Sequence record: OZ346212.1 | Direction: 5' to 3' (one strand) | DNA length: 64,000 bases | Source: a phage | Shown here: positions 1-64,000 of the stretch, piece by piece | Layout of the letters: each line of letters starts with the position of its first letter | Position numbering within the stretch: the first letter of the stretch is position 1 | Program-made: the position numbers and the translations under genes | The notes under the pieces: model-generated | What the model saw: only the letters and a program-made list of their open reading frames with translations | Database searches by the model: none | Told to the model about the DNA's origin: nothing

Positions 1-351
1 ACATCTGACGGTCAAACTGAAAGAATTTATTACTCCAAGGCAAACACCTACCGCCTAGATGTAAGAATTACCTACTCCGGTGCTGCGCTTTCTACAACCG
101 AAAAAGATGCCATTATAGAGGCTCTTTTGCAGGTTGTTAACGGACTGGATGTTGCAGATACGTTGTATAATATCCAATTGGTAGGTGCTGCATCTGCTGC
201 TGTGTCAATAGGCAGATTTAATAGGCTGGTAATTCAAGTTAAATCCGTAGGAGCTTCTGATGAAGCTTACACTACAAACGATATTGTTGCGAACATGACC
301 GAGGTGTTTGACCTCGACGAAAGTAATATAACTTTCCAACAAACTATTTAA
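1..351 (+). CDS. structural (baseplate-region) protein, C-terminal fragment; 5' end lies outside window
   Basis: Frame 1 is open from nt 1 with no stop and is in frame with track ORF 127..351; sits directly upstream of baseplate/tail fiber genes. Confidence 0.5.
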   Translation, partial: TSDGQTERIYYSKANTYRLDVRITYSGAALSTTEKDAIIEALLQVVNGLDVADTLYNIQLVGAASAAVSIGRFNRLVIQVKSVGASDEAYTTNDIVANMTEVFDLDESNITFQQTI

Positions 352-362
352 GGCGGCGAGAT

Positions 363-1049
363 ATGGCAGAGATTAAGTCGGATGTTAACCACATCCACAC
401 TCTGCCAGATTTTGTTCAGGGAGGTCTTGACTACCTGCCTGGAGATTTTCTGGCTGAGAAGGTTAATTTAGTCACATTCTTAACCGTATACCTTAAAAGG
501 TTGGAGGATGTTGATAAGATGCTGGTAGGTTTGGCTGAAGGAAGATTGCTTAACAATGCCAGCGGAAGATACCTTGACGAAGTTGGTAATCAACTTGGTA
601 TTCTTAGGAATGGACTTTCAGATGCTGATTTTCGTGCCACACTAATTATTCAGCAGGCCGCAGCATCAAGGGGCGGGACTCGCGAAGATGTCATCTCCAC
701 CTTGCGACAATTGTTCGGAAGAGACAATTTCGATACGTGGAAAGGAGACAACTTCAGGTTTGACATAAATATTAGAAAAACTTGCTTTGACATATTGCAG
801 TCTATCGATCAGATCTTAGATATGCTACCATTGCCTTGTCATTTGCGTCTTACAGAATCGCAAGGGCAAGCTTTTGGTTTTGAAGGGGACTCTACAGCTC
901 TTGGCTTCGGATCAGTATGGGAAGAAAACCAGTTTGGAGTTGGTGGACTGGCTACTTTGCTGTATGTTCCTGACGTAAGACCTGATTGGGACACCACAAC
1001 CATTTATTGTGAAAGTATTACAGTAAACGCAACTAGACAGGAGGGTTAA
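363..1049 (+). CDS. putative baseplate/tail structural protein (228 aa)
   Basis: ORF in structural operon, start 11 nt after previous stop, stop overlaps next start (TAATG). Confidence 0.6.
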   Translation: MAEIKSDVNHIHTLPDFVQGGLDYLPGDFLAEKVNLVTFLTVYLKRLEDVDKMLVGLAEGRLLNNASGRYLDEVGNQLGILRNGLSDADFRATLIIQQAAASRGGTREDVISTLRQLFGRDNFDTWKGDNFRFDINIRKTCFDILQSIDQILDMLPLPCHLRLTESQGQAFGFEGDSTALGFGSVWEENQFGVGGLATLLYVPDVRPDWDTTTIYCESITVNATRQEG

Positions 1050-2767
1050 TGGCAACAGCTGTTTTTAAACCTTACCGTGATTACTCTACAATGGCTGCAC
1101 GGTTTCATTACCGAACAGTTCAGGATACTGCCGTTCCTGGTAGGGATTATGATCATGTTGAGGGCGATGTAACTATCCCAGTTGGGGCAACCAGTATTGA
1201 GATCCCCGTGGAAATTGTTGACAAATTACCCAACAGGTTGCCAAGAAGCTTCTTTATGGAGTTTTCATCAAAATCTCAAGGGGTGATGATTGGAACACAA
1301 AGGGCGAAATGTACAATAGTTTCAGATGAGAATCTTGACAGGATATCTTGGGATACTGTTGAGGAGAGAATGTTTCACCCAAGATATTGGGTTACAACCA
1401 CTCAGCAGACTGAAAGTACCTGTATTGTTGCAGATAACAACTGTTGTATTAACCGTTTAGTGTCAAGAACATATGGAGGTATGGCTGGGTGCATTTGGGA
1501 AACAGTTGACAAGTATGACCATTTCGGTATTGGGTTTGATGATCACTATGAGATGAGAAACACCAAGCTTTGGTTCAGAATGTCAATAACCAACGCCAGC
1601 AACTTCTCCACTCCTGAAAAGATGATTATGACTGTAGACCTTGTTGATGGCACAATCATCTATGTTCCTTTAGCTCAATATGCTGTCAGCATCTCAGAGG
1701 ATAAGAATGTTGCAGAAATTCATATTGATTTTGAGGACTGCGTCGGGATGGACCAGAACAACAACATGATGGGTGTTGATCCTCGGCAGGTGAGAAGGAT
1801 TTTAATACCGCTTATGCCTAAAGACTGGGTAAGTAATAGCACAGACCCGAGAACGGAAAATGTAAAGTGTGAGTTGCGCCTAGATCTGCTTCAGCCAGAC
1901 ACAGGCTGGAAAATGATGCAACTTAACAATATCCAGGTGAGAGAGCACGATGTTGGGATCTGCACCGCATATGACGATATGTGGAACGTGTCTCCTTTAA
2001 GGGTGTTGAACAATATCAAGCGTCTGGGCTATACCGGAACCATAAACCATTATGTTGGTATGAGTCATTATTATGACTACACATGGTCAGGAACCCAATG
2101 GTCTATAAACAGAACAGGAGCGCTAAACGCTGCAGCTTATAAATGGCATGATGATTTTATGTACAATGCCAAACGACATAACTTCGACGTTATGCAATCT
2201 GTAAGTTTTGAGCTTTTCAGCGATGCCTGCCCGTTGGAATGGACCCAAAGAGACTGGAACGATAACTACGCTAAAACAGGGTATACACCTTGTAGCTACC
2301 TCCTGTCTCCAACCATTGAAGAGGGTATGAATTTCCTTACTGCAGTATTTAAGAATTTTGCATCAGCCGCTATGAGAAACAACCTGCCAGTGATTATGCA
2401 GGTTGGTGAACCGTGGTGGTGGTACAATACCGATACTCGTAGACCTTGTATTTATGATTACCCTACAAAACAGGCGTTTTATGATGAGACAGGCGAGTAT
2501 GCATTAGATATTGGGACTATTGACGATCCTAAAACTGGCGGTGTTTACGATAAGTATGTAGCATTTTGTCGTGGTAAGCTTGGCGCTCGTATTGCGGCTA
2601 TTTCAAAGGCAATAAAGGCACACGCTGCATCAGCTCAGATGACAGCTCTGCTGTTTTCCCAACCATTATGGAAACCGAGCTTACGCAAAAGCTTAACCTT
2701 GCTGACCAATATAAAAAGGAAGCAGGTGCTCTTGATTTCTTCTGCACCGAGTGCTACGATTGGGTGA
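1049..2767 (+). CDS. putative tail fiber / baseplate-attached protein (572 aa)
   Basis: Large ORF translationally coupled to upstream gene; N-terminal stretch DYDHVEGDVTIPVGATSIEIPVEIVD resembles a Calx-beta-like beta-sandwich motif; position equivalent to fiber gene after baseplate genes. Confidence 0.65.
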   Translation: MATAVFKPYRDYSTMAARFHYRTVQDTAVPGRDYDHVEGDVTIPVGATSIEIPVEIVDKLPNRLPRSFFMEFSSKSQGVMIGTQRAKCTIVSDENLDRISWDTVEERMFHPRYWVTTTQQTESTCIVADNNCCINRLVSRTYGGMAGCIWETVDKYDHFGIGFDDHYEMRNTKLWFRMSITNASNFSTPEKMIMTVDLVDGTIIYVPLAQYAVSISEDKNVAEIHIDFEDCVGMDQNNNMMGVDPRQVRRILIPLMPKDWVSNSTDPRTENVKCELRLDLLQPDTGWKMMQLNNIQVREHDVGICTAYDDMWNVSPLRVLNNIKRLGYTGTINHYVGMSHYYDYTWSGTQWSINRTGALNAAAYKWHDDFMYNAKRHNFDVMQSVSFELFSDACPLEWTQRDWNDNYAKTGYTPCSYLLSPTIEEGMNFLTAVFKNFASAAMRNNLPVIMQVGEPWWWYNTDTRRPCIYDYPTKQAFYDETGEYALDIGTIDDPKTGGVYDKYVAFCRGKLGARIAAISKAIKAHAASAQMTALLFSQPLWKPSLRKSLTLLTNIKRKQVLLISSAPSATIG

Positions 2768-3120
2768 TGCAGGGAGGTATTGAAAAGGCAAAAGAGTCTG
2801 TAAACATACCTATCGTTAAGTTAGGTTGGCAACCGTCTGAAATACAATACCTTGCAGGGTTCGTTCCTAGTAAAGAGCTTGCTCCGGTATATGGCTACGA
2901 CCCAACCAGGAATTACCAAGAATTTTTATGGAGATGTATCTGCGGAAACATGGCAACCATAGAGTATAGATACCCTGAGGTAAAACAGTATGTGTGGGCA
3001 TACCCGCAAGTAATGTCTGACAGCATCACTGTTACAGCCAGAGATTCTACCGTGCTTCATATGGGGCAGGTTGCTCTGAAAGGGTATGTAGAAGATGTTG
3101 TCCCTCCAGACTTCTCATAA
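2767..3120 (+). CDS. hypothetical structural-module protein (118 aa; alternative start 2668 gives 150 aa)
   Basis: ATG at 2767 overlaps the TGA of upstream gene (TGATG); track ORF 2668..3120 would overlap upstream gene by 100 nt. Confidence 0.5.
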   Translation: MQGGIEKAKESVNIPIVKLGWQPSEIQYLAGFVPSKELAPVYGYDPTRNYQEFLWRCICGNMATIEYRYPEVKQYVWAYPQVMSDSITVTARDSTVLHMGQVALKGYVEDVVPPDFS

Positions 3121-3132
3121 TCAGGAGATAAA

Positions 3133-4173
3133 ATGTCAAAACCTAGTTTTCCATTAGAGATTTGGGCAGAGGAGGATCAGGTTCTGCCTAACACCCACAG
3201 ACAGAACAGGCTACGCCCGATCGATGATTTGTGGAGAAAAGGTTGGGATCTTGGTCAAAAGCCATCCTGTGAAGAACTTAACTATATTTTCAATATGCTC
3301 GGAACTTGGGCAAAATACATTGCTGACGAGCAGATCCCCGCTCAAGAAGGCCGTTATCTGGTACGTGATAATAACTTGAGCGATCTTTTGAACATCCCTG
3401 TTGCCCGTAGAAACCTTGGGATTATCACTAAGGAAGAGGCAGACGCCAGGTATGTAAAAGTTACAGGTGATACAATGACAGGCCCCTTGGGGTTGCAACG
3501 TATCAACTTTAAAGCTGCCGAGACAGATAAGGCTTGGATAGAGACAACTATTGGCCCAGATAAGACAACTCTCGACTTTGGGTTAAGTGATAATACCGGG
3601 TCGTTTGATGATGGTGGTACATCTACAGTGGATGCGTTTCGTTGGAGATTCCAGCCAACTCAGCCGGATATTAATCCAGAGTTCACTTTGATGTACCTTA
3701 ACGCGATCACGGCTAATCGTGCGCTGTTGAAAGTGGTAGGCAATGTTGAAGTTGTCGATAACATGAGGTGCAATAACCTTACTATCAGCAATACAGCAAC
3801 ATTCACCAACTGTAATGTGGCTAGTCAGTTGACGGCTGGGTCAGTATATGTTAATGGTGGTGCAAGTTGTGACAGTATGGTTGTAAGAAGCCAGCACTGT
3901 GTTGTCGGTAACAGAAATGTGGTGCGCTCCGTGAATGGAGTGACGGCTAACGGTAACGGTGATGTAACGATCACTATCCCGCAGACAGGTGTGCAAGACA
4001 TCAGAATCGGTGCAAGACTTGTGGACGGCGTTTCTGAATCTCCAATCCGCAACGGCTACGTTGTCACAGGCTGGCATTTCGGTGACAAAAAAGAGATGCG
4101 TGGTTCAACCTACTGGGCAGGACCCTTACAAAAACTTGTAAATGGTCAATGGATCACTGTTAATTATGCATAG
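3133..4173 (+). CDS. tail fiber / receptor-binding protein, paralog A (346 aa)
   Basis: SD AGGAGA upstream; N-terminus PLEIWAEEDQVL and C-terminus YWAGPLQKLVNGQWITVNYA shared with ORF 5186..6229, central region divergent; GDTMTGPL fiber-like motif. Confidence 0.8.
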   Translation: MSKPSFPLEIWAEEDQVLPNTHRQNRLRPIDDLWRKGWDLGQKPSCEELNYIFNMLGTWAKYIADEQIPAQEGRYLVRDNNLSDLLNIPVARRNLGIITKEEADARYVKVTGDTMTGPLGLQRINFKAAETDKAWIETTIGPDKTTLDFGLSDNTGSFDDGGTSTVDAFRWRFQPTQPDINPEFTLMYLNAITANRALLKVVGNVEVVDNMRCNNLTISNTATFTNCNVASQLTAGSVYVNGGASCDSMVVRSQHCVVGNRNVVRSVNGVTANGNGDVTITIPQTGVQDIRIGARLVDGVSESPIRNGYVVTGWHFGDKKEMRGSTYWAGPLQKLVNGQWITVNYA

Positions 4174-4187
4174 ATCGGAGGGCTAGC

Positions 4188-4772
4188 ATGAAAATACTTC
4201 AAGAGTTTAAACTTTACCAACCAGGATCTGGCGAATACCACTCCAACAAGGAAACCAAGGAGCTGACCCCTCAAGAGGTAGAGGATTACACCGCATACAC
4301 TGGGTATTTTTTACGTAATGATGATGGTGATTGGTATGTGCAGTCACGAACATTACGACAAGAAAATCCAGGGTGTATCTTCCTACTTGTTGACGAGAAG
4401 GGAATTCTTAAGACATCTACAGAAGAACCTGATGCCTTATGGCCTGCTCCAGGTCTTCGTGTGGTTATCGCCAAAAAAGAAGAGGTACCAGAAAACATTA
4501 TGCTTCACCACGACGCTTTGCGTTTAGTTGGTGATGAATTTGTCACAGACAATGAATTCTTTGTTCAACAGGCAGAGGGTGTCATAGAGACAGAACTTGC
4601 TTGGGCTACTGCTAGAATTGGTGCCTATCAAGACATGATTGACCTTGAATATGATCTTACTGATGACCAGAAACGTAACATCAGAGATTTGAAAATGTAC
4701 AGGGTAAAACTTCTTGAAATAGATACATCTAAAGCCCCTGACATTTTCTTCCCAGAGCGACCTACCCTCTAA
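4188..4772 (+). CDS. tail fiber assembly chaperone (Tfa-like, 194 aa)
   Basis: C-terminal segment ...DLTDDQKRNIRDLKMYRVKLLEIDTSKAPDIFFPERP matches the conserved C-terminus of caudoviral tail fiber assembly proteins; lies immediately downstream of a fiber gene. Confidence 0.75.
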   Translation: MKILQEFKLYQPGSGEYHSNKETKELTPQEVEDYTAYTGYFLRNDDGDWYVQSRTLRQENPGCIFLLVDEKGILKTSTEEPDALWPAPGLRVVIAKKEEVPENIMLHHDALRLVGDEFVTDNEFFVQQAEGVIETELAWATARIGAYQDMIDLEYDLTDDQKRNIRDLKMYRVKLLEIDTSKAPDIFFPERPTL

Positions 4773-4783
4773 GAGGAGGTGTT

Positions 4784-5098
4784 GTGGAGTTGGATTTGGC
4801 GGCATTGTACGGTATCTGCATGGGTACCGTTGTCCCGATCTGTGTATGGGCTTTCAACCAGTGGCACACCAAATGGAAAGACATTTCCAAGAGGTTGGAT
4901 GAGCTGGAGAAAGACCTCATCTTAGTGAAAAACAGTATGGTTACAAAAGATAAACTTGATTCCGTTATAGAGACCCGGTTAAGCAAGCTAGAGGCCGATA
5001 TTAACGACCTTAAGCAGGATGTCAGGACAGATGTCTCCGGCATCAGAGCCGATGTACAAAAGATTTTGCACATGCTCGTAGAGCATAGTAAAAGGTAA
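4784..5098 (+). CDS. hypothetical protein with N-terminal hydrophobic segment and coiled-coil (104 aa, GTG start)
   Basis: ORF preceded by GAGGAGG; start codon uncertain (GTG 4784 or TTG 4790). Confidence 0.5.
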   Translation: MELDLAALYGICMGTVVPICVWAFNQWHTKWKDISKRLDELEKDLILVKNSMVTKDKLDSVIETRLSKLEADINDLKQDVRTDVSGIRADVQKILHMLVEHSKR

Positions 5099-5125
5099 AC
5101 AAAGGTCAGAACGGAAAGGACTCCT

Positions 5126-5154
5126 CTTGCATTTTGTTCCCTAAAGTGTTAAAA
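5126..5154 (+). promoter_or_regulatory. sigma70-like promoter (TTGCAT-N17-TAAAAT)
   Basis: -35 TTGCAT at 5126, 17-nt spacer, -10 TAAAAT at 5149, followed by SD and ATG 5186. Confidence 0.5.
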
Positions 5155-5185
5155 TAGTCCTAAGGAATTTTCTCAGGAGAACGTG

Positions 5186-6229
5186 ATGACTAAACCAGTT
5201 ATCCCTCTTGATATTTGGGCCAATCAGGATGTTGTGCTTGAAAATACGGGAGAGTTGAATAAGTCTCAACCAAAAAAAGAAGAGAGATTGAAAGGTTGGG
5301 ATATGACACAAAGAGTGGCATGTGAAGTTGTTAACTTTGAACTTCACATGCTTTCTGCGTGGTTAAAGCATTTAACAGAAGATGTTGTCCCAGGATGGGA
5401 TAATAGATTCTTAAGGGTCACTAATAATCTAGCAGACGTTCCAGACAAAGCTGCTGCACGTCAAGTTCTCAATGTATACTCGCCTGAAGAAATGGACGAT
5501 CTGTATGTTGACAAGTCTGGAGACATAATGACTCAGACTCAAACTTTAGGCCTTCAAAGAATCGAGTTTGCATCTGCGTCAACAGACAATGCGGCAATAT
5601 ATACCACCATAACTCCAGACAAGACGACGATGGACTTCTGGATTATGGACAACATCGGTGGTGCTGACGGCACAGACCTTGATGATCCTTCTCACCAAAT
5701 AGACGGGTTCCGTTGGAGATTTCAACCTTCTGGTGGGCAGCCTGTGTTTTCGGCTATGAAGCTCAATGCTATAACTGCCAACCGTGCAAGACTGGCTATC
5801 CAAGGAAATCTTGAATGCAACGATGCAAAAAGTTCCTCTGCAAATGCCAATGCGGTCACGATACCAAGAGCCACTGTTAACGGACAACAATCCTGCGGAA
5901 GCGCTCAAATAGGTGGAAGAGTTGATTGTAACGATGAAACCGTTAGAGGCCAATATGCAACCGTTGGTGGAAGAAACGTGGTCCGCAGGGTAAACGGTAA
6001 CAGCGCAGACGGTAGTGGTAACCTTACTGTCCCTATGCCCAGTAGAGGGGTTGACGATGTAAGGATAGCGAACCGTTTCAAAACCACCTACAGAGAGTCA
6101 AGGGTCTACCCTGGACATGTGATGTGCTCTGGTAACTACGCTTATAAACACCCTTATCAAGGTGATTACTGGACAGGTGCTATCCAAAAACTTGTAAACG
6201 GTCAATGGATCACTATATCTTATGCTTAA
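5186..6229 (+). CDS. tail fiber / receptor-binding protein, paralog B (347 aa)
   Basis: ATG 5186 preferred over GTG 5183 by alignment with paralog A (MTKPVIPLDIW vs MSKPSFPLEIW); conserved C-terminus YWTGAIQKLVNGQWITISYA. Confidence 0.8.
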   Translation: MTKPVIPLDIWANQDVVLENTGELNKSQPKKEERLKGWDMTQRVACEVVNFELHMLSAWLKHLTEDVVPGWDNRFLRVTNNLADVPDKAAARQVLNVYSPEEMDDLYVDKSGDIMTQTQTLGLQRIEFASASTDNAAIYTTITPDKTTMDFWIMDNIGGADGTDLDDPSHQIDGFRWRFQPSGGQPVFSAMKLNAITANRARLAIQGNLECNDAKSSSANANAVTIPRATVNGQQSCGSAQIGGRVDCNDETVRGQYATVGGRNVVRRVNGNSADGSGNLTVPMPSRGVDDVRIANRFKTTYRESRVYPGHVMCSGNYAYKHPYQGDYWTGAIQKLVNGQWITISYA

Positions 6230-6240
6230 AAAGAGGGTAA

Positions 6241-6507
6241 ATGAAACTAACTCAGTTTTTATGGGGACTGGTTGCGGAATCTGATGACCCTACGAAAGTA
6301 TCCCAATCTAAGCTATGGTCGAACATAGGCATGGTGGTGATGACTGGGGTGTTTATTCATATGGGGTATAATGATACGCTTCCTGAATGGTATGCGTGGA
6401 TATATGCACCTTCAGTAGCCTGCCCCCAGCTTATTAGCAAATTCATCTCGCTCCGGTGGGGTTGCCAGCACCCTGACCACGTTAAAAACGAAGAGCAAAA
6501 AGCTTAA
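6241..6507 (+). CDS. hypothetical small protein with hydrophobic segments (88 aa), accessory gene downstream of fiber paralog B
   Basis: ORF with SD AAGAGGG upstream, 11 nt after fiber gene stop. Confidence 0.55.
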   Translation: MKLTQFLWGLVAESDDPTKVSQSKLWSNIGMVVMTGVFIHMGYNDTLPEWYAWIYAPSVACPQLISKFISLRWGCQHPDHVKNEEQKA

Positions 6508-6516
6508 GGAGAAATC

Positions 6517-8262
6517 ATGGCGCAAGACATGACAAGCTTCGAGCAGGCGGTAGATCAAGTAATTGTTGATTCTGAACGTTTGCACTTGATTGTCAACGGT
6601 AACGCTGTGGATGAAGTTGTCGTAGAGGATGGGACCACTATCCCTACGGTACGAAAAGCCATGCTTGACACCCTTTATTTTAAAACGCCACCAATCCCTT
6701 GGGCGTATGGTGCATCCACAACAGTTTTTAACCAGTTGTATGAGTTTAAAGGGGATACAGGCACTCAGTGGTGGTACGCCCCAGCAGCATCAAAATCTAA
6801 CCCGGTTAGAATGCCAGCAGATCCTTCACAATCTCCAAACTGGAGATTATACACCGACTCTGCAGTAATGGCAAAATACTACGCAAAACTTAACAGCCCA
6901 AGGTTCGAAGGTGACCCGCGAGTACCTACACCTCCAATGGACGATAAGTCAGAGTCCATAGCAAACACAGAGTTTGTTGTTGACTATGTTGATAGCATAT
7001 TTAAAGCCATGGAGGGGATGAAAGTTACTGTAGGATCTTTGGTGGTAAAAGGTCTTACAGAACTCGCTAACACTATAGTTGGTGGCACCCTTACCTTACA
7101 TGGACCTGTTAATGGGGCAGATTCTACTGCACGCTTTAGGAATCTAATCCTCACGGCAAATACTTCTACACTTACTTTTGCGTGGAGCGATCCTAAGCAT
7201 GCAGACTGGAGAAGTACAGAGCTGCAACCTCATGAAGTGTCCACCCACAGGGTTATAGCTGACACTATAACTTCTGGGAAACCAGTGGCTAATAATAACG
7301 ATGTGCATTTTGATGGTCTGGGTAATAACTTTTTTGACTACGTGTACATTCGTGGTAATGCCATGAAGGCAGCAACCGAACCGACATTGCAGGTAGATGG
7401 GACCACCAGGGTTAAGAACCTTGAGGTGACAGGTACCGTTACAGGGATAACATACTCTGTCGATGGCACCATGATCTACCCTAGCTATATTGAAAGCACT
7501 GGTGATGCATTGATAAATGGCGATTTGGAGGTTGGCGGGTCTGTAGTTATTCGAGGTACGGCCTCTATCCAAAACATAGCTCTGAATACCTTAAGAGTCA
7601 ATGAGCGTGCAACTTTTGAAGGAGAAGGGCTTACAGCCAACAAAGGTGTAATTACCGAGCTGACAACAACCACTTTAACTGCAACAGCTGCAAACTCTGA
7701 AAACTGCAACGTTACCCGCAACTTGCAGGTAAATGGAGATGTCAGTTTAAACGCAGCAGGGCCTGGCACCACCTCTGTTCACAACCTTGAAATATCCGGC
7801 ACGGTGACTGGGTGGTTGCCTGACTTCTCTAATGTCACCTTTGTCTGTAATGGCATTAACTCCAGTGGCAAGATAACCACCTCTCAAGAAATTGAGGCGG
7901 GTAAAACCATTACTGCCCCTACTTTCCACGCAGGAAAGGTAGATTTTGATTTAGAGGAGGTTGACGCGTCCAGTGGGACATGGACACCTAACGGGCAGGC
8001 CAGTATGTATGTTGTTCACGCGAAAGGGGATTTTACAATAGGACAGTGGCCTGGGACATCAGCGGAAGATAAACCTTATCCATTCACTGCGGTTATCTAT
8101 GTAATTCAGGATGCTGTAGGTCACAACGTGACTTTGCACGATAAGTATGCTATCCTGTCGGCAACACCTGTTATTAACAACAAGGCTAACAGTGTTACCT
8201 TGCTGCAATTAACGTATTGTGGTGTTGGTGATATCGTAGACGTAGTAATTGCACAACGTTAA
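6517..8262 (+). CDS. putative tail fiber protein (581 aa)
   Basis: SD AAGGAGA upstream; large ORF in structural operon, Thr/Gly/Asn/Val-rich composition typical of fiber shafts. Confidence 0.7.
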   Translation: MAQDMTSFEQAVDQVIVDSERLHLIVNGNAVDEVVVEDGTTIPTVRKAMLDTLYFKTPPIPWAYGASTTVFNQLYEFKGDTGTQWWYAPAASKSNPVRMPADPSQSPNWRLYTDSAVMAKYYAKLNSPRFEGDPRVPTPPMDDKSESIANTEFVVDYVDSIFKAMEGMKVTVGSLVVKGLTELANTIVGGTLTLHGPVNGADSTARFRNLILTANTSTLTFAWSDPKHADWRSTELQPHEVSTHRVIADTITSGKPVANNNDVHFDGLGNNFFDYVYIRGNAMKAATEPTLQVDGTTRVKNLEVTGTVTGITYSVDGTMIYPSYIESTGDALINGDLEVGGSVVIRGTASIQNIALNTLRVNERATFEGEGLTANKGVITELTTTTLTATAANSENCNVTRNLQVNGDVSLNAAGPGTTSVHNLEISGTVTGWLPDFSNVTFVCNGINSSGKITTSQEIEAGKTITAPTFHAGKVDFDLEEVDASSGTWTPNGQASMYVVHAKGDFTIGQWPGTSAEDKPYPFTAVIYVIQDAVGHNVTLHDKYAILSATPVINNKANSVTLLQLTYCGVGDIVDVVIAQR

Positions 8263-8271
8263 TATATCTAA

Positions 8272-8298
8272 CCGCTCCTGACGGGGCGGTTTTCTTAT
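8272..8298 (+). terminator. rho-independent terminator
   Basis: Hairpin CCGCTCC-tgac-GGGGCGG followed by TTTTCTTAT. Confidence 0.6.
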
Positions 8299-8310
8299 CT
8301 GGAGAACACA

Positions 8311-11300
8311 ATGCTTCCAATCCCTTTGCTAAAACTTGGTCGTCATTTCCTCGATAAGAGGGGTGGAATTAAGGAACTTGCTGTTCTGTCATACCCAATA
8401 GACAACAGTGATGGTACAAGCAACACAGTATCCTATGTAAATAGCTTAGCTATACTTTTTGATGATGGTCAGCTTAATATTACTGGCTATAACAAGTTCG
8501 GAGAGTGCCGCACTGGGGATCGTAGCCCTATAAACTATCCGAGCGAAACAGCCTGGAATGTTGATCATGTGTGGAGAGCAGACCGCGCGTTTGTGATCCG
8601 GACTTTTGATAACCAGTTTTTCTACATCGGCTGCACTGCAGGTCTTATCGGATCCACTGCGGCAGGCGGTAATGATGTTTGCGTAAACGAGTGGACACCA
8701 CTCCCAGAGCAGATTGTTAAAGGATTGCACCTTGACACCCACCCAGAACGCCTTATTGAGGTGATGGGCGGTATTAACAACACTGTCTGGGTTATTGCAG
8801 AGGCAGAAGGTACTGGCATACTTAACCTGTATGGATCTGGTAACAACACCTACGGATCTTTGCATGTAGATAAAAATCAGCATGCAACCCCTGTAAAGAT
8901 TGGTGAGACATCGGAAAATCCTGAAACAGGCCCTTGGAAAAACCCAAGCATCAACTGTGAGGTGCATGACAACTCTGTTATTTTCGGTGGTCCTAGGGGT
9001 TTCTGGATTGCTGGATACGACTTTCTGAGAAATAACAGTAGAAACGACCTTGTTTGGCCTCCTGTGCAGATTACTCGTAACGATTTGAGGGGCATTCCTG
9101 CAGATGAGGAGTGGAAAGGGTTTATGTGTGGTCCTAACGGGGCAGTAATTGCTACACAGAGGATGCATAGACCCGATGACCAGCAGCTTGTTAACGTATT
9201 TTATGGTCAAAACATTTGGGGAGATGATACATGGCGGGAACTGAATATCACCTACACCCATGAGGTAATGATGGCTCGTGGGTACGGCACAAGTGGCATT
9301 TTCTTCAATAATGGCACTAAGCAGTATCGTGGGTTCTCTCGCAACTTATGTAATGATATTGGTGCACAATCTGCAAACAATAGTCCTAGGGCCGATTTTA
9401 TCCACTATCAAGCTCTTGCTACAGCTAAATATGTTGAGCAACGCCTGCCAGTCAGCTGGACAGAGAGTGTTTATTTCCAAGGCATCCACAGAGAAGGTTT
9501 CTTAGGGACCTTTACTGTTGTTAATGGTAAACTTTGGTGGTCAGGTATCCCAAGGGGAAGTTTTACAGGCTCTAATAACCTGTTTGGCGGCAGACTTAAT
9601 AGTCAGGGGTTCACAGAGGTTCCTGAGAATTGGTATAAAAATGTCCCAGTAGACAGTTGGGGCGTTGATGATATTTTCGACGTTAATGGTGTTAGCAGTG
9701 TTAGCAATATCTACATTGGTGACACGGTCAAGATGAAATTGAAGCCTCAGCCAGAGGGAGCTACGTTCATCATTGACAAGATTGAACTGGTGAATGCTGC
9801 AGGTACGGTTGTTACAGATGCAAATTACCAATTCTCCACCAACTGGAACCACGGCGGGGCCAACGAAGTTGTTGTTACCCAGTATAACAGAAATGTTAAC
9901 AGACGTGGCCTGTACTCTGTAAAAATAACCTATCATGACAAGCATGGCACAGGCAGAACTCACACGACAAGGACTTTGAACTGGAACACCATAGTTCCTG
10001 CGTATCCGTCCAACGGCAAGTGGCATACCGTTGGTAGAAACAAGCAGTTCCATGTTAACGATACTGTATACTTTGGGCTGAATGGGACCCAGCCTGCAGT
10101 AGAAGGGGATACATCGTATATGGTCAGACTCCACAGAATGGATGCTGGATCAGTCACTTATGATGTGACCCAAGAGATCTACGATCAAAGACGCGCCACG
10201 TATGACAATATTGTGAAAACACAAGCCTTGTGGGAGTTCAATCCTAATGGCAAGGGTGGTAAAATGTTGCAGGTTAATGAGCAGAACGGAACGTCGTTGA
10301 CTGTTCACGAACACCCAGACCCTTGGCCTGATCCTGGAAAACCTCACCCGGGAGCTCGTACACTGAAAATTGTCAGCCATGATGCAGGATATTTCGGAAT
10401 ACGCTGGGAAGCTACAGTAAGATATGTCGACGGGACAACAAACAACATAGGGATTACACTTGGCGGCACTAGTGAAGATAGCTCGCTGAAAATTGCCTAC
10501 ACGCCCAGAGGTATCTCTATTGATAATATGGATGTTGTTCGCAATGGTTACGGCGATGTGAATGTCAAAGTTACTCTTGGCGAACATCTTGGTGGGGAAA
10601 GGATCATCATGTATGCCTTTGATCATGATCCACGCACCAATGGAACTTATGCAAATCAGGCATGGAGTTACCTGATAAATGCACCTGAGCCGAATACTAA
10701 AGAGTTCTACTATGGCATGAAGCGAGATGTGTGCAAGAAAACAGGAACACATGACTGGATTGCTATCTGCGTTAAAGATGAGCGCACAGCTTGGGATGAG
10801 CCTGTTAACAGATGGTTCATAGGTATTCCTACCAGAAGTGATAAGTATGTCGCAGAATATATTGTATGCATGGGCGGTACCAACCTAAACATGTGTTGGA
10901 ACGAAGATGTAAACAAATACTCTGATTATGACTATATGAGGGATTACTCTTGTAATTTGTGGTTTAACCAAACTACAGGTTACCCTCCAAGACAGGCGAG
11001 AGTAAACCCTGCAATCTTCACAGACACGCAGGTTTTCTTGACAAAACAGGCCAACGAGGTTCAGACCTTCAAGAATAAATACGATCCTAACAAGTGGTTC
11101 TACAACTGTTACGGCGCATTTTTCTGGGGACCTGGTGAGTTACCTGGTGGTGGATCTTGCTTGAATGAGGCAACTTACGCAAGTGACTACATCATGGGGC
11201 AGGTCAAGAAGTATAAGATAATCCCCGGTCCTGAGACTTTGGGCAATGCCGTTGACCCTTATATCATCATGACTGCACTGAGATCAAACATGGATGGGAC

Positions 11301-13947
11301 ATCCATGTCCATGCAAATTCCGGTAACAAACGGATACAAACGTGTTGTGATGATCATTAAGTGCGACCTGATAGGTAAACAAGTTCTTGCAGAAAACGGG
11401 ACATCCACACATCCTTTTGAGATCGCTCTGCACTATCAGTTTGCTGACTCACCTTTTGCAGGGGATAAGAGAATATCTGATACAGACGCACAGCGTTGTA
11501 AGAAAGTATTGTTGGGTGCAGGTTGGTGGTGGTATGAGTTTGATTTAACAGACAAATTCACCGACACGTCTAAAGTTGTAACAGGACTTCGTCTAGACCT
11601 TGGCGAGAACATGCACAAAGCTGTTTGTGATGGCACCTATGGTGACCCTACAATATACCTAAAATATGTTTCTTTTGAGCATCCGGAAGATGTTGTCTAC
11701 GGTCCAAAACTGAGATTGTTTGGCAGCTGGATTGCAAAAGATAGGGTAGGCATGGGTAAGAAGGTAAGAGGGTTCTTGGTTGATGCAGGAACAGAAGACA
11801 TGCTGGTTAATGCAGTATGGCCTGAATTACCTGGGACTCAGTGGGACAACTCAGCCAAATCTATAAACTGGTTTAACATTCATAGGGCCATGTGGACCAC
11901 TAACTGCTACTTGTGGAGAGAGCTTAACGATCAGGCCTTTGGATTCAGCGAGGGTAGAAGGATGGCGATCATTTGCTGGACAACACTGCAAAGATGTTAT
12001 GACCATGACTATGAGATTGGAGGCAGGGCATGGAAAAATATCAGGGATAGAATCATAACCAATTTTGCAGACGACAACGGTGGTGGAGCACATAACTTTG
12101 GCACAAGCCGACTCATCCATTTGAACGGATCCTCAGCCTACAAGAAAGAAGGTTACTCTGGGTCTATGATCGAGCGGGGTCTGGTGAAAGATGCTCGCGT
12201 ATTGATGGGCCAGCAACTTGCTGCCGCAGTAGGTCCCAGCGCAGTGCAGTCGGTTAAACCAGCGTGGTTCGATATTCCATTGTGGTCACCCGGAACACCG
12301 GGAACTGCTGCAATCAACCCTACCACTGGGGATCTGGAAATCTCCTGGGAAGACCTGAAGCAGGTCGGTGGTTGGGACAAAACAGGGTATCAGGTTCAAT
12401 GGTGGAGGGCTGACGGATCTTTAGCCGCTGATGAGTTTGTTAAGGACAATTTCTACACTATGTCCTCTGCAAAAGCACAGCAATTATTTGGTCAGGCAAC
12501 TCCGTCAACGATCACCATGTCTATGTGCTGTAAAGACAACAGGACTGGAGCTTTGGGGCCAAGGGTTGCTAAAGTTTTCTCAGGTATTAAATGGAATCTA
12601 CCTGTCCAAAGTATTTCATGGAAGCAAATAGGTGATAACAAGCTGCTGGTTACCCCTGCCTGTCAGTTCAACGCAACTCTTAACGTTGATCCTGCTGTTG
12701 CGGCAAACTCAGCTAAAGCTTCTGACTTCTCTGTGTCTAACACTGCTATGGCAGATGTGAGGAAGATTGACACGCTGAACGCCAGAATTACCTGTAAAAA
12801 CACTTATGGCACATTCCAAATCATCAACAACTTCACAGATGCTGATTCTAAGGTAGTGAGGACAGCAAGCCAGACTCTGAGTTTAGGAACTCTGGCCTAT
12901 GCGGCCCTGATCACCGAACAGTCGGCAACACTCCAAGGAGGTGGTGTAGGCAAGTCCATTACAACACCTGTGTGGAAGCCAAATGAGTGGGTTGTGTTTG
13001 ATTTGACTGTGGACTTCTCCAGCGATAATAACTGGACATGGGTAAGGAATTGTTTGTCACAGTTGATGGGCGGTCCAAGCTCCGTTAGTGATAGTCACGA
13101 CTCTACTGACCCGAGTGTGTTCCAGGTAGGTAAAACTCACCCAGAGACTGGAGAAACGTTGCCTGACAGGAAGTATGCTTTGGTTTGCATCTCTTACGGG
13201 AAGGCAGATGTCGCCTTCTCAGGGACACACACTTATAACGGAACCTACAACTTCTCAAGGAAGTATAGTCTCAAAGCAGGGAACATTATAGACGAGGTTG
13301 GTGCGCTGTATAATCCGGGCAACGGCATAGGGATTGTTGGTGGTAAACTGCAGATGCAGGAACCTTCTATTACCCCTTCCAACGTATCCGGGATTAGAAA
13401 GACTTGGGAAAGTAGTAATACCAACATTGCAACAGTGGATGCCACCACAGGACTGGTAACATTTAAAGCTACTGGGAATGTCACCATAAAGTTTGTAGTT
13501 ACTGATGATGTAGGGCGCAAAACGTCTTCAACATCTTTTACTGTCAAACAGATGGCACCACAGTGGAGAATGTGGATAGGTACAGCAACAAACGGGGCAT
13601 ACCCTAATCCGTCAGGTACTTCTGGTATGAAGACTTTCTCTACAAGCAAACCGATGGAGTACGGCAGCGGTCCTAAGGTAGGGCAGATGGTGTACTTTGG
13701 TGCGTATATTCCTGAAATTATAGGGCTTCCTAGAAGTCAGCTTCAGTTGCTGTTTGGGGCTGGTGTTGACGATCTTGCCACTTTCGGGTATAGCGACAAC
13801 ATCGAGGCTGCAAGGAGTTCAGGATGGGTAGGGTTCAGAATGGAGTCTGGAAAGGAAGGCAGGATTCTAGGGACAGCCTCTATAGGTGTTATGTTCCCTG
13901 GTGACCAGCAGTATCGTCTAGAAGCCTACGCAACCTTTTCTCGTTAA
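8311..13947 (+). CDS. giant multi-domain structural protein (1878 aa), putative tail fiber/adhesin with RCC1-like, FN3-like and Big_2-like segments
   Basis: Single uninterrupted ORF; N-terminal repeats (GYNKFGECRTGD, YGSGNNTYGSLHVD) resemble RCC1 propeller blades; near C-terminus ...IRKTWESSNTNIATVDATTGLVTFKATGNVTIKFVVTD matches the bacterial Ig-like group 2 pattern. Confidence 0.8.
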   Translation: MLPIPLLKLGRHFLDKRGGIKELAVLSYPIDNSDGTSNTVSYVNSLAILFDDGQLNITGYNKFGECRTGDRSPINYPSETAWNVDHVWRADRAFVIRTFDNQFFYIGCTAGLIGSTAAGGNDVCVNEWTPLPEQIVKGLHLDTHPERLIEVMGGINNTVWVIAEAEGTGILNLYGSGNNTYGSLHVDKNQHATPVKIGETSENPETGPWKNPSINCEVHDNSVIFGGPRGFWIAGYDFLRNNSRNDLVWPPVQITRNDLRGIPADEEWKGFMCGPNGAVIATQRMHRPDDQQLVNVFYGQNIWGDDTWRELNITYTHEVMMARGYGTSGIFFNNGTKQYRGFSRNLCNDIGAQSANNSPRADFIHYQALATAKYVEQRLPVSWTESVYFQGIHREGFLGTFTVVNGKLWWSGIPRGSFTGSNNLFGGRLNSQGFTEVPENWYKNVPVDSWGVDDIFDVNGVSSVSNIYIGDTVKMKLKPQPEGATFIIDKIELVNAAGTVVTDANYQFSTNWNHGGANEVVVTQYNRNVNRRGLYSVKITYHDKHGTGRTHTTRTLNWNTIVPAYPSNGKWHTVGRNKQFHVNDTVYFGLNGTQPAVEGDTSYMVRLHRMDAGSVTYDVTQEIYDQRRATYDNIVKTQALWEFNPNGKGGKMLQVNEQNGTSLTVHEHPDPWPDPGKPHPGARTLKIVSHDAGYFGIRWEATVRYVDGTTNNIGITLGGTSEDSSLKIAYTPRGISIDNMDVVRNGYGDVNVKVTLGEHLGGERIIMYAFDHDPRTNGTYANQAWSYLINAPEPNTKEFYYGMKRDVCKKTGTHDWIAICVKDERTAWDEPVNRWFIGIPTRSDKYVAEYIVCMGGTNLNMCWNEDVNKYSDYDYMRDYSCNLWFNQTTGYPPRQARVNPAIFTDTQVFLTKQANEVQTFKNKYDPNKWFYNCYGAFFWGPGELPGGGSCLNEATYASDYIMGQVKKYKIIPGPETLGNAVDPYIIMTALRSNMDGTSMSMQIPVTNGYKRVVMIIKCDLIGKQVLAENGTSTHPFEIALHYQFADSPFAGDKRISDTDAQRCKKVLLGAGWWWYEFDLTDKFTDTSKVVTGLRLDLGENMHKAVCDGTYGDPTIYLKYVSFEHPEDVVYGPKLRLFGSWIAKDRVGMGKKVRGFLVDAGTEDMLVNAVWPELPGTQWDNSAKSINWFNIHRAMWTTNCYLWRELNDQAFGFSEGRRMAIICWTTLQRCYDHDYEIGGRAWKNIRDRIITNFADDNGGGAHNFGTSRLIHLNGSSAYKKEGYSGSMIERGLVKDARVLMGQQLAAAVGPSAVQSVKPAWFDIPLWSPGTPGTAAINPTTGDLEISWEDLKQVGGWDKTGYQVQWWRADGSLAADEFVKDNFYTMSSAKAQQLFGQATPSTITMSMCCKDNRTGALGPRVAKVFSGIKWNLPVQSISWKQIGDNKLLVTPACQFNATLNVDPAVAANSAKASDFSVSNTAMADVRKIDTLNARITCKNTYGTFQIINNFTDADSKVVRTASQTLSLGTLAYAALITEQSATLQGGGVGKSITTPVWKPNEWVVFDLTVDFSSDNNWTWVRNCLSQLMGGPSSVSDSHDSTDPSVFQVGKTHPETGETLPDRKYALVCISYGKADVAFSGTHTYNGTYNFSRKYSLKAGNIIDEVGALYNPGNGIGIVGGKLQMQEPSITPSNVSGIRKTWESSNTNIATVDATTGLVTFKATGNVTIKFVVTDDVGRKTSSTSFTVKQMAPQWRMWIGTATNGAYPNPSGTSGMKTFSTSKPMEYGSGPKVGQMVYFGAYIPEIIGLPRSQLQLLFGAGVDDLATFGYSDNIEAARSSGWVGFRMESGKEGRILGTASIGVMFPGDQQYRLEAYATFSR

Positions 13948-13960
13948 CAAGGGGATAAAT

Positions 13961-13990
13961 AAAAAGGGGCCAAACGGCCCCTTTCTTTTT
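13961..13990. terminator. bidirectional rho-independent terminator between convergent operons
   Basis: AAAAA-GGGGCC-aaac-GGCCCC-TTTCTTTTT; A-tract upstream and T-tract downstream. Confidence 0.75.
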
Positions 13991-13994
13991 ATAG

Positions 13995-14195
13995 TTAGTA
14001 ATACTCCCAACATGCCCCATCTTCAGACGGCTTGACGCGCTTACCTTTATGGTCAACATAGGTATAGCCACAACCTTCACAAATAACAGGTGCTGCATAG
14101 CCTTCCTTCCACTGATCCTCAGTGATCAGACCTTCCAAATCTTTGCAGTCAAAGCCAAACAACTCTTCAGAGCAATCTTTACAAAAATCAGCCAT
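13995..14195 (-). CDS. small Cys-rich zinc-ribbon-like protein (66 aa)
   Basis: ORF with two CxxC pairs (CKDC...CEGC), SD GAGGA upstream. Confidence 0.55.
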   Translation of the reverse strand: MADFCKDCSEELFGFDCKDLEGLITEDQWKEGYAAPVICEGCGYTYVDHKGKRVKPSEDGACWEYY

Positions 14196-14198
14196 TTC

Positions 14199-14606
14199 TC
14201 AGTCCTCGCATTTAACAAATTTTTCTATAGATCCACCAAGCACAGCTTGTTGTTTGATGGCACTTTCTTCATCATAGTGGATAGACTTATGTTCCGTACC
14301 TCCAAACTTACCTGTGTGGAAGGTGTGCACCCAAATCTCTTTAGGAAGGGATTTATTCTCTTCCTCCACCAACTCCCACATACCCCACAAGTGATCTGTG
14401 ATATCTCTGATGAAATATCCCTCGCCGAGGTTTGTATTCACACTGTAAGCTGATTCGTGATCTCCGCAAATATAACGGAAGGCAGTGTACTCTTTACCTG
14501 GTGTGAAGTGAGTATCCATTAGTATGGCTGTTAAAGAATAAGGGTCTCGAAAGCCCAAGAACTTTAGTTTAACAATTTCGACATTTACATCTGCAAGATT
14601 ATCCAT
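14199..14606 (-). CDS. hypothetical protein (135 aa)
   Basis: Start moved to ATG 14606 (MDNLADV...) because SD GAGGAG and a - strand promoter lie inside the longer track ORF 14199..14663. Confidence 0.6.
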   Translation of the reverse strand: MDNLADVNVEIVKLKFLGFRDPYSLTAILMDTHFTPGKEYTAFRYICGDHESAYSVNTNLGEGYFIRDITDHLWGMWELVEEENKSLPKEIWVHTFHTGKFGGTEHKSIHYDEESAIKQQAVLGGSIEKFVKCED

Positions 14607-14634
14607 GACGATCTCCTCTGTTTGGTTGGTGAGA

Positions 14635-14664
14635 ATTATATATAGATCTGGTGGTGGCGTCAAG
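14635..14664 (-). promoter_or_regulatory. sigma70-like promoter on - strand (TTGACG-N18-TATAAT)
   Basis: Reverse complement of 14659..14664 is TTGACG and of 14635..14640 is TATAAT. Confidence 0.55.
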
Positions 14665-14767
14665 CTTAATTTTAAGAGATCTGAGAGGGTATTTTATTCA
14701 GGAAGGCAATCGCACAGGGTGGAGAAATTTATGAAGGCACAGGCCTCGTTTGAGGCCTTAAATTCTA

Positions 14768-15148
14768 TTATGACACTTTGACATAGCGCTCTGACAAAGC
14801 TGGGAAGCCAAAAGTAGTGCCTATACTACCATAGGCTATCCACCATTGGAGTTCATCGTGACACCATTTTCCGATCAGGAAGGTGCTGGGATAGCGGGTC
14901 AGTATTTTGGCATAAGCTTTAGGATCTGCATCTTCTGGGATAATGATGCTTGGAATATCTTTGTTATGACCACAGCAGCAGTTTAGCGTTTTCAAACCTG
15001 CTGCCCACAAACTCATGATAGGCTTAGCCATACACTTATCAAGGCACACACGTTTTTTGCCGTCACGAAGATTTTTAGGCACATCAACGATAACATTTGG
15101 ATGCTTGGCACCTTTTACTTTCCAATTATAGGATTTACACTTGCACAT
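14768..15148 (-). CDS. hypothetical Cys-rich protein (126 aa)
   Basis: ORF with SD GGAGAC upstream; multiple Cys clusters (CKCK, CLDKC, CCCGH) suggest metal binding. Confidence 0.6.
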   Translation of the reverse strand: MCKCKSYNWKVKGAKHPNVIVDVPKNLRDGKKRVCLDKCMAKPIMSLWAAGLKTLNCCCGHNKDIPSIIIPEDADPKAYAKILTRYPSTFLIGKWCHDELQWWIAYGSIGTTFGFPALSERYVKVS

Positions 15149-15198
15149 TTAATCAGTCTCCGTCTAGAAAGCCGCACTATACGTTTTTGAGGTATACT

Positions 15199-15369
15199 TT
15201 ACTTAAAGTCTTTATCACCTGCCACGATTGCATGAATCCACTCATTGTGATGCTCAATAGCGGTGAGATGTAACATGATGTAGTGATCGTCATTGCCAAA
15301 CATGATATGATAGGCTTTGGCAGCATTTTGATATAACTTCCACATCAGGTAATGATATCTTCGCCTCAT
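15199..15369 (-). CDS. hypothetical small protein (56 aa), not in ORF track
   Basis: ATG preceded by GGAGTAAGAG; fills the gap between flanking - strand genes. Confidence 0.4.
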   Translation of the reverse strand: MRRRYHYLMWKLYQNAAKAYHIMFGNDDHYIMLHLTAIEHHNEWIHAIVAGDKDFK

Positions 15370-15374
15370 GGCTC

Positions 15375-15845
15375 TTACTCCGGTTCAGGATCTGGGTAAT
15401 CTTCAATAATAAAGGGCCATCCGTTCCGCTTAGCCTCAGACTTATACTCAATCTCCTTCATTGCAAACTCTAACTGATTCTTAGCCGGAATACATGCCGG
15501 AGAATCATCAATCCAGATATCTGGGTAGATATCAAACTGCGCCAGGTAGGCTGCCTTCTGAACACCACCTGTGTAGAACACACCAACATCGAGCTCCTTG
15601 CGCCAATACTCAATGTCTACATTGTCTTGAGTAATGAATCGGAAAGTCACAAGGTAGACTGTCCACCCCTCCTTCTTCAGATCCCTGATCAGGCGGGAGA
15701 AGATGAAAGGGCTCGCATTAAACGTTCCATCAAAGTCGATGGCAATGATGTGCGTGCCGTGGCGAGTCTCATATGGATTGCTCGTGGTAAGATTGCTGTA
15801 ATTAAAAGGGACTTCTTCCCCGCAGTAGCTGTAGTCCATATTCAC
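15375..15845 (-). CDS. HAD-superfamily hydrolase, putative nucleotidase/phosphatase (156 aa)
   Basis: Motif I IIAIDFDGT (DxDxT) of HAD-like phosphatases; SD AAGGTG upstream. Confidence 0.65.
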   Translation of the reverse strand: MNMDYSYCGEEVPFNYSNLTTSNPYETRHGTHIIAIDFDGTFNASPFIFSRLIRDLKKEGWTVYLVTFRFITQDNVDIEYWRKELDVGVFYTGGVQKAAYLAQFDIYPDIWIDDSPACIPAKNQLEFAMKEIEYKSEAKRNGWPFIIEDYPDPEPE

Positions 15846-16117
15846 ACCTTCTCGTTGATAAATTTACGGGCGGTTTGGTGAGTTGTTTCTGCTGTCTTCA
15901 GAATGATATTAATTTTATCGTCAAGATCATTCATCTCGGCAGTTAATTCAGGAATCTCTCCGGCATGCATGGTGAAATCATACATAGACATGCCCAAGAT
16001 CTCATTGATGCGGCGGTTGCATTCTGCAGCACGCTGGTTCATTTTCCAAGCTAACACCAAAGCCTCCTGCGTAGCCTCTAGTGCAAAATCTAATACGTCG
16101 GCCTCTTCTTTCGTCAT
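15842..16117 (-). CDS. hypothetical protein (91 aa)
   Basis: ORF with SD GGAGAG, start overlaps downstream gene. Confidence 0.6.
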   Translation of the reverse strand: MTKEEADVLDFALEATQEALVLAWKMNQRAAECNRRINEILGMSMYDFTMHAGEIPELTAEMNDLDDKINIILKTAETTHQTARKFINEKV

Positions 16118-16174
16118 CTTAGTCTCTCCTGTTGTATTGTTGGTAGGTGTATGAATACCTTATAACTCACCTTT

Positions 16175-16741
16175 TTATTCAAACTGCAATAGTAAGTCCA
16201 CCACCGCGCTAGGTCTGTCAACAAATTCCCCAGGTCCACATGCCCACAGAGGGTATCCGTCTACATACCGCCAAATCCAACCTGCAGTGTGGAGTTCGAG
16301 CAGGGCAGTACCGTCCTTACTGTCAACCACTCTTTCCCACAGTGTCGGGCAGCGAAGCTTGAGGATCGGATCCCCTCCCTTATACCCATCCATGTAGATA
16401 CCCATTGCAAAGTTCAGCATCATCTTTTTGTGCACTGATCTTTTACTGAGGGTACTCATCACTTCCTCTTTGTGAATGTTTGTAAGCTTCTCCTTGGCTA
16501 CCCGCAGATCGTTGCAACCATTGTTCAGCAGATCTTCCAGACACTTGATCCGAAGGTCGTGAATGTCTTTGTCGTGTACCGTTGGCACAGGGTCGTAGCG
16601 GTATAGCACTGTTGATACAAGGTTGCTCGGGTGTGGGTCTGACAGCAACCCATAACCCCAATACTCTTCTGTATCTGAAAGGACAAGACACCCAATGTCT
16701 CTGTCAAGCTTTCCTGTGTTGTAAGCCACATTGACCGCCAT
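16175..16741 (-). CDS. hypothetical protein (188 aa)
   Basis: ORF in - strand operon with SD-like GGAGC upstream. Confidence 0.6.
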   Translation of the reverse strand: MAVNVAYNTGKLDRDIGCLVLSDTEEYWGYGLLSDPHPSNLVSTVLYRYDPVPTVHDKDIHDLRIKCLEDLLNNGCNDLRVAKEKLTNIHKEEVMSTLSKRSVHKKMMLNFAMGIYMDGYKGGDPILKLRCPTLWERVVDSKDGTALLELHTAGWIWRYVDGYPLWACGPGEFVDRPSAVVDLLLQFE

Positions 16742-16743
16742 GA

Positions 16744-16989
16744 CTATAGCTCCACTAGCAAAGTGCTTTCAAAGTGACGTTCATGCAGACCGTTGTAAGG
16801 GACCACTTCCACAACGCCATCACGGACATATGGGGCCATCATGGTGGTATAATCTCCAAACGGGTTGGTATTGTCACTAACCACAACCACCTTCTGCCCT
16901 TCCTTGGCAGAGTGCCAAATAGATCTGCACTTCATCAGGTGTTCGAGAGCCCCAGGTAAAATTTTGTTACGTTCTTTACGGGTCTTCAT
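16744..16989 (-). CDS. hypothetical protein (81 aa)
   Basis: ORF with SD AAGGAG upstream. Confidence 0.6.
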   Translation of the reverse strand: MKTRKERNKILPGALEHLMKCRSIWHSAKEGQKVVVVSDNTNPFGDYTTMMAPYVRDGVVEVVPYNGLHERHFESTLLVEL

Positions 16990-17435
16990 AACAGGTATAG
17001 CTCCTTATGAAAGTGATCTTTTAATTTCTCACTGAGAAACTTCTTGATACCTTCCTCTAAAGTGTTTTCGATGTAGTCCAGCTTAACTGCTTCGATGGAC
17101 ATATCATAGATCGCCAGCTCTAAGCTGTCAAGTCCCATCATAGCATGAACCATAAGATTTTCATCTTCAGATACATTCAGGGGACTTCCTATAACATCTG
17201 GAGGCAGAATAGTTTCCCAATTATTCTGGGTGGTAGTTCTCCCTCCCTCTACTTTACGGCGCAGTTCGAATGTGTTCTTAGTGTAGAACACTTCATAAGA
17301 AACGATACGACTGTCGCTCTCGTAATAAACGAAGTTCAGGTAGGAGCCTAGCCGCAGTCGGCAAACTTCTACCCCAAACCATTGTTTCTTATAAGAATTC
17401 AGGCTAATGCTGTCGCATTCACGTTTGCTCAACAC
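16986..17435 (-). CDS. hypothetical protein (149 aa; start GTG 17435 or TTG 17432)
   Basis: ORF preceded by AAGGAGAGAG; non-ATG start. Confidence 0.55.
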   Translation of the reverse strand: MLSKRECDSISLNSYKKQWFGVEVCRLRLGSYLNFVYYESDSRIVSYEVFYTKNTFELRRKVEGGRTTTQNNWETILPPDVIGSPLNVSEDENLMVHAMMGLDSLELAIYDMSIEAVKLDYIENTLEEGIKKFLSEKLKDHFHKELYLL

Positions 17436-17451
17436 GGCTCTCTCCTTTTTG

Positions 17452-17688
17452 TTAATCTTCGTAAATCAGGATTTCTGCTTTAGGTTTTCGTGCTTTCATG
17501 TCCAGCTCTATCCAGTGCACCATAGCTGTTTCAAGAAAAACAGCCTGGATGCATCCGTCCTCAGCAGCGTGTCCTAGCAGCATAACAAGATCTTCTCCTT
17601 CGTCATCTGCACCACGAACATACAGAATCTCCCCGGGTTCAAAATCTTTAACAACCTGATTGTTGGATAATTTACGAATTTTCGCCAT
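17452..17688 (-). CDS. small protein, member 4 of tandem paralog array (78 aa)
   Basis: Shares the PGE..V....DDEG...V..L...WIELDMK pattern with the three upstream 87-aa genes. Confidence 0.6.
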   Translation of the reverse strand: MAKIRKLSNNQVVKDFEPGEILYVRGADDEGEDLVMLLGHAAEDGCIQAVFLETAMVHWIELDMKARKPKAEILIYED

Positions 17689-17689
17689 A

Positions 17690-17953
17690 TTAGAAACCCT
17701 CTAAAAAGCTCTTGTAGAAAATAATTTCAGTATCTACACCAGTCACGATCTTATCGTTCCTGATTTCATCTGTAAGGTAGGTGTCAAAACGCAGAACCTG
17801 TGTGGTGTTGTCACACATCCACTCAGCTGTGACCATTGCGAAAATCTTAGCATCTTCATTATCTGGTGTGAATGTTACCACCTCACCGCACTTAAACTTT
17901 TCGATAGGCTGAGTGTTAGCTTTCGGTTCTGCGATAGTGATTTTTGTGGTCAT
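17690..17953 (-). CDS. small protein, member 3 of tandem paralog array (87 aa)
   Basis: SD GGAGGAG; motif F.CGEVV...IVTGVDTEIIFY parallels the neighbours. Confidence 0.65.
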   Translation of the reverse strand: MTTKITIAEPKANTQPIEKFKCGEVVTFTPDNEDAKIFAMVTAEWMCDNTTQVLRFDTYLTDEIRNDKIVTGVDTEIIFYKSFLEGF

Positions 17954-18216
17954 TATTCTCCTCCTTCTTTTGAATAGCTTGTCTCTCCAAGGATGGTAAT
18001 TTTGGTGTCAAGCTCTGTAACTTTCATGTTTGGCGGCAGATCGTACAACTCATTATTTTCTAAATCGAACCCCCACACACAATGTTCTCCTGTTTTGACA
18101 ATCATAACTATGTTTTGAATGCCGTCTCCGTCGCAACTTACCACAGTCCCACACGGAAAGCTGTCTGCACGCTTTTTGTTCTTCACCTTAGAATTGAATA
18201 CAATGCTGGTAGCCAT
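17953..18216 (-). CDS. small protein, member 2 of tandem paralog array (87 aa)
   Basis: SD GGAGGA; CGTVVSCDGDG...VTELDTKITILGE aligns with 18216..18479 product. Confidence 0.65.
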   Translation of the reverse strand: MATSIVFNSKVKNKKRADSFPCGTVVSCDGDGIQNIVMIVKTGEHCVWGFDLENNELYDLPPNMKVTELDTKITILGETSYSKEGGE

Positions 18217-18479
18217 TATTGTTCCTCCACCATAACTTCGCCAATAATTTCTATGCAGGCATCCATTTCTGTAACAACCAAACTGTGAGGTAGTTCTACA
18301 AACACCTTTCTGAACAGGTCAAATACCCCAACATATATGTTTGCAGGATGTGATTTTACAACAAGTGCTGTATTCACATCCCCAAGTTCATCAACAAACA
18401 TCACCACAGTGCCTGGAGCTACTGAGGACAGATACTTCTTAGTTTTACGGTTTGATGCAAATTTTAACTCTGTTGCCAT
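18216..18479 (-). CDS. small protein, member 1 of tandem paralog array (87 aa)
   Basis: SD GAGGAGG; PGTVVMFVDELGD...VTEMDACIEIIGE. Confidence 0.65.
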   Translation of the reverse strand: MATELKFASNRKTKKYLSSVAPGTVVMFVDELGDVNTALVVKSHPANIYVGVFDLFRKVFVELPHSLVVTEMDACIEIIGEVMVEEQ

Positions 18480-18494
18480 AAATAACCTCCTCTC

Positions 18495-19955
18495 TTACTT
18501 AGCGTACTCGATTAATTCCACAGTTTTACCAAAGCTCGGGATATAATTTTTATTATACCCCTCAGTGAGGACCCATAGAGTATCGTACTTTTTCCACTTG
18601 TTGTCAACAACCTTTTGTTCAAAGTTATGCTCAAAGTATAGGTCGGTCAGGACGATGACATCTTTTGCATTAGGTATGTTGGCATCCAGATACTCGAACA
18701 CGCAAGCAGCTGTTGTGCCCCATGTTGAGTGGACCTCATAGTTGATCATCTCGTCTATGTTGCCGCGAGTGTATACTTTAACCTCTCCAACCTCAGTTGA
18801 CCAACAGAACATTGTAACCTTAAACTCTTTATACAGATTGCACAATCCGGTGATTTCATTGAACATTTTCTTTAAAGTTCTTTGAGAGATCGAGCCAGAA
18901 ACGTCTAAAGCCACCACAATATCTATAGTGTTTTCCGGATTACGACCAGGAACAATAACGTGCTGGTTCTTGTTTATAGCCCCAACTTTTCGCATTGTGC
19001 TGGTCAAAGACCCAGATCGGCGACCAGGTTTTCTGTAGGTCAGTTCGGCCTTTCTTTTAGACAACATACGTTGCTTAATGATGTCTATATAGTTGATTAC
19101 AGGCTTACCTCTGTTCTTGACAAACTCACGCACCGCCTCAGGGCAACGGCCTCCGGACGCTTGCATTGCTGCCTCCAGCATATCACCAGAGTCCTGCATG
19201 GCCTGATCTTTATCAGATTGGCTGATTACAGGTTGTGGCTGATCATACCCCATAGCCTTTCCAAGATTATCACTGGTGCCACCGTTCCCACTCATGTGAT
19301 CATCGGTTTGTCGCTTATCACTTTGAGAGTTCTCACCTTTACCGTTCTTACTTTTACCGTTATTCTGATCTCTTTGCTTATCAAGAACTGCATAAACGTT
19401 CTCAGCAATCCATCCATGAAACTTCATGTCGCAGTAGCAGCTGGCTAAGAAGCCAAAAGGCTTACCTTTCATGAACGTAGTGCTTTTCCCCTTCGGGAAG
19501 AAAACACAAGGGGGTTTGCTAAAGTCAACCACAAGGCCTGTGTTGATAACGTGATCACAAGCAATATTGAACAGTTCCGGCTCAAAGCTTTTACCACGGA
19601 CTAGGTGATCACAGATAATATGCCCCACCTCATGTGACAGAAGGAAGGCCACCTCTTTCACAGATTTTGGGGAATAGAAAACTTCAGCCATCTCAAACTG
19701 CTCGTCAGTTAGAGAAGCCTTAAGAATAGCCTTGCGCTCATCAGCCAATCCCATAATGAACTCAGGACTGTAATAGATGCGTTTATGGTCGGTTGCCATG
19801 GTGGAGCACCATGTGTGGTTTTCTACGAACTGCAACCCTGACAGTAGTGTGCCATAAAACGGCAGCTTTTCAAGGAGATACATACGTGCAGCCTGCAACA
19901 TTCTCAGGGCATCATCTTTCTGCGAGGCAATGATTTCTGAACTTCTGCTATCCAT
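18495..19955 (-). CDS. metallopeptidase-like / von Willebrand factor A domain protein (about 486 aa)
   Basis: HExxH zinc-metallopeptidase-like motif (HEVGHIICDH) in N-terminal half; MIDAS-type VWA motif (VVALDVSGS) in C-terminal half; start set to ATG 19955 (SD GGAG) because ATG 19976 lies in the loop of a hairpin. Confidence 0.7.
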   Translation of the reverse strand: MDSRSSEIIASQKDDALRMLQAARMYLLEKLPFYGTLLSGLQFVENHTWCSTMATDHKRIYYSPEFIMGLADERKAILKASLTDEQFEMAEVFYSPKSVKEVAFLLSHEVGHIICDHLVRGKSFEPELFNIACDHVINTGLVVDFSKPPCVFFPKGKSTTFMKGKPFGFLASCYCDMKFHGWIAENVYAVLDKQRDQNNGKSKNGKGENSQSDKRQTDDHMSGNGGTSDNLGKAMGYDQPQPVISQSDKDQAMQDSGDMLEAAMQASGGRCPEAVREFVKNRGKPVINYIDIIKQRMLSKRKAELTYRKPGRRSGSLTSTMRKVGAINKNQHVIVPGRNPENTIDIVVALDVSGSISQRTLKKMFNEITGLCNLYKEFKVTMFCWSTEVGEVKVYTRGNIDEMINYEVHSTWGTTAACVFEYLDANIPNAKDVIVLTDLYFEHNFEQKVVDNKWKKYDTLWVLTEGYNKNYIPSFGKTVELIEYAK

Positions 19956-19968
19956 TAAAACTCCAGAA

Positions 19969-19983
19969 GGGGCCATCGGCCCC
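19969..19983 (-). terminator. hairpin between - strand genes, possible terminator/attenuator
   Basis: GGGGCC-atc-GGCCCC, followed on the - strand by U-rich ttctggagtttta. Confidence 0.35.
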
Positions 19984-19988
19984 TGTCA

Positions 19989-21029
19989 TTATTTAACGTG
20001 TTTGAAAATACCTGCCAACTCGGTCATTGTCATGCGGGTGGTCTTCATAAGATCTGTCATAGCTTTCTCCATAATTGGAGATACTACCATAAAGTTTCCT
20101 TTAGTGAAACCTTTATTCCAGTCGGTCACCAACAGGGGTTTAAGTCCAGCTCCAAGACGTTCACCAGTTAAAGCACAGCATTTGCGAATATACGAACTCT
20201 TAAATTGGCTGAACGACAGATCAACTTTCATACCTACATCGTAGAACGTTTGACAATAGAAAGTGTAAGCTTTGGCAATCTCAACATCATCAGGTAGTGC
20301 AGGAACCTCTTCTGTAAGCTCCTCTTCGACCTCCTGAGTCTCTTTTTCCTCTTCATGCACCTGTTGCGTCATTTCTTCAATCTCTTCTGTGATAGGCTCG
20401 TTTACAATGTCGGAAATGTGCTTCTTGGGTGCACGATAAGTAACTTTAGACATCGGTAGCATATCTTCCTCCTCTTCTTCGTCAAAGAGTGCTAGTTTAT
20501 CCTCTTCCGTTCCATATTGCAAGATGAAATCTTCAAAAGTATAATCACCTTTCAATTTCTCCATACGCTCTTCGCTCAGGTGGAGCATCATCTGCTGGAC
20601 AATTTTTCGATCAGTTTCGTCTTTAATCAAGACTGCAGTCTTTTTATCTACCAGACAGTCCTTTAGAGAGTTGCATCTCAATCCCACCACACAACAGTTA
20701 TCAACCGCATAAGGACCTTCATCATCTATCCGCTCCAGAGATGGGTAGAAAGGATTCCCCAGCCCGTTTTCATCTGTGTGCATGTCAAAAGGTATAAGGG
20801 TATAGTCGCATACTCCATCTCCTAAAAGTTTTTTACCAAATAGGAGGTATTCTTCCCATGACAGGTCGAACTCTATATCTCGTTTCCGTGCGTTATTCTG
20901 TTTGCGTCTATATTTTTTGAGCAAGCGCTCTAACTCTTCTGGTGTATAATATTTTTCAAGATTCATGAGTCGTCTCTCGTGCTCTGTAAGTGAAGAAATC
21001 GTATCAATTGTCTCAACAGATGTCAACAT
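19989..21029 (-). CDS. hypothetical protein with two related Cys-containing domains and an acidic linker (346 aa)
   Basis: ATG 21029 preferred over TTG 21032; internal duplication (...PSLERIDDEGPYAVDNCCVVGLRCN... and ...CCALTGERL...NFMVVSP...); internal ATG sits in a 29-bp repeat shared with 22292..22320. Confidence 0.6.
   Translation of the reverse strand: MLTSVETIDTISSLTEHERRLMNLEKYYTPEELERLLKKYRRKQNNARKRDIEFDLSWEEYLLFGKKLLGDGVCDYTLIPFDMHTDENGLGNPFYPSLERIDDEGPYAVDNCCVVGLRCNSLKDCLVDKKTAVLIKDETDRKIVQQMMLHLSEERMEKLKGDYTFEDFILQYGTEEDKLALFDEEEEEDMLPMSKVTYRAPKKHISDIVNEPITEEIEEMTQQVHEEEKETQEVEEELTEEVPALPDDVEIAKAYTFYCQTFYDVGMKVDLSFSQFKSSYIRKCCALTGERLGAGLKPLLVTDWNKGFTKGNFMVVSPIMEKAMTDLMKTTRMTMTELAGIFKHVK
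20431..20459. repeat. 29-bp sequence identical (inverted) to 22292..22320, includes an ATG
   Basis: Reverse complement of 20431..20459 = TACCGATGTCTAAAGTTACTTATCGTGCA = 22292..22320. Confidence 0.8.
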
Positions 21030-21039
21030 CAAAAACGTG

Positions 21040-21068
21040 TTGACTTTACTCTAACTCCACAATATAGT
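21040..21068 (+). promoter_or_regulatory. sigma70-like promoter (TTGACT-N17-TATAGT)
   Basis: Hexamers at 21040 and 21063 in the divergent intergenic region upstream of 21109. Confidence 0.55.
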
Positions 21069-21108
21069 GCACCCATTCGAAAGAAAACTAACATAGGAGC
21101 ACTTACTT

Positions 21109-22008
21109 ATGGCAAATCTTAACAGTTTTAGTACGCGGTGGAAACAGGACATAACAACCAATCTTTCAGCTGGGGACATCCTTTCTGCAATTTACGAGGC
21201 TTTAGATGATAAAGCTACTTCAAAAGCGGTTTGTACCAACCCATTAATTCCTATAGTGATGAAGGTTATTGAGCGTAGATTGGTATCTGGGTCTGATAAG
21301 TGGACATATTTAGATAATGAAGGACACACCTATTCCAATGGGTATGTCGATATAAAAGTAGAATACGCGGTATCATACCGCCGGAGCGGTTCTGTAACTT
21401 TCAACTTCTCTGGAGGTTTTCGATCTCTGGCTACCTCACCTTTTGTTTCCTCAGAGGAGAAGTATGAGCTGCCATTTCTTTGGATGATGGCTAACGCGAC
21501 AGGAAAAACCCCCGTTAGCATCCGAGTAAAATACAACTACAACGGATCTAGTAAGATCTATGCCGAAAGTGTCTCAGCAAGTTTTTATTTTGTGATGGGG
21601 GATGGAATCCTCAAACATATAAAGATGTGCGATATGCATGATGTTATAAATGAAGTGACTGATAAGAATGTTCTAGTGAAAGACCTCAACAATTTTTATA
21701 CACCTGGAGACTATTACGTCAGCCGTCCACTGTGCATCTTTAATGCCGCACACCCTCTAGGTGAGTATTTGATCGCCAATAGCGATATTGCCAATAACCG
21801 CTTCGAGGTAGCAAGAGTTCAGAATGAGGTATTGACATCTTGCAAGAGCGGTGATAAGTTTACCGAAGAAGAGATGGGTGTTTTAGAAATGATGGGATAT
21901 AAGTGTAGCCTTTGGGTAGATGAGGTGTTTAATGATTGCATCTATGGACAGGATATTTACCCATTAAAGAAGTATACTGATACAAGTTTAATTTATGCGA
22001 GGGTTTGA
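21109..22008 (+). CDS. hypothetical protein (299 aa)
   Basis: ORF with SD AGGAG 9 nt upstream. Confidence 0.65.
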   Translation: MANLNSFSTRWKQDITTNLSAGDILSAIYEALDDKATSKAVCTNPLIPIVMKVIERRLVSGSDKWTYLDNEGHTYSNGYVDIKVEYAVSYRRSGSVTFNFSGGFRSLATSPFVSSEEKYELPFLWMMANATGKTPVSIRVKYNYNGSSKIYAESVSASFYFVMGDGILKHIKMCDMHDVINEVTDKNVLVKDLNNFYTPGDYYVSRPLCIFNAAHPLGEYLIANSDIANNRFEVARVQNEVLTSCKSGDKFTEEEMGVLEMMGYKCSLWVDEVFNDCIYGQDIYPLKKYTDTSLIYARV

Positions 22009-22283
22009 CTATGATGAAGGCATGTGGTAATGTATATTACGTCGGTGAACATGTTCAGGCAGACAGTGTGTGGAAATCTATTAAGTCCACCACTGACGAT
22101 GCCCTTCTGAGTGGACTATGTTTCCCCAATCCGGGAGACATCCTCCCTCATCCTGGAGATTTTGTTGTCAACAAGATGGACGGTTATACCGTGTGCCTGA
22201 TGGTTGAAAAAATCTTTTTAGACACTAGACACAATCACCGTCTTGTGTTAAAATTTCAAGAATGTAAAATGACAATTGCCTAA
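22005..22283 (+). CDS. hypothetical protein (92 aa)
   Basis: ORF overlapping upstream stop (ATGA), SD GAGGG. Confidence 0.6.
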   Translation: MTMMKACGNVYYVGEHVQADSVWKSIKSTTDDALLSGLCFPNPGDILPHPGDFVVNKMDGYTVCLMVEKIFLDTRHNHRLVLKFQECKMTIA

Positions 22284-22291
22284 GGAGACCT

Positions 22292-22320
22292 TACCGATGT
22301 CTAAAGTTACTTATCGTGCA
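22292..22320. repeat. 29-bp repeat copy spanning the start codon of gene 22297..22653
   Basis: Identical to the reverse complement of 20431..20459. Confidence 0.8.
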
Positions 22321-22653
22321 GCTATTTACTGCAATGAACACCCAATCAATAATGATGGTCACTGCCTTTTTAAAGAAAATCAATTGGGCTGTATTGTCCT
22401 CCCTGATGAAGGGGAAGGTTATCTGATTGCATTGACAGGGTTTGAACCTGAGGCTCTGGAAGCCAATCTGGACTACCTGGTAGAAGAGGGTGCTGCAGAC
22501 CTGGTTGCCAATGGCCTCTCCATAAGCCTTGACGAAGTAGAGCGCTTCATGGGCAATTACCGTGTAGTGCGTGAGTTTACTATCGAGGTGGAAACTCCCG
22601 AGTGGAGTAGCCATGAAACTAATGCCGAAGAAAAAGAAGAGGAGGTAGAATAA
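22297..22653 (+). CDS. hypothetical acidic protein (118 aa)
   Basis: ATG 22297 with SD AAGGAG at 22282 preferred over track start 22276; N-terminus MSKVTYRA. Confidence 0.6.
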   Translation: MSKVTYRAAIYCNEHPINNDGHCLFKENQLGCIVLPDEGEGYLIALTGFEPEALEANLDYLVEEGAADLVANGLSISLDEVERFMGNYRVVREFTIEVETPEWSSHETNAEEKEEEVE

Positions 22654-22910
22654 TGAAAGTGCAGATCTTGACTAATGCCGAGAAGATGTTTATTGAAGAT
22701 ACACCTTTTGAAGCTGGTGAGCTACAGTTCGTTTATTTTGTTGACTTAGATAAGGTGTTTCCTGCACTGAATCTAGGTTTGGATGAAGTTCCTCATAAGG
22801 TTTTGTGCCAAGTTGTTCGTGCCTTAGCGGCAGAGGGGGAGTTCCACACCCTTCAAGATGTCCAGACCTACGGGTATCTTGAACTACAACGAGAAGAAGA
22901 GGTGGACTGA
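22653..22910 (+). CDS. hypothetical protein (85 aa)
   Basis: SD GAGGAGG upstream, start overlaps previous stop. Confidence 0.6.
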   Translation: MKVQILTNAEKMFIEDTPFEAGELQFVYFVDLDKVFPALNLGLDEVPHKVLCQVVRALAAEGEFHTLQDVQTYGYLELQREEEVD

Positions 22911-22912
22911 TA

Positions 22913-23293
22913 ATGGCTCAGTGGAAGACGACAGTTGACCTTCATGATCAGTGGTTAGGACGCATCACTGAAGACGGGAAGCTAGTGGAGTGGGACAATA
23001 AGCATGTTAGCGAGTTGGCAAGTATTGTGGCTGGCAAGTTACGCTCCAAGTTCCCTGAACAACTGGATCCTGATAGTTCAAAGTTCGATCCTGAGTTGGA
23101 GGATGTTGTATACTACTTCGATACCGTGGATGACTACGATGCGTGGTTTGCAGCACGGGAGCTTTACCCACAAGGCTCTGCTATGCGCCAGATGGAAGAA
23201 GATTATCCTCCGTGTGAGCAATTCAATAGTGCAATGACTTGCCTCTATGATTGGGCAGATAAGAACCTTGTCTGGATTCGGACTGCATTTTAG
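22913..23293 (+). CDS. hypothetical protein (126 aa)
   Basis: ORF with SD GAGGTGG upstream. Confidence 0.6.
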   Translation: MAQWKTTVDLHDQWLGRITEDGKLVEWDNKHVSELASIVAGKLRSKFPEQLDPDSSKFDPELEDVVYYFDTVDDYDAWFAARELYPQGSAMRQMEEDYPPCEQFNSAMTCLYDWADKNLVWIRTAF

Positions 23294-23337
23294 TGGGCAG
23301 GAATGGCGGCAAGGATGCCGCTTAAGGAGTAGTAGAG

Positions 23338-23607
23338 ATGTTATACCAGCAATATGAACTTCGTGCAGAAAAAGAGTTAAATTTTGACAAAGATATTCAC
23401 AGATATTATTATGGGAAAGTTAGAGGGCAAGCAAGAAAGTGTACTCCAACACTCTTTTATGCCAGCAGACGACTAGCGCCAGAAGAGGCAACAGCAGAAA
23501 GGGTTGCGTACAACTGGAGAGTCACGTATGATATTGACAGATTCGATGTGATATCTGTTTTGGAAAACTTTGAAAACACTTACACACAAGTAGAGGACTT
23601 TTACTAA
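23338..23607 (+). CDS. hypothetical protein (89 aa)
   Basis: ORF with SD AAGGAG upstream. Confidence 0.6.
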   Translation: MLYQQYELRAEKELNFDKDIHRYYYGKVRGQARKCTPTLFYASRRLAPEEATAERVAYNWRVTYDIDRFDVISVLENFENTYTQVEDFY

Positions 23608-24791
23608 TGTCAAGAAACGTATTCGAAAGTGGTCAAATCACTGTCCGTGAGTTGCCAGCTATTATTCAGTTTGCCCAACGTCATAGCCGATCTGTCCTAA
23701 TTTTGGGACCAATGGGTGTGGGTAAAAGCCAGGTGATGAAGCAGATCGCTGATAATATGTTCGGTGAGCGAGATGACAACCTTGTTGACGTGCGACTGTC
23801 AGATAAAGATCCTGCCGACTTATCTGGGCTACCTATCCCTGTAGAAGCGGATGGAACTACACGTACAGTGTTTGCAATTCCAGAATTTTGGCCTGCGGAT
23901 CCTGACTGGAGCGGAATTATCTTTCTGGATGAGCTCACTCATGCAGATAACTACCTGCAAAAGGTTGCAATGCAAATTATGCTTGACCACAAGTGCGGCA
24001 CCTATGCATTCCCTAAGGGTTCTGTTTTTGTGGCTGCGGGTAACCGTTCTACAGATGGTGCGGTTCTTTCGGCGCTCGAAGCCCCTCTGGCTAACCGTTT
24101 TATCATTGTAGAGGTTACAAGCAATGCAGAGGTGTTTATTGAGGACTACGCATTCCTCAACGGGGTTCACTCCTCTGTAATTGGGTATCTGAAAAGAGTT
24201 CCATCAGCTATTGATAATTATGAGGCTATGGCTGAGATTAATTGTCCATCTTTTGCCACACCACGATCTTGGGTTGCTGCATCTGACATCTTGCACGATT
24301 TTGACAGCGGTATTATTTCTGACGCTATGGCCCGTGTTCTTCTGCAAGGTGCTATTGGTCACACTGCAGCGGTAGAGATCTGGACATACCACACCAAGAA
24401 ACGCAATTTACCGGAAATCGGTCGGATTATGGCAGGTGGCTGCAAAGAATACGTAGGCCCTAAGCAGCCAGACATTTTGTGGATTCTTGGATCTGAAGGT
24501 TGTATCGCTATTCGTAATATGATGGAAAATGCAAGTATCTCAGACGAAGATCTTGTCAGCTGTGTGGCAAACTTCCTCGATTTCCTTTGGGAAAACTTCA
24601 AGGACGAGAACCGAGATTTTGTATTCTCAGTCTTTATGGCGATGATGAAACCTAATGCCTTAGGAAATGCCTTGCTTATCGGTAAAGGGCGTGACAAGAT
24701 TGTTGCTCAGCTGATCAAAGCATACCCAAACCTGATGAAGATTGTAAAAGAGTTTGGTGAAGAGTTTAGCGCCATTTTGGCTAAAGCTTAA
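23607..24791 (+). CDS. MoxR-like AAA+ ATPase (394 aa)
   Basis: Walker A GPMGVGKS and Walker B IIFLDELTHA; size and layout typical of MoxR/AAA_5 ATPases. Confidence 0.75.
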   Translation: MSRNVFESGQITVRELPAIIQFAQRHSRSVLILGPMGVGKSQVMKQIADNMFGERDDNLVDVRLSDKDPADLSGLPIPVEADGTTRTVFAIPEFWPADPDWSGIIFLDELTHADNYLQKVAMQIMLDHKCGTYAFPKGSVFVAAGNRSTDGAVLSALEAPLANRFIIVEVTSNAEVFIEDYAFLNGVHSSVIGYLKRVPSAIDNYEAMAEINCPSFATPRSWVAASDILHDFDSGIISDAMARVLLQGAIGHTAAVEIWTYHTKKRNLPEIGRIMAGGCKEYVGPKQPDILWILGSEGCIAIRNMMENASISDEDLVSCVANFLDFLWENFKDENRDFVFSVFMAMMKPNALGNALLIGKGRDKIVAQLIKAYPNLMKIVKEFGEEFSAILAKA

Positions 24792-24801
24792 GGGGGGTTG
24801 T

Positions 24802-25182
24802 ATGGCTAAAGTAGGTAAGCGGGGAAACTACCTGGTGGTATTGACCGAGGAGCCGGAGAAGGAGTACGAATGCAGCTCCACTTGCGTGATCGATATCCGA
24901 GAAAAAGATGTAGATGAAATCTGGTTTAAAATATTGGACGCTTGCGATAGCAGTGATTATTTCTTCATTTATGTCAACGATAAGGCTGGATTCTTCCATG
25001 ACGACGGAGAGTTGCCGTATGAAATCTATGAACTTGTAGAGGCTTGCCATCGTGGAGATGCGGAGTTGTTTGGCCTACGGCTGAAAAGCGGTAAATTCTT
25101 CTATCAAGATGAGTGCATGAATCTTCATAACTTTGTAGAGGGAACTTGCAACGATGGAGAGATTTTGGCACACTACGATTAA
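24802..25182 (+). CDS. hypothetical protein (126 aa)
   Basis: ATG 24802 with SD GGGGGG preferred over track start 24754, which overlaps the upstream gene. Confidence 0.6.
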   Translation: MAKVGKRGNYLVVLTEEPEKEYECSSTCVIDIREKDVDEIWFKILDACDSSDYFFIYVNDKAGFFHDDGELPYEIYELVEACHRGDAELFGLRLKSGKFFYQDECMNLHNFVEGTCNDGEILAHYD

Positions 25183-25194
25183 TTTCTAAGACCT

Positions 25195-25222
25195 CCCCCG
25201 CTTCGGCGGGGATTTTCTATTT
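25195..25222 (+). terminator. rho-independent terminator
   Basis: CCCCGC-ttcg-GCGGGG followed by ATTTTCTATTT. Confidence 0.65.
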
Positions 25223-25231
25223 GGAGTCATT

Positions 25232-25732
25232 GTGAAAATTAAGATCTTTGCTATTATTTTGAGCGCACTTTTATCGCTGCCTGTTGTTGCAGCACCAAAA
25301 CAAAAAGTATATCATACTTGCAAGCCCTCAGATACTAAGGAAAACATTCTGGCATGCAATATCTACAGGGAGGCTAGAGGGGATGGCACGATGGGTATGC
25401 TGGCATCAGGGTTTGCCACACTAAACAGGAAATCTCACCCCAAATACCCAGACACTATAAGAAAGATTGTCTACCAACCTAACCAGTTTTCGTGGACAAA
25501 CCACGGCAAAACTTTTAAGGTGACAGAAAAAGATTCATGGGATCACGCTAAAAGTCTTGCAAAGATGCTTCTAAAGGTCTATAATAACAACCATGTTGCA
25601 TACATGGCTATGGACATAACAGGTGGAGCAACACACTACCATACAACCAAAGTACGACCGAAATGGGCAAAAAAGATGCAGAGGACAGCTCAATTCGGGA
25701 GTCATATCTACTACAAGGAGCGCAATAAATGA
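25232..25732 (+). CDS. secreted SleB-like cell wall hydrolase (166 aa, GTG start)
   Basis: N-terminal signal-peptide-like segment (KIFAIILSALLSLPVVAAP); core NIYREARGDG...LNR...YPDTIRKIVYQPNQFSW matches the SleB-type lytic hydrolase pattern. Confidence 0.7.
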   Translation: MKIKIFAIILSALLSLPVVAAPKQKVYHTCKPSDTKENILACNIYREARGDGTMGMLASGFATLNRKSHPKYPDTIRKIVYQPNQFSWTNHGKTFKVTEKDSWDHAKSLAKMLLKVYNNNHVAYMAMDITGGATHYHTTKVRPKWAKKMQRTAQFGSHIYYKERNK

Positions 25733-26274
25733 TTGTAAACAGTAATGAAACTAAAGCAGTACTAACCGGAAATATGGAGGTCACCAGGGGCTCAATTTCT
25801 CTGAACAAAGAGACTTTTGGGCTAATCATTAAAGGGATTTACGAAGATAAGGTGCTGGCAAGCTGCCGTGAACCAATCTTCAATGCTGTGGACTCCCATG
25901 TTGAGTCTGGACGGGGTGATGTACCGATCATCATTCACTCTCCTACAGACCTTGAACCATACTTCTTTGTGCAGGACGTTGGATTGGGCATGTCGGAAGA
26001 GATGGTCCGCAACACTTTCATGAACCTCGGGGAGTCAACCAAGCGCAACAGCAACGCTCTGGTAGGTAATAAAGGTGTAGGTTCAAAGGCCCCGTTCAGC
26101 ATGGTGGACACTTTCGATGTGATCAGTGTGCCATACCAACACAACAGTGCTAAGTGCCGTGCATGCCGCTACGAAATAGTAGCAGCACCGGAATCACGCA
26201 AAGATGGCGATCCGATTGAATACGTAGTTGACCGTGATGGTAACATCATCGACATTATCTACGAGGAGGCGTAA
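25729..26274 (+). CDS. small GHKL-fold (HATPase_c-like) ATP-binding protein (181 aa)
   Basis: Bergerat-fold motifs in canonical order: N-box EPIFNAVDSH, G1 VQDVGLGM, G2 GNKGVGSKA; SD AAGGAG. Confidence 0.55.
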   Translation: MIVNSNETKAVLTGNMEVTRGSISLNKETFGLIIKGIYEDKVLASCREPIFNAVDSHVESGRGDVPIIIHSPTDLEPYFFVQDVGLGMSEEMVRNTFMNLGESTKRNSNALVGNKGVGSKAPFSMVDTFDVISVPYQHNSAKCRACRYEIVAAPESRKDGDPIEYVVDRDGNIIDIIYEEA

Positions 26275-27644
26275 TGGAAAAAGGGCAGTATGACGTAGGC
26301 ACAGATGCTGCCCTCATTGCAATCATGAGTGGTGAGAATGTCTTCGTTTCAGGACCTGCAGGTTGTGGGAAGACGTATCTCATCAACATGATCCAGTCAA
26401 TGTATGGAGACTCTTGCATAACGGTTGCCCCGACAGGGGTAGCCGCTTTAAACGTTAATGGAGCAACAGCACACCGAACATTCGATCTTGCAGCAGGTGT
26501 GAGCATGGAGTCGGACTGGACCGCAATAAGGGCAAAAACAGCAAAGCCTTTGAAAAGCAAGGCATTTACCATCCTAATTATCGATGAAATCTCTATGATC
26601 CGTGCTGATAAGTTTATAGAGATGGATAGGAAACTCCGCTTCCTTCGAAAAAATGACAAACCTTTCGGAGGCATACAGGTCATATTGTTTGGCGATTTTT
26701 ACCAGGCACCTCCTGTTGTCTCTTCTATGGAGAAGGAAGCCTACTTCAACTTCTACCATACGGACCTGTGTTGCTACACCGAATCTTGGAAAGAGCTTGA
26801 CCTCCACAACATAGCCCTAATAGATCAGTTCCGACAGGAGTCTATTCGATTTGCCACAATGCTTAACTGTGTTCGTGAGGGTCGTCGCATAAAAGAGGTT
26901 GTAGCAGAACTTAATGCTCGCTGTTACAAAGGTGGTGTACCAACAGATGCTCTCACAATTTGCGCCACCAACAAACAAGCAGAGGAAGTAAACAGAAGGT
27001 TCTATGATGCCATCAACGCCCCAGAGAAGGTATACACTGGTGAAATGAAGGGTAAGTTTCCCTCCACCCTGCCAGTTGAGCAGGAGATGAAGTTGAAAAT
27101 TGGCATGAAAGTTATGATAACCGCCAACGATGTTGACCCGACGCACAAAGTACCTTATTATGTTAACGGAACACGTGCCACAATTGTTAAATTTAAGAAC
27201 AAGGCGGTGGTGGTAGAGCTTGAAGATGGAACACAGGTTGACATAGAGCAGAGGTTGTGGGAGAATAACGAGTATAAGCCCTCTCAGAGATACAACATTG
27301 CAGAAAGGAAGATGGAGAAGTTTATAGAGAGGGTAGTGATTGGGTCATACAAGCAACTTCCTCTGAAATCTGGGTACGCCGTAACATCTCATAAAAGTCA
27401 AGGACTTACGCTAGATTGTTACAACCTAGACCTTGGAAAGAACGGAGCTTTCTCTCCTGGGATGACGTATGTCGCTTTGAGTAGAGTTAAGACAATACAA
27501 GGAATAAACTTGTTGCGTCCCCTAAGAGAAGTTGACATTATTGTTGACCCGCGAGTAGTAGAGTTTTACAATACAACATTCCCTGACTTAGACAAAATTG
27601 TCAGGAAAGATTTTGAAACCAGAGCAGAAGAGGGGGACGTATGA
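26274..27644 (+). CDS. Dda/Pif1/RecD-like SF1 DNA helicase (456 aa)
   Basis: Walker A GPAGCGKT, motif II IIDEISM, ...ILFGDFYQAPPV..., C-terminal ...SHKSQGLT... Confidence 0.85.
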   Translation: MEKGQYDVGTDAALIAIMSGENVFVSGPAGCGKTYLINMIQSMYGDSCITVAPTGVAALNVNGATAHRTFDLAAGVSMESDWTAIRAKTAKPLKSKAFTILIIDEISMIRADKFIEMDRKLRFLRKNDKPFGGIQVILFGDFYQAPPVVSSMEKEAYFNFYHTDLCCYTESWKELDLHNIALIDQFRQESIRFATMLNCVREGRRIKEVVAELNARCYKGGVPTDALTICATNKQAEEVNRRFYDAINAPEKVYTGEMKGKFPSTLPVEQEMKLKIGMKVMITANDVDPTHKVPYYVNGTRATIVKFKNKAVVVELEDGTQVDIEQRLWENNEYKPSQRYNIAERKMEKFIERVVIGSYKQLPLKSGYAVTSHKSQGLTLDCYNLDLGKNGAFSPGMTYVALSRVKTIQGINLLRPLREVDIIVDPRVVEFYNTTFPDLDKIVRKDFETRAEEGDV

Positions 27645-27982
27645 GTTTGTGGAGAAATATCGTTAACTACGTGTGTGGCAATCCGACTCCTGAAGAGAAG
27701 GATGTTGTGATTCACGATTTTACTAAAAGATCTCGTGAAAAAGATCTACTGCTAACAAAGGTGACTGATAAAGATCCTGCAGTAGGGGACTGGGCAGGTT
27801 TTGCGTTTACATCGGACAAATACACCTTTAACAAAGGTGACTACCTTGTTGTGGATTTTAACGAAGACATTGAGGGTGCTGAACCTTACTATCAAACCCT
27901 TATTGTTGCAGGGTGTGTTAATCTCTCTGCAGGTATGCACAGTTTGATTCTTTTTGAGCTTGACTCTGAAGACCTTGAGTAG
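27641..27982 (+). CDS. hypothetical protein (113 aa)
   Basis: ORF overlapping upstream stop, SD GAGGGGG. Confidence 0.6.
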   Translation: MSLWRNIVNYVCGNPTPEEKDVVIHDFTKRSREKDLLLTKVTDKDPAVGDWAGFAFTSDKYTFNKGDYLVVDFNEDIEGAEPYYQTLIVAGCVNLSAGMHSLILFELDSEDLE

Positions 27983-28043
27983 TAAGATGTGAGTATAAAG
28001 GGGAGGCACTCCTCCCCACAAAAACTAAGGAGAGCACCAAACG

Positions 28044-29369
28044 ATGAGTAAAACCAAATTAGAACTAACCTGGATAGGTAAAAACGAGCGCAAAAAGTTA
28101 GAGCCGCACATTTTGTTAGAAGATTCTAGCAAGTCTTACCACAGCCAGAAAGTGACCGAAAACGATATTTTTGATAATAAACTGATTTTTGGAGATAACT
28201 TATTAGCATTGAAGGCGCTAGAGCAAGAGTATGCAGGCAAAGTGAAGTGTGTTTACATAGACCCGCCATTCAATACCGGGAGGGCTTTTGAGCACTACGA
28301 TGATAGCCTGGAGCATTCCATTTGGCTGGGCTTAATGAGGGATAGGTTAGAAATAATTCGTAATCTTCTAAGTGATGATGGGGTAATATTCGTTCACTTA
28401 GATGATTGCGAAATGGCGTATTTAAAAGTTTTGATGGACGAGATTTTTGGTCGTGCAAATCAGTTAAATACCATATCGATGACCACAAATTCCCCTTCGG
28501 GATTTAAGGCAACAGGAGCCACAGTTTTCTCCACAGCAAACTTTTTGCTTGTATATGCAAAAGATCGCACCCAGAAACCGCTTAATAAAATCTATATACC
28601 TAAAGGGTACGATACAGGATATAACAAATACCTATTAAACCCGGATGACCATTATAAAAATTGGACGTGGTGCAGTATTGCCGATGCGTTTGCAAAGGCC
28701 AATGGCTATAAGGATGCAAAAGAAGCCAAGAAAAAACTGCCTGACACATTCGATGATGAATTAGCACAATTCGCAATTGATAATGCAGAACGTGTATTTC
28801 AATCTGTTGCAATTGGTGGTGGTGCTAAAATAAAGAGAAAAGAAACTATCGAGAAGTCAAAGAAAGATAGGGATAAGGTTTATGTACATCCAAATGAGGA
28901 TGTTGAAGGATTTTATATCGCAAATGGTAGGCAAATGGTCTTTTACTCCAATAGGCTTTTGGAAATTGACGGTGAGATGCAACCTGCGGAACTAATAACT
29001 GATGTTTGGACAGACATTAGTTGGAATGGAATAGCAAATGAAGGCGGCGTTAGTTTCAAAAATGGGAAAAAACCAGAAGCGCTTTTGAAGCGGATTTTCG
29101 AAATGTGTACGCGAGAAGGCGATTTGGTATTGGATTCATTCGGTGGTTCGGGAACTACTGCTGCTGTAGCTCACAAGATGAAAAGACGTTGGATCTCAAT
29201 CGAGCTAGGTGATCATTGTCATACCCATATTATTCCGCGCTTAGAAAAAGTGATCGATGGCGAAGATCAAGGTGGTATTTCTAAGTCTGTAAGCTGGCAA
29301 GGTGGTGGTGGCTTCCGTTATTACAAACTCACCCCGGCCTTAGTTGCGAAAGATAAGTCTGATCAATAA
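28044..29369 (+). CDS. DNA methyltransferase, N6-adenine/N4-cytosine class, beta-type motif order (441 aa)
   Basis: Catalytic motif IV IDPPFNTG precedes AdoMet motif I LDSFGGSGTT; SD AAGGAGAG. Confidence 0.8.
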   Translation: MSKTKLELTWIGKNERKKLEPHILLEDSSKSYHSQKVTENDIFDNKLIFGDNLLALKALEQEYAGKVKCVYIDPPFNTGRAFEHYDDSLEHSIWLGLMRDRLEIIRNLLSDDGVIFVHLDDCEMAYLKVLMDEIFGRANQLNTISMTTNSPSGFKATGATVFSTANFLLVYAKDRTQKPLNKIYIPKGYDTGYNKYLLNPDDHYKNWTWCSIADAFAKANGYKDAKEAKKKLPDTFDDELAQFAIDNAERVFQSVAIGGGAKIKRKETIEKSKKDRDKVYVHPNEDVEGFYIANGRQMVFYSNRLLEIDGEMQPAELITDVWTDISWNGIANEGGVSFKNGKKPEALLKRIFEMCTREGDLVLDSFGGSGTTAAVAHKMKRRWISIELGDHCHTHIIPRLEKVIDGEDQGGISKSVSWQGGGGFRYYKLTPALVAKDKSDQ

Positions 29370-29382
29370 AGAGTACAATCAA

Positions 29383-29688
29383 ATGATGAAACGTTATAAA
29401 CCATACACTTTTGAAATCGATTTCGAACTTGACGATATGTTCACTGTGGAAGCTCAGGCAGTTGTCCAGTTGCCAGACCCAGAGTGTCGTGATTCTGATG
29501 TTGACTATTATGGATTTAGACAGATCACTGATGTGCATGTTTACCACAACGGTGAAGAGGTGGACTTCCACCAATTGCCAAACGATATGCGCCACTCAAT
29601 TTACAAACGTGCAGCCCGTGAACTAGAGTCCTATCTGGATGCAGCGACGACAGCAGCTGCATTTGCTGAAGAAGTGGGAGGTTTCTGA
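29383..29688 (+). CDS. hypothetical protein (101 aa; track start 29344 is TTG overlapping MTase gene)
   Basis: First in-frame ATG after the MTase stop. Confidence 0.5.
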   Translation: MMKRYKPYTFEIDFELDDMFTVEAQAVVQLPDPECRDSDVDYYGFRQITDVHVYHNGEEVDFHQLPNDMRHSIYKRAARELESYLDAATTAAAFAEEVGGF

Positions 29689-30083
29689 TGATTACAGGTG
29701 TGAAGATTATCCAATACCACTTAACCAAATTGGAAGATGCTGAAAAAGAGCTTGCAGAAGTTCTAAATAGTGGATATACTTTGCTATCATGCGCCTGCTC
29801 AGACACCTACGCTGTGTGGACACTTATCCGGAAGGAGGAGCCTGCAGGGATCTTGGTGCCAAACCCTAAGATTATCAGTGAAGTGGATGACTGCTCTCAG
29901 GACGGCCTGTCAGAAGACTGGGAAGCATGGGAAGGTGGTGAAAACCCTGCACCAGGTAAGTGGGTAAAATACAAACTACGTAGCGGTGCACAGCACGCTG
30001 GATACTCTGATAACCTGGACTGGAGTCATTCTTCACCGGAATCATTGGTAAGTGCATATGATATCGTTGCTTTTCAGGAATAA
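29688..30083 (+). CDS. hypothetical protein (131 aa)
   Basis: SD GGGAGG, start overlaps upstream stop. Confidence 0.6.
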   Translation: MITGVKIIQYHLTKLEDAEKELAEVLNSGYTLLSCACSDTYAVWTLIRKEEPAGILVPNPKIISEVDDCSQDGLSEDWEAWEGGENPAPGKWVKYKLRSGAQHAGYSDNLDWSHSSPESLVSAYDIVAFQE

Positions 30084-30095
30084 GGAGAGAGTGTT

Positions 30096-30578
30096 ATGTC
30101 AGATTTTATGTGGAAAGTAGGTTATGCCTCTCCTGAAATGTGCGAGGCTTGCTTTGTAAAAATAGGCCGCGAGGATATTGACAAAGTGATCTTTAAGTTT
30201 CGTGATGTATCTGTGATCGGCAACCGAGTGCTTAAGCACTTAAAGAATCTGAAGCTCACCAAAAAGAAGTTCTTCGGACTTTTCGAAGAGAAAGTTGATG
30301 CTTGGACCCATTGCATTCAGGAAGCTAAATCTCACTACAGTGCTATCGTTACCCCAGAACGGGTAGCCAAGATGGAAGGATTCATCAACAGCACAGAGTT
30401 TGAGTGCCTAAAGGCTGCCCTTAATAGTTATCCAAAGTGCCTCAAACACCTTGACAAGTATGTAGAAAAGGATGGGGAAATGTATCTCACCCTGGACGCA
30501 TATTATGAGATGCAAGAAATTTTAAATTTAGATTTGACATTGGTATCCACCGAGTATACAATAGGTATCCGGGTTTAA
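30096..30578 (+). CDS. hypothetical protein (160 aa)
   Basis: SD AAGGAGAGAG upstream. Confidence 0.65.
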   Translation: MSDFMWKVGYASPEMCEACFVKIGREDIDKVIFKFRDVSVIGNRVLKHLKNLKLTKKKFFGLFEEKVDAWTHCIQEAKSHYSAIVTPERVAKMEGFINSTEFECLKAALNSYPKCLKHLDKYVEKDGEMYLTLDAYYEMQEILNLDLTLVSTEYTIGIRV

Positions 30579-30584
30579 CACTAG

Positions 30585-30611
30585 GCCCTGCCCGAAAGGG
30601 TGGGGCTTTTT
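30585..30611 (+). terminator. rho-independent terminator with GAAA tetraloop
   Basis: GCCCTGCCC-gaaa-GGGTGGGGC followed by TTTTT; near-identical hairpin recurs at 41573. Confidence 0.7.
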
Positions 30612-30629
30612 GCATTAGGAGACAGCAAA

Positions 30630-31394
30630 TTGAAATTTATCTACAAAGAACACTACCACAAAGGTGTTGTGTGGAGTCTATTTGACGGGTCTGGTGGTGC
30701 AGTCATTGACTGGGCAAAAGCTGGGTACCTGTGCCTGTGCTTTAATGCAGAAGGCGCTGATCACGGCAGTTATGCAGAGGTTATAACCGATCATCCCAAC
30801 ATTCACTATGTGGATTATTGGATTGACCCATGGTTCCCTCAGGAAACTTTTTGCATGTACCCAGCTCCAGACTTTATTCTTGCATTTCCTCCGTGCACGC
30901 ATTTAGCGGTATCAGGTGCTGCACATTTTAAGAAAAAGCTGGCTAAGGACCCTCTGATCCAAATTAATGCCGTAAAGGATGCTCGGGTTGCGGAAGAGCT
31001 GGGAGAGATTTACGATTGCCCGTGGCATGTAGAGAATCCTGTGGGTGTTATGTCCACACTGTGGCGCAAACCTGATTACCGTTTTCATCCTTCTGACTAT
31101 GGTGGGTATTTACCGGAGGATGATGTAAACCCTTGGTTTCCTGAATTTATAGCTCCACGTGATGCCTATCCAAAAATAACTTGCGGCTGGATAGGTAATG
31201 GATTTATAATCCCGCCCACAAAACCTGTCCCGCAAATAGTTGACGCGGTTAGCGGGTATTCTATGCAACACGCCAAGCTGGGTGGAAAGAGTGCAAGAAC
31301 GAAGATGATTCGAAGTCTCACACCACGTGGCTGGGCAAAAGCCGTATTCTTAGCAAACGAGCCTGTAGTAAGGAGCAGAATTAATGGGAAGTAA
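30630..31394 (+). CDS. DNA (cytosine-5)-methyltransferase-like protein (254 aa, TTG start)
   Basis: Motif I LFDGSGG, motif IV FPPCTH (PC dipeptide, Q replaced by T), motif VI VENPVG; TTG start at 30630 with SD AGGAGA because track ATG 30600 lies in the terminator hairpin. Confidence 0.5.
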   Translation: MKFIYKEHYHKGVVWSLFDGSGGAVIDWAKAGYLCLCFNAEGADHGSYAEVITDHPNIHYVDYWIDPWFPQETFCMYPAPDFILAFPPCTHLAVSGAAHFKKKLAKDPLIQINAVKDARVAEELGEIYDCPWHVENPVGVMSTLWRKPDYRFHPSDYGGYLPEDDVNPWFPEFIAPRDAYPKITCGWIGNGFIIPPTKPVPQIVDAVSGYSMQHAKLGGKSARTKMIRSLTPRGWAKAVFLANEPVVRSRINGK

Positions 31395-33462
31395 ATTTAT
31401 GGCATCTGCATACAACCGTTTCGGTGAGCCAAACCCGAAAGCAACTAAGTATAAAAGTGGGGGGAGTGTGAAACGAGACTATCGTGATGAAAAAGAAGTT
31501 GAAACTGTAGAGACTGTTTTAGAAAATACTAAAATTGTCCCTGTCCCACAACAAAATATCGGTCTGATGGCTGCACAATATTTTGGTGTGCGATCAGCAT
31601 TGTCCCAAGAAGACGGTGTGACAGTCACTGCAACATATTTCCCATATTACGACCGCTACGGAAATCTGTCTGGTTTCAAAAAGCGTGACTGGACTATTCC
31701 TAAAGAGCAAAGGGGCCATTTCTCCGTTGTTGGCATCGTAAAGGCCAACTCCCAGATGTTTGGTCAAAAGCTGTGTGCATCTTCCAACAACCGTAAGCAG
31801 ATTAATGTTTGTGAGGGAGAAGGTGATGTTATTGCAGCATGGCAGGCTGCATATCAAATACAAGTAAAAGGGATTCTCACCAACGCTAAAGCCCCGGCAA
31901 AGGTGAAACAGTGGGCTAAAGAGGTCCAGGACGGGATCGATGCAGTTATCAACGGGGGTGATTTGGCAGGAAAACCCTGCCTGCCTTTTGTTGGAATTAA
32001 CTGTGGATGTGCAAACGCAGTAGATACTTTTGCAAACAATGAGAAATTTATCCGTAGCTACGGAACAGTGGTCCTTGCAATGGACAACGATGCGGCTAAC
32101 GAGGTAGAGAAGCAAAAACACGTTATCAAAGGTGTTGAAGCCACACATAATATTGCAGCATTTTTGATGGCTGACAACGTTTACCACGTGGAATATCCTG
32201 GCGAGGTAAACGACCCTGATGGTGTAAAAGATATCCGTGACATGCTGAAGGCTAAAAAGCTGGAAGATATTGTAAACATGTTCCGGCATCCTGTTAAGTA
32301 TGTGCCTGATGCTGTGTCGGATTTAGAAGACTTCTCTATCGAATCTTTGCGGAAAAAGACTTCCAACGGGGTAGATATCAGCGCAGAGTTTCCAAAACTG
32401 CAAAAAATGCTAAAAGGCTTGCACAAAGGGACACTCGTAATGCTTACAGGTCCATCAGGAGGTGGTAAAACAACTGTAGCCAAAAAACTGGAACACTGTA
32501 TTGCAAGATACCTAATGGACCCGACATGTCCAAAGGCCGATGACTACGAAGAGGATGATCGTCTATGCATGATTCATCTTGAGGAGGACCCAGAGGAAGC
32601 AATTAACTCCTTGTATGCAAACCAGTTAGGGTTTGATGTTAAAGAGTTTGTTGAAGATCCTAGCCAGTTTTTAACTGATCAAGAACATGCAGAGATTCAC
32701 CAATCATGGGCAAAAGCTGGAAAAATCAAAGTGTTCAAACATTTCGGGTCTATTCCAGTGGACGAGTTGATTACCAAGCTTAAGCAAATGGTCTGCCTGT
32801 ACCATTGTCGCTATATTGTGCTGGATCACCTGTCTATGGTAATTTCAGGGCTTAATGTTAAAGATGAGCGAAAAGAACTGGACATGGCTATGACTCAGCT
32901 GGCTGCGTTTTGTAAGCAGTTTAACGTGTTTATCTTGGTGATCGCTCACCTCAAACGTACAGAGATTGTGCCTCCTAAGGACAAGGATGGTAACCCATTA
33001 CCTTTCTGGTATCCTGTGCGAAAAGAGAATTTGCGAGGATCGGCTGGGCTTGAACAGTTGAGTTGGGTAGTCATAGGTGTCGAGGCCGAAGAAATGGTGG
33101 ATCGTTCTCGTGGGCGTGTCCGTCTGGTAGGTCTTAAAAACCGTCCAGCAAAAACTTTAGGTATTGCTGACACTTTAGTTATGGACCCACATACAGGTAA
33201 GTTCCATGATGCCAGTAATTGGTACTGGGACAAAGAAATGCAGATGTTTACAGACGGAGAAGGTGGGGAGGTTGTTTGGAGACCTCAGGCCATGTTTGAG
33301 GACCAAGAGCATGCAGTTGTAGAAACACCTATGGGCAAGGTTGTAGCCGATAAGGTTGTAACTCCTACTATTAAGCCTGTTGACACGCAGGAAGACCTTC
33401 AGTACGATGATCCATCCTCTGATCCGGTCCCCGGTTTTGAGGATGATGAAACACCTTTTTAA
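31384..33462 (+). CDS. T7 gp4-type primase-helicase (692 aa)
   Basis: N-terminal TOPRIM-like acidic motifs (CEGEGD, AMDNDAAN); C-terminal DnaB-like helicase Walker A GPSGGGKT and Walker B IVLDHL. Confidence 0.8.
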   Translation: MGSKFMASAYNRFGEPNPKATKYKSGGSVKRDYRDEKEVETVETVLENTKIVPVPQQNIGLMAAQYFGVRSALSQEDGVTVTATYFPYYDRYGNLSGFKKRDWTIPKEQRGHFSVVGIVKANSQMFGQKLCASSNNRKQINVCEGEGDVIAAWQAAYQIQVKGILTNAKAPAKVKQWAKEVQDGIDAVINGGDLAGKPCLPFVGINCGCANAVDTFANNEKFIRSYGTVVLAMDNDAANEVEKQKHVIKGVEATHNIAAFLMADNVYHVEYPGEVNDPDGVKDIRDMLKAKKLEDIVNMFRHPVKYVPDAVSDLEDFSIESLRKKTSNGVDISAEFPKLQKMLKGLHKGTLVMLTGPSGGGKTTVAKKLEHCIARYLMDPTCPKADDYEEDDRLCMIHLEEDPEEAINSLYANQLGFDVKEFVEDPSQFLTDQEHAEIHQSWAKAGKIKVFKHFGSIPVDELITKLKQMVCLYHCRYIVLDHLSMVISGLNVKDERKELDMAMTQLAAFCKQFNVFILVIAHLKRTEIVPPKDKDGNPLPFWYPVRKENLRGSAGLEQLSWVVIGVEAEEMVDRSRGRVRLVGLKNRPAKTLGIADTLVMDPHTGKFHDASNWYWDKEMQMFTDGEGGEVVWRPQAMFEDQEHAVVETPMGKVVADKVVTPTIKPVDTQEDLQYDDPSSDPVPGFEDDETPF

Positions 33463-33520
33463 TGTTTAACAAAGAGTGGGAGGGGTAGTACAACCGCCTC
33501 CCCTTTAAGGAGAACTGTAT

Positions 33521-35944
33521 ATGAGCATGTGGTCGTTCGACTTTGAGTCATCCGGTTTGCTGGAAGACCCAGATCTTTATTATCACTGCGGCCTGTTTAA
33601 AGAGCTGAATAAGAACCGTTTTATGCTGTTCCTTCCTCTAAATGACCGCACACACTACTCCGAGGAGGATATAGAAAAGGCTAAGAACTTCATTCTGGCA
33701 AAGAAAACTCTTTATAAAGATTTTGAAGTTCGCATAGCAGATTTTTCAGAGTTGGAAGGTTGGCTTACAGGAAATTCTGACTGGTCACCAACAGCTTTGA
33801 ACTGCCATAACTGCTACAGTTATGACTTTATGCTGATGGAAAGATTATCTGGTATTCATTTTGATATGTTCCGTGATCCTAAGTGTATGGGGACTATCAA
33901 CGATCACCAGGTTAACCTGTTTGATACGTTGGCGATGAGCCGAATCTTGTGGCCTGATCGCCCTTTACCAAAAGGTTGTCCGGACTCTGTATTCAACCCG
34001 GTTACTAAGAAAATGCAGCCTGTTGGTCCTCACGGCCTTATGGCATGGGGCTACGCCCTTGGTAACCAGAAAGTTCAAATTGATGACTGGCGCGATCTTC
34101 CGTTATGGAAGTATGTGGATCGTGTATTTGAGGACGTTATCATCCAGGAGCTGCTCTGGAAAGAGCTGGTAGCGGAATCAAAAGGTGTATTCTACGGCAA
34201 ATCTGACATGCAGAACTTTATGTACGATCCTGCCAAAGAGAAGCCGAAAGGGTTCAAGAAGATCACCTGGAAGAACGCATTACGTCGAGGCATGTTGCAG
34301 CACTTCCTGATGGAGCTGCAGGCCCGTCAGGGTGTATACTTCGACATAGATGGGGCTATTGCTTTACGTGACCGCTGCGATGCGTGGATGAAAGAGATCG
34401 CTGATCGTGTTGAACCACAACTGCCTTTAAAAGAGCTGTCAATGTCTCAGCGGCCCAAGTTCCCTGAAAAGCCGTTTAACCAAGATGGGACAATCTCTAA
34501 TAATGGTTGGAAATGGTTAAAAGATAAGCTTGGCTATCCTGTGGACATGAGTGCTTTAGAGTTCAAAGCCCCACCTAAGCGAGCATTTACCTCTACAGGA
34601 GATGTCAGTAAGATGGGGATAAAATGGTGTGAAGAGATGGGCTGCAAAGACCACGATAAGATGGCTGATTTCTTGAGAGGTTATATTAAGGGCACCTCCA
34701 CACCACAACCTTTACCTAAAGAGCTGATGGATCAGGCAATAAGCGATCTGCAACAGAAGCGAATGCCTGACTGCAAGATACCTATGAAAATCAGCAATCA
34801 GGACGACATTAAGCGATACCTGATCAGTGCTGGTTGGCTTCCGACAATGTGGAGAACTAAGGATGTAACTAAGGACAGCAAGAAGAAAGCTCTACCTGAT
34901 GCAGATGTTGATGCACGAGTATATGCATACATGGACGAGCTTTTAGAGTCAGAGTATTGTGACCTAATTATCAACTTCTGGAACAAAACTGATGCTAAGT
35001 TTCAGACAACAGTGCACAAGTTCCGAAGCTTTCCTAACTCCGAAAGGATTAAAAAGGAAGTGTTCGGGAAAATACGCAGAAAAGCCAGGGCACTTATTAC
35101 TTCTCCGCAACTGAAAGATACGTTTGGACACCTATGTCCGAATCTTGAAAAATTGAACGGAGAGATGGCTAAAGATATCGTCTTGTGGTTATCATTGCGA
35201 AACCGCAGATCGGTCCTTGATCCAATCAAGGAGGATAAGGTTGATACTGGTCTTCTTAATCACCCACGTTTGAAGATTGACCATAAGCTTCCTGCTAAAA
35301 GCTCTGGATTAACAAACACTTCCCGACAGAAACACAGTATTTGTGCAAACATGCCTAAACCATCTCCTAAAGTGGTTATGGGTAAAGAGATGCGTAGCTT
35401 GTGGGGTGTTCCTCCTGGATACTTTGAGATCGGTATTGACGGGTCCAACTTAGAGCAGCTTATCGGGGCTTGGGGTGCCTTTGAGTTCGACAACGGCTTG
35501 TACTATGATGTTGTAAGTAACGGGGACGCACACCAAAACAATGCTGAGGCATATACAAAAGTAGCAGGCAGAGAGGTGTCTCGTAACGACGGTAAACCTA
35601 TCACGTATGGGGTTATGTACGGGGCACAAAAAGATAAAGTTGCAGATATGCTGGATATCTCCCCAGAGTTGGGGCAAAGGGTGATCGATGCACTTTGGGA
35701 TGCCAACCCAGGTCTTAAGGGGCGCAAAGAGGATCTGGAGAAATTCTGGGAAGCAACAGGTAAGAAGTTTATCTACTCTTTTGATGGTCATGCTATCTGG
35801 ACCCGATCTAAACACTCTTTACTTAATGCATACCAACAAAATGGCGGCGCATCGTTGTGTGACTTAGTTGGGATACTCATGCACCATCAAATGGTGAAGC
35901 GTGGGTGGTACGATGAAGGTGTTCGTCGTATTATCTATTACCAT
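33521..35944 (+). CDS. DNA polymerase, family A, exon 1 (exo domain through motif B)
   Basis: Exo I SFDFES; motif A ...EIGIDGSNLEQL...; motif B ...RNDGKPITYGVMYGA...; the ORF reaches a stop 2 codons after the proposed 5' splice site and lacks motif C. Confidence 0.8.
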
Positions 35945-36786
35945 AAATAACATTGTGGCTTCGTGCAGTGATGCACGTCGAAAACCTCTTTAATTGACGG
36001 GAAGGCTAAGTTGACTTTTACACCTAAACATGGTAAAAGCTCAATATGCTAATCCGCAGCGAAGACTAAAGGGGTGTAGTTAAAATGGCTAGATCAGTTG
36101 AGTATCACGGATATACCGTGTTTGATGATGGAACAATACCTTTATCGAAACGTGATCATACAACAATGTTTTGTTTTGATAATGGTCGAGGTTACCTTTG
36201 CGTAACCATGTTCATCGAGGGGAAGCAGTGCACAAAAGGTGTCCACCACTTGGTTGCTGAATGCTTTGTATCAAACCCTGATCCTGAAAGGCTCACATGG
36301 GTGAACCATAAGGACGGAAACAAATACAACAATGCATACTGGAACCTTGAATGGACCACCCCTGGTGGAAATATCAAACACGCTTATGATAATGACCTCA
36401 GAGTAAGGCCAGTCGGTGAGTATAATGCCAACGCTGTACTGACCGAGGATGAGGTAACGGAGATTTGCGAACTGTTACAAAGTGGTTTACGACAATGCGA
36501 GATTAGGGATCTTGGGTATCCTTATGAGACGGTCAGAGCCATAAAGCAAAGAAGACAGTGGAAACATATCTCTAAAAACTACACCTGGTAGTAACGTTCA
36601 GAGACTATCGAAAGCATAGCGCCAACATAAATTGGTGCGAAGAAGCGAGTAGAGTAGACCAGCAAGTGCGGTCGAAATGGGAGGTGCCTTGGTAACAAGG
36701 TAGTGAGATAGTCCGATCCATACAGGAAACTGTATGGCTGTGCACGTAATGGTGCGGGGTAGCTTAACGACCTACCTGAACTATTG
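35945..36786 (+). ncRNA. group I self-splicing intron (842 nt) interrupting the DNA polymerase gene
   Basis: Core elements P aattgacgggaagg (35992), Q aatccgcagcgaag (36051), R gttcagagactatcg (36596), S gagatagtccgatcc (36705); exon ends in U pairing with intron GUGG; intron ends in G; removal restores RIIYYH-DEYQLQV (motif C). Confidence 0.75.
36085..36591 (+). CDS. HNH homing endonuclease encoded within the intron (168 aa)
   Basis: HNH_3-like motif VHHLVAECF...VNHKDGNKYNNAYWNLEWTT; lies between Q and R elements (P6-loop position). Confidence 0.8.
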   Translation: MARSVEYHGYTVFDDGTIPLSKRDHTTMFCFDNGRGYLCVTMFIEGKQCTKGVHHLVAECFVSNPDPERLTWVNHKDGNKYNNAYWNLEWTTPGGNIKHAYDNDLRVRPVGEYNANAVLTEDEVTEICELLQSGLRQCEIRDLGYPYETVRAIKQRRQWKHISKNYTW

Positions 36787-37140
36787 GATGAGTACCAACT
36801 TCAAGTCCCTGACACACCGAAGTATAAGACTGTGTACACCTTCGACACAATCGAAGAACTGGAAGCATTTAAGGCAGAGCAGGAGGCCAAACTTCATGTG
36901 TTCGACGGTCATAAGTACAAAAAGGCACGCAAGGATGAGGACGGAAACGAAGTGGTTGACAGAGACGGAAACACGGTGTACGATCCTATCCTGAACGATG
37001 ACGGAAAGCTTGAACTTATCTGGAGCCCTGTGGGTGAAATGGTGGTGCATTGCTTCTGGCAAGCTTCTAAAATGATGGGCGTCCCGTTCCAGATCACGGG
37101 TGAATACCTGTGTGGTCGTAATTGGGGTGATTGTCACTAA
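36787..37140 (+). CDS. DNA polymerase, family A, exon 2 (motif C to C-terminus)
   Basis: Begins DEYQLQV in frame with exon 1; no plausible independent start or RBS. Confidence 0.7.
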   Translation, partial: DEYQLQVPDTPKYKTVYTFDTIEELEAFKAEQEAKLHVFDGHKYKKARKDEDGNEVVDRDGNTVYDPILNDDGKLELIWSPVGEMVVHCFWQASKMMGVPFQITGEYLCGRNWGDCH

Positions 37141-37189
37141 TGTAAACTATCAACACATGGAAGTGTTGTTGAGCAAAGAGGAGACTTTT

Positions 37190-37474
37190 ATGGTAGTAGA
37201 ACCAACAAAAACATTTACATCCATGACTATCCCTGTTATTATGCAGGTGGAGTGTGTTCAGGTATCTCAAGTGTGGCCTGGCACCAAAATCCCGACAGGG
37301 CCTGATTTCTTTCAGGTTGGCAAAGTGTACAATGTCTGGAAGGCACCAGATTGTTACCCTTTCATCAAAGATGACCGTGGGATGCTGTGGTATCTTGGAA
37401 ATGATTTGACACTGCACCTTGGGAATGCTATTATTGCAGTATTCAGACTTAACAAGAAGGAGACTGATCAATGA
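37190..37474 (+). CDS. small protein of the KDDxGxxW family (94 aa)
   Basis: ATG 37190 with SD AAAGAGGAGA; motif FIKDDRGMLWYL shared with the next two genes. Confidence 0.55.
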   Translation: MVVEPTKTFTSMTIPVIMQVECVQVSQVWPGTKIPTGPDFFQVGKVYNVWKAPDCYPFIKDDRGMLWYLGNDLTLHLGNAIIAVFRLNKKETDQ

Positions 37475-37698
37475 CGACTTTGGTTAAAGCTACCTTTGTA
37501 GAAGAAAAGATGACAGACCTGTCATTCTTTAAAGAAGGAAAGACCTACGAGGTTTATTACGATAAAGCTCGTGCAAATAAAATGATTAAAGACGAGGAAG
37601 GGGTTGCCTGGTTTATCTCCCATCTGGCAAACGGTGAGTATCATATCTACGGAACCACCCTGCTTGCCAAGTTTGTAGCTGTTGAAGAGGACCTATGA
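37471..37698 (+). CDS. small protein of the KDDxGxxW family (75 aa)
   Basis: SD AAGGAGA; motif MIKDEEGVAWFI. Confidence 0.6.
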   Translation: MTTLVKATFVEEKMTDLSFFKEGKTYEVYYDKARANKMIKDEEGVAWFISHLANGEYHIYGTTLLAKFVAVEEDL

Positions 37699-37889
37699 AA
37701 GTAAAGTATCTGGCTGAGGGTATGAGTAGGTATTTCACCCTTGGTGAAGAATATTGGCCATTTACAAGCAACGGCGATGTCTACGTGAAAGATAATTTCG
37801 GCACGCCATGGTTTTTGCACCCTAACGGGTTAGGGTATTCTATTTATCGCAGTGCAATGAGCGACACAACCCTTGCAGAGTTTGTATAG
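37695..37889 (+). CDS. small protein of the KDDxGxxW family (64 aa)
   Basis: SD-like GAAGAGG; motif YVKDNFGTPWFL. Confidence 0.6.
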   Translation: MKVKYLAEGMSRYFTLGEEYWPFTSNGDVYVKDNFGTPWFLHPNGLGYSIYRSAMSDTTLAEFV

Positions 37890-37899
37890 AGGAGGTAGA

Positions 37900-38271
37900 A
37901 TGTTAGTAAAAGGTACTCACACAGTCAAACAACGTATCGAAGTTGAGATCGATGACTGCGAGCTGAAGCATATTTTACGGTCATGTTCCAACGTTTTGCT
38001 CCTTAGTATTCTCCAGGAGCGAGCGGAGAACGAGTTCTTAAATGCACTGGCAGGCCGCCCTGGTGATTTCTGTGTGCGTAAGCGTGGTGACAACAAGTCA
38101 TGGCTGTGGGAGATAGACGCAGAATGGGATTACCATAAAAATGAGGGTATAGATGAACCTATTCGTGAATTGACGGACAACGAGGTTCAGATGTACAATG
38201 AAGTTTGTCAGTGGGCAAAAAGTCAACAAACTTATCTTGATCCTTGGTGGATGATCGAAAATAGTCGTTGA
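37900..38271 (+). CDS. hypothetical protein (123 aa)
   Basis: ATG 37900 with SD GAGGAGG preferred over upstream track start 37873. Confidence 0.6.
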   Translation: MLVKGTHTVKQRIEVEIDDCELKHILRSCSNVLLLSILQERAENEFLNALAGRPGDFCVRKRGDNKSWLWEIDAEWDYHKNEGIDEPIRELTDNEVQMYNEVCQWAKSQQTYLDPWWMIENSR

Positions 38272-38347
38272 CAGGAAGTAAGATTAGATATAAGATGCTT
38301 CACACAAACAGAGCGTTGATTGTTTAACACTTAAGGAGACCGCTAAG

Positions 38348-38602
38348 ATGAAAATTACTCTGAAGCCAGAATGCGTTGAAAATGACCGAGCTTTTAAAGA
38401 TTGCACAATCGGTGCAATTTATGAAGCAGAGTTTTGTGAGAACCCTTTGGTAAAAGCCCTTCTGGAAGAAGGAGCTCCTCTATCACAGGAAGAGCTTGAT
38501 GAGTTGGAAAACTCAGCACAGTGCCTTACCTTTAAAGATGATGAAGGAGACTCTGTCTGGTGCACTGTTAATGAAGTAGTTTTTGTAAAACCTGAACATT
38601 AA
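38348..38602 (+). CDS. small protein, paralog pair member (84 aa)
   Basis: SD AAGGAGA; KPECVENDRAFKDCT...TFKDDEGDSVWCT aligns with 38666..38938. Confidence 0.6.
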   Translation: MKITLKPECVENDRAFKDCTIGAIYEAEFCENPLVKALLEEGAPLSQEELDELENSAQCLTFKDDEGDSVWCTVNEVVFVKPEH

Positions 38603-38605
38603 TGC

Positions 38606-38634
38606 TTGACAACAGTCATAGGGCCTACTATAAT
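38606..38634 (+). promoter_or_regulatory. consensus sigma70 promoter (TTGACA-N17-TATAAT) with inverted repeat AGGGCC/GGCCCT flanking the -10
   Basis: Perfect hexamers at 38606 and 38629. Confidence 0.7.
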
Positions 38635-38665
38635 GGCCCTATCAAAACGAAAGGGGACCACAGCA

Positions 38666-38938
38666 ATGACCAAACAATATCAACGAATTAAAGCCAAGGT
38701 TAAGCCAGACTATCTGGAGAAGGACTCTGCTTTTCGGGACTGCACAGCTGACAAAGTTTACACAGGGGCCGTCCTGTTGAACGATGAACTTGAAGTAGAT
38801 ATTCTGGGTAAAGAGGCCACTATTAAGGACGACCAAGGCGATTATGTTTGCTGCACCACACGTGAGCTAGAAATCTTAGAATACTTCGGTGAAATCTTCA
38901 CCTCTCTTGATGATTACTTAGATGATGAGGAAGCGTGA
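38666..38938 (+). CDS. small protein, paralog pair member (90 aa)
   Basis: Start moved to ATG 38666 because track start 38606 lies inside the promoter; KPDYLEKDSAFRDCT...TIKDDQGDYVCCT. Confidence 0.6.
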   Translation: MTKQYQRIKAKVKPDYLEKDSAFRDCTADKVYTGAVLLNDELEVDILGKEATIKDDQGDYVCCTTRELEILEYFGEIFTSLDDYLDDEEA

Positions 38939-39327
38939 TGAAAAATATTTGGGATATCGATATCTTTGAAGCCTCTAAGCTTGATGGTGCTGATGGAGTG
39001 ATTATGGTGTCTGATGGCAAAGCAACACTAACTTCCGGAGATATCATCTATGCCTTGGACGAGCTGGCGCTTCTGAAATCTACCGGTAACACTTTAGAGG
39101 AGCGTCTTCAAGGCTTCGCCTTCAAAGAAGGCACAAATACCGCCATGATGTGCACCACACGGACAGTTCAAGTTGGTAACGGTGTCTATATGATCATTGC
39201 TGTGTGTCCTAAATTCAGCAACGTCAACAAAGATGATGCTGACGCTGTCAACGATGTGGTTGTTCTCTTCGTGGGTGACGCTATGGCAGATCTGATGAAT
39301 GCAGGAGAAGCAGCAAATGAAGACTGA
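38935..39327 (+). CDS. hypothetical protein (130 aa)
   Basis: SD GAGGAAG, start overlaps upstream stop. Confidence 0.6.
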   Translation: MMKNIWDIDIFEASKLDGADGVIMVSDGKATLTSGDIIYALDELALLKSTGNTLEERLQGFAFKEGTNTAMMCTTRTVQVGNGVYMIIAVCPKFSNVNKDDADAVNDVVVLFVGDAMADLMNAGEAANED

Positions 39328-39619
39328 AAACATCACCCCCGCAGGGTTCTTAAAAGTATACCGTGAACTGCTATATACTACAGAGGACAGTGTTCTAGAG
39401 TATCCAGAATATCTTTTGCTGTATAAGTATCTGCAGGAGGCTGGTGAAAATCTGCCAGTTAGTGCAGAAGGTGGTCCGAACTGGATATACAGCGCATGGA
39501 GAAAGGTTGACATTCTCCCAGATCCGGGTAAAGATATGGTAGTTTGGCAGCTTATCAACAACATCGGGATTCCAATCTTTGATGAAGCTGTTAAAATCTA
39601 TTTTGAACTTGACGATTAA
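39317..39619 (+). CDS. hypothetical protein (100 aa)
   Basis: ATG 39317 with SD AGGAGAAG; overlaps end of upstream gene. Confidence 0.5.
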   Translation: MKTENITPAGFLKVYRELLYTTEDSVLEYPEYLLLYKYLQEAGENLPVSAEGGPNWIYSAWRKVDILPDPGKDMVVWQLINNIGIPIFDEAVKIYFELDD

Positions 39620-39636
39620 TATCAGGAGACCTTAAG

Positions 39637-39882
39637 ATGGCTGAAGTAGTTGCTCGCGCAGGACAGAAAGTACGTTGTGTGGAAGTAGGTTTTGGTGGCA
39701 AAGGGTGTCAAAACTTGACTCAAGGTAAGGAATACGCTGTTATTTCTGGTGGTGGCGACGAGAGTATTGTGTTCGAGGGCCACATCCTGGATGCTGAAAA
39801 CTTTGAAATCTTTGACGACGATGGAGATCCGATCACCTGCCTGCTGGACGGGAATTGGGGAACTTTCGAAGTGATTGGCTAA
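39637..39882 (+). CDS. hypothetical Gly-rich small protein (81 aa)
   Basis: SD AGGAGAC upstream. Confidence 0.6.
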   Translation: MAEVVARAGQKVRCVEVGFGGKGCQNLTQGKEYAVISGGGDESIVFEGHILDAENFEIFDDDGDPITCLLDGNWGTFEVIG

Positions 39883-39965
39883 CAAATACCTATTGTAATT
39901 TACAGAAGGGGATGCTAAAATAGTGTCTCCTTCTATGTTGTTCAAATAAAATCGGAGATTCCATA

Positions 39966-40331
39966 ATGGAACAAATGAACGATCAAGCGTCGGTTGCGAT
40001 GAACGAGCAAGAACAACCTCAAGAATTTTTCTTAGGGTTAAGTAAAGATCAAGTGTCTCTTCTGCTAGTGCTTTCTTCTTTCATGGGAAGACTTCAGGAG
40101 CTCACACAACAGCCAGAGGCTGAACAATTATTCCAAGCTTTGCGTGAAGAAGAAAAATATCGTCGTTTGGACTATGCCTTAGGTTGGGTAGCTCAACAAC
40201 GAGATATGCTGATGGCCCTCTCTGGGACCACAAGTTTTGCAATGGGGCTGTTGGCTCAAGTTCAGGACAAATTAATTCAAGCAGGGTTTGCACACACGGC
40301 AAACACTAACGAAGAACAAGGAGACAAATAA
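39966..40331 (+). CDS. hypothetical protein (121 aa)
   Basis: SD GGAGA upstream; start of next gene overlaps stop. Confidence 0.6.
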   Translation: MEQMNDQASVAMNEQEQPQEFFLGLSKDQVSLLLVLSSFMGRLQELTQQPEAEQLFQALREEEKYRRLDYALGWVAQQRDMLMALSGTTSFAMGLLAQVQDKLIQAGFAHTANTNEEQGDK

Positions 40332-41557
40332 TGAGCGTTATTCAACAATTCGCTAACCCGATGAATCCGCGTGAAACTGTTTTACTGGCTCACGGCATGA
40401 TTAAACGTGTCAGCATCAAGCCTATCAAAGGTGCTGATCCTACAACAGGTATTAAAACCACTGTGTGGCAAGGTAAGAAAATTGAATCCAGCCACACCAT
40501 CTCTTTACTGATTTCTGAACTGGATTCCTCTGATAACCTGCTTCAAGGTGGTGAAGAAGTTTGGATCAGCATGGGTGATAAGCTGCTTAAACCTGGTCAT
40601 CAAGACTCTGTCTCTGTTAAAATTGATGACAAGTGGGAAACCGTAACGCCGGGATGGATCGTAAATATTCCTTTGAAGGCAAACGAGCATAACGGTAAGA
40701 CCTATTACAAAGGCTCACTGGCTAAGATGGTCAAGCTGGGTGCAGGAGAGGCTCCAGCAGCGACTCAGCAGCAAAAACAGCAACAAGGTGCACAATCACA
40801 AGGCCAGAAGCAGAAACCTCAGCAGAATGCCAATCAGGACGTTTTACGCATCTATGGTGATGTGACTCAGATTGTTGGCAACGTGGTTACTGTTAATGAC
40901 CACAAGATTGGCGAAGGTGCTATGGTTGTAACTGATGAGCAGCTTAAAGACCTGGTGGTAGGTGGTCGTGTTGCAGCCATTGTTGACAAAGACACCGGAA
41001 ACATTATCAGTGGTTTCAAGGCCTATCCTCCTAAGGCAGAGAACGGCACTCAAGGCTCTGGTGGCAAGCGTAAATCCTCTTACGACCCTATCGGTGTGGA
41101 AACGGGGCATAGCATCAATGCGTTGCAGATCATCCTGGATCGCGGGTTTAAGGTAGACGACCCACTGGGCGTGGCTAAAACACTGCACGTAGTCACCATT
41201 GAGCTTAAGAAAGAGTATGCTCAAGCCACCAACCGAGCTGAAGATGAAGTAGGTGCCAGTGTCGGTAATGCGGTGTTGAACGCTTGTCGCCGTATTGACA
41301 AGAAAACGAAAGTTGATGATTTTGCAGTGGCAATTACTGCAGAAGCAAAAGATGTCTTGACTAATCTAGCTGAGCCGTTGTACGATTGGATCAAGAACGG
41401 TGCTGAGTCCACTGACCATCAAGAACCTCAGGCTGCCAAACAGGAAGCAGCTCCACAGCAAAACACTGTAGACGCTCCTCCTGTAAATGATGCGGAAGAT
41501 GACCCAATGGATCAGAATCCAGCACAGTACGTCTTTGATGATGACATCCCATTTTAA
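40331..41557 (+). CDS. ssb: single-stranded DNA-binding protein with host-like acidic C-terminal tip (408 aa)
   Basis: C-terminus ...VFDDDIPF ends in the hexapeptide DDDIPF of E. coli SSB; Gln/Gly-rich linker precedes it; located in replication module. Confidence 0.65.
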   Translation: MSVIQQFANPMNPRETVLLAHGMIKRVSIKPIKGADPTTGIKTTVWQGKKIESSHTISLLISELDSSDNLLQGGEEVWISMGDKLLKPGHQDSVSVKIDDKWETVTPGWIVNIPLKANEHNGKTYYKGSLAKMVKLGAGEAPAATQQQKQQQGAQSQGQKQKPQQNANQDVLRIYGDVTQIVGNVVTVNDHKIGEGAMVVTDEQLKDLVVGGRVAAIVDKDTGNIISGFKAYPPKAENGTQGSGGKRKSSYDPIGVETGHSINALQIILDRGFKVDDPLGVAKTLHVVTIELKKEYAQATNRAEDEVGASVGNAVLNACRRIDKKTKVDDFAVAITAEAKDVLTNLAEPLYDWIKNGAESTDHQEPQAAKQEAAPQQNTVDAPPVNDAEDDPMDQNPAQYVFDDDIPF

Positions 41558-41572
41558 CATTTAGTTAACATA

Positions 41573-41600
41573 GCCCTGCCAGAAAGGGTGGGGTATTTTT
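41573..41600 (+). terminator. rho-independent terminator
   Basis: GCCCTGCC-agaaa-GGGTGGGG followed by TATTTTTGT. Confidence 0.65.
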
Positions 41601-41619
41601 GTATAAGGAGATCTAAAAA

Positions 41620-42036
41620 ATGACATTAGAAGATATCATTGTTAAACCTGAGAACTATGACCAATACAACCTGTCAACTCAATCTGTAGACCTTGGATGC
41701 GCCACGGTCAGTGCGTGGCTGGTTAACGGAAAAGAGCTGGATAAATGCTTAGAAGCTCACATGTCTATTAACAAGTTTCTGGATGAAAATACTCACTGGC
41801 TTGAGGGTGCAGGAGTATATGCTTCATGGTTGGAAAGTATGGGATTCGACTACCAATCTGAAGAAGGGTGGTGGAGCTATTTAGCTATCTGCCCAGAGAC
41901 GCTGCAATGCTTCATGAAATATTCTGAAGATTTGGAGTACCGGGCGGTGGTTGATAGTGCTATTGCCCGTTATAGCCGTAAACCTTTTTCCCACGACATT
42001 AAAACTGTGGAAGAGTTTGTTGAAGTTTTCTGTTGA
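41620..42036 (+). CDS. hypothetical protein (138 aa)
   Basis: SD AAGGAGA upstream. Confidence 0.6.
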   Translation: MTLEDIIVKPENYDQYNLSTQSVDLGCATVSAWLVNGKELDKCLEAHMSINKFLDENTHWLEGAGVYASWLESMGFDYQSEEGWWSYLAICPETLQCFMKYSEDLEYRAVVDSAIARYSRKPFSHDIKTVEEFVEVFC

Positions 42037-42132
42037 CACAGGTGGAAAGGTGTGCAATTATAACTTCATAGAACGGGAGGACGTGATGAACGAAGAAAAC
42101 TGGGATGTATAACTAACAGGAGGCCACTGCCC

Positions 42133-42330
42133 ATGATTTATCGAATCCGTGTAAGAGAAGATGCACCAGGCTGTTACTTTGACTGGCGTGGGTGGTGGTT
42201 TCTCCACCCAATGGATGGACTCACAGATAGAATGCTGGATGCTGCCCTTTATACAGATACCGACATAGAATATAATCTCTATCTGAAGGACGGTATAGAT
42301 AACGGCCTGTTTGAAGCAATTCCTGTGTAA
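42133..42330 (+). CDS. hypothetical small protein (65 aa)
   Basis: SD AGGAGG upstream. Confidence 0.55.
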   Translation: MIYRIRVREDAPGCYFDWRGWWFLHPMDGLTDRMLDAALYTDTDIEYNLYLKDGIDNGLFEAIPV

Positions 42331-42398
42331 GAGACTGTAATAGCTATGTTTTATGATCTTCCTGTAGCACCACCACCTGTTGAACCCGGAGAACTAAG

Positions 42399-42824
42399 AT
42401 GATCTATGAAATGCCAAAACTGATTCGTGACGATGCCCAAAACGCCCACACCTTTATCATGGGCAAGCGCATGGATATTATTTGTCATAAAGATTTCTGG
42501 GAAGGTAGTTACTTCACAGAATATTTTGGTAAACTGGATAATGGTCTGCTGATCCAGTTCTACACCGATGCGGAAAACAATATCTGCTGGGAGTTCGAAA
42601 CTGAAGATATCCATAAACTTTTCACCTTCCTAGGTATTAAGGTTGAGGCCAAGTTTGAAGAAGGCGAGTGCGACGATTGTGGATTCTACGAGGTAACAGA
42701 TTTCTATCTCCCAAGTGGTGAGAACCTTTACTATGAAAGCCACTTCGGCAACTCAAATATGCCACAAGGTTGGGATGAGTTTTTTGAAATTGCGGAAGAG
42801 GAGCTGACATACCGTGATTATTGA
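42399..42824 (+). CDS. hypothetical protein (141 aa)
   Basis: SD GGAGAA upstream. Confidence 0.6.
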   Translation: MIYEMPKLIRDDAQNAHTFIMGKRMDIICHKDFWEGSYFTEYFGKLDNGLLIQFYTDAENNICWEFETEDIHKLFTFLGIKVEAKFEEGECDDCGFYEVTDFYLPSGENLYYESHFGNSNMPQGWDEFFEIAEEELTYRDY

Positions 42825-43272
42825 TACTGTAGCGGGAGATTTAATCTCCCTTTTTAAGAGCGGTGCTGGTCACCTGATCCACGGTTGTAACTGCTTTCAT
42901 ACAATGGGTGCAGGCATAGCGAAAGATATTGCCCGTGAGTTCCCTCAAGCACTGGCAGCCGACAAAGAGACTGCCTATGGTAATCTGGACAAGCTGGGTA
43001 TGTTTTCTTGTTGGGAGCATTTTGCCAAGAACAGGGTCGTATATGGAATCAACCTGTATACCCAGTTCTACCCAGGGCCCAATGCTGAATACTTCTCAAT
43101 AATGAAAGGTTTTGAGCGAGTCAACGAGGTATTCAAAGGTGTGTCATTGCCGTTCTACATTCCTAAAATTGGATGCGGTATTGGCGGTCTAAAGTGGGAA
43201 CATGTAGAAGATGTAATTAATCTTGCAACCACAGATATTGATGTGGTTGTAGTAGAGTACAAAAAGTGTTGA
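42814..43272 (+). CDS. macro-domain (ADP-ribose-binding/processing) protein (152 aa, GTG start)
   Basis: Macro-domain pattern: ...GDLISLF...AGHLIHGCNCFHTMGAGIAKDI (matches VNAAN...GGGV..AI region) and ...LPFYIPKIGCGIGGL (matches the FP.I.TG..G region). Confidence 0.65.
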   Translation: MIIDTVAGDLISLFKSGAGHLIHGCNCFHTMGAGIAKDIAREFPQALAADKETAYGNLDKLGMFSCWEHFAKNRVVYGINLYTQFYPGPNAEYFSIMKGFERVNEVFKGVSLPFYIPKIGCGIGGLKWEHVEDVINLATTDIDVVVVEYKKC

Positions 43273-43297
43273 CGACCATCTTCTGAGGTGATATAGT
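43269..43297 (+). promoter_or_regulatory. sigma70-like promoter (TTGACG-N17-TATAGT)
   Basis: Hexamers at 43269 and 43292. Confidence 0.6.
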
Positions 43298-43523
43298 TTC
43301 CACAACAACTAAGAGAGGAGAGCACTGTGGAGACTAAAATCTTAATTCTTGCTGTGGTAGATACAACCGAAGGAGCTATATTCGAATCTGCAGGGGGGTA
43401 TTTCTACCTACCATACGGAAAAAGAACTTCCGAGCCAAGTAAAGATTCAATCCTCAAGGTGTTCCCGTGTGCTTTCTGGCTGGAGATTTTGGTATAAGAT
43501 TGCAGAGGATTTGGGAGAGAATT

Positions 43524-43718
43524 ATGAGAAACAAGAAAGAGCTTTACTCTGGTGAGTGGATCAACGATCAACAGGTGGGAGAGGTAACCTGCTTCCGATG
43601 TTTTACCAGGTACAATCTTAAAACTGCACCAAAAAGTGTTCCAAAGACTGACGGTTATTACATAAAAGAACCTCATTGCCCAAAATGTAAATGCCGATTA
43701 TACTGGAGTAACCTGTAA
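43524..43718 (+). CDS. small zinc-ribbon protein (64 aa)
   Basis: ATG 43524 with SD GGGAGAGA; CFRCF...CPKCKC cysteine pairs. Confidence 0.55.
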   Translation: MRNKKELYSGEWINDQQVGEVTCFRCFTRYNLKTAPKSVPKTDGYYIKEPHCPKCKCRLYWSNL

Positions 43719-43722
43719 AAGA

Positions 43723-43750
43723 TTGACATCTGAAAACTGCAGTGTATAAT
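43723..43750 (+). promoter_or_regulatory. consensus sigma70 promoter (TTGACA-N16-TATAAT)
   Basis: Hexamers at 43723 and 43745. Confidence 0.7.
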
Positions 43751-43781
43751 ATATGCATAAACTAACAGAGAGTGATGTATT

Positions 43782-43973
43782 ATGGTAATTTTTAACCGGG
43801 ATGGTATCATAGTTAGACAGCACCCGTTCCTTGAATACTATCAAATTGAGCAATGGTGCTACGGGGATTGCAGTCACTCCTATGGGCAAAGTTGGGGATA
43901 TCGTACAGTTTTTGAATCCACAGACCTTGACAAAGTAAAACAGAAAGTTTTAGAACTTCTTAACAACAAGTGA
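43782..43973 (+). CDS. hypothetical small protein (63 aa)
   Basis: ORF downstream of promoter 43723. Confidence 0.55.
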   Translation: MVIFNRDGIIVRQHPFLEYYQIEQWCYGDCSHSYGQSWGYRTVFESTDLDKVKQKVLELLNNK

Positions 43974-43983
43974 GTATCGTGCC

Positions 43984-44316
43984 ATGGTAACATTGGAAAG
44001 ACGTAAAGCTATTGCCGCCACACTGGCAGACATCTTTTGGGATTGTAATTTAAAATCTACCCGAAATTGTGGTGCATCTGTAGATGTATTATTCCCACGG
44101 CCTACTATTGTTGCAATGGGCAACCTGCTCGATGTGGTATATGGAGCATGGGACAAGGAAGGTGGATTCTATATCTGGCAACCTGACTACGGGACTTGGA
44201 AAGAGGTTAGTGGTTCTTCGGACTTCACTCCTGCAGTGGCTAAAATGGATGGCTGGAAAATCTATGTCGGTAACGACATGGAACTGAAAGGCGAAATTGT
44301 TTACTGGTTACCTTAA
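43984..44316 (+). CDS. hypothetical protein (110 aa)
   Basis: ORF in + strand early operon. Confidence 0.55.
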   Translation: MVTLERRKAIAATLADIFWDCNLKSTRNCGASVDVLFPRPTIVAMGNLLDVVYGAWDKEGGFYIWQPDYGTWKEVSGSSDFTPAVAKMDGWKIYVGNDMELKGEIVYWLP

Positions 44317-44337
44317 GAAAGTCCAGGAGATAAAGTT

Positions 44338-44583
44338 ATGAACAAAGGGTGGACATTTGTAGACGGCGTTAAAAACATGCCTCTAGGAAAGTATATTGTA
44401 GCCATGGCAGATGAGAATGGCAAGGTTGATTTCGGAGTTTGCGAGGTTGTTCTTGCAGGATCTGGTGACTATGCTCACAAAACTGGGATAATTAACGGTC
44501 ATTTCTACTTTGATTACAACCCTGTTGTGGCGTATATGGCTATGCCAGAGTTCGAGCTCCCAAAGGAAGGTGCAGATGTTTAA
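44338..44583 (+). CDS. hypothetical protein (81 aa)
   Basis: SD AGGAGA upstream. Confidence 0.6.
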   Translation: MNKGWTFVDGVKNMPLGKYIVAMADENGKVDFGVCEVVLAGSGDYAHKTGIINGHFYFDYNPVVAYMAMPEFELPKEGADV

Positions 44584-44773
44584 GCTTAAATCTGCATGGA
44601 ACATCGCTGTGGGGGACGAGATCCGTATCCCAGGTGGAAAGACCATTATGAAAATATCTCGTATCGAGTACGAAGGTGATCGTGTATTTCATATCTTTGC
44701 AGAAGATGGTCGAGAGATTTATATACAGGTAGGATCTCACATCTATATTCGTAAGAAAGGGGAGGACAAATGA
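44576..44773 (+). CDS. hypothetical small protein (65 aa)
   Basis: ATG 44576 with SD AAGGAAGG; track start 44510 lies deep inside upstream gene. Confidence 0.5.
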   Translation: MFKLKSAWNIAVGDEIRIPGGKTIMKISRIEYEGDRVFHIFAEDGREIYIQVGSHIYIRKKGEDK

Positions 44774-45099
44774 CAGAGATCATCATTTCAACTGCAGGGT
44801 ATGTATTCCTGACAATCATTGCACTGGCTATTTTGGTGACAGTGTATGGGTTTGTTATCCTTCCTATCCTTGAGACATTTAGTTTGTGTCGGTGTTGGAG
44901 AAAAGCTTACGGTCCACAACCATGGAAGGACTGGCCCCACCTGGTGCGCTTAGCGTTCTCTTATGCTTACGATCACTCCAGTAGTGCATGCATAACCGGA
45001 TACCACGCCCACAACTGGAGCTGGGAAGGGTTGAGGAAATGGAATGTTACAAAGACCATACCTCTGCGCATGTACAAACCTAAAAACAAAGACAACTGA
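44770..45099 (+). CDS. hypothetical membrane protein (109 aa)
   Basis: SD GGGGAGG; N-terminal hydrophobic helix IISTAGYVFLTIIALAILVTVYGFVILPIL. Confidence 0.6.
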   Translation: MTEIIISTAGYVFLTIIALAILVTVYGFVILPILETFSLCRCWRKAYGPQPWKDWPHLVRLAFSYAYDHSSSACITGYHAHNWSWEGLRKWNVTKTIPLRMYKPKNKDN

Positions 45100-45129
45100 T
45101 ACTTGAAAATTCCTGGCATATCAAGTATA

Positions 45130-45600
45130 AGGGGGATTTCTAAAATGGATTTCCTCCTTTTGATATTTCACCGGGCTGGATATTTTAAAATTCTTAGAAA
45201 ATCAGAAAATGGATCGAAAACTAAAATGGATTTTTCAGAGTAGGCGCGACAAGCTGAATAACTCATCCTATCGTTTGCACCATATTCCAGGCCACCATTA
45301 TAGATTTCCCACACATGCTAACCTCTCCCTACTAGAACTTCCTCCACTTACCCTTGACCTTCTATGGTAACAATCTAACCGCTATCTTGAAGTTGCGGTG
45401 CAGCTTTCCAGGTACTCGATCTACTTTTCATTTCAGGGCTTGGATTTTCTGAAAATTTTTCTCGATAAATTTCTCAGTACTCGATCTGTTTTTCGTTTTC
45501 TGAATCGGATTTTCTGGAAATCGTTCCGGCTCTCAACCTGAAATTTTTGGGGACGAAATCGATTTTTCGTTTTCAGAAATGGATTTTTAAAATTTCTATA
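45130..45600. repeat. AT-rich noncoding region with iteron-like short direct repeats
   Basis: AAATGGAT(T/C) x4, GTACTCGATCT x2, GGATTTTCTG x2, TTTCGTTTTC x2; no credible ORF. Confidence 0.6.
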
Positions 45601-45648
45601 TGGGAATATTTTAGTGGATACTGTTTTATAGGAAATTGTTACGGAGGG

Positions 45649-45666
45649 TAATTAGCATGCTAATTA
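45649..45666. promoter_or_regulatory. 18-bp perfect palindrome TAATTAGCATGCTAATTA (candidate protein-binding site)
   Basis: Perfectly self-complementary 18-mer in noncoding DNA. Confidence 0.5.
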
Positions 45667-45689
45667 AATTTATTAAATGCGAGGAGTTC

Positions 45690-45960
45690 TCATTTAGAAT
45701 TTTGAATGATAATCATTCTCGTTTGCAGAATAACGGGCAGGCCCGGTGATTGTCTCCCGGCCCCTGTTGCCCCGGCTTGTTATTATAGTATCACACAGGA
45801 CAAAGAAAGCAAGGACTTTTTGCATAAATTTTTAAATGATAATGATAACCGTTCTCATTTTATGCAGCGCCCATCCCCGGTGGTTGTCTCCCCCGTCACC
45901 GGTGCCTGCCGTCCTTTCGATATGTATATTGTGCCACCTGGCGGGGCCGCTGTCAACACT
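45690..45960. repeat. two tandem structured noncoding repeats with Fur-box-like head (ATGATAAT...) and conserved core CCCGGTG(A/G)TTGTCTCCC
   Basis: Copy 1 about 45692..45790, copy 2 about 45838..45960; track ORF 45706..46062 spans them but looks noncoding. Confidence 0.5.
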
Positions 45961-46120
45961 TTTCAAAAAATTTTTCTAACCTGGTGCGCTAACCGTTGCA
46001 ACCTGGCGGGGCCAGCCTGGCAGGACCTAACTGACCAGGTAGGGGAGAATGAAGGCTTGTAAACCTGGTGGGCCTATGCTACAGGATAGGTAACAATTGA
46101 AGAGGAGGTACAAAAATGAT

Positions 46121-46231
46121 ATGATCCCCCTGGAAAATGTAGCTATTAATGACTCTGAGGCTATCGCCCTGGTTGAAAAGGCTATGGCGGGAGCGTTGGA
46201 ACATAAAGAAGAGTACGAAAATGGTGGTTAA
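46121..46231 (+). CDS. hypothetical small protein (36 aa), not in ORF track
   Basis: ATG preceded by strong SD GAGGAGG at 46102; ends in TAA inside motif GGTTAACCTGGCGGGG. Confidence 0.4.
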   Translation: MIPLENVAINDSEAIALVEKAMAGALEHKEEYENGG

Positions 46232-46283
46232 CCTGGCGGGGGCGGCAGGTGGATTCTATCATAAAAATAATTTAAAATAGTAG

Positions 46284-46311
46284 TTGACAACAAGGTTAAT
46301 CATGGTATTAT
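46284..46311 (+). promoter_or_regulatory. sigma70-like promoter (TTGACA-N16-TATTAT)
   Basis: Hexamers at 46284 and 46306. Confidence 0.6.
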
Positions 46312-46361
46312 TACCCTACAAGGTGAACAACACCGCACTAACCAGTAAAGAGGATAAATTT

Positions 46362-46559
46362 ATGAACGCATACGGGATCAAAGTACGTCGCAACACTCGC
46401 CAGGTGGTCACCAATCAAGTGATTTGCCGGGTGGATGTAACCATCAACAACGGGCAAGGCCTTTATAAATTTCGTCGCGGTCATAGCTATACCCTGCAAC
46501 AGCTTAATCGTTGCGCCCTGACAAAAGGTCAGATCAACCACTGGTTTAATAAAAAATAA
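46362..46559 (+). CDS. hypothetical small basic protein (65 aa)
   Basis: ATG 46362 with SD AAAGAGGA; track start 46284 lies in the promoter. Confidence 0.55.
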   Translation: MNAYGIKVRRNTRQVVTNQVICRVDVTINNGQGLYKFRRGHSYTLQQLNRCALTKGQINHWFNKK

Positions 46560-46562
46560 GTA

Positions 46563-46591
46563 TTGACATACAGTCAGACACCAAATACACT
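46563..46591 (+). promoter_or_regulatory. sigma70-like promoter (TTGACA-N17-TACACT)
   Basis: Consensus -35 with weaker -10. Confidence 0.5.
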
Positions 46592-46623
46592 AAAAGCACA
46601 AAAGACACTAAGAGGATAAAATC

Positions 46624-46809
46624 ATGAAAACCACTACCTTTAATTTTGATAATGCAGACTTTTCTTTTTCTGATGTCAAGAACTGCCGCCGTGATCGTGG
46701 ATTTTACAAGGCTTATAATCTGGTGGGCCTGGACGATGACAATAATTTGCACGAAGTAGCTGAGATCCAGCTTGACAGATTGGACGGGAAAGTACTAAAA
46801 ACTTATTGA
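46624..46809 (+). CDS. hypothetical small protein (61 aa)
   Basis: SD AAGAGGA upstream. Confidence 0.6.
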   Translation: MKTTTFNFDNADFSFSDVKNCRRDRGFYKAYNLVGLDDDNNLHEVAEIQLDRLDGKVLKTY

Positions 46810-46810
46810 G

Positions 46811-46857
46811 TTTATTTTTAGATGGCCTTGACACCAGGGCCATCAATAAAGTAAACT
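46811..46857 (+). promoter_or_regulatory. promoter-stem-loop cassette, copy 1
   Basis: TTTATTTTTAG-ATGGCC-ttgacaccag-GGCCAT-CAATAAAGTAAAC; -35 TTGACA sits in the hairpin loop, -10-like TAAACT 18 nt downstream. Confidence 0.6.
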
Positions 46858-46889
46858 AACCACAGTTGAGCGGAAAAGGAGGCTTAAAG

Positions 46890-47009
46890 ATGAGCACTAC
46901 ACGCCAGCACACAAAGGTAACCATCATCGTTTGCATCATTGGGTACATCCTGGCGCAAATGTTGATGGGTAGCGCCAACGGTGTCGCAAAATTTTTCTTA
47001 AACTTTTAA
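46890..47009 (+). CDS. hypothetical small hydrophobic peptide (39 aa), not in ORF track
   Basis: ATG with SD AAAGGAGG directly downstream of cassette copy 1. Confidence 0.4.
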   Translation: MSTTRQHTKVTIIVCIIGYILAQMLMGSANGVAKFFLNF

Positions 47010-47037
47010 TTGACAAGCTAACTTAAATCGATATAAT
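47010..47037 (+). promoter_or_regulatory. consensus sigma70 promoter (TTGACA-N16-TATAAT)
   Basis: Hexamers at 47010 and 47032. Confidence 0.7.
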
Positions 47038-47088
47038 AAGCACATAAACGGGAAAACTTCCCAGAACACACAAAAGGAGAAAAACACC

Positions 47089-47430
47089 ATGACTACTATG
47101 ACCGCCTCAGAAAAAGCTATGCAGATCGCTGAACTGAAAAAACAGATCGCAGACCTTGAGAATAAGATCGATAACTTTGAAATCGACGAGGACAAGTACG
47201 ACGAAAACTATGATGAATGGTTAGACGAGATCTACGGCGAAATTATGATCGGAAACATTTCTTTTCTTCCGTCGCGTATCCTCAAGGAGCTAGATCCTAT
47301 CGCTTACCGCTGCGGATTTAGCGACTACATCGACAGCCTGGATATTGAGGACGATGAAGAATACCAGGAATTACAGACAGAGTTAGAAGAAGCAAAAGAA
47401 GAGCTTGCGGAGCTGGAAGAAAACGAGTAA
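47089..47430 (+). CDS. hypothetical acidic coiled-coil protein (113 aa)
   Basis: SD AAAGGAGA; leader hairpin GGGAA-aac-TTCCC at 47050. Confidence 0.65.
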   Translation: MTTMTASEKAMQIAELKKQIADLENKIDNFEIDEDKYDENYDEWLDEIYGEIMIGNISFLPSRILKELDPIAYRCGFSDYIDSLDIEDDEEYQELQTELEEAKEELAELEENE

Positions 47431-47433
47431 GCT

Positions 47434-47478
47434 TATTTTTAGATGGCCTTGACACCAGGGCCATCAATAAAGTAAACT
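47434..47478 (+). promoter_or_regulatory. promoter-stem-loop cassette, copy 2 (identical to copy 1 over 45 nt)
   Basis: TTATTTTTAGATGGCCTTGACACCAGGGCCATCAATAAAGTAAAC. Confidence 0.6.
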
Positions 47479-47519
47479 TTATACTGTTAACACTGAACTA
47501 ATGCATAGGAGTTAAAACC

Positions 47520-47765
47520 ATGGCAGCACTAATCACCAAATATTATGCCCCTACCAACACCAAAAGCGCCCGTATCATGGTAAAAGGCTTCGGACGTAAA
47601 AAGGTGTACACCTGGGATTATGCCTTAGACACGGAAGACAACTACACCAACGCAATGACCGATTTTATTAATGAACTAAATAAGCAGATCTTGACAAGTT
47701 ATAAAGTGACCGATATTGCTTATATAGGTGAAGGCGGGATCTGTTTTGTAGGCATTGTGAAATAG
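47520..47765 (+). CDS. hypothetical small protein (81 aa)
   Basis: RBS context ATAGGAGTTAAAACCATGGC shared with gene 51771. Confidence 0.6.
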   Translation: MAALITKYYAPTNTKSARIMVKGFGRKKVYTWDYALDTEDNYTNAMTDFINELNKQILTSYKVTDIAYIGEGGICFVGIVK

Positions 47766-47815
47766 TTATTTTTTCGGTGGTCCTGGTTGCAGGGCCATCT
47801 ATAAAGATAATTTAT
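47766..47815 (+). promoter_or_regulatory. degenerate copy of the promoter-stem-loop cassette
   Basis: TTATTTTTTCGGTGGTCCTGGTTGCAGGGCCATCTATAAAGATAA aligns with the cassette but -35 and stem are degraded. Confidence 0.35.
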
Positions 47816-47839
47816 TAACACCATGAAAGGAGAAAGTAC

Positions 47840-48193
47840 ATGATCAGCGGGGCAAGTTTTATTATTGGCGCTATTGCTACGGCTTTAATTGTAAATAAGA
47901 TCCAGGATAAAAAGGAAAGAGGAAGTACCGCCCTTGCAGAATATCCATTTTGGGCATTCAACGATAACGAAGATTATATTATAAAGTATAAAAATAAAGA
48001 AGGTGACCAAGTAACACCGCGACCGATCCCGGCTTACAAAATGCAGGAAACACTATACCGCCTGGAGGCGGGTGGCGCAAAAATTGTAGACTTTTGGGGA
48101 TACGACCACACAGATCAGGAAGTTATAAAGCGCCGTATCCGGGCTATTCAGGCCAATATTGAAGTTAGCAAGGGGGGAATATATGAAAATTAA
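47840..48193 (+). CDS. hypothetical protein with N-terminal transmembrane helix (117 aa)
   Basis: SD AAAGGAGA; N-terminus ISGASFIIGAIATALIV. Confidence 0.6.
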   Translation: MISGASFIIGAIATALIVNKIQDKKERGSTALAEYPFWAFNDNEDYIIKYKNKEGDQVTPRPIPAYKMQETLYRLEAGGAKIVDFWGYDHTDQEVIKRRIRAIQANIEVSKGGIYEN

Positions 48194-48380
48194 TTTCGAG
48201 AAAATTGTAAAGCGCCCTCATGATTCCGAAGAGCTGCCAGAACGCCGCCAGCGTAACAATAAACTGAATAAGCCAAAAAGGTTTGGGAAGATCTGGCGTA
48301 ATCATTATGATCGTAAATTGCCCGGCCTACTTTTGGAACGTGAACGACAGGCAGAACGATACCGCCATAAAGACAAATAA
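48183..48380 (+). CDS. hypothetical small basic protein (65 aa)
   Basis: ATG 48183 with SD AAGGGGGG; overlaps end of upstream gene. Confidence 0.5.
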   Translation: MKINFEKIVKRPHDSEELPERRQRNNKLNKPKRFGKIWRNHYDRKLPGLLLERERQAERYRHKDK

Positions 48381-48388
48381 CAACCAAC

Positions 48389-48417
48389 GCCCCGCCATTG
48401 TGCGGGGCTTTTTATTT
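48389..48417 (+). terminator. rho-independent terminator
   Basis: GCCCCGC-cattgt-GCGGGGC followed by TTTTTATTT. Confidence 0.75.
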
Positions 48418-48537
48418 CTATCCTACGAATAGCGCCCCTGGTTGGCCCTGTAAGCGCCAAAAAGGCCCCCACCTATGCAATCGCCCCTTTAACCTGAAAA
48501 CATCGCCCAGGGCCGTTTCATGGCGTTAAAAATATCA

Positions 48538-48565
48538 TTGACATCGTCAACAGGTTAGCTATACT
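48538..48565 (+). promoter_or_regulatory. sigma70-like promoter (TTGACA-N16-TATACT)
   Basis: Hexamers at 48538 and 48560. Confidence 0.6.
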
Positions 48566-48597
48566 AACCACATCAAAGAGAGAAAGGAGTAAACGCC

Positions 48598-48858
48598 ATG
48601 CGTAAATTAAAAAATTTTGATAAAGTTGATGTTATCCTGAATAATTTTTACTACTGCAACAACAAGGCTATTTGGTGGCGTGATAGTTCCACCGATAAAG
48701 TCAGGGCGCGCTTTCTTCAGGGGCACTGGCAAGGCCGCCCAGTGATTAAAATCATGGGGCAATCGGTAGCGTTTAAAAATTGCCGCCGTGTTGATGACGT
48801 TGAGGAGATTTTAAACATTTTGCGCCACAATAATTTAAAAAATAGTGTTGACAAGTAA
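48598..48858 (+). CDS. hypothetical basic protein (86 aa)
   Basis: SD AAAGGAG upstream. Confidence 0.6.
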   Translation: MRKLKNFDKVDVILNNFYYCNNKAIWWRDSSTDKVRARFLQGHWQGRPVIKIMGQSVAFKNCRRVDDVEEILNILRHNNLKNSVDK

Positions 48859-48875
48859 GCCTCAATAAGTATACT
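48848..48875 (+). promoter_or_regulatory. sigma70-like promoter (TTGACA-N16-TATACT) overlapping the 3' end of the upstream gene
   Basis: Hexamers at 48848 and 48870. Confidence 0.55.
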
Positions 48876-48932
48876 TAAACACACAGGCGGGAAAACTTCC
48901 CGCCACTAACAAAGAAAATAGGAGAAAATATC

Positions 48933-49556
48933 ATGACCACCGTTAACATTACCGCAGGTTACAATTTATCTTTCGACGTGCTGACCGACGAACAAAAAGA
49001 AAAAGCCGTTGAAATGGTCCGCGAAAGAGAAGAACACAGCGGGGATAACTTTTTTGCAGAAAGTGTAATTGAATACTATAAAGAATATGTTTTTCCAGAG
49101 TATGGCCTTGAAGATACCGAAGTACATTGGTCAGGCTTTTGGTGCCAGGGTGACGGCGCGTCAATCAGTGCTGAAAACGTGGATTTAGAAAAATTTTTAC
49201 GTAAAGTAAAGGCCCTGACCAAGTTCCGATCAATTCGTCACTTGTTCGGCACAATGCACGATGGCGAGTTATCAGCCAGTGTTGAACGCGACAAGTACAG
49301 CCATTACAGCCATGAAAACACTGTAAGCGGGTACATTGATACCACTTGGCTAGATCTGACCGCCAAACAAGAAAACAAAGTGGAAGACCTGGAAGAACTG
49401 ATCACCGAGACGGTACGGGAGCTATCCCGCAAGGTTTACGTAGACCTGGAGGAGGCCTATCTAGAACAGTTCACCGCAGAAAACCTGATCGGCCTTATCG
49501 AGGCCAATGATTGGCGGTTTGATGTCGATGAATATGGTGAGATGACTTTTTCATAA
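48933..49556 (+). CDS. hypothetical acidic protein (207 aa)
   Basis: SD AGGAGAA; leader hairpin GGCGGGAA-aac-TTCCCGCC at 48886. Confidence 0.65.
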   Translation: MTTVNITAGYNLSFDVLTDEQKEKAVEMVREREEHSGDNFFAESVIEYYKEYVFPEYGLEDTEVHWSGFWCQGDGASISAENVDLEKFLRKVKALTKFRSIRHLFGTMHDGELSASVERDKYSHYSHENTVSGYIDTTWLDLTAKQENKVEDLEELITETVRELSRKVYVDLEEAYLEQFTAENLIGLIEANDWRFDVDEYGEMTFS

Positions 49557-49564
49557 ATAAAGTG

Positions 49565-49592
49565 TTGCAATAACCTAAAAACCTGCTATATT
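49565..49592 (+). promoter_or_regulatory. sigma70-like promoter (TTGCAA-N16-TATATT)
   Basis: Hexamers at 49565 and 49587. Confidence 0.5.
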
Positions 49593-49646
49593 AAAACTCA
49601 AGGGGGCAAGACGTTTGCCCCAACACAAAACAAAGAGGATAACATC

Positions 49647-50027
49647 ATGAAAAACACTACCAAGGCTATTGACACCGTTATGTTTAACCTGGTTACATTC
49701 CGTGAAGATATGAAAGATCTTCCTCGTGAAACAGTGTGCGACCATATCGAAAACTATCGCAAACTAATCAAAGAGTTGCCTTTAAAACGTGATCAATATG
49801 CGGCTAACGCCATGCTTAATGCCATGATCAAAAAGATGATCCAGTGTGATTTAACCCTGGCCTATGATTATGCAGGCGGTCGTTTTGCAGTATACAATCA
49901 GCCCGTGCCCGGTATGAGCACCACCGAAGAATTGCACGCGCTCAATCTAAAACAAGACGTGTGGGATAGTATGCCTCGCGTGGTGGTATGGGTAGAAAGC
50001 GGAAAGATTTACGGCGATAATTTTTAA
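49647..50027 (+). CDS. hypothetical protein (126 aa)
   Basis: SD AAAGAGGA; leader hairpin GGGGCAA-gacgt-TTGCCCC at 49603. Confidence 0.6.
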   Translation: MKNTTKAIDTVMFNLVTFREDMKDLPRETVCDHIENYRKLIKELPLKRDQYAANAMLNAMIKKMIQCDLTLAYDYAGGRFAVYNQPVPGMSTTEELHALNLKQDVWDSMPRVVVWVESGKIYGDNF

Positions 50028-50036
50028 TCAGGTAGC

Positions 50037-50063
50037 AGGCGGCATATTTGCCGCCTTATTGTT
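50037..50063 (+). terminator. terminator-like hairpin with weak U-tract
   Basis: AGGCGGCA-tatt-TGCCGCCT followed by TATTGTT. Confidence 0.5.
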
Positions 50064-50091
50064 AATCAGAACTGTAAAAGAGGTACATAGA

Positions 50092-50463
50092 ATGGAATTT
50101 ATTATTTTGGCTGTATTGGTTGCCTTGTTTAACGCCTGGATCGCTGGCAAGATGGGAAGATCCGCCTTTTTATGGTTTATTATATCTATTTTCCTGGGGG
50201 TGGTTGCAACTATTGTATTGGTTATCCTTGCAATTGTTGACAAGGGGAATAATAGAAAGGGTAAAGTATTTTCAGACCTGTACGACGCTCAAACGTTTGT
50301 CAACGCCTATTATAGTGATCTTCCAGTCTCCCTACGTTGCAGCCTTGCACAACAGGTTTTCGATGAAGCTAAAACCAGAGATCACGCCCATGAGATTTGT
50401 TTAACTGAGGCGGATCGCCTATTTGAGAGGAATAGAAAATATGTGGACCAGCCGTTTAAATAA
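50092..50463 (+). CDS. hypothetical membrane protein (123 aa)
   Basis: ATG 50092 with SD AAAGAGG; two hydrophobic helices near N-terminus. Confidence 0.55.
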   Translation: MEFIILAVLVALFNAWIAGKMGRSAFLWFIISIFLGVVATIVLVILAIVDKGNNRKGKVFSDLYDAQTFVNAYYSDLPVSLRCSLAQQVFDEAKTRDHAHEICLTEADRLFERNRKYVDQPFK

Positions 50464-50573
50464 TGCCACGTTAATTAACCCCTTTAGTAAAGATTTGAAG
50501 CCAGCCGCCTGGCGGGATGGATTCAATAACGAACGCTTTATTTTCAGGCCTGATCTTGAGGAATTTTATAACA

Positions 50574-50699
50574 ATGGATCGAACAACAGCGGAGATAATT
50601 TTTCTTGTGGTGTGTGTCGTGATAGGACTCCTGGGGGCCATTGTAGATCGCGTCACTACTACCAGAAGGAAAGGGGGAGACGATGACAACCAAGGATAA
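50574..50699 (+). CDS. hypothetical small membrane peptide (41 aa)
   Basis: Internal ATG of track ORF 50517..50699; hydrophobic helix IIFLVVCVVIGLLGAIV; start uncertain. Confidence 0.35.
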   Translation: MDRTTAEIIFLVVCVVIGLLGAIVDRVTTTRRKGGDDDNQG

Positions 50700-50802
50700 G
50701 CCCCGCACCGATAAGGTGCGCCGTGTTATGGTATGGCTTGAGATCATCGCCCTTGAAATATTGTTAGGCGTAGGGATGTATTTTATCTCTGTAAGTAACT
50801 GA
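50683..50802 (+). CDS. hypothetical small membrane peptide (39 aa), not in ORF track
   Basis: ATG preceded by AAGGGGGAGA; hydrophobic helix; followed by terminator. Confidence 0.4.
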   Translation: MTTKDKPRTDKVRRVMVWLEIIALEILLGVGMYFISVSN

Positions 50803-50806
50803 TAAC

Positions 50807-50838
50807 GGCCCCCGATCCCTGGGGGGCCTAACTTTTTT
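50807..50838 (+). terminator. rho-independent terminator
   Basis: GGCCCCC-gatccct-GGGGGCC followed by TAACTTTTTT. Confidence 0.7.
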
Positions 50839-50861
50839 CAAAAAATTTTTCTTCCGGGGTG

Positions 50862-50890
50862 TTGCAATCCGGTCCTGAATATGGATAATA
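50862..50890 (+). promoter_or_regulatory. sigma70-like promoter (TTGCAA-N17-ATAATA)
   Basis: Shares AATATGGATAATA with promoter 51679. Confidence 0.5.
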
Positions 50891-50945
50891 ACAATCAACG
50901 GGGAAACATCCCCACCAACACAAAAACCAGAAAGGAGAAACAAAA

Positions 50946-51146
50946 ATGAGCAACAATATCCGCGTTATTAACTTCAAAAAAGAAGAAAAAATTGCCGTGC
51001 TGATTGACGGTCAAGAAATCTTCAAGGGCGACTATGAAGATCATCAAACGGCGATTAGTATCACTCGCGTGATTGGTTACCATAATTTTTACCCCCAAGG
51101 CGCTGAGGCGGCGGTTAAACGAATCAAAGAGATTGTAGGCCTGTAA
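50946..51146 (+). CDS. hypothetical small protein (66 aa)
   Basis: SD AAAGGAGA; leader hairpin GGGGA-aaca-TCCCC at 50900. Confidence 0.6.
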   Translation: MSNNIRVINFKKEEKIAVLIDGQEIFKGDYEDHQTAISITRVIGYHNFYPQGAEAAVKRIKEIVGL

Positions 51147-51148
51147 AA

Positions 51149-51194
51149 TTTATTTTTAGATGGCCTTGACTCTAGGGCCATCAATAAAGTAAAT
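51149..51194 (+). promoter_or_regulatory. promoter-stem-loop cassette, copy 3
   Basis: TTTATTTTTAGATGGCCTTGACTCTAGGGCCATCAATAAAGTAAAT; differs from copies 1-2 at 3 positions. Confidence 0.6.
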
Positions 51195-51239
51195 TTAAAC
51201 CCTGTTAAAATACCACGCAGTTAACAAGGAGTAATGATC

Positions 51240-51539
51240 ATGTTTATCCAGGCTAATAATCTTTATTTCTTTGATGGTCAGATCGTAGATGGTGTGGAAG
51301 TGGAGATCACTGGGTGCCCTGGTGGTCAGGCTATGACTTTTCGGAATAATGCCTTTGATGATTCTCATATCGTTATGAGAATGGAAGTTACAAAGCTGGA
51401 CGACAAGAAAACGCTCATTGACTATTCCGTGAAAGATCATCCAGACTACCACATGATCTATGGTGATTTGTGCATTGTTGACCGTGACAAGGTGGGCGGC
51501 ATTGTGATCGCTATTGTGAACGATGTTTTCTCTGTATAG
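51240..51539 (+). CDS. hypothetical protein (99 aa)
   Basis: ATG 51240 with SD AAGGAG. Confidence 0.55.
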   Translation: MFIQANNLYFFDGQIVDGVEVEITGCPGGQAMTFRNNAFDDSHIVMRMEVTKLDDKKTLIDYSVKDHPDYHMIYGDLCIVDRDKVGGIVIAIVNDVFSV

Positions 51540-51597
51540 TTCCGGCAAATGATGCAAAATAAGGCCCCTAGCAGGGCCTACAGCGATATAATCACAT

Positions 51598-51632
51598 AAA
51601 GGCCATGCAACCGCATGGCCTTTATTATTTTG
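51598..51632 (+). terminator. rho-independent terminator
   Basis: AAAGGCCATGC-aacc-GCATGGCCTTT followed by ATTATTTTGG. Confidence 0.8.
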
Positions 51633-51678
51633 GCGTTACAGCGGCCCCAAGGCGCTTAAAAATTTTTTAAAGAAGTAC

Positions 51679-51707
51679 TTGCATCAAGCCCTACAATATG
51701 GATAATA
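51679..51707 (+). promoter_or_regulatory. sigma70-like promoter (TTGCAT-N17-ATAATA)
   Basis: Hexamers at 51679 and 51702. Confidence 0.5.
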
Positions 51708-51717
51708 GGACGTGTCA

Positions 51718-51731
51718 GGGGGGGGGGGGGG
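51718..51731 (+). repeat. homopolymeric G14 tract between promoter and RBS of gene 51771
   Basis: 14 consecutive G, then a, gg, cccc. Confidence 0.9.
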
Positions 51732-51770
51732 AGGCCCCAATCATTAACCGGATAGATAGGAGTTAAAACC

Positions 51771-52055
51771 ATGGCTATTGTTACCGCTGGCGATGTAGTA
51801 GAAATGGAAGCAAAATACTTAAAAGCGGGTATGCATATCCTACGCAACGATCTTGAACTGGTCCTGACAATGGTTGACTATAACCCAGGGCAAGATTATC
51901 CAAGTGTTGACTACTTTTTTGAGTATGTTGATGAAGAGTTGAAAGAGGATGAGGCCTATTGCGGTGAGTTCTGCAACTTCTTTTGTCCTGATGAGGTTGT
52001 AAAGGTTATCTATCAACCTGGCGTAGCTTTCCCGCTGCACGCTATCAATAAATAA
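51771..52055 (+). CDS. hypothetical acidic protein (94 aa)
   Basis: RBS context ATAGGAGTTAAAACCATGGC. Confidence 0.6.
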   Translation: MAIVTAGDVVEMEAKYLKAGMHILRNDLELVLTMVDYNPGQDYPSVDYFFEYVDEELKEDEAYCGEFCNFFCPDEVVKVIYQPGVAFPLHAINK

Positions 52056-52060
52056 ACCTG

Positions 52061-52084
52061 GCGGGGCCGAAAAGGCCCCCGCCT
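52061..52084 (+). terminator. GC-rich hairpin (terminator-like, weak U-tract)
   Basis: GGCGGGGCC-gaaaa-GGCCCCCGCC directly after the stop codon. Confidence 0.45.
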
Positions 52085-52117
52085 GAAATTATGAAAAATA
52101 AAAAGAGGCAAACTATC

Positions 52118-52351
52118 ATGATGGAACAAATTAAACGCGCTGAGGCTATTAATGGCAATGTAATCTATTTTGTCAGCAAAAACGAAAAAGGCGTACCCTA
52201 TGCGGCGGTAATAGTACAGCCTGACGGCGATTATTGGTGCACTGTGTACGGCGCTTATTCTTTTGGGCGTCCAGTGCATGATAAAATTTTGAAAGTAGCG
52301 AACCCTACCGGGAAAAATATTACAGCAGAAAAATTTTTTGAAAAAAGTTGA
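52118..52351 (+). CDS. hypothetical small protein (77 aa)
   Basis: ATG 52118 with SD AAAGAGG. Confidence 0.55.
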   Translation: MMEQIKRAEAINGNVIYFVSKNEKGVPYAAVIVQPDGDYWCTVYGAYSFGRPVHDKILKVANPTGKNITAEKFFEKS

Positions 52352-52378
52352 CATGACCATATAAAACTGTAGTATATA
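52348..52378 (+). promoter_or_regulatory. sigma70-like promoter (TTGACA then AGTATA/TATATA)
   Basis: Consensus -35 at 52348; -10 register ambiguous (17 or 19 nt spacer). Confidence 0.45.
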
Positions 52379-52427
52379 AATCAAAGGGGGCAACAAGCCC
52401 CACCAACCACAAAGAGGATAAAAAATC

Positions 52428-52607
52428 ATGGCTATTATTGCAAAGACCGAGATCGTAGGCTTAGATTCTATTCTCCTCGCATATGAGGAAGCTATAGAAA
52501 TGTATGTGGTTTCCTATGGTGAGTATATCCGTGAATATGAATCTATTGATCTAGCTTTTGAATGTTATATTCGCCAGGTTAATAAAGCGTACGATGATTA
52601 TCGTTAA
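52428..52607 (+). CDS. hypothetical small protein (59 aa), not in ORF track
   Basis: ATG with SD AAAGAGGA downstream of leader hairpin GGGGC-aacaa-GCCCC at 52386. Confidence 0.5.
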   Translation: MAIIAKTEIVGLDSILLAYEEAIEMYVVSYGEYIREYESIDLAFECYIRQVNKAYDDYR

Positions 52608-52698
52608 AATAGTTTGACAACAAACAACCATCTAACAAAGCATAATACATAAGGTGGTAGAATGATCCGCCACCCGGAACAAAGAAGAGGTAAACACC

Positions 52699-52944
52699 AT
52701 GAAAAGCAATAAAGGTTATAACGGTTACAAAAACAAAACTCATTGGAATGTAAGCCTTTGGATTAATAACGATGAGTCATTGTACCGGTTGGCCCAAGGA
52801 TTTATTAACGCTAATGCTAATCGTAATGATGCGGCGCGGGATATGATGCTTTTTCTGGAGCTAACCGGACAAGATAAGACCCCGGACGGCTTCAAGTACA
52901 GCACTACGGCGATCCGTGCCGCGATGGTTGGAATGAAACACTAA
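52699..52944 (+). CDS. hypothetical small protein (81 aa)
   Basis: SD AAGAAGAGG upstream; last + strand gene before convergent intergenic region. Confidence 0.6.
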   Translation: MKSNKGYNGYKNKTHWNVSLWINNDESLYRLAQGFINANANRNDAARDMMLFLELTGQDKTPDGFKYSTTAIRAAMVGMKH

Positions 52945-53259
52945 AAGCACATAGCCGCCAGATCTCAGAATTTACGTACGCTCACCAGTCTATAGCCTGC
53001 TAAGTATTTATTCCAACCATAGAATAACGGAATAGTCAATACCTGCATAAAATAATTATTCGTGTAAACTGCATAACATAAATCGGCTAGGATGTCAACA
53101 TTTTTCGTAAACAGCTCGAAATTATAACGGTGAGTTATAATAAACAGAGAAATCTTTAGTCGTCTAATGTTTACTGTACATTACTATACTGACTGGAATC
53201 ATTAGATGACTAAGAGAAAGATAAGAAATCATTAACAATGCAATTGTTTTATTCGTAAC

Positions 53260-53560
53260 AATAAGGCAACTATGCAAACGGATGGCATGGCGCGACGGAG
53301 TCGCGACATAATATAAAAGCAGTAACCATCACCCCCGTGATAGTTTGTCTGCAAACTATTAATCAGATCATAGTTGCCTTGTATTTAGTTAATCATGACA
53401 TAACAAGCAAGGCAACTATAGATCTGCTAATAGTTGCCCTGCTTTTATATTATGTCATAGATTATTAGCCTGTTAATTGTTAGTCAGTCAAATCAACAAC
53501 GTTATCATTTCAGTCTTTATTGTTGTTGATCGTTATTGTTATCATGCAAACGAATGGCAT
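53260..53560. repeat. repeat cluster in convergent intergenic region
   Basis: AAGGCAACTAT in forward (53262, 53411) and inverted (53372, 53432) orientation; hairpin TAGTTTG-tctg-CAAACTA; direct repeat TGCAAACG(G/A)ATGGCATGGC at 53273 and 53541. Confidence 0.6.
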
Positions 53561-53936
53561 GGCTTATCATTTTTGAGTAAACAATCTATACGTGAACAGT
53601 GAGGCAAGTTAGCAGCCGATAGATTAGATATTAACCTGCAGACTTCTGACCGTCTAGACGTCTAAACGCCCACACAACAAGGATTATACATACAATACTG
53701 AATGTAAACAGGGCCGCAAAAATGCTACCATACCACAGATTGTAAATTTTTCATGCAGCACTTGACAAAGAGGAGAACTTAATTTTATCAGGATAGGCAA
53801 GAATGTCAAGGCATGACTGCTCACTAAACAAGCAAACAGTCATGTGTGGGAGGTAAGTGATTGTGGTGGTAGGAAATTTAGTTGAAAGATGTGTTATAGG
53901 TGCTTCCAGCACTTTAGCCGGGCAGCTAATTGTGTG

Positions 53937-54152
53937 TCAGTCCAGCGGTTCATCCTCTACTTCACTGAAATCAATGTTCATGGTCTCTTCCCAACCATCG
54001 ATCTCAGCACAAGAGTGGAGTTCTTTAGGGTTTACTCCTAAAGCCTCAGCAACAGAGTCTATATTTAACACCTCTGGCAGGTATGATTCATCAAATTCAA
54101 GGTAAATCAGGCCACGAGTGTTGTCAGCTCCACCAAATATTTCTATCTTCAT
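53937..54152 (-). CDS. hypothetical acidic small protein (71 aa)
   Basis: SD GAGGAG upstream on - strand. Confidence 0.6.
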   Translation of the reverse strand: MKIEIFGGADNTRGLIYLEFDESYLPEVLNIDSVAEALGVNPKELHSCAEIDGWEETMNIDFSEVEDEPLD

Positions 54153-54273
54153 AAAATCTCCTCTGGAAATGAGAGTGTGAACAGGGTTTTATACGTCCCA
54201 ATGCACAGGAATTATGCACGTTTTCCTCTTCAGGCCATGCTTTAGCATGAGGAACCTGTGTGGGCTCGGTGCT

Positions 54274-54486
54274 TCATAGTCTACCACCTCTGAACTCTTC
54301 GTGCTCAGGCATAATAGAGAACCAGATATCTACGATGTCCTCCCACGTCAGGTCATCAGCCTCAGGATCTGTCTGGGACGAAGATGAAGAGTCCTCAGAA
54401 TCTAAGTTTTCCTCTTTAACTGGCTCATCCAAGGGACATATGGTCACTCCTTCGGATGTCTCTTCAGATGCATGTGTGTTGATCAT
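54274..54486 (-). CDS. hypothetical highly acidic small protein (70 aa)
   Basis: ORF in - strand block; weak SD. Confidence 0.5.
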   Translation of the reverse strand: MINTHASEETSEGVTICPLDEPVKEENLDSEDSSSSSQTDPEADDLTWEDIVDIWFSIMPEHEEFRGGRL

Positions 54487-54791
54487 GTTCCACCCGTGAG
54501 TATTCCGGCAACAGCTGCTATGGACGTAATGATCATCAGGATCACCACTAAAACTTCGGACAATGTTCTCATTGTGTACTCCATATTCTACAAACTATGT
54601 GTGGATACTATCACTGGATCGGTAATGTGTCAACAGAAACGCCGCGAGGGTTTGGTTAAAATCCGAGCGTATGGTGATTTGGGTCAAAACGGACGTGCGT
54701 TCTCGCTACGCTCGAAAGAGAGATTTGTTTGTAGGAAGCTCTTAAACGCTCTGTAATGAGATTATCTGTCCAAGGTATGCAATCGTGCACC

Positions 54792-54821
54792 AGATAAAGA
54801 AAAGGACGCCACAGAGCGTCC
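54792..54821 (-). terminator. rho-independent terminator on - strand
   Basis: GGACGC-cacaga-GCGTCC with U-tract on the - strand side. Confidence 0.6.
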
Positions 54822-54846
54822 TAGGTGTCTTAAATTTGATATTTTG

Positions 54847-55146
54847 CTATACCCATGAGGGCTTATCAAGGTTGGAGTAGCTGAAAGGTGTCAAAAGGTG
54901 ACTGTCAAAATCTCTCAAACTATCTAAATCTTTTTCCTCGTCCTGACACCATCTGTGCCTACATTTATTGTTGTAGTGCATAGAATGCATAGCGTTCTGC
55001 AACTTAACAGGTACAAGTGATTCAGGAGTAGATAGTATTGTTGGGTATGCCAGAATCACCTCAAACAGTGGAAACACATCGAAACTAAAGTCTACCTCTG
55101 CAGAGGTTGATGGCATATAGGAGTATTTAGCCGCCTTTGTAGACAT
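54847..55146 (-). CDS. hypothetical protein (99 aa)
   Basis: ATG 55146 with SD GAGGTGG preferred over the first Met of the track ORF. Confidence 0.55.
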   Translation of the reverse strand: MSTKAAKYSYMPSTSAEVDFSFDVFPLFEVILAYPTILSTPESLVPVKLQNAMHSMHYNNKCRHRWCQDEEKDLDSLRDFDSHLLTPFSYSNLDKPSWV

Positions 55147-55154
55147 AATCCACC

Positions 55155-55481
55155 TCACACAGGTTTGATAATACCTTTACCGAATAATTCTTCGTATCTA
55201 ATCTTATCCGGATCCCACTCTTGGATAATTTCGAAGACAATATCCAACCCAGGGATAATCACTTCTCCAGTGTCAAGTTTGGCAAGAACAAAACCAGAAG
55301 GCTGAATGGTTTCCCAGTTGCGCCGATTGGAATAGAAGACCTCGAAAATATCGCCGACCTTTATCTGTTGATCAAGATGTTCAAGATTCTCTTTCATATA
55401 GACGCAGCGGATTTTTCGTGCAGGCCATAGACCACCTGCATCACGTTCATTTAGCTCTTTTACAGTAATCGGTATACCCAT
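55155..55481 (-). CDS. hypothetical protein (108 aa)
   Basis: SD AAGGAG upstream. Confidence 0.65.
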   Translation of the reverse strand: MGIPITVKELNERDAGGLWPARKIRCVYMKENLEHLDQQIKVGDIFEVFYSNRRNWETIQPSGFVLAKLDTGEVIIPGLDIVFEIIQEWDPDKIRYEELFGKGIIKPV

Positions 55482-55504
55482 CTCAAATCTCCTTCATAGA
55501 TAGT

Positions 55505-55530
55505 AAAGAGGGGCCCAAGCCCCCCTCTTT
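55505..55530 (-). terminator. GC-rich terminator hairpin after gene 55535..55840
   Basis: AGAGGGGC-ccaa-GCCCCCCTCT, U-rich on the - strand side. Confidence 0.55.
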
Positions 55531-55534
55531 GTCA

Positions 55535-55840
55535 TCATTCTACAGAGCGTTTGAACAGAATGTCTGCCTCAGACATGTGCTCAACCTCTTCTTCGATTTT
55601 AGCGCGACGTTTTTCAGCCTCATAGCGAATATCGAACTCGGTAGCCACCAGAGATTTGATGAATTTAGGAGAATACAGGTGATCCTGCTTCTCAACGAGA
55701 ATGATATCCTTAATGGCATCTTTCAGATCTTTAATCTGAAGTTGGAGTTCTACCAGTTCTTCGATTGTTTTGCGAAGGCGATCACGCTCTGCAGTGTCAG
55801 AAGGAAGAGAGGTGAACAGTTCAACTTTAGATTTAGCCAT
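55535..55840 (-). CDS. hypothetical coiled-coil protein (101 aa)
   Basis: SD AAGGAGAC upstream. Confidence 0.65.
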   Translation of the reverse strand: MAKSKVELFTSLPSDTAERDRLRKTIEELVELQLQIKDLKDAIKDIILVEKQDHLYSPKFIKSLVATEFDIRYEAEKRRAKIEEEVEHMSEADILFKRSVE

Positions 55841-55868
55841 AGTAAGAGTCTCCTTATGTTGTTTTAAA

Positions 55869-56120
55869 TTAACGTTCTACAAAAATACCGTTCAGTTCAA
55901 TAACCAGGAATTTCTGGTCTTCACTATCGTCTCGTGCCAGCACCTCACAGACGTATCGGTCATCCCCATCATCATCGCAGTCAAATACAAGACTGAGGAC
56001 TTTATCATGGTAAACCTTCGCCACTACCGCCTCGTAAGTATTGCCGATTGTGAATCCAAGATAATCTCCGATGCATTTGACAACAACATGGTCTCCAGCA
56101 TTTAAGTCAATCTTCGTCAT
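55869..56120 (-). CDS. hypothetical acidic small protein (83 aa)
   Basis: ATG 56120 with SD AAGGAG preferred over track start 56186. Confidence 0.55.
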   Translation of the reverse strand: MTKIDLNAGDHVVVKCIGDYLGFTIGNTYEAVVAKVYHDKVLSLVFDCDDDGDDRYVCEVLARDDSEDQKFLVIELNGIFVER

Positions 56121-56275
56121 TACTGCGCTCCTTGGGTAATAATACTGTATGTAAAACTTTAACCAGAGATGTGAATAACGCCCCAAAACACACCGATAGC
56201 GCTAAAACAGACAAGGCCATCATTAAAGCTTCAGTAAAATCAGTCATTCCTCACCTCTTGTTAGCCACTATACTA

Positions 56276-56539
56276 TCATTTATCCTTTTCGTCAAGAACT
56301 TTTTTAAATCTTTCAGGGATATCTCCCGTTCTTAGATAGTTCATGACCTCGCAAGGTTCCCACTTGAATTTCTTACAGAGCAGGGCGGCTGAGATTGTTT
56401 CATTGCGAAAAGAAAGGATATTAATATCCCACTCTGAGAACCCCAACTTCCGAAGGGTAGCTACAGAAATCCTCACCGCAACCCAGCAGCAAAAACATGC
56501 AACAAACGCCACTGCTACAACCCACATCAGGATGTTCAT
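56276..56539 (-). CDS. hypothetical membrane-anchored small protein (87 aa)
   Basis: SD AAGGTG; N-terminal hydrophobic helix ILMWVVAVAFVACFCCWVAV. Confidence 0.6.
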   Translation of the reverse strand: MNILMWVVAVAFVACFCCWVAVRISVATLRKLGFSEWDINILSFRNETISAALLCKKFKWEPCEVMNYLRTGDIPERFKKVLDEKDK

Positions 56540-56628
56540 ATAAGCACCTTACTGAAATACAAGACACAGTGTTAAGGTTACTGACCAGCAAATAATTAGC
56601 AGGACCATTGCAACCTTGGCAAGATTTA

Positions 56629-56916
56629 TCATAGTGCCTCTAAGATTTCATATCCTTCAGGTCGAAATACAAGCCACTCCGTGGCTCCGTTTGGTCGATA
56701 CGCTTTATACAGAACAACCTGATCTCGGCACATGCACATGGCTACATAGTTTTCATCCACACCTGCAGCCTGCATTGCATCTTCTTCTCCGGCAACTGCT
56801 TTGCTTACAACTTCCTTGGTAGGTAGGTGTGCGATCAGCTCGTCACCATCATTAATTCCAAAATGACTGAGTTCTCCATTGGTATCTTTAATCTTAATCT
56901 TAACCAGATCTTTCAT
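56629..56916 (-). CDS. hypothetical small protein (95 aa)
   Basis: SD GGAGAAAG; start overlaps the stop of gene 56916..57245. Confidence 0.6.
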   Translation of the reverse strand: MKDLVKIKIKDTNGELSHFGINDGDELIAHLPTKEVVSKAVAGEEDAMQAAGVDENYVAMCMCRDQVVLYKAYRPNGATEWLVFRPEGYEILEAL

Positions 56917-57245
56917 TAGTCTTTCTCCAGGTTCAAAGGTCCTAAGATTTCATATGCCAGATTAGAAGTTACCAGAGGGTCTTCTGCATCTTTAGTATTG
57001 TACCACCCGTGAATAACCAGAGTCCCACTTTGTTTCATATCCAACTGGAACTGTTCTGCAGTTTCCTCATCCAGCTCCAAGATTTCCATAAGGTATTTGA
57101 TGTTAGGAAGGTATGCAGCTGTTACAGTTCCCTCCACCAAACCTTCGGGCCAACCTACATCCGGATGACAAGTAGGAACCAGGTTGGTCAACTTAATGGT
57201 GTACGCTTTTTCTGCACGAGCCTTCAGTAACGGGTCAATCTTCAT
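56916..57245 (-). CDS. hypothetical protein (109 aa)
   Basis: SD GAGGAGG; translationally coupled. Confidence 0.6.
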   Translation of the reverse strand: MKIDPLLKARAEKAYTIKLTNLVPTCHPDVGWPEGLVEGTVTAAYLPNIKYLMEILELDEETAEQFQLDMKQSGTLVIHGWYNTKDAEDPLVTSNLAYEILGPLNLEKD

Positions 57246-57595
57246 TATTCGTCCTCCTCTTCGGTGCCTGCTTCCAGTAATAAGTTAAGAATATCTTCTG
57301 CACAAGGCTCATAGAACTCTTGGCCTTCATTATCGATGATTTTGTAGTCATCTCCACGAATAATCAGGGGATCACTCTCAAAATTATCGAGACCTTTAAC
57401 AACGACAACACGATCGATTGCCATCATTGTAAGAACTTTATCGACATCTTCCTCTGCTACACCATACTGCAGCAGAATGTCTTTGGTAGGAGGAACAGCA
57501 TCCACCACAACGCCGTTACCAAAACCTTCTGGAAGTTTAGCTAAAATATCTTCCGGAACCACATTCACATCAAAACCGGTAATTTCTACTTTCAT
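57245..57595 (-). CDS. small acidic protein, MK(I/V)K family A (116 aa)
   Basis: MKVEITGFDV...LPEGFGNGVV resembles products of 57596..57856 and 59020..59289. Confidence 0.6.
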   Translation of the reverse strand: MKVEITGFDVNVVPEDILAKLPEGFGNGVVVDAVPPTKDILLQYGVAEEDVDKVLTMMAIDRVVVVKGLDNFESDPLIIRGDDYKIIDNEGQEFYEPCAEDILNLLLEAGTEEEDE

Positions 57596-57856
57596 TTACA
57601 GCACCTCTTCGTCAACTACTTCATAAAAATGGCCTGGGATTGCAATAGCGTTCTCACCTTCACCTGCAAACACAGTTCCGTCAAGAATCAACATCATAAG
57701 AATTTCTGTAATATCCTCTTCCGGAACGTTGCCAAAACCTTTAATCAGCTCGTAGGTTGGAATATTTACATCTAAGATGTCACCATCTTTAGAACGGAAA
57801 TCAACACCGTCCTGAATCTCTGCCGTTTCAAGGTTTTTCAATTTAATCTTCATCAA
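57596..57856 (-). CDS. small acidic protein, family A paralog (86 aa)
   Basis: SD AGGAGAC; MMKIKLKNLE...IKGFGNVPEED. Confidence 0.6.
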   Translation of the reverse strand: MMKIKLKNLETAEIQDGVDFRSKDGDILDVNIPTYELIKGFGNVPEEDITEILMMLILDGTVFAGEGENAIAIPGHFYEVVDEEVL

Positions 57857-57932
57857 TCGGTCTCCTGTCTTGTTAAGATGAAGGTATTATTTCACACAGG
57901 GTTGGCGTTGTCAACACCTGTGTGCAAGAAAA

Positions 57933-58328
57933 TTACTGAAACAGTGCGGATAAATTACCTTCTGGTGGGAACTTATCTGCCAAAAACGGTGTTAGCACAG
58001 TAGCCTTCTGAAGATCTGGGGTCCACTCGTTGTTCAGAACATCCCAGTAGTACGCAATGTTGCTGTGTGGGTGCCGCATTACGAACTTTTTCCCTTCGTA
58101 GTCGTCTGAAACCTCTACAGAAGAAATAACAACAGAATCTTCAAGGGTTTCTTCATAGAAAGATCCCCCTTCAAATTTCCAACGAGATGCAAGAGCCCCT
58201 GCCTTGAACGCTGCAGATAACGGACTGTCGGCAAGAACATACATTTCTTGCACTCTGTCGCTGCGATCTTTGCTTCTTACGTTGTATACAGTATCTGAGC
58301 TATACTCAACACGGTATAGGCTTACCAT
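57933..58328 (-). CDS. small protein, family B paralog (131 aa)
   Basis: SD GAGGAGG; ...RHPHSNIAYYWDVLNNEWTP... aligns with ...HPDSRVKHYWNSRTKTWTP... of 60140..60538. Confidence 0.65.
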   Translation of the reverse strand: MVSLYRVEYSSDTVYNVRSKDRSDRVQEMYVLADSPLSAAFKAGALASRWKFEGGSFYEETLEDSVVISSVEVSDDYEGKKFVMRHPHSNIAYYWDVLNNEWTPDLQKATVLTPFLADKFPPEGNLSALFQ

Positions 58329-58660
58329 TACCGCACCTCCTCAATAACTTCCACATCTGAACCTACCACAAATGCAAAAGGACAGGTTTCATGAAAGACA
58401 TCTGGATCGCCGCCAAGCTTGCTAACAATCTCTCCACCACTAATAAACACAAGCTCACCGATATTCATCAGATTGCTGAAATAGTAACCATAATGATTAA
58501 AGAATGCAGCAGGGTCAGGTAGACTGGTAGCCTCAAGCACTACATCGGTTGAGGTTACTTTCTTATCATAACCTCTCGCCTTTTGAGATGCAAGATCTGC
58601 AGAATCCTCAGGAGACCGGAGATGCACAGGAATTGTTTCACCAATAAAGCGTACTTTCAT
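58328..58660 (-). CDS. small protein, family C-like (110 aa)
   Basis: ATG 58660 preferred; C-terminus ...VGSDVEVIEEVR resembles family C endings. Confidence 0.55.
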   Translation of the reverse strand: MKVRFIGETIPVHLRSPEDSADLASQKARGYDKKVTSTDVVLEATSLPDPAAFFNHYGYYFSNLMNIGELVFISGGEIVSKLGGDPDVFHETCPFAFVVGSDVEVIEEVR

Positions 58661-58664
58661 ATTA

Positions 58665-58928
58665 TCACCCAACAACCATAGCTTCAAAAGGAGTCATGAA
58701 CGAATAAACGGCATCATCATCTGCTTCAGGGAATGCTCCCAAAGACTTCATATCTGAACCCTTGACAAATACAAGGTTTTGATCAAAGGCTTCTTGGGGG
58801 TCAATCCGATACATATTTCGTAGAATATCGCTTACCTCCTCATCAAGAGGTGAGTATGCTGTGCACGTTTTTCCGATCAAGCTTTGAGAATCAGGGTATC
58901 CACCTGAAGTTTTAAAATAAACAATCAT
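58665..58928 (-). CDS. hypothetical small protein (87 aa)
   Basis: SD GAGGTGA upstream. Confidence 0.6.
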   Translation of the reverse strand: MIVYFKTSGGYPDSQSLIGKTCTAYSPLDEEVSDILRNMYRIDPQEAFDQNLVFVKGSDMKSLGAFPEADDDAVYSFMTPFEAMVVG

Positions 58929-59019
58929 ATAGTATCACCTCTGGTAAGAGATTGGGATTCCTTTCCCACAAATAATTACAAATCTTCCTTATCGAGGAAG
59001 TATGCTAATCCAAGCAGGA

Positions 59020-59289
59020 TTATTCCTCTACAATCTCATACACATCAGGAGTTACAATCAACTCTTCTCCGTTACCCGGTGCAACAAACACCACCAAACC
59101 TTCAGGTGTGTGCTTTTTAGCCATCTCGATAACATCTTCTCGCAGAGCTGGCTCCATCAGATCAAAACCTTCACCCAGGGCATCACGAACCACCTTCATA
59201 TAGTCAACTGGTTGTGCTTCAACAATCATGCCTTCAACCAGTCCACAGTTTTTGTCTGCCAGCTCAGTTTTGAATAATTTAATTTTCAT
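59020..59289 (-). CDS. small acidic protein, family A paralog (89 aa)
   Basis: SD GAGGAGAC; MKIKLFKTELA...ALGEGFDL. Confidence 0.6.
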   Translation of the reverse strand: MKIKLFKTELADKNCGLVEGMIVEAQPVDYMKVVRDALGEGFDLMEPALREDVIEMAKKHTPEGLVVFVAPGNGEELIVTPDVYEIVEE

Positions 59290-59426
59290 TTAGAGGTCTC
59301 CTCAATTATTTGATATTAATAGCCGTAACCTAACACATTAACTACAACTGCGATTGCAAACATAATTTCAAAGCATGCAATCTCTACATTTGGGACTAAT
59401 TTCTTAATCACACCCATTGTAGCACC

Positions 59427-59747
59427 TCATTCTCCAAAGTCAATCTTTACTTTGCCTTTCCCCTTACCTTTCTTTCCACCGCATTTAGCCAGCTGACGTG
59501 CTGCAACATCTACCATACGGTCAGTTGCCTCGTAAGCATCACTGCCTTTAGCCTTGGCAATAACTTCTTTTCCAGAATTGTCAAAAATGAACGCCATAAC
59601 TTCCTGGTGATCATTTTCAACTTTTACACTTACACGTGCATAGTTAACAGAGGGATGTAAACGCTCCAGCTTGGACATTTTGCGGGAAATAAAAGATACC
59701 ATACCTTCTGTGATTTCTACATTGTTGCCAGTGATTTCAATTTGCAT
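59427..59747 (-). CDS. ribosome hibernation promoting factor / RaiA (S30AE family) homolog (106 aa)
   Basis: MQIEITGNNVEITEGMVSFISRKMSKLERL...VKVEND...GSDAYEATDRMVDVAARQLAK parallels bacterial HPF/YfiA along the whole length; Lys/Gly-rich C-terminal tail. Confidence 0.75.
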   Translation of the reverse strand: MQIEITGNNVEITEGMVSFISRKMSKLERLHPSVNYARVSVKVENDHQEVMAFIFDNSGKEVIAKAKGSDAYEATDRMVDVAARQLAKCGGKKGKGKGKVKIDFGE

Positions 59748-59830
59748 AACGTGTTCCTTTTAAGGAAGAGGGAATAACTATCTCTCTTTGAAAACAATGA
59801 TACTAAATCTGAAGCGTTGTGTCAACAGTT

Positions 59831-60122
59831 TTTACAGCTTGTTGTCGATAGTTTTTAAAATATCCACAGCAAGATCTGCCATTTTTCGAACATACTCTGC
59901 AAACTCAACAGGATCCTTGATCAAAGAATTCACAGGGTCGTACCCTAGAGCGTTTAAAATGGCTGCAGCATCTACAACCTTCTCATCATTTGCGAAGATC
60001 TCTCCGTCAAACTTGTAGGTCTATTTTGAGTCAACCTTAGCAGAGCAGGGTTTGTCCATGCTTGTTACACCATCGTCTTTAAACTCTCCTGCGTTATCAA
60101 TATTTAGAATTAAATCCATCAT
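59831..60122 (-). pseudogene. disrupted small gene: in-frame TAG then a second stop and a frame change
   Basis: ATGATG at 60122 with SD GTGAGGTG; 33 codons to TAG (60021..60023); 26 more codons to TAA; protein-like sequence continues in the +1 frame to the stop at 59831. Confidence 0.4.
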
Positions 60123-60139
60123 GGTGACACCTCACTGTT

Positions 60140-60538
60140 TCAGTTTAGCTTTTCTTCAACAACCCCATAACTTGGGGCAGAGTCAAGAGCTTTCTGGTTT
60201 AAAAGTGGCGTAGCAGAATCTGCAAACGGTGTCCAAGTTTTTGTTCTGGAATTCCAGTAATGCTTCACTCTGGAATCTGGATGCACTATAACAAAAACTT
60301 TTTCACTTGTCAACACATTAATTTCTTCTACACCCTTGCTGATAATTTCTCCGTCATAGCCCCCAGTCTGGTATCCTTCGTACCAGGTTCTTGCATAGGC
60401 ATAGCCAGCCTGCCAGCATGCAGCCTCCTCCGAGGTGGAGACTACGTAGAAGTCTTTCTCAAATTCCGGAATACGCCCTTGCTTTACGCTCCAAGCTCCG
60501 CGAATTTTCATTGTTACTTTGAAAAGCTTGTTCTTCAT
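60140..60538 (-). CDS. small protein, family B paralog (132 aa)
   Basis: Coupled to upstream gene; aligns with 57933..58328 product. Confidence 0.65.
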   Translation of the reverse strand: MKNKLFKVTMKIRGAWSVKQGRIPEFEKDFYVVSTSEEAACWQAGYAYARTWYEGYQTGGYDGEIISKGVEEINVLTSEKVFVIVHPDSRVKHYWNSRTKTWTPFADSATPLLNQKALDSAPSYGVVEEKLN

Positions 60539-60539
60539 A

Positions 60540-60794
60540 CTACCGCTCTACAATCTCTACGTCTGTTCCTACACCGAAGGCATAGTAATGTTCTTCCCCA
60601 AAGTAATACTTGGGGACACCCGCTTTGATCAGATCTAACCCGCGAATAAATACCACACCGTGTGATACAGTGGAATGCTTCTGACGCACAGGATCGTTGT
60701 CAGGCAACCATTCAAAGTACACCGCAGGTACAACCTTTCCCTTCAGGAAGGATTGTCCCAAGTAGACGTTAGAATCAAGAATTTTAACCTTCAT
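60540..60794 (-). CDS. small protein, family C paralog (84 aa)
   Basis: SD GGAGGAC; MKVKILDSNVYLGQSFLKGKVV aligns with MMKVKVLDSSFYIGQEPLVGKVF of 60784..61011. Confidence 0.65.
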   Translation of the reverse strand: MKVKILDSNVYLGQSFLKGKVVPAVYFEWLPDNDPVRQKHSTVSHGVVFIRGLDLIKAGVPKYYFGEEHYYAFGVGTDVEIVER

Positions 60795-61011
60795 TCTCGT
60801 CCTCCACTATCTCTGCATCCTCACCAAGGGCAAAGTTGTAGGTCCACTGGCTGTCAAAGCAGTCCTGAGATGCACCAGCGGCAATAAGATCTGCACCTTT
60901 TATTTTTAAAAGGTCAGGATAATCTTCGTTAGGGATAGCGGTAAACACTTTCCCCACTAAGGGCTCCTGACCAATATAGAAGCTTGAATCTAAAACTTTA
61001 ACTTTCATCAA
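60784..61011 (-). CDS. small protein, family C paralog (75 aa)
   Basis: SD GAGGGAG; overlaps downstream gene start by 11 nt. Confidence 0.65.
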   Translation of the reverse strand: MMKVKVLDSSFYIGQEPLVGKVFTAIPNEDYPDLLKIKGADLIAAGASQDCFDSQWTYNFALGEDAEIVEDENEG

Positions 61012-61295
61012 CGGTCTCCCTCAGGCGGTTGTGGGACGTAAACACTGTTACGAATATCGTCAGCAGTGTAGTAATAAGTGGTTCCAACCCTATCTCGGGC
61101 TGCAATGTACTCTGCTATACCAACAAGTGCCATTGATTTGGTGGCGTATCTTCCCCACTCGTTAGCTCCCCAGTAGAATTTAGACCAGTAGGGAATAAGA
61201 CCGAACAAATATACCTTTTGACGAACTTCCCAGTAAGTGCCTTTTCCGACAAGTTTAAACTCTACTTCACTACTGTTAATCTTTTTCATTATCAA
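61008..61295 (-). CDS. hypothetical Trp/Tyr-rich small protein (95 aa)
   Basis: SD GAGGGAG; start overlaps stop of upstream gene. Confidence 0.6.
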   Translation of the reverse strand: MIMKKINSSEVEFKLVGKGTYWEVRQKVYLFGLIPYWSKFYWGANEWGRYATKSMALVGIAEYIAARDRVGTTYYYTADDIRNSVYVPQPPEGDR

Positions 61296-61588
61296 TCTCC
61301 CTCTACCGTGGTCGGATTGTCAGTAAGAAATTGAGCATTGGCTGGAGGCACGCCTGACATTTTCCACACAACCATAAGTTTATAACCAGGCACTCTATTA
61401 AGTGCAGATCGAGTAGAGTTTGTGCACGTATACTTTCGCTTTCCAAACCCGTTCTCCATCATAATCCAGTACCCAGTATCTTTGTCACCAGGTATCGGTA
61501 GACCACCTTCATCAACCCACTGAATTGACCACGGCACGATGGCTACAGCTTTATATTTAAACTTTTTAAACCACTCAAAAAGTTTCAT
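61292..61588 (-). CDS. hypothetical small protein (98 aa)
   Basis: ORF coupled to downstream gene. Confidence 0.6.
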   Translation of the reverse strand: MKLFEWFKKFKYKAVAIVPWSIQWVDEGGLPIPGDKDTGYWIMMENGFGKRKYTCTNSTRSALNRVPGYKLMVVWKMSGVPPANAQFLTDNPTTVEGD

Positions 61589-61888
61589 AATTCAGCCCCG
61601 CATAGACATAATCACTATAAATAGGCAAACAATGAATCCGAATGCCACGCCACCCATAAACGTTAATATTGATGCAATCATAGTCAATCAGCCTCGCCTG
61701 GCAACTCTTCTACCTTAACATGCCGAAAAGTGTTACCGTAATGGTTGATCCATGACATCAGCTCACTTTCTTGCTCTTCCTCTGGGATGAACTCTCGAAT
61801 ACTGACAAGTTTTAAGAAAACCTAATCACAATCTGCACCCATTCTACCAGACAGACAATAGTGCTTCATAAAAACCCTCCCGCCCGGT

Positions 61889-62083
61889 TTAGAATATTGC
61901 TTCTTCCATTGCGCCTGAGAGCAACAAAGAGGTGATCTGGCTAACATTCATCTCAGACTCTACTTCCTCCCCTTTGAAAGGTTCGCGGCAGAATAGGACT
62001 GTTTCAGGACTTTTACTTCGAACAATATAATACAAATCATTCAATGTGTTGTAGTAATAAGTGTTAAAACGTAAGTTTTTCAT
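61889..62083 (-). CDS. hypothetical small protein (64 aa)
   Basis: SD AAGAGGA; followed by a weak hairpin and about 200 nt with no credible ORF. Confidence 0.55.
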   Translation of the reverse strand: MKNLRFNTYYYNTLNDLYYIVRSKSPETVLFCREPFKGEEVESEMNVSQITSLLLSGAMEEAIF

Positions 62084-62367
62084 TTTCTAGTCCTCTTCTT
62101 AGATTTTTGGGGAGAAACGCTTTCTGCAATACGAGACAGACGTTCTTCTGAAGCCTTACCTACTCCAGGTTTTTTGAGTGGATTATCTTTATGACCACAA
62201 TCCAACTGGATATTGGATACCTCTCCAACTTTGTAAGTCAATTCTAGCAAAAGGTTGTCGTCCTTGTCAAATGTTTTTACGATAAATTTTTTATCGTTCT
62301 CCTGAACTTCATATCTGGTACCTGCAGTATACAGCATGGTGCCATCAGCATAGGATATCCAGATCAT
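62080..62367 (-). CDS. hypothetical basic small protein (95 aa)
   Basis: SD AAGGAGG; coupled. Confidence 0.6.
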   Translation of the reverse strand: MIWISYADGTMLYTAGTRYEVQENDKKFIVKTFDKDDNLLLELTYKVGEVSNIQLDCGHKDNPLKKPGVGKASEERLSRIAESVSPQKSKKRTRK

Positions 62368-62711
62368 TGAGCCTCCTTTTGCTGCAACAGCATTAACTCT
62401 TTGTTAGAGATCTTTACTGCTGTTTTTATTGTTCCATCTTCACGAAACCACGACCAGAACTCTACAGTGTCACCACTATCAAGTAAAGCATGCCCATGGT
62501 AAAAATCTTTGTCCTTAGACAGTTTCTCATCTATATCTGCATCAACACATTCGTGATCCAGAGCATTTTGCCTGAACGCATCGGTTATGCCAATGCACGC
62601 CTTGCTCTCAAGACTGGTATATCCGATATCTTTTAATTCAGTTTCCCAAGTCCAGTACCCTATAAAAGCTAAAACAGCTACCCACAGTAATAACGTTTTA
62701 ATCTTTGGCAT
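62364..62711 (-). CDS. hypothetical exported/membrane-anchored protein (115 aa)
   Basis: SD AAGAGG; N-terminal hydrophobic segment TLLLWVAVLAFIGYWTW. Confidence 0.6.
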   Translation of the reverse strand: MPKIKTLLLWVAVLAFIGYWTWETELKDIGYTSLESKACIGITDAFRQNALDHECVDADIDEKLSKDKDFYHGHALLDSGDTVEFWSWFREDGTIKTAVKISNKELMLLQQKEAQ

Positions 62712-62773
62712 TCTCTCTACCTCTTTCTTAGTTTATTTCACTATGGCACATCCTTTGTGCCATATCTCAACTA

Positions 62774-63238
62774 CTACTTAAATAGTAGTTCAAAATAGTG
62801 CAAAATTAACAGAAGTTGAACTACACCTAGTGCAACGGCGAGTATGTTAATCTTAGAATCGAAAAACTTCTTAACTTTTACTCTAAAAGGTTCCTTAATG
62901 TCCTTTACGATCCTATCTATAGATGACCTCATATCTCTGATTACCATCCTGAACATTAAAGACGGATGCTCCCCCATCTCCGTAACGGAATCGAAAACAT
63001 ACTCTCTTCGGTCATAAGGGCCGCCAGCTCTGCGTATTAACCTCTCCACAGAGACCTCGAACGTCACACCTGTAACGTAATCATCTATAACAAGTCGTGA
63101 CGGGTCTTTACCTTTACTATCAAGAGGTATCAAAGTTATCTTTCCAGATTTTGTTAAAATTTCCCCTTTTTCAAGCAAGGTGTACCAATGCTCTCTGCCA
63201 AGACTGTTGAGGCACGTTTTTACATATTTAACAAACAT
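62774..63238 (-). CDS. hypothetical protein with C-terminal transmembrane helix (154 aa)
   Basis: ATG 63238 with SD GAGGGGTGA preferred over GTG 63244; C-terminus ILAVALGVVQLLLILHYF. Confidence 0.55.
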   Translation of the reverse strand: MFVKYVKTCLNSLGREHWYTLLEKGEILTKSGKITLIPLDSKGKDPSRLVIDDYVTGVTFEVSVERLIRRAGGPYDRREYVFDSVTEMGEHPSLMFRMVIRDMRSSIDRIVKDIKEPFRVKVKKFFDSKINILAVALGVVQLLLILHYFELLFK

Positions 63239-63240
63239 CG

Positions 63241-63426
63241 TCACCCCTCATCGCACGTCTGATATAACCACTCTATAAAATCTTGATACCATTCGCCCTC
63301 TGAGCGCTCCGTAGGCCAATAATCTTCACCCTCTCGTGCATTAAAATCTGAGTATTCAACTTTCCACTCCTTTACCAGCTCGTGGAGAAGGTTTTCAGCC
63401 TGCTCTAAAGATTTATTTTTTACCAT
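63241..63426 (-). CDS. hypothetical acidic small protein (61 aa)
   Basis: ATG 63426 with SD AAGGAG preferred over TTG 63444. Confidence 0.55.
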   Translation of the reverse strand: MVKNKSLEQAENLLHELVKEWKVEYSDFNAREGEDYWPTERSEGEWYQDFIEWLYQTCDEG

Positions 63427-63509
63427 TGCTGTCTCCTTTTTCAAGATAGTTATACATCAGAACTGCACCACCTAAGATGGCTACCAGTAACAATATCCCA
63501 GATAGCATC

Positions 63510-63662
63510 TCAATAAACATGGCTTGAAACACTGGAAGGTCTCCCTAAATTAACGCACCATTTTAAATACATGCTCTTTTCCCATAAAGGTGCCTGGCTA
63601 AGATCTGCGTAGAACGCAATCTCTTTAAGAACAGTATAGATAGTTTTAGGTGCGGTCTCCAT
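63510..63662 (-). CDS. hypothetical small protein (50 aa; start uncertain)
   Basis: Internal ATG of track ORF 63510..63698 with SD AAGGAG; a competing 35-aa hydrophobic ORF overlaps in another frame. Confidence 0.35.
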   Translation of the reverse strand: METAPKTIYTVLKEIAFYADLSQAPLWEKSMYLKWCVNLGRPSSVSSHVY

Positions 63663-63873
63663 CCCTACTCTCCTTCCTGATATTCTTGTAGTAATCAACT
63701 AGGCACATTATTACGATGAAGATAACAACAGGCCAAAAAGGTGCAGCAGTGATGATGGTGATAAAATCATCAAACTTCACCCTTCGTCTGGACACGATGC
63801 ATACACCTGTCAAGAATACCGCTGTTATAACGGACATTACCAGGTAACCTATTAGCACAACATTTATACTCAT
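63646..63873 (-). CDS. hypothetical small membrane protein with two transmembrane helices (75 aa)
   Basis: SD GGGAGG; hydrophobic helices VVLIGYLVMSVITAVFLTGVCIV and PVVIFIVIMCLV. Confidence 0.6.
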   Translation of the reverse strand: MSINVVLIGYLVMSVITAVFLTGVCIVSRRRVKFDDFITIITAAPFWPVVIFIVIMCLVDYYKNIRKESRDGDRT

Positions 63874-63903
63874 TGGTCCTCCCTTTGTAGGTTAAATTGT
63901 ATA

Positions 63904-64000
63904 CTACAAATGGTCGCTGAGGGTGTCAAGAAAATTATCCCGTTCTTTCTCAGAGTTTTCATGTGTGTAGCTGAAAAACATATCGAGAATAACCTTATTG
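63904..64000 (-). CDS. 3' end of a - strand gene whose start lies beyond the window end
   Basis: Frame open from the window edge to TAG at 63904..63906; no RBS before the internal ATG at 63981. Confidence 0.3.
   Translation of the reverse strand, partial: NKVILDMFFSYTHENSEKERDNFLDTLSDHL

What the first reader, a model, noticed from the sequence alone, without database searches (positions are those of the whole stretch)
45649..45666. Isolated 18-bp perfect palindrome TAATTAGCATGCTAATTA
A perfectly self-complementary 18-mer lies in noncoding DNA between the iteron-like block and the structured tandem repeats. Its length and perfection suggest a dimeric DNA-binding protein site (operator, partition or origin-binding site) rather than chance.
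Basis: seen in the sequence. Interest (0 to 1): 0.45.

Follow-up and report, generated by a model that had tools for sequence, protein, structure and literature searches.

The report
Genus-specific palindrome at a phage promoter
The 18-base palindrome is real and sits in a conserved gene-free control region of an rV5-like E. coli phage, perhaps as a regulator's docking site over a weak leftward promoter. Its length and perfection are about what chance gives, and most related phages carry an imperfect copy.

Summary
TAATTAGCATGCTAATTA is at 45649-45666 and is the longest perfect palindrome in the window. However, 26% of dinucleotide shuffles of the window also give a perfect palindrome of 18 bp or more.

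The window is a Vequintavirus (rV5-like coliphage). The site lies in a roughly 1-kb gene-free region, about 8 kb from the genome end. It is single-copy in a complete 137-kb relative and absent from five other rV5-like genera and one unclassified Vequintavirinae phage that share the surrounding architecture.

Among about 117 sequenced genus members, only about a third keep it perfect. In 42 the centre is GCGTGC, and in 24 (including rV5) T16 is C. No compensating change was seen.

Even so, 16 of 18 positions are invariant while adjacent bases are hypervariable. Alignment puts the right arm on the -35 hexamer of a leftward sigma-70 promoter that is strong in other genera, and the left arm in its spacer. 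The dyad also lies within 1.5 bp of the next slot in a 29-bp-phased row of Fur-box-like dyads.

Best reading (about 0.4): an operator-like dyad over that promoter, with the binding protein unknown. Main rival (about 0.35): a fortuitous palindrome.

Rejected: small ORF, RNA hairpin or terminator, Fur box, partition site, genome terminus.

The parts
45649..45666 (.). The perfect 18-bp palindrome TAATTAGCATGCTAATTA. It is genus-specific and single-copy. Only position 9 (A/G) and position 16 (T/C) are polymorphic.
45658..45663 (-). A -35-like hexamer TTAGCA on the minus strand, which is the core of the right arm. It aligns with the TTGACA/TTGACT -35 hexamers of a leftward promoter in 4MG, Salmonella 6S and Ro1. 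It is invariant in the genus.
45635..45640 (-). A -10-like hexamer AACAAT (GACAAT in some relatives), 17 nt from the -35-like hexamer. The pair matches only 8 of 12 consensus positions. It aligns with the -10 GAAAAT of 4MG.
45643..45648 (.). The hypervariable hexamer GGAGGG immediately left of the palindrome, with six variants in the genus. It looks like a Shine-Dalgarno sequence for the ATG at the palindrome centre but is not conserved.
45667..45672 (.). The A/T block AAATTT immediately right of the palindrome; its first five bases (45667-45671) are invariant and 45672 varies. It lies upstream of the -35-like hexamer on the minus strand and could act as an UP-like element (inference).
45582..45641 (.). 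An AT-rich spacer that is the second least stable 60-bp stretch of the whole 64-kb window. It lies between the repeat block and the palindrome.
45402..45600 (.). Three iteron-like direct repeats of about 65-74 bp with the core GTACTCGATCTGTTTTTCGTTTTC. The architecture is conserved in the other rV5-like phages examined.
45678..45692 (.). A degenerate Fur-box-like 7-1-7 dyad (TGCGAGGAGTTCTCA), centre 45685. This is 27.5 bp from the palindrome centre.
45702..45721 (.). A Fur-box-like dyad matching 15 of 19 positions of GATAATGATAATCATTATC. Its 7-1-7 core TGATAATCATTCTCG has centre 45714, 29 bp from the previous box.
45928..45956 (-). The best promoter-like site in the region: leftward TTGACA-17-CACAAT with a TG extension. 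It is opposite in direction to all flanking genes.

Best explanation
The palindrome is an operator-like dyad, meaning a docking site for a dimeric DNA-binding protein. It overlies the -35 hexamer and half of the spacer of a weak leftward sigma-70-type promoter (TTAGCA-17-AACAAT, minus strand 45663..45635). That promoter points into an easily melted AT-rich spacer and three iteron-like repeats.

A protein bound there would block RNA polymerase, or replace a poor -35 contact. It would thereby gate leftward transcription into the repeat block, probably together with whatever binds the two Fur-box-like dyads lying 27.5 and 56.5 bp to its right.

What is shown: the palindrome, its invariance in both arms, its position relative to the homologous promoters, and the phased boxes. 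What is inferred: that the promoter fires, that a protein binds, and what the transcript does. The protein is unknown, because no recognisable DNA-binding domain was found in the window's ORFs. The element is specific to the genus Vequintavirus.
For: 1. Sixteen of 18 positions are invariant in 20 non-redundant genus members. By comparison, 30 of 77 columns vary in the rest of the spacer 45596-45690 (Fisher one-sided p = 0.02), and the 6 nt next to the left arm occur in six variants.
2. Three 30-mer alleles account for 98 of about 117 records, so little other variation exists.
3. MAFFT aligns the right arm TGCTAA with TGTCAA (the minus-strand -35 TTGACA) of 4MG and Salmonella 6S, and aligns window ATTGTT with their -10.
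4. Those genera have a leftward promoter scoring 9-10 of 12 with a TG extension at exactly that place.
5. TTAGCA-17-(A/G)ACAAT is present in all 8 genus variants checked.
6. The invariance of the left arm is not explained by a promoter spacer alone, whereas dyad recognition explains both arms.
7. The palindrome centre (45657.5) is within 1.5 bp of the next slot (45656) in an array of dyad boxes phased at exactly 29 bp in four genera (ukendt, DU_PP_I, 4MG, Ro1) and in the window itself.
8. Within the 1.2-kb gene-free region alone, a palindrome of 18 bp or more arises in only 33 of 5000 shuffles (post hoc).
Against: 1. Window-wide, the palindrome is not significant (105 of 400 shuffles), and another perfect 18-mer sits inside a gene in Gotham.
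2. Perfect symmetry is kept in only about a third of the genus, and both common alleles break a pair with no compensating change.
3. Against the variability of the whole gene-free region (about 20% of columns), 2 variable columns in 18 is unremarkable.
4. The promoter match is only 8 of 12, and such matches are common in AT-rich DNA: 11 occur in 200 bp here. One metagenomic relative loses the T at position 6 of the -10.
5. There is no second copy or half-site dyad in 137 kb, and half-sites are not enriched in the window.
6. No helix-turn-helix, ParB or ribbon-helix-helix family was found among 100 window ORFs or 10 flanking ORFs.
7. The exact 18-mer is absent from the enterobacterial representative genomes and occurs only at chance level elsewhere (23 hits in 596 Gb).
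8. The other rV5-like phages examined (five further genera and one unclassified Vequintavirinae phage) manage without it.
Confidence: 0.4

Rival explanations
1. The palindrome is fortuitous. The right arm is conserved because it is the -35 and upstream A/T part of a (possibly decaying) leftward promoter. The left arm happens to mirror it and has not yet diverged in a young, recombining genus. No protein recognises the dyad as such.
For: Perfect palindromes of 18 bp or more occur in 26% of shuffles, and a second one lies in a Gotham coding sequence. Two thirds of genus members carry symmetry-breaking alleles at high frequency, with no compensation. There are no further copies and no candidate binding protein. 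It is absent in other genera with the same architecture. Conservation is not exceptional against the region-wide rate.
Against: The left arm (8 nt) is invariant while the 4-6 nt beside it are hypervariable, and the palindrome is less variable than the rest of the spacer (Fisher p = 0.02). It coincides with the one gene-free region (33 of 5000 local shuffles). It also coincides with the phased slot of the box array.
Confidence: 0.35
2. The palindrome is an origin-associated element. In this reading the gene-free region is the replication origin, made of iteron-like repeats, an AT-rich unwinding zone, dyads and activating promoters. The palindrome marks the right border of the unwinding zone, either as a binding site for an initiator or accessory protein or as a cruciform-prone sequence.
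For: Three conserved direct repeats. The adjacent 45582-45641 is the second least stable 60-mer in 64 kb. Tandem promoters fire toward it. The layout resembles ori-lambda, which has four 18-bp iterons plus a 38-bp AT-rich segment (PMC3349717). The origin of rV5 is unknown (PMC3606486).
Against: There is no GC-skew inflection at 45.6 kb. No initiator gene is recognisable beside it. The palindrome is missing from other genera with the same layout. The hairpin is weak, at -2.6 kcal/mol as RNA. There are no experimental data.
Confidence: 0.1
3. The palindrome is a diverged member of the phased Fur-box-like array, bound by the same protein (host Fur or another factor) as the boxes at 45685 and 45714.
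For: Its centre is within 1.5 bp of the 29-bp phase. The half-site AATTAGCA matches the box half-site AATGAGAA at 6 of 8 positions (read directly from the sequence). A relative (ukendt) has four boxes where the window has two.
Against: It scores at most 9 of 14 on either 7-1-7 consensus, which is the level of the neighbouring offsets in the same AT-rich stretch. Its half-sites are 3 bp closer together than in the boxes. Alignment places it on the promoter -35, not on a box.
Confidence: 0.07
4. The palindrome is the translation start of a small gene. The central GCATGC supplies an ATG (45657), preceded by GGAGGG, which opens a 30-codon ORF ending at 45755.
For: The ORF is open in 22 of 23 aligned sequences, and ATG to GTG keeps a start codon. 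A few records annotate a small CDS here.
Against: The Shine-Dalgarno-like hexamer is the most variable spot in the region, with six variants. In the first 11 codons there are 2 synonymous changes against 6 non-synonymous changes plus 1 nonsense change (EdH4). Most of the ORF overlaps DNA that is conserved across genera where the ORF does not exist.
Confidence: 0.03
5. The palindrome acts as an RNA hairpin or terminator in a transcript that crosses it.
For: It can form a 7-bp stem with a 4-nt loop on either strand. Leftward read-through from the promoters at 45956 and about 45787 would transcribe it.
Against: The hairpin is only -2.6 kcal/mol and is lost in the minimum-free-energy fold of longer plus-strand contexts. 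There is no U tract, Rfam finds nothing, and the polymorphisms show no covariation.
Confidence: 0.03

Closest known systems
Palindromic repressor operators that overlap the -35 hexamer and spacer of a sigma-70 promoter (the general class: LexA boxes, TetR-type and phage repressor operators; established knowledge)
   Same: It has 18-bp dyad symmetry. It is centred at about -30 of a promoter-like site and covers the -35 hexamer plus 9 nt of spacer. Both arms are conserved, and the centre is tolerant to change.
   Different: No cognate repressor is identifiable. The promoter is weak (8 of 12) and unproven. The site is single, where such systems often have several operators. A third of the genus carries a mismatch in one arm.
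Fur boxes (19-bp GATAATGATAATCATTATC; 7-1-7 TGATAATnATTATCA)
   Same: It is an AT-rich dyad. It sits in register (about 29 bp) with neighbouring dyads that do match the Fur consensus: 15-16 of 19 in the window and 14 of 14 in phage 4MG.
   Different: The palindrome itself matches only 9 of 14. It has even (9+9) rather than 7-1-7 symmetry, and its half-sites are 3 bp closer together.
Iteron-type phage and plasmid origins such as ori-lambda (four 18-bp iterons plus a 38-bp AT-rich segment, PMC3349717; from my own memory, a palindrome flanks the AT-rich segment in lambda)
   Same: Direct repeats, an adjacent very AT-rich segment, then a palindrome, with transcription directed toward the region.
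   Different: The repeats are about 70 bp, not 18 bp. No initiator gene surrounds or adjoins the region. Origin activity has never been tested in rV5-like phages.
KorA and KorB operators of IncP plasmids (GTTTAGCTAAAC and TTTAGCSGCTAAA; recalled from memory, so a lead and not a test)
   Same: They share the half-site TTAGC / GCTAA in inverted orientation.
   Different: The central spacing is 2 bp here, against 0 or 1 bp. The site is single-copy, whereas RK2 has many. No ParB/KorB-family protein was detected.

Membership tests
Dimeric-repressor operator | Dyad-symmetric sequence of about 14-20 bp | tested here: met
   Perfect 9+9 palindrome. It is 8 of 9 pairs in the two other common alleles.
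Dimeric-repressor operator | Overlap with core promoter elements | tested here: inconclusive
   It covers TTAGCA (-35-like) and the spacer of an 8-of-12 leftward promoter-like site. That site is homologous to 9-10-of-12 promoters in other genera. No TSS data exist.
Dimeric-repressor operator | Both arms under constraint, or compensatory changes | tested here: inconclusive
   Both arms are invariant except one position, beside hypervariable neighbours. No compensatory change was seen, and two symmetry-breaking alleles are common.
Dimeric-repressor operator | A cognate DNA-binding protein is encoded by the element or present in the host | tested here: not met
   No DNA-binding Pfam family in 10 flanking ORFs or in 100 window ORFs. 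Nothing is annotated in relatives. Host factors were not testable.
Dimeric-repressor operator | Specific protein binding | not testable with these tools
   Needs a gel-shift assay or footprinting.
Fur box | Match to the 19-bp or 7-1-7 consensus | tested here: not met
   The best score is 9 of 14 at any offset across the palindrome, whereas neighbouring boxes score 12-14 of 14.
Partition site (parS / KorB operator type) | Several clustered or dispersed copies, plus a ParB-family protein | tested here: not met
   Single copy in 137 kb, with no copy at 3 or fewer mismatches. No ParB family among window ORFs. The phage is virulent and has terminal repeats (PMC7471380).
Iteron-type replication origin | Direct repeats next to an AT-rich unwinding element | tested here: met
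   Three repeats at 45402-45600. The stretch 45582-45641 is the second least stable 60-mer of the window.
Iteron-type replication origin | An adjacent initiator gene, or demonstrated origin activity | tested here: not met
   No recognisable initiator gene nearby. The skew analysis is uninformative (PMC3606486). Origin activity is not testable here.
Intrinsic terminator or structured RNA | Stable G+C-rich stem followed by a U tract, or an Rfam match | tested here: not met
   The hairpin is -2.6 kcal/mol with no U tract. Rfam gives no hit.
Small protein-coding gene start | Conserved ribosome-binding site and purifying selection on codons | tested here: not met
   The Shine-Dalgarno-like hexamer occurs in six variants. 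Changes in the first 11 codons are 2 synonymous against 6 non-synonymous plus 1 nonsense.
Genome terminus or packaging site | Location at or next to the physical end or terminal repeat | tested here: not met
   It is 11.36 kb from the left end of Gotham. The junction of the Gotham ends maps to window positions of about 53.46-53.77 kb.

The most novel reading that the evidence does not exclude
The palindrome is the genus-specific operator of a phased nucleoprotein array. In this reading, host Fur sits on the 29-bp-phased Fur-box-like dyads and an unknown dimer sits on the palindrome. Together they gate a leftward promoter firing into an AT-rich unwinding zone and three iterons. That would make the region an iron-responsive, transcription-activated origin or non-coding-RNA switch shared by virulent rV5-like phages of several genera, with Vequintavirus having added its own operator.
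Probability: 0.1. Interest if true: 0.65.

Novelty: new member of a known kind. Interest (0 to 1): 0.27.

Why it matters
On its own the palindrome matters little. It is a single, genus-restricted, statistically unremarkable dyad. Its value is as a handle on the roughly 1-kb gene-free region that the rV5 paper labelled only 'non-coding'.

That region turns out to have an architecture conserved across rV5-like phages of Escherichia, Klebsiella/Raoultella, Salmonella, Pectobacterium and Aeromonas. It contains three iteron-like repeats, a very AT-rich spacer, strictly 29-bp-phased Fur-box-like dyads, and tandem promoters pointing against all flanking genes.

If the dyad is an operator, it marks where leftward transcription into that block is controlled. 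It would be a cheap first target for gel-shift assays and mutagenesis, to find out whether the block is the long-sought origin or a regulatory RNA locus of a phage group widely used for biocontrol and therapy.

Tried and rejected
- **Further copies.** I looked for more copies in the window (3 or fewer mismatches), in the complete Gotham genome (5 or fewer mismatches, and half-site dyads with 0-14 bp spacers), in IMG/VR and in 185,579 species genomes. Only the homologous Vequintavirus site and chance-level scattered hits turned up.
- **Half-site enrichment.** None was found.
- **Small ORF starting at the central ATG.** Rejected on the variable Shine-Dalgarno-like hexamer and the substitution pattern.
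- **RNA hairpin or terminator.** Rejected.
- **Fur box.** Rejected for the palindrome itself.
- **Structured RNA in the neighbouring G+C-rich elements.** There is no convincing consensus structure on either strand, and no Rfam hit in the window or in six relatives.
- **Candidate DNA-binding proteins.** None by Pfam or in the annotations of relatives.
- **Genome terminus.** Rejected.
- **More relatives.** IMG/VR and JGI metagenomes added only about four new sequences.
- **Literature.** Searches on rV5/Vequintavirus intergenic regions, Fur boxes in virulent phages and phage origins found no description of this region.
- **Known binding sites recalled from memory.** I compared the dyad with the consensus sites of E. 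coli factors including TrpR, DeoR, ArcA and Lrp, and with IncP plasmid KorA and KorB operators. Only the KorA/KorB half-site TTAGC resembles it, and the spacing is different. This was not tested.

Full report
**Observation.** TAATTAGCATGCTAATTA occupies 45649-45666 and is perfectly self-complementary. No other site in the window matches it, even with three mismatches allowed. It is the longest perfect palindrome of the 64 kb; the next longest are five of 14 bp.

**Chance.** Length and perfection do not set it apart from chance. In 105 of 400 dinucleotide-preserving shuffles of the window there is at least one perfect palindrome of 18 bp or more (mean 0.29 per shuffle). The observed counts of 12-, 14- and 18-bp palindromes are close to what base composition predicts (my own arithmetic). 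A complete related genome carries a second, unrelated perfect 18-mer (TCCTTCTTTAAAGAAGGA) inside a gene. Only the coincidence with the one gene-free kilobase is unusual (33 of 5000 local shuffles), and that test is post hoc.

**What the window is.**
- The region is 93-99% identical to more than 100 Vequintavirus (rV5-like) coliphage genomes; the closest is EdH4 at 98.6%.
- All flanking genes are small early genes on the + strand.
- The stretch from about 45100 to 46280 has no credible gene, and the rV5 paper shows it only as a box labelled 'non-coding' (PMC3606486).
- Vequintaviruses have 458-459-bp terminal repeats (PMC7471380, PMC6563267).
- The palindrome is 11.36 kb from the left end of Gotham. 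The junction of the Gotham ends maps to window positions of about 53.46-53.77 kb. The palindrome is therefore not a terminal element.

**Variation within the genus.**
- In 20 non-redundant sequences, only two of the 18 columns vary: position 9 (A/G, making GCGTGC) and position 16 (T/C).
- Neither change is compensated on the other arm.
- Exact 30-mer searches of the phage collection give 32 records with the perfect form, 42 with the centre G and 24 with T16C. The last group includes the type phage rV5. The total is about 117 genus records.
- Counting a few records whose only mismatch is in the flank, about a third of the genus has a perfect palindrome.
- Perfection is therefore not under strong selection.
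- The other 16 positions are invariant, whereas the six bases immediately to the left (GGAGGG) occur in six variants.
- The palindrome has 2 of 18 variable columns, against 30 of 77 in the rest of the spacer 45596-45690 (Fisher one-sided p = 0.02).
- Against the average of the whole gene-free region (about 20% variable columns) it is not exceptional.

**Copies elsewhere.**
- The complete Gotham genome (137,025 bp) has a single copy. It has no site with three or fewer mismatches and no half-site dyad at any spacing from 0 to 14 bp.
- Half-sites are not enriched in the window.
- IMG/VR holds the exact 18-mer only in two Vequintavirus contigs.
- In 596 Gb of species-representative genomes it occurs 23 times, in unrelated taxa and none of them enterobacterial, which I judge to be chance level.
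- There is therefore no regulon and no partition-type cluster.

**Readings tested and rejected.**
1. *Small ORF.* The central ATG (45657) follows a Shine-Dalgarno-like GGAGGG and opens a 30-codon frame. However, that hexamer is the most variable spot in the region. The first 11 codons show 2 synonymous changes against 6 non-synonymous changes plus one nonsense change. Most of the frame also overlaps DNA conserved in genera that lack the frame.
2. *RNA hairpin or terminator.* The stem is worth only -2.6 kcal/mol, has no U tract and disappears in longer plus-strand folds. Rfam finds nothing.
3. *Fur box.* The best score is 9 of 14 on the 7-1-7 consensus.
4. *Captured host or plasmid sequence.* No homology was found.

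**Comparative anatomy.** The locus was examined in eight phages outside the genus:
- five further genera (Phapecoctavirus ukendt, Mydovirus Ro1, Seunavirus 4MG, the Certrevirus phages DU_PP_I and KaOmega, Plateaulakevirus 2L372D);
- the unclassified Vequintavirinae phage TH18;
- Salmonella phage 6S, whose record is filed under Demerecviridae.

All have the same gene-free architecture. The parts, from left to right, are as follows.
- Three iteron-like direct repeats of about 65-75 bp.
- An AT-rich spacer. In the window, 45582-45641 is the second least stable 60-mer of all 64 kb.
- One to four Fur-box-like 7-1-7 dyads. These are spaced exactly 29 bp centre to centre in ukendt, DU_PP_I, 4MG, Ro1 and the window itself (28 bp in the Aeromonas phage; Salmonella 6S and TH18 have a single box).
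- G+C-rich conserved sequence.
- Two to three sigma-70-like promoters pointing leftward, against all flanking genes, detected in the four relatives scanned (4MG, Ro1 and Salmonella 6S have three, DU_PP_I two). The window has TTGACA-17-CACAAT at 45956..45928.

None of these phages has the palindrome. The only other dyads found in the spacer and adjacent repeat block were the boxes and, in TH18, two unrelated imperfect AT-rich ones.

**Where the palindrome sits in that anatomy.**
- A MAFFT alignment places the right arm TGCTAA on TGTCAA of 4MG and Salmonella 6S. On the minus strand that is the -35 TTGACA of their leftmost leftward promoter. The same alignment places window ATTGTT (45635-45640) on their -10.
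- The window therefore has TTAGCA-17-AACAAT (45663..45635). This matches only 8 of 12 consensus positions, but it is present in all eight genus variants checked.
- The palindrome covers 3 nt upstream of the -35-like hexamer, the hexamer itself, and 9 nt of spacer.
- Both polymorphic positions fall just outside the hexamer.
- A promoter alone would explain the conservation of the right arm and of the A/T block AAATTT to its right.
- A promoter alone does not explain the invariant left arm, which lies in the spacer next to four hypervariable bases.
- The palindrome centre (45657.5) is within 1.5 bp of the next slot (45656) of the 29-bp box array (boxes at 45685 and 45714). In 4MG, Ro1 and Salmonella 6S the -35 hexamer of the homologous promoter occupies that slot, 28.5-30.5 bp from the nearest box.

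**Mechanism.** The explanation I think most likely (about 0.4) is that the dyad is an operator for a dimeric protein placed over the -35 and spacer of this leftward promoter. It would control transcription into the AT-rich spacer and repeat block, possibly together with the protein that binds the Fur-box-like dyads.
- *Shown:* the dyad, its pattern of conservation, the promoter homology and the phasing.
- *Inferred:* promoter activity, protein binding and the role of the transcript.
- *The binder:* no candidate is visible. No DNA-binding family appears among 100 ORFs of the window, among the 10 flanking ORFs, or in the annotations of relatives.

The main rival (about 0.35) is that the left arm mirrors the -35 region by accident in a young, recombining genus. 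Minor rivals are an origin-border element (0.1), a diverged member of the box array (0.07), a small ORF (0.03) and an RNA hairpin (0.03).

**Comparison with known systems.**
- It would work like a classical repressor operator overlapping a -35 hexamer. Membership fails on the cognate-protein criterion and is inconclusive on promoter activity and arm constraint.
- It is not a Fur box and not a partition site.
- The surrounding layout resembles iteron-type origins such as ori-lambda, which has four 18-bp iterons plus a 38-bp AT-rich segment (PMC3349717). No initiator gene or activity data exist for this region.
- From memory only, the IncP KorA and KorB operators share the half-site TTAGC but with different spacing.

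**Verdict.** The inference from 'length and perfection' is not. The operator reading is kept alive by other, modest evidence. The palindrome itself is of low to moderate interest (0.27). The conserved gene-free module around it, and especially the phased Fur-box-like dyads and antisense promoters shared across genera, is the more interesting object and is recorded under things noticed in passing.

Noticed in passing
window 45675-45721 and 45832-45862; L011 1456-1557, L012 1510-1553, L013 1503-1546, L014 1410-1520, L015 1506-1520, L016 1492-1534, L033 904-922, L034 861-937: Fur-box-like dyads (TGAGAATcATTCTCA / TGATAATCATTATCA). They match 15-16 of 19 positions of the Fur consensus in the window and 14 of 14 of the 7-1-7 core in phage 4MG. 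They are conserved in the gene-free region of virulent rV5-like phages from several genera, are spaced exactly 29 bp centre to centre where more than one is present (28 bp in the Aeromonas phage), and number one to four copies. These phages also encode iron-dependent class Ia ribonucleotide reductase. I found no description of this in the literature searched.
   Followed up: partly
window 45402-45600; L012 about 1240-1440, L013 about 1235-1440, L014 about 1200-1400, L015 about 1235-1440, L033 about 640-850, L034 about 615-810: Three iteron-like direct repeats of about 65-75 bp with the core GGTWCTCGATCG..TTTTCGTTTTC..CGTATTT..AAAAATTTTT. They are conserved in the other rV5-like phages examined and carry 3-6 GATC sites per roughly 210 bp in relatives. 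It is undecided whether they are DNA iterons or the repeats of a leftward non-coding RNA.
   Followed up: partly
window 45956..45928 (-), -10 TATAAT at 45787..45782 (-), 45663..45635 (-); L013 1798..1770, 1638..1611, 1483..1454; L012 1799..1771, 1646..1618, 1489..1461; L015 1773..1745, 1613..1586, 1487..1458; L014 1773..1745, 1611..1583: Two to three tandem sigma-70-like promoters about 150-160 bp apart, all pointing leftward against every flanking gene, in the relatives scanned. This implies antisense or non-coding transcription through the G+C-rich elements, the Fur-box-like dyads and into the repeat block.
   Followed up: partly
window 45582-45641: The second least stable 60-bp stretch of the whole 64-kb window by nearest-neighbour free energy. 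It lies between the repeats and the palindrome and could be an unwinding element.
   Followed up: partly
window 45978, 46000, 46062, 46230, 52055 (+ strand): The motif AACCTGGYGSGS occurs five times, all on the + strand. Four copies cluster in the 250 bp just right of the tandem units. Its function is unknown.
   Followed up: no
window 45237-45410 versus 45170-45236: Inside the gene-free region, a 67-bp block containing AAAATGGAT repeats is almost invariant across the genus. The next roughly 170 bp, pyrimidine-rich on the + strand, is the most variable part.
   Followed up: no
window 46118-46125: Relative to all aligned relatives, the window lacks 7 bp (AAAGGTA) just after the ATG of a small gene. 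The first ATG is now out of frame, and the protein would have to start at the second ATG (46122).
   Followed up: no
window about 45100-45180; L006 148-723, L009 80-724: In SYGMH1 and 241Ecol014PP, a 190-215-aa gene replaces the small genes upstream of the gene-free region. One record annotates it as 'ATP-dependent Clp protease'. The left edge of the region is therefore a mosaic boundary.
   Followed up: no
L012 1803-2396, L015 393-980, L016 540-1211: HNH endonuclease genes are inserted beside or inside the homologous gene-free region in three relatives (Ro1, Salmonella 6S and Aeromonas 2L372D).
   Followed up: no
window 53607-53777: This stretch is 95% identical to part (282-450) of the 459-bp terminal repeat of Gotham. 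However, it is in the opposite orientation to the collinear blocks on both sides. The 1.5 kb around the Gotham ends is otherwise not matched in the window.
   Followed up: partly
phage collection records MG0656xx: Sixteen genomes deposited as 'Campylobacter phage', with Campylobacter jejuni as host, are 93-99% identical to E. coli Vequintavirus over this locus. This suggests a mislabelled host or contaminating coliphages.
   Followed up: no
window 45462-45471: TCGATAAATT, which I recall as the high-affinity H-NS nucleation motif, lies inside the first repeat unit. It is invariant in the 11 sequences aligned.
   Followed up: no

Follow-up and report, generated by a model that had tools for sequence, protein, structure and literature searches.

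The window, meaning the whole 64,000-nt stretch of record OZ346212.1 that was analysed, derives from an rV5-like phage of the genus Vequintavirus and shows 98.5% identity to phage EdH4. Between its plus-strand early genes lies a gene-free gap of about 1 kb, and a large conserved gap of this size is present in the early region of every genus examined. Within the gap, two repeats of about 135 nt are two copies of one module, which combines Fur-type palindromes, a GC-rich hairpin and a predicted minus-strand sigma70 promoter aimed back into the hairpin (Table 1). Both tandem repeats reported in the initial annotation are present, with small shifts in coordinates and a copy spacing of 130-136 nt. 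Positions 45692-45724 and 45828-45860 are 73% identical, and identity reaches 92% between AATGATAATCAT (45705) and AATGATAATGAT (45835). The shared GC-rich core CCCGGTG(A/G)TTGTCTCCC described at the same time was also recovered (45742-45758 vs 45876-45892, 94% identity), and the hairpin core GGTGnTTGTCTCC is near-invariant. The left part of the gap is AT-rich (55-70% A+T at 45100-45700) and carries three iteron-like direct repeats, which are nearly invariant among 11 Vequintavirus genomes. Recognisably related repeats (GGTCTCGATCG..TTTTTC) occupy the equivalent position in CR8, CB7, ChuuTotoro and ABPH49, and further 81-nt repeats were detected as well (repeat families D1, D2, D6 and D7).

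Table 1. Features of the module and its surroundings, in coordinates of the window; promoters and hairpins are predictions
Feature	Position	Strand	Description
Three iteron-like direct repeats	45402..45590		period 65-74 nt, core CTCGATCTnTTTTTCnTTT ... GGATTTTCTG; AT-rich left part of gap
Distal Fur-type box, AATGCGAGGAGTTCTCATT	45676..45694		degenerate, 12/14 arm positions; 29 bp upstream of proximal box
Weak candidate promoter	45702..45731	+	TTGAAT-N18-CAGAAT, spacer filled by proximal Fur box
Proximal Fur-type box, unit 1, AATGATAATCATTCTCGTT	45705..45723		7-1-7 core TGATAAT-C-ATTCTCG at 45707-45721
Spurious ORF	45706-46062		118 aa
Hairpin H1	45729..45784	-	pairs AATAAC/GTTATT, GGGCA/TGCCC, inner CCGG/CCGG; core GGTGATTGTCTCC at 45745-45757
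Unit-1 promoter	45785..45812	-	TTGCTT (45812->45807), 16-nt spacer, extended -10 TGaTACTAT (45793->45785)
Fur-type site, unit 2	45835..45859		overlapping boxes 45835-45853 and 45841-45859, offset 6 bp
Hairpin H2	45866..45909	-	core GGTGGTTGTCTCC at 45879-45891, inner stem CCGGTG/CACCGG
Unit-2 sigma70 promoter	45928..45956	-	TTGACA-N17-(TGg)CACAAT; 10/12 plus TG
Variable CCWGG-rich segment	45979..46095		AACCTGGCGGGGCC copies 46000-46013, 46014-46027, 46062-46075
AACCTGGCGGGGCC copy	46230..46243	+	overlaps stop codon of small, variably intact ORF 46121-46231
AACCTGGCGGGGCC copy	52055..52083	+	hairpin GGCGGGGCC-gaaaa-GGCCCCCGCC; -19.7 kcal/mol, z -3.2

The anatomy of the module and its conservation can be read directly from the genomes compared. 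At least six genera of the Vequintavirinae and Stephanstirmvirinae share the module at this locus. In 11 Vequintavirus genomes the stretch 45410-45960 is almost invariant and its flanks are variable, and the module head shows 70-87% DNA identity to Phapecoctavirus, Mydovirus and Certrevirus as well as to Salmonella and Serratia phages. Searching IMG/VR with the pattern GAATRRCNNGCANNNNNGGTGNTTGTCT yielded 14 contigs only, all between 84 and 153 kb, and those inspected have boxes and hairpins arranged as in the named rV5-like phages; an earlier scan with the 16-mer AATGATAATCATTCTC had returned mostly unrelated contigs, and the longer degenerate pattern proved specific. CR3-like genomes contain a second cassette of box, hairpin and promoter elsewhere, without the direct repeats.

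Palindromes of the AATGAnAAnnnTTCTCATT type are located at 45676, 45705 and 45835/45841 and are the sole such sites in the 64 kb. Known Fur sites match the 19-bp consensus GATAATGATAATCATTATC at about 11-16 of 19 positions; here, 45702-45720 (TTGAATGATAATCATTCTC) matches at 15/19 and 45838-45856 (GATAATGATAACCGTTCTC) at 16/19. These two are the only sites in the window with at most four mismatches to the classical box, compared with a mean of 0.08 in dinucleotide shuffles, and two such sites were found in none of 60 shuffles. Together with the 7-1-7 unit TGATAATnATTATCA, this carries the resemblance to Fur boxes far beyond the by-eye match from which it was first proposed. The inverted repeat TGATAATnATTATCA has been described as the minimal site of a Fur dimer, and overlapping sites with a 6-bp offset as the architecture of E. 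coli Fur sites (PMC2189734). Such 6-bp-offset overlaps recur in relatives (phAPEC8 at -87/-81 and -29/-23, CB7 at -58/-52). Two further box-like sites, at 53491 and 53553, match in a single arm and were therefore rejected as Fur-type.

Among the relatives, the box consensus is TGAGAAT-n-ATTCTCA, which differs from TGATAATnATTATCA by one symmetric change per half-site. The boxes sit at fixed positions of -23, -52, -81 and -110 from the GAAT anchor in at least 20 genomes, corresponding to a 29-bp phasing, and the offset between distal and proximal box is 29 bp in all relatives. Their number ranges from one to five per genus, with some genera keeping a single box. Half-sites decay independently of each other, which is the behaviour of a protein operator and not of an RNA stem. 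Furthermore, genera that cannot be aligned elsewhere in their non-coding DNA keep one and the same box consensus, which points to a conserved host factor as the binder. The proximal box of the window is one base off AATGATAATCATTCTCATT, the proximal box of phAPEC8, CB7, K45, Mydo, ZCKP1 and SKA64. This exact sequence was found in at least 120 bacterial genomes from many phyla, and 112 of the 120 listed occurrences lie outside long ORFs. The ORFs flanking the listed bacterial copies include TonB-dependent receptors (13/83), Fe3+-type solute-binding proteins (7), ZnuA-family proteins (4), Peripla_BP_2 (3), FUR (2), IucA/IucC and Lys/Orn oxygenases. Since AATGATAATCATTCTCATT is intergenic and stands beside bacterial iron-uptake genes, it is indistinguishable from a genuine Fur operator. 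Judged by their sequence, the boxes are Fur operators.

The repeats had also been described as structured, which fits the minus strand of the window somewhat better than the plus strand, with modest z-scores. On the minus strand, H1 folds at -22.0 kcal/mol (z -2.3) and H2 at -20.1 kcal/mol (z -2.6), whereas the plus strand gives -19.6 (z -0.8) and -16.7 kcal/mol (z -1.1), no better than shuffles. A 198-nt minus-strand stretch folds with a z of -2.8. Across genera, neither strand is favoured: 12 of 21 modules are more stable as minus-strand RNA, the energies differ by -0.5 kcal/mol on average, and the inner and outer stems conflict on the strand when G-U and A-C asymmetries are compared. As for conserved structure across relatives, a hairpin can form in every module, with class-specific stems, but true covariation is scarce because the plus-sense 5' half hardly varies and the opposite half differs between classes. 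The H1 core GGTGATTGTCTCC is conserved across genera; the hairpin class of H2 is also present in ChuuTotoro, ABPH49 and the second locus of CR3-like genomes. The tail behind the hairpin, yyAUUCwG, is a poor U-tract with three to five U in 8 nt, and a terminator scan of the minus strand after the hairpin called none in the window, CR8 or phAPEC8. Rfam returned no match in the window at gathering score, none in 44900-46400 at E<=10 and none in six related loci, and a known RNA family was rejected at the Rfam thresholds used.

The repeats are not merely structured RNAs of the plus strand with a start at the Fur box; the best predicted promoters of the module are on the minus strand and run into the hairpins. 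The unit-1 promoter matches at 7/12 positions in addition to its extended -10, and its predicted start near 45778 is located at the foot of H1. The unit-2 promoter has its predicted start near 45921 and an A/T-rich tract upstream (45957-45978), and shares 95% identity over 20 nt with its counterpart in phage W70. Equivalent promoters were predicted in phAPEC8 (TTGACA-17-TATACT, 11/12, 2816->2788) and in CR8 (TTGACG-17-CATAAT, 10/12), which has minus-strand promoters at 2611->2583 and 2773->2745; the CR8 homologue in the unit-1 position reads TTGCAA-N17-TATATT. In total, 18 of the 27 modules scanned contain a minus-strand promoter match with a -10 ending 50-56 nt from the GAAT anchor. The window keeps the promoter hexamers of this strand and has lost the spacer hairpin of its relatives. 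On the plus strand, a candidate promoter reaches 8/12, which is under the scan threshold. The proximal box overlaps only this weak candidate. Relative to the strong minus-strand promoters, the boxes are placed downstream of the hairpin.

Recurrence of the motif AACCTGGCGGGGCC, noted previously downstream of the repeats, was confirmed: ten matches with at most three mismatches compare with 2.3 expected, and none of 100 shuffles reached ten. Good copies begin at 45935 (one mismatch), 46000 (none), 46230 (one) and 52055 (none), and weak copies with three mismatches each at 46014, 46062 and 52015. The copies are not one functional class, being divided among a promoter spacer, a deletion-prone segment with two or three of them and a hairpin behind a gene. 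The first copy (45935-45948) is the GC-rich spacer of the predicted unit-2 promoter. The middle copies lie in an indel-prone, apparently dispensable segment that belongs to a CCWGG cluster and is missing, in part or in full, from Gotham, slur12, Mangalyan, phita32 and naswa. Folding of the copies at 45935 (z +1.0), 46000 (-0.3) and 46062 (0.0) resembles that of shuffles, and the copy at 46230 forms a weak hairpin (z -1.8) just upstream of an early promoter at 46284-46311. The only strong hairpin is that at 52055, directly 3' of a TAA codon as had been annotated, and it is not followed by a U-tract.

Several other origins of the locus were considered and rejected. Against host-derived DNA, a comparison with 5,426 E. 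coli genomes gave a sole match of 26 nt (E=5). In one Klebsiella phage record, the homologous stretch bears the annotation tRNA-Met/Ile/Lys; this annotation is an artefact, and ARAGORN found no tRNA or tmRNA in the window and no tRNA in the homologous Klebsiella phage stretch or in five other loci. A genome terminus or direct terminal repeat was likewise discarded: some records begin near the element, but the start positions of records are arbitrary, and PhiTE and PVP-SE1 were reported to be circularly permuted (PMC3475682). The relatives also carry another unannotated element, which hardly varies over its roughly 75 nt among 225 related phage genomes. It was not found in the window by nhmmer, and RNAalifold yielded no decisive strand or structure for it on either strand.

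We tentatively favour a reading, to which we give a little less than an even chance, in which the module would produce short minus-strand hairpin RNAs, with Fur gating either their extension or their antisense partner. We infer here that the module is transcribed and that Fur binds it, as well as the sense in which it is regulated and what its conserved core acts on. On the minus strand, each cassette would run from the sigma70 promoter through a GC-rich hairpin of about 45-55 nt to one to five Fur operators. The 3' half of the hairpin in this sense (GAGACAAnCACC...TGCCCGyyATTC) is nearly invariant, and the boxes begin 4-5 nt past the hairpin, 29 bp apart. Host RNA polymerase would make a short hairpin RNA from each minus-strand promoter, starting near 45921 and 45778, and the hairpin with its AUUCUG tail might weakly stop transcription. 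Leftward read-through could then be blocked by iron-loaded Fur on the boxes immediately downstream; unblocked, it would in the window extend the RNA from 45921 as far as H1, to a length of about 190 nt. Fur could additionally repress, in unit 1 and most relatives, the weak convergent plus-strand promoter TTGAAT-N18-cAGAAT, the presumed source of an antisense RNA. The outcome would be an early non-coding RNA output coupled to the iron status of the host. This minus-strand model is weakened by the poor U-tract, the 7/12 match of the unit-1 promoter, the strand-neutral folding energies across genera and the scarcity of true covariation in the hairpin.

There is a minor but real chance that the module instead encodes a Fur-repressed small RNA on the plus strand, for which TTGAAT-N18-CAGAAT would fire at low iron with the Fur box in its spacer. 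Such an RNA would start near an invariant GCA (~45738-45739), carry the GGUGAUUGUCUCC seed near its 5' end, pair with ribosome-binding sites and end after the hairpin at the U-rich CUUGUUAUUAU. An operator between -35-like and -10-like hexamers is the classical geometry of Fur repression, and TTGAAT and nAGAAT each persist in 17 of 27 modules. In the plus sense it is the 5' half of the hairpin that is conserved, as in many small RNA seeds, and the core complements an SD-like sequence. The ribosome-binding site upstream of the 47089 gene (GGAGAAAAACACCatg, 47076-47088) pairs with the window cores at 11 of 13 positions and is conserved in Gotham and EdH4. However, the promoter matches at 8/12 only and its -10-like hexamer has T or G in place of the critical A at the second position in 10 of 27 modules, and copy 2 of the window is without a usable -10. 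Four modules (L270, L273, L274 and L275) keep GAAT and the hairpin with neither a box nor a -35 upstream, which assigns GAAT to the hairpin unit and not to a plus-strand -10. Moreover, the AAT of the putative -10 takes part in the foot of the stem, so that this foot would lie outside such an RNA, plus-strand folding equals that of shuffles, and three off-site core matches at two or fewer mismatches compare with 1.4 expected, which is about chance.

A replication origin appears unlikely. Here, the boxes would be iterons for a phage initiator or a co-opted Fur, the AT-rich repeats at 45100-45660 would be the unwinding element, and the minus-strand promoters would deliver an activating or priming transcript, analogous to the R-loop origins of T4 or the transcriptional activation of the lambda origin. 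The lambda origin contains four dyad-symmetric iterons, of which the regularly spaced 19-bp palindromes, arranged in tandem near an AT-rich region and active promoters, are reminiscent. The gap of about 1 kb, conserved and free of genes in the early region of all genera examined, the strong promoters aimed at the AT-rich side, the three iteron-like repeats of 65-74 nt and the additional 81-nt repeats would all fit, although iterons next to AT-rich DNA are generic features only. It also fits that the replication origin of rV5 is not known (PMC3606486). On the other hand, the GC skew makes no turn at the locus and tracks the direction of transcription, a conclusion also drawn in that study (PMC3606486). 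Of the oriC-like features, DnaA boxes are absent from 45000-46400, GATC is there below the window average and oriC 13-mers are matched no better than by chance, so that neither DnaA boxes, 13-mers nor GATC clustering support an origin. Unlike lambda-type iterons, the boxes vary from one to five between genera and have no linked initiator gene; they carry the sequence of a host Fur operator, for which an initiator iteron would have no reason, and the second cassette of CR3-like genomes lacks the repeats.

We regard as distinctly improbable that the boxes are operators of a dimeric regulator encoded by the phage, their likeness to Fur boxes being a coincidence of AT-rich dyad symmetry. The half-site consensus of the phages, TGAGAAT instead of TGATAAT, would agree with this, the 29-bp phasing is more typical of dedicated operator arrays, and a small minus-strand gene of the relatives (..GWQGGTVHQVA.., phrog_19316/phrog_33408) is located directly beside the locus. 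This neighbour was rejected as the protein that binds the boxes: it lacks a Pfam domain, and the window contains no homolog of it yet retains the boxes. In addition, one box consensus persists across genera despite strongly diverged proteins, the exact box of the relatives is a widespread element of bacterial Fur regulons, and overlapping sites offset by 6 bp are a hallmark of Fur.

Very improbable is a pure decoy, with arrays that titrate Fur and derepress host iron uptake for the benefit of iron-dependent phage enzymes, without any role in cis. Several high-quality Fur-type sites per genome would suit this purpose, and late in infection the cell contains many copies of the phage DNA. However, the box offsets from the hairpin and promoter hexamers are fixed to the base pair in at least 20 genomes, indicating a function in cis, and some genera have a single box. 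Decayed coding sequence or junk, in which the 118-aa ORF or remnants of an old gene explain the repeats, has next to no chance: several GenBank records place hypothetical proteins over parts of the region, but these annotations are mutually inconsistent, the ORF from the homologous ATG measures 40-132 codons in 10 close relatives (only 40 in EdH4), in line with its earlier description as spurious, the core copies are 134 nt apart and so mutually out of frame, and conservation at all positions is higher in the region than in neighbouring genes.

Comparing the module with known systems, the boxes resemble bacterial Fur boxes in their 15-16/19 matches, 7-1-7 unit and 6-bp-offset overlaps, and the exact box of sister phages adjoins iron-uptake genes in many bacteria. 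They differ from the usual Fur boxes in being separate sites phased by 29 bp with TGAGAAT as the commonest half-site, in following a hairpin and in adjoining no protein-coding gene, in a strictly lytic phage; an operator placed downstream of a terminator would be unusual for Fur. The stx1 promoter of Shiga-toxin prophages and the gene of the small RNA ryhB are repressed by Fur, and the module likewise offers a phage-borne or small RNA promoter as a candidate for control by host Fur, with a link to iron. In contrast, stx1 is a cargo gene of temperate phages and ryhB a host gene, whereas the module belongs to the early region of virulent phages from two subfamilies and its regulated product is apparently a short hairpin RNA or its antisense partner.

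The temperate coliphages 186 and P2 decide between lysis and lysogeny by switches of convergent promoters, based on transcriptional interference and phage repressors. In unit 1, the predicted starts at about 45738 (plus) and 45778 (minus) similarly stand face to face, about 40 bp apart, with the operator on one side, but one of the two promoters is very weak, there is no repressor gene and the phage is lytic. The promoter-early stem-loops (PeSL) of T4-type phages flank small early genes and mediate gene shuffling. AACCTGGCGGGGCC shares with them GC-rich stem-loops or half-stems by sigma70 early promoters and an indel-prone segment; it differs in having about five good copies in 64 kb, with one strong hairpin and one copy within a promoter spacer, and deletions of 45979..46095 are the only recombination junctions seen. 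Finally, the pseudo-ToxI locus of the rV5-like phage PhiTE is a repetitive non-coding locus from the same phage group, giving rise to a non-coding RNA with 36-nt near-identical repeats that mimics an antitoxin (PMC3475682). Its repeats contain no Fur boxes and it is a different locus, and it was rejected as a homologue.

Overall, these results define a compact non-coding module of about 135 bp, consisting of boxes, hairpin and promoter, in a region that is now covered by inconsistently annotated "hypothetical proteins". Examples of host transcription factors that supply phage decisions with environmental information come, to our knowledge, mainly from temperate phages. A Fur-operator array conserved among virulent rV5-like phages would be a sign that lytic phages sense iron, and the array suggests that a strictly lytic phage may read the iron status of its host, which has not been described so far for this phage group. 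For the Vequintavirinae and Stephanstirmvirinae as a whole, we consider it possible, at clearly less than even probability, that Fur serves as an input to the early programme, that arrays of its operators gate a pair of tiny hairpin RNAs or their antisense partners, that the invariant 13-nt core acts on a conserved target in host or phage and that the course of infection varies with the iron status of the host. Many such phages are under development for therapy or biocontrol against E. coli, Klebsiella, Salmonella and Cronobacter. As the gut and infected tissue offer little iron, such sensing, if true, could affect phage performance in vivo.

The region around the repeats shares 98.5% identity with Escherichia phage EdH4, and ~110 further genomes of the genus Vequintavirus (rV5-like), each of roughly 137 kb, match it at 90–97%. 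In addition, 16 or 17 records labelled "Campylobacter phage" (host C. jejuni) are 93–97% identical to the E. coli Vequintavirus locus, pointing to possible mislabelling or contamination in that series of submissions. The locus is embedded among clustered small early genes on the plus strand, most of which have a near-consensus sigma70 promoter in front of them, and ~1.1 kb from the gene end at 45099 to a promoter at 46284 holds no convincing gene; the GenBank "hypothetical proteins" over this gap differ from record to record and are mutually inconsistent. Neither a tRNA nor an Rfam family was found in the window. Both repeat copies reported in the initial annotation were recovered (45692–45724 and 45828–45860, spaced 130–136 nt), as was their shared GC-rich core of 17 nt (at 45742 and at 45876). 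The locus is very probably a conserved non-coding regulatory module of ~135 nt, comprising Fur-type boxes, a GC-rich hairpin and a minus-strand sigma70 promoter, and present in two copies (units 1 and 2).

The repeat heads, described earlier as Fur-box-like, match the classical Fur box at 15/19 and 16/19 positions and are the only sites with at most four mismatches in 64 kb; shuffled sequence held 0.08 such sites on average, and two sites occurred in 0/60 shuffles. Both heads are 19-bp dyads that follow the pattern AATGAnAA-nnn-TTCTCATT. The boxes fit the 7-1-7 Fur unit (TGATAATnATTATCA), and several form overlapping pairs with a 6-bp offset, as is typical of Fur sites in E. coli (PMC2189734). 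A perfect 18-bp palindrome (TAATTAGCATGCTAATTA, 45650–45667) just upstream of the distal box is conserved genus-wide with single-base variants. A second gene-poor stretch (~53000–53750, free of ORFs >= 50 aa) adjoins a switch in GC skew and gene orientation at ~54 kb; the box-like matches at 53491 and 53553 were rejected as half-sites only.

One genome per bacterial species was scanned for the exact proximal box of sister phages, AATGATAATCATTCTCATT, from which the window's own box differs by one base. This sequence occurs at no fewer than 120 bacterial loci in Proteobacteria, Firmicutes, Cyanobacteria, Chloroflexi and Actinobacteria, while a hand-computed, composition-based estimate gives a chance expectation of the order of 4 matches (at most ~50 if every genome were AT-rich). 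Among the matches listed, 112/120 lie outside long ORFs, and the 83 scanned ORFs that start beside listed matches included TonB-dependent receptors (13/83), Fe3+-type solute-binding proteins (7/83), ZnuA-family proteins (4/83), siderophore-type periplasmic binding proteins (3/83), Fur proteins and Lys/Orn oxygenases (2/83 each) and an IucA/IucC synthetase (1/83). By sequence, the boxes are indistinguishable from Fur operators, and we predict that Fur probably binds them.

At the equivalent locus, these boxes recur in Phapecoctavirus (phAPEC8, ZCKP1, SKA64), Certrevirus (CR3, CR8, CB7, PhiTE, POP18), Mydovirus (Mydo, K45PH128C2), a Salmonella phage, PVP-SE1, Serratia phages, the Acinetobacter-labelled ABPH49 and W70, with one to five boxes per genome starting at -23, -52, -81 and -110 from an invariant GAAT, an exact 29-bp phasing. 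Half-sites within a box diverge independently and without a compensatory pattern, so that the boxes behave as a protein-binding site and not as an RNA stem. A small minus-strand gene adjoins the locus in relatives (phAPEC8, 2819–3085; related locus L008, 2776–3057; W70_21 in W70), directly upstream of the outer minus-strand promoter (N-terminus ..LGWQGGTVHQVA..; phrog_19316/phrog_33408). It has no Pfam domain and no homolog in the window, and is therefore not needed for box retention. CR3-like contigs (L270, L275 and L273; 149–153 kb) have an additional cassette at another genomic site (~300–480 in L270), directly after the terminator of a minus-strand gene, with a Fur-type box, a minus-strand promoter (TTGACT-N18-TATTCT) and a hairpin of the class of window copy 2. 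The tRNA-Met, tRNA-Ile and tRNA-Lys annotated in another relative (OY978796.1, 2511–3206) over the stretch with the box, the hairpin and element X (described below) are probably misplaced, since ARAGORN finds none there.

Features of the module and its surroundings (window coordinates unless a phage is named)
Feature	Position	Strand	Details
Repeat pair inside the copies			AATGATAATCAT vs AATGATAATGAT
Fur-type boxes	45676, 45705, 45841, 45835		45835 overlaps 45841 at a 6-bp offset
Hairpin H1 (unit 1)	45729-45784	-	minus strand folds better: z -2.3 vs plus z -0.8 (RNA folding vs shuffles)
Hairpin H2 (unit 2)	45866-45909	-	minus strand folds better: z -2.6 vs plus z -1.1 (RNA folding vs shuffles)
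Outer promoter, unit 2	45956->45928	-	TTGACA-N17-(TGg)CACAAT; 10/12; extended -10; A/T-rich upstream tract
Equivalent promoter, phAPEC8		-	TTGACA-17-TATACT; 11/12
Equivalent promoter, CR8		-	TTGACG-17-CATAAT; 10/12
Second, hairpin-adjacent promoter, CR8	2611->2583	-	TTGCAA-17-TATATT
Counterpart of second promoter, unit 1	45812->45785	-	TTGCTT-N16-TGaTACTAT; weaker by consensus; extended -10
Plus-strand candidate promoter	45702-45731	+	TTGAAT-N18-CAGAAT; proximal box in spacer; weak
Direct repeats, family one	45402-45590		three 65-74-nt units, core CTCGATCTnTTTTTC...GGATTTTCTG; AT-rich left part of gap
Direct repeats, family two	45098-45260		81-nt units with CTAAAATGGATTT; AT-rich left part of gap
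Element X, CR8	2650-2723		
Element X, phAPEC8	2697-2765		
Element X, W70	2648-2722		

Directly after the proximal box, the stretch GAAT-RRC-nn-GCA-nnnnn-GGTG-n-TTGTCT hardly varies in sequence or register across 27 modules, and the variable half that follows always offers complementary runs. A degenerate pattern for this stretch matched only 14 IMG/VR contigs, all of 84–153 kb, and thus marks only a narrow group of large phage contigs; those inspected have the same architecture as named rV5-like phages. The proposal that the repeats are structured holds only moderately: the minus strand folds better in both window hairpins, but across genera no strand is consistently preferred (minus more stable in 12/21 modules) and clean compensatory changes are few. 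The strongest constraint falls on the core sequence.

The minus-strand promoter stretch of unit 2 and its counterpart in phage W70 share 95% identity over 20 nt, and a minus-strand promoter match whose -10 ends 50–56 nt from GAAT was found in 18/27 modules scanned. In both units, the predicted minus-strand start lies at the foot of the hairpin. The outer-promoter spacer of relatives is a GC hairpin that is also terminator-like for the adjacent minus-strand gene; in the window, the promoter hexamers are kept though this gene and the spacer hairpin are gone, which argues that promoter function is the conserved feature. The plus-strand candidate, with the proximal box in its spacer, shows classical Fur repression geometry. 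TTGAAT is present in 17/27 modules, and the critical second position of the -10 is T or G in 10/27. Four modules without an upstream box (L270, L273, L274, L275) keep CTGAAT and lack the -35, so that GAAT belongs to the hairpin unit, as an ..AUUC tail on the minus strand; at best, a subset of modules has a plus-strand promoter.

Between the hairpin and the outer minus-strand promoter, relatives carry a near-invariant element of ~75 nt, here called element X (CTACCGGCGATCCACCTTCC - variable hairpin - GGTAyGTTAGCCCCGCCTTTTCGCCGTGGGGTGGCG). It occurs once per record in 225 phage records, mostly unannotated; the 40 records listed are nearly all of 141–155 kb and include no ~137-kb Vequintavirus. 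Element X has no Rfam match and is absent from the window. Its central hairpin co-varies, and a pseudoknot (CCCC/GGGG crossing CGCC/GGCG) is conceivable in its 3' part. Vequintavirus has the second box and hairpin copy in its place. The window also contains a segment rich in CCWGG (Dcm/EcoRII), with nine sites in 45937–46232 (~300 bp) compared to ~1 per 525 bp window-wide, and eight in the 500-bp bin 46000–46500 compared to at most three in all others. Part of this segment resembles the central hairpin of W70 element X (CAACCTGGCGG) and may be a remnant of it. The segment is partly or wholly deleted in 5/10 close relatives and is therefore dispensable; the deletions end at or near CCWGG sites.

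The recurring AACCTGGCGGGGCC motif was also confirmed, with 10 matches at up to three mismatches compared to 2.3 expected, and so was the hairpin at ~52055 (-19.7 kcal/mol, z -3.2), a post-gene hairpin without a U-tract and the only strong one among the copies. Copies at 45935, 46000 and 46062 fold no differently from shuffled sequence. The first copy is a promoter spacer, as the reverse complement of 45935–45948 forms the spacer of the outer unit-2 promoter; those at 46000, 46014 and 46062 lie within the CCWGG-rich segment, and the one at 46230 overlaps the stop codon of a small ORF, ahead of the early promoter at 46284. In the window, this ORF (46116–46231; relatives encode MKGNMIPLENV...YENGG) has lost 7 nt immediately behind the start codon, and in slur12, phita32, EI-SP-GF and ECP32 it is cut short by 2-nt deletions that introduce premature stops. 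The gene is probably non-essential or in decay. Given these differing contexts, AACCTGGCGGGGCC represents a family of GC-rich cassette pieces and not one functional site. T4-type early regions carry promoter/stem-loop cassettes, the closest analogy.

We propose that each repeat is a cassette in which, on the minus strand, a promoter would be followed by a ~50-nt hairpin RNA and then by Fur operators. Iron-loaded Fur (Fur-Fe) sitting immediately beyond the weak stop would prevent read-through, which in the window would otherwise yield a ~190-nt RNA from 45921 to H1; the minus-strand fold of this stretch has a z of -2.8. The weak convergent promoter of unit 1 would be a further target of Fur repression. 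The full mechanism of promoter, hairpin RNA and Fur-gated read-through is tentative, and we rate it as quite possible rather than probable.

An unlikely alternative to Fur-gated read-through is an sRNA transcribed from the plus strand, repressed by Fur and using the core as 5' seed. A possible target would be the ribosome-binding site at 47076–47088 (GGAGAAAAACACCatg) of the gene 47089–47430: the site is retained in Gotham and EdH4 and can pair with the hairpin core of the plus strand (11/13 positions with the window's cores, 12/13 with the GGTGTTTGTCTCC variant); however, the number of core-target matches is near chance expectation, and the complementarity could reflect either a target or a chance match. 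Slightly less likely still is a replication origin, which would account for the large conserved gap, the inward-pointing promoters and the iteron-like direct repeats in the left part of the gap. These repeats are the chief argument for an origin, both families being almost invariant within the genus and family one recognisable in other genera, but skew, DnaA boxes and GATC density all fail to support it. Binding by a phage-encoded protein in place of Fur seems improbable: the box consensus is unchanged across phage genera whose remaining non-coding DNA no longer aligns, which fits a highly conserved host protein over a co-evolving phage protein. With Fur as the binder, a pure decoy role of the boxes is very unlikely. 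Decayed coding sequence can practically be dismissed, as the long ORF, already suspected to be spurious, spans 118 codons in the window compared to 40, 53, 92, 92, 95, 95, 95, 109 and 132 in nine close relatives (counted from the homologous ATG), the two core copies lie in different frames, and conservation does not differ between codon positions.

Fur boxes are well known, and Fur control is established for the stx1 promoter on temperate phages and for host sRNAs, e.g. RyhB. Full-text literature searches turned up no description of Fur operators for Vequintavirus or for any other virulent member of this group, and no transcriptome study covering this locus was found in the literature. The rV5 genome paper maps a "non-coding" box with the origin undefined and does not describe these elements (PMC3606486); pseudo-ToxI of PhiTE, a published non-coding RNA of this phage group (PMC3475682), differs from the module in its locus. 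We would therefore class the locus as a putative array of host Fur operators that lytic phages have taken over into a conserved non-coding module.
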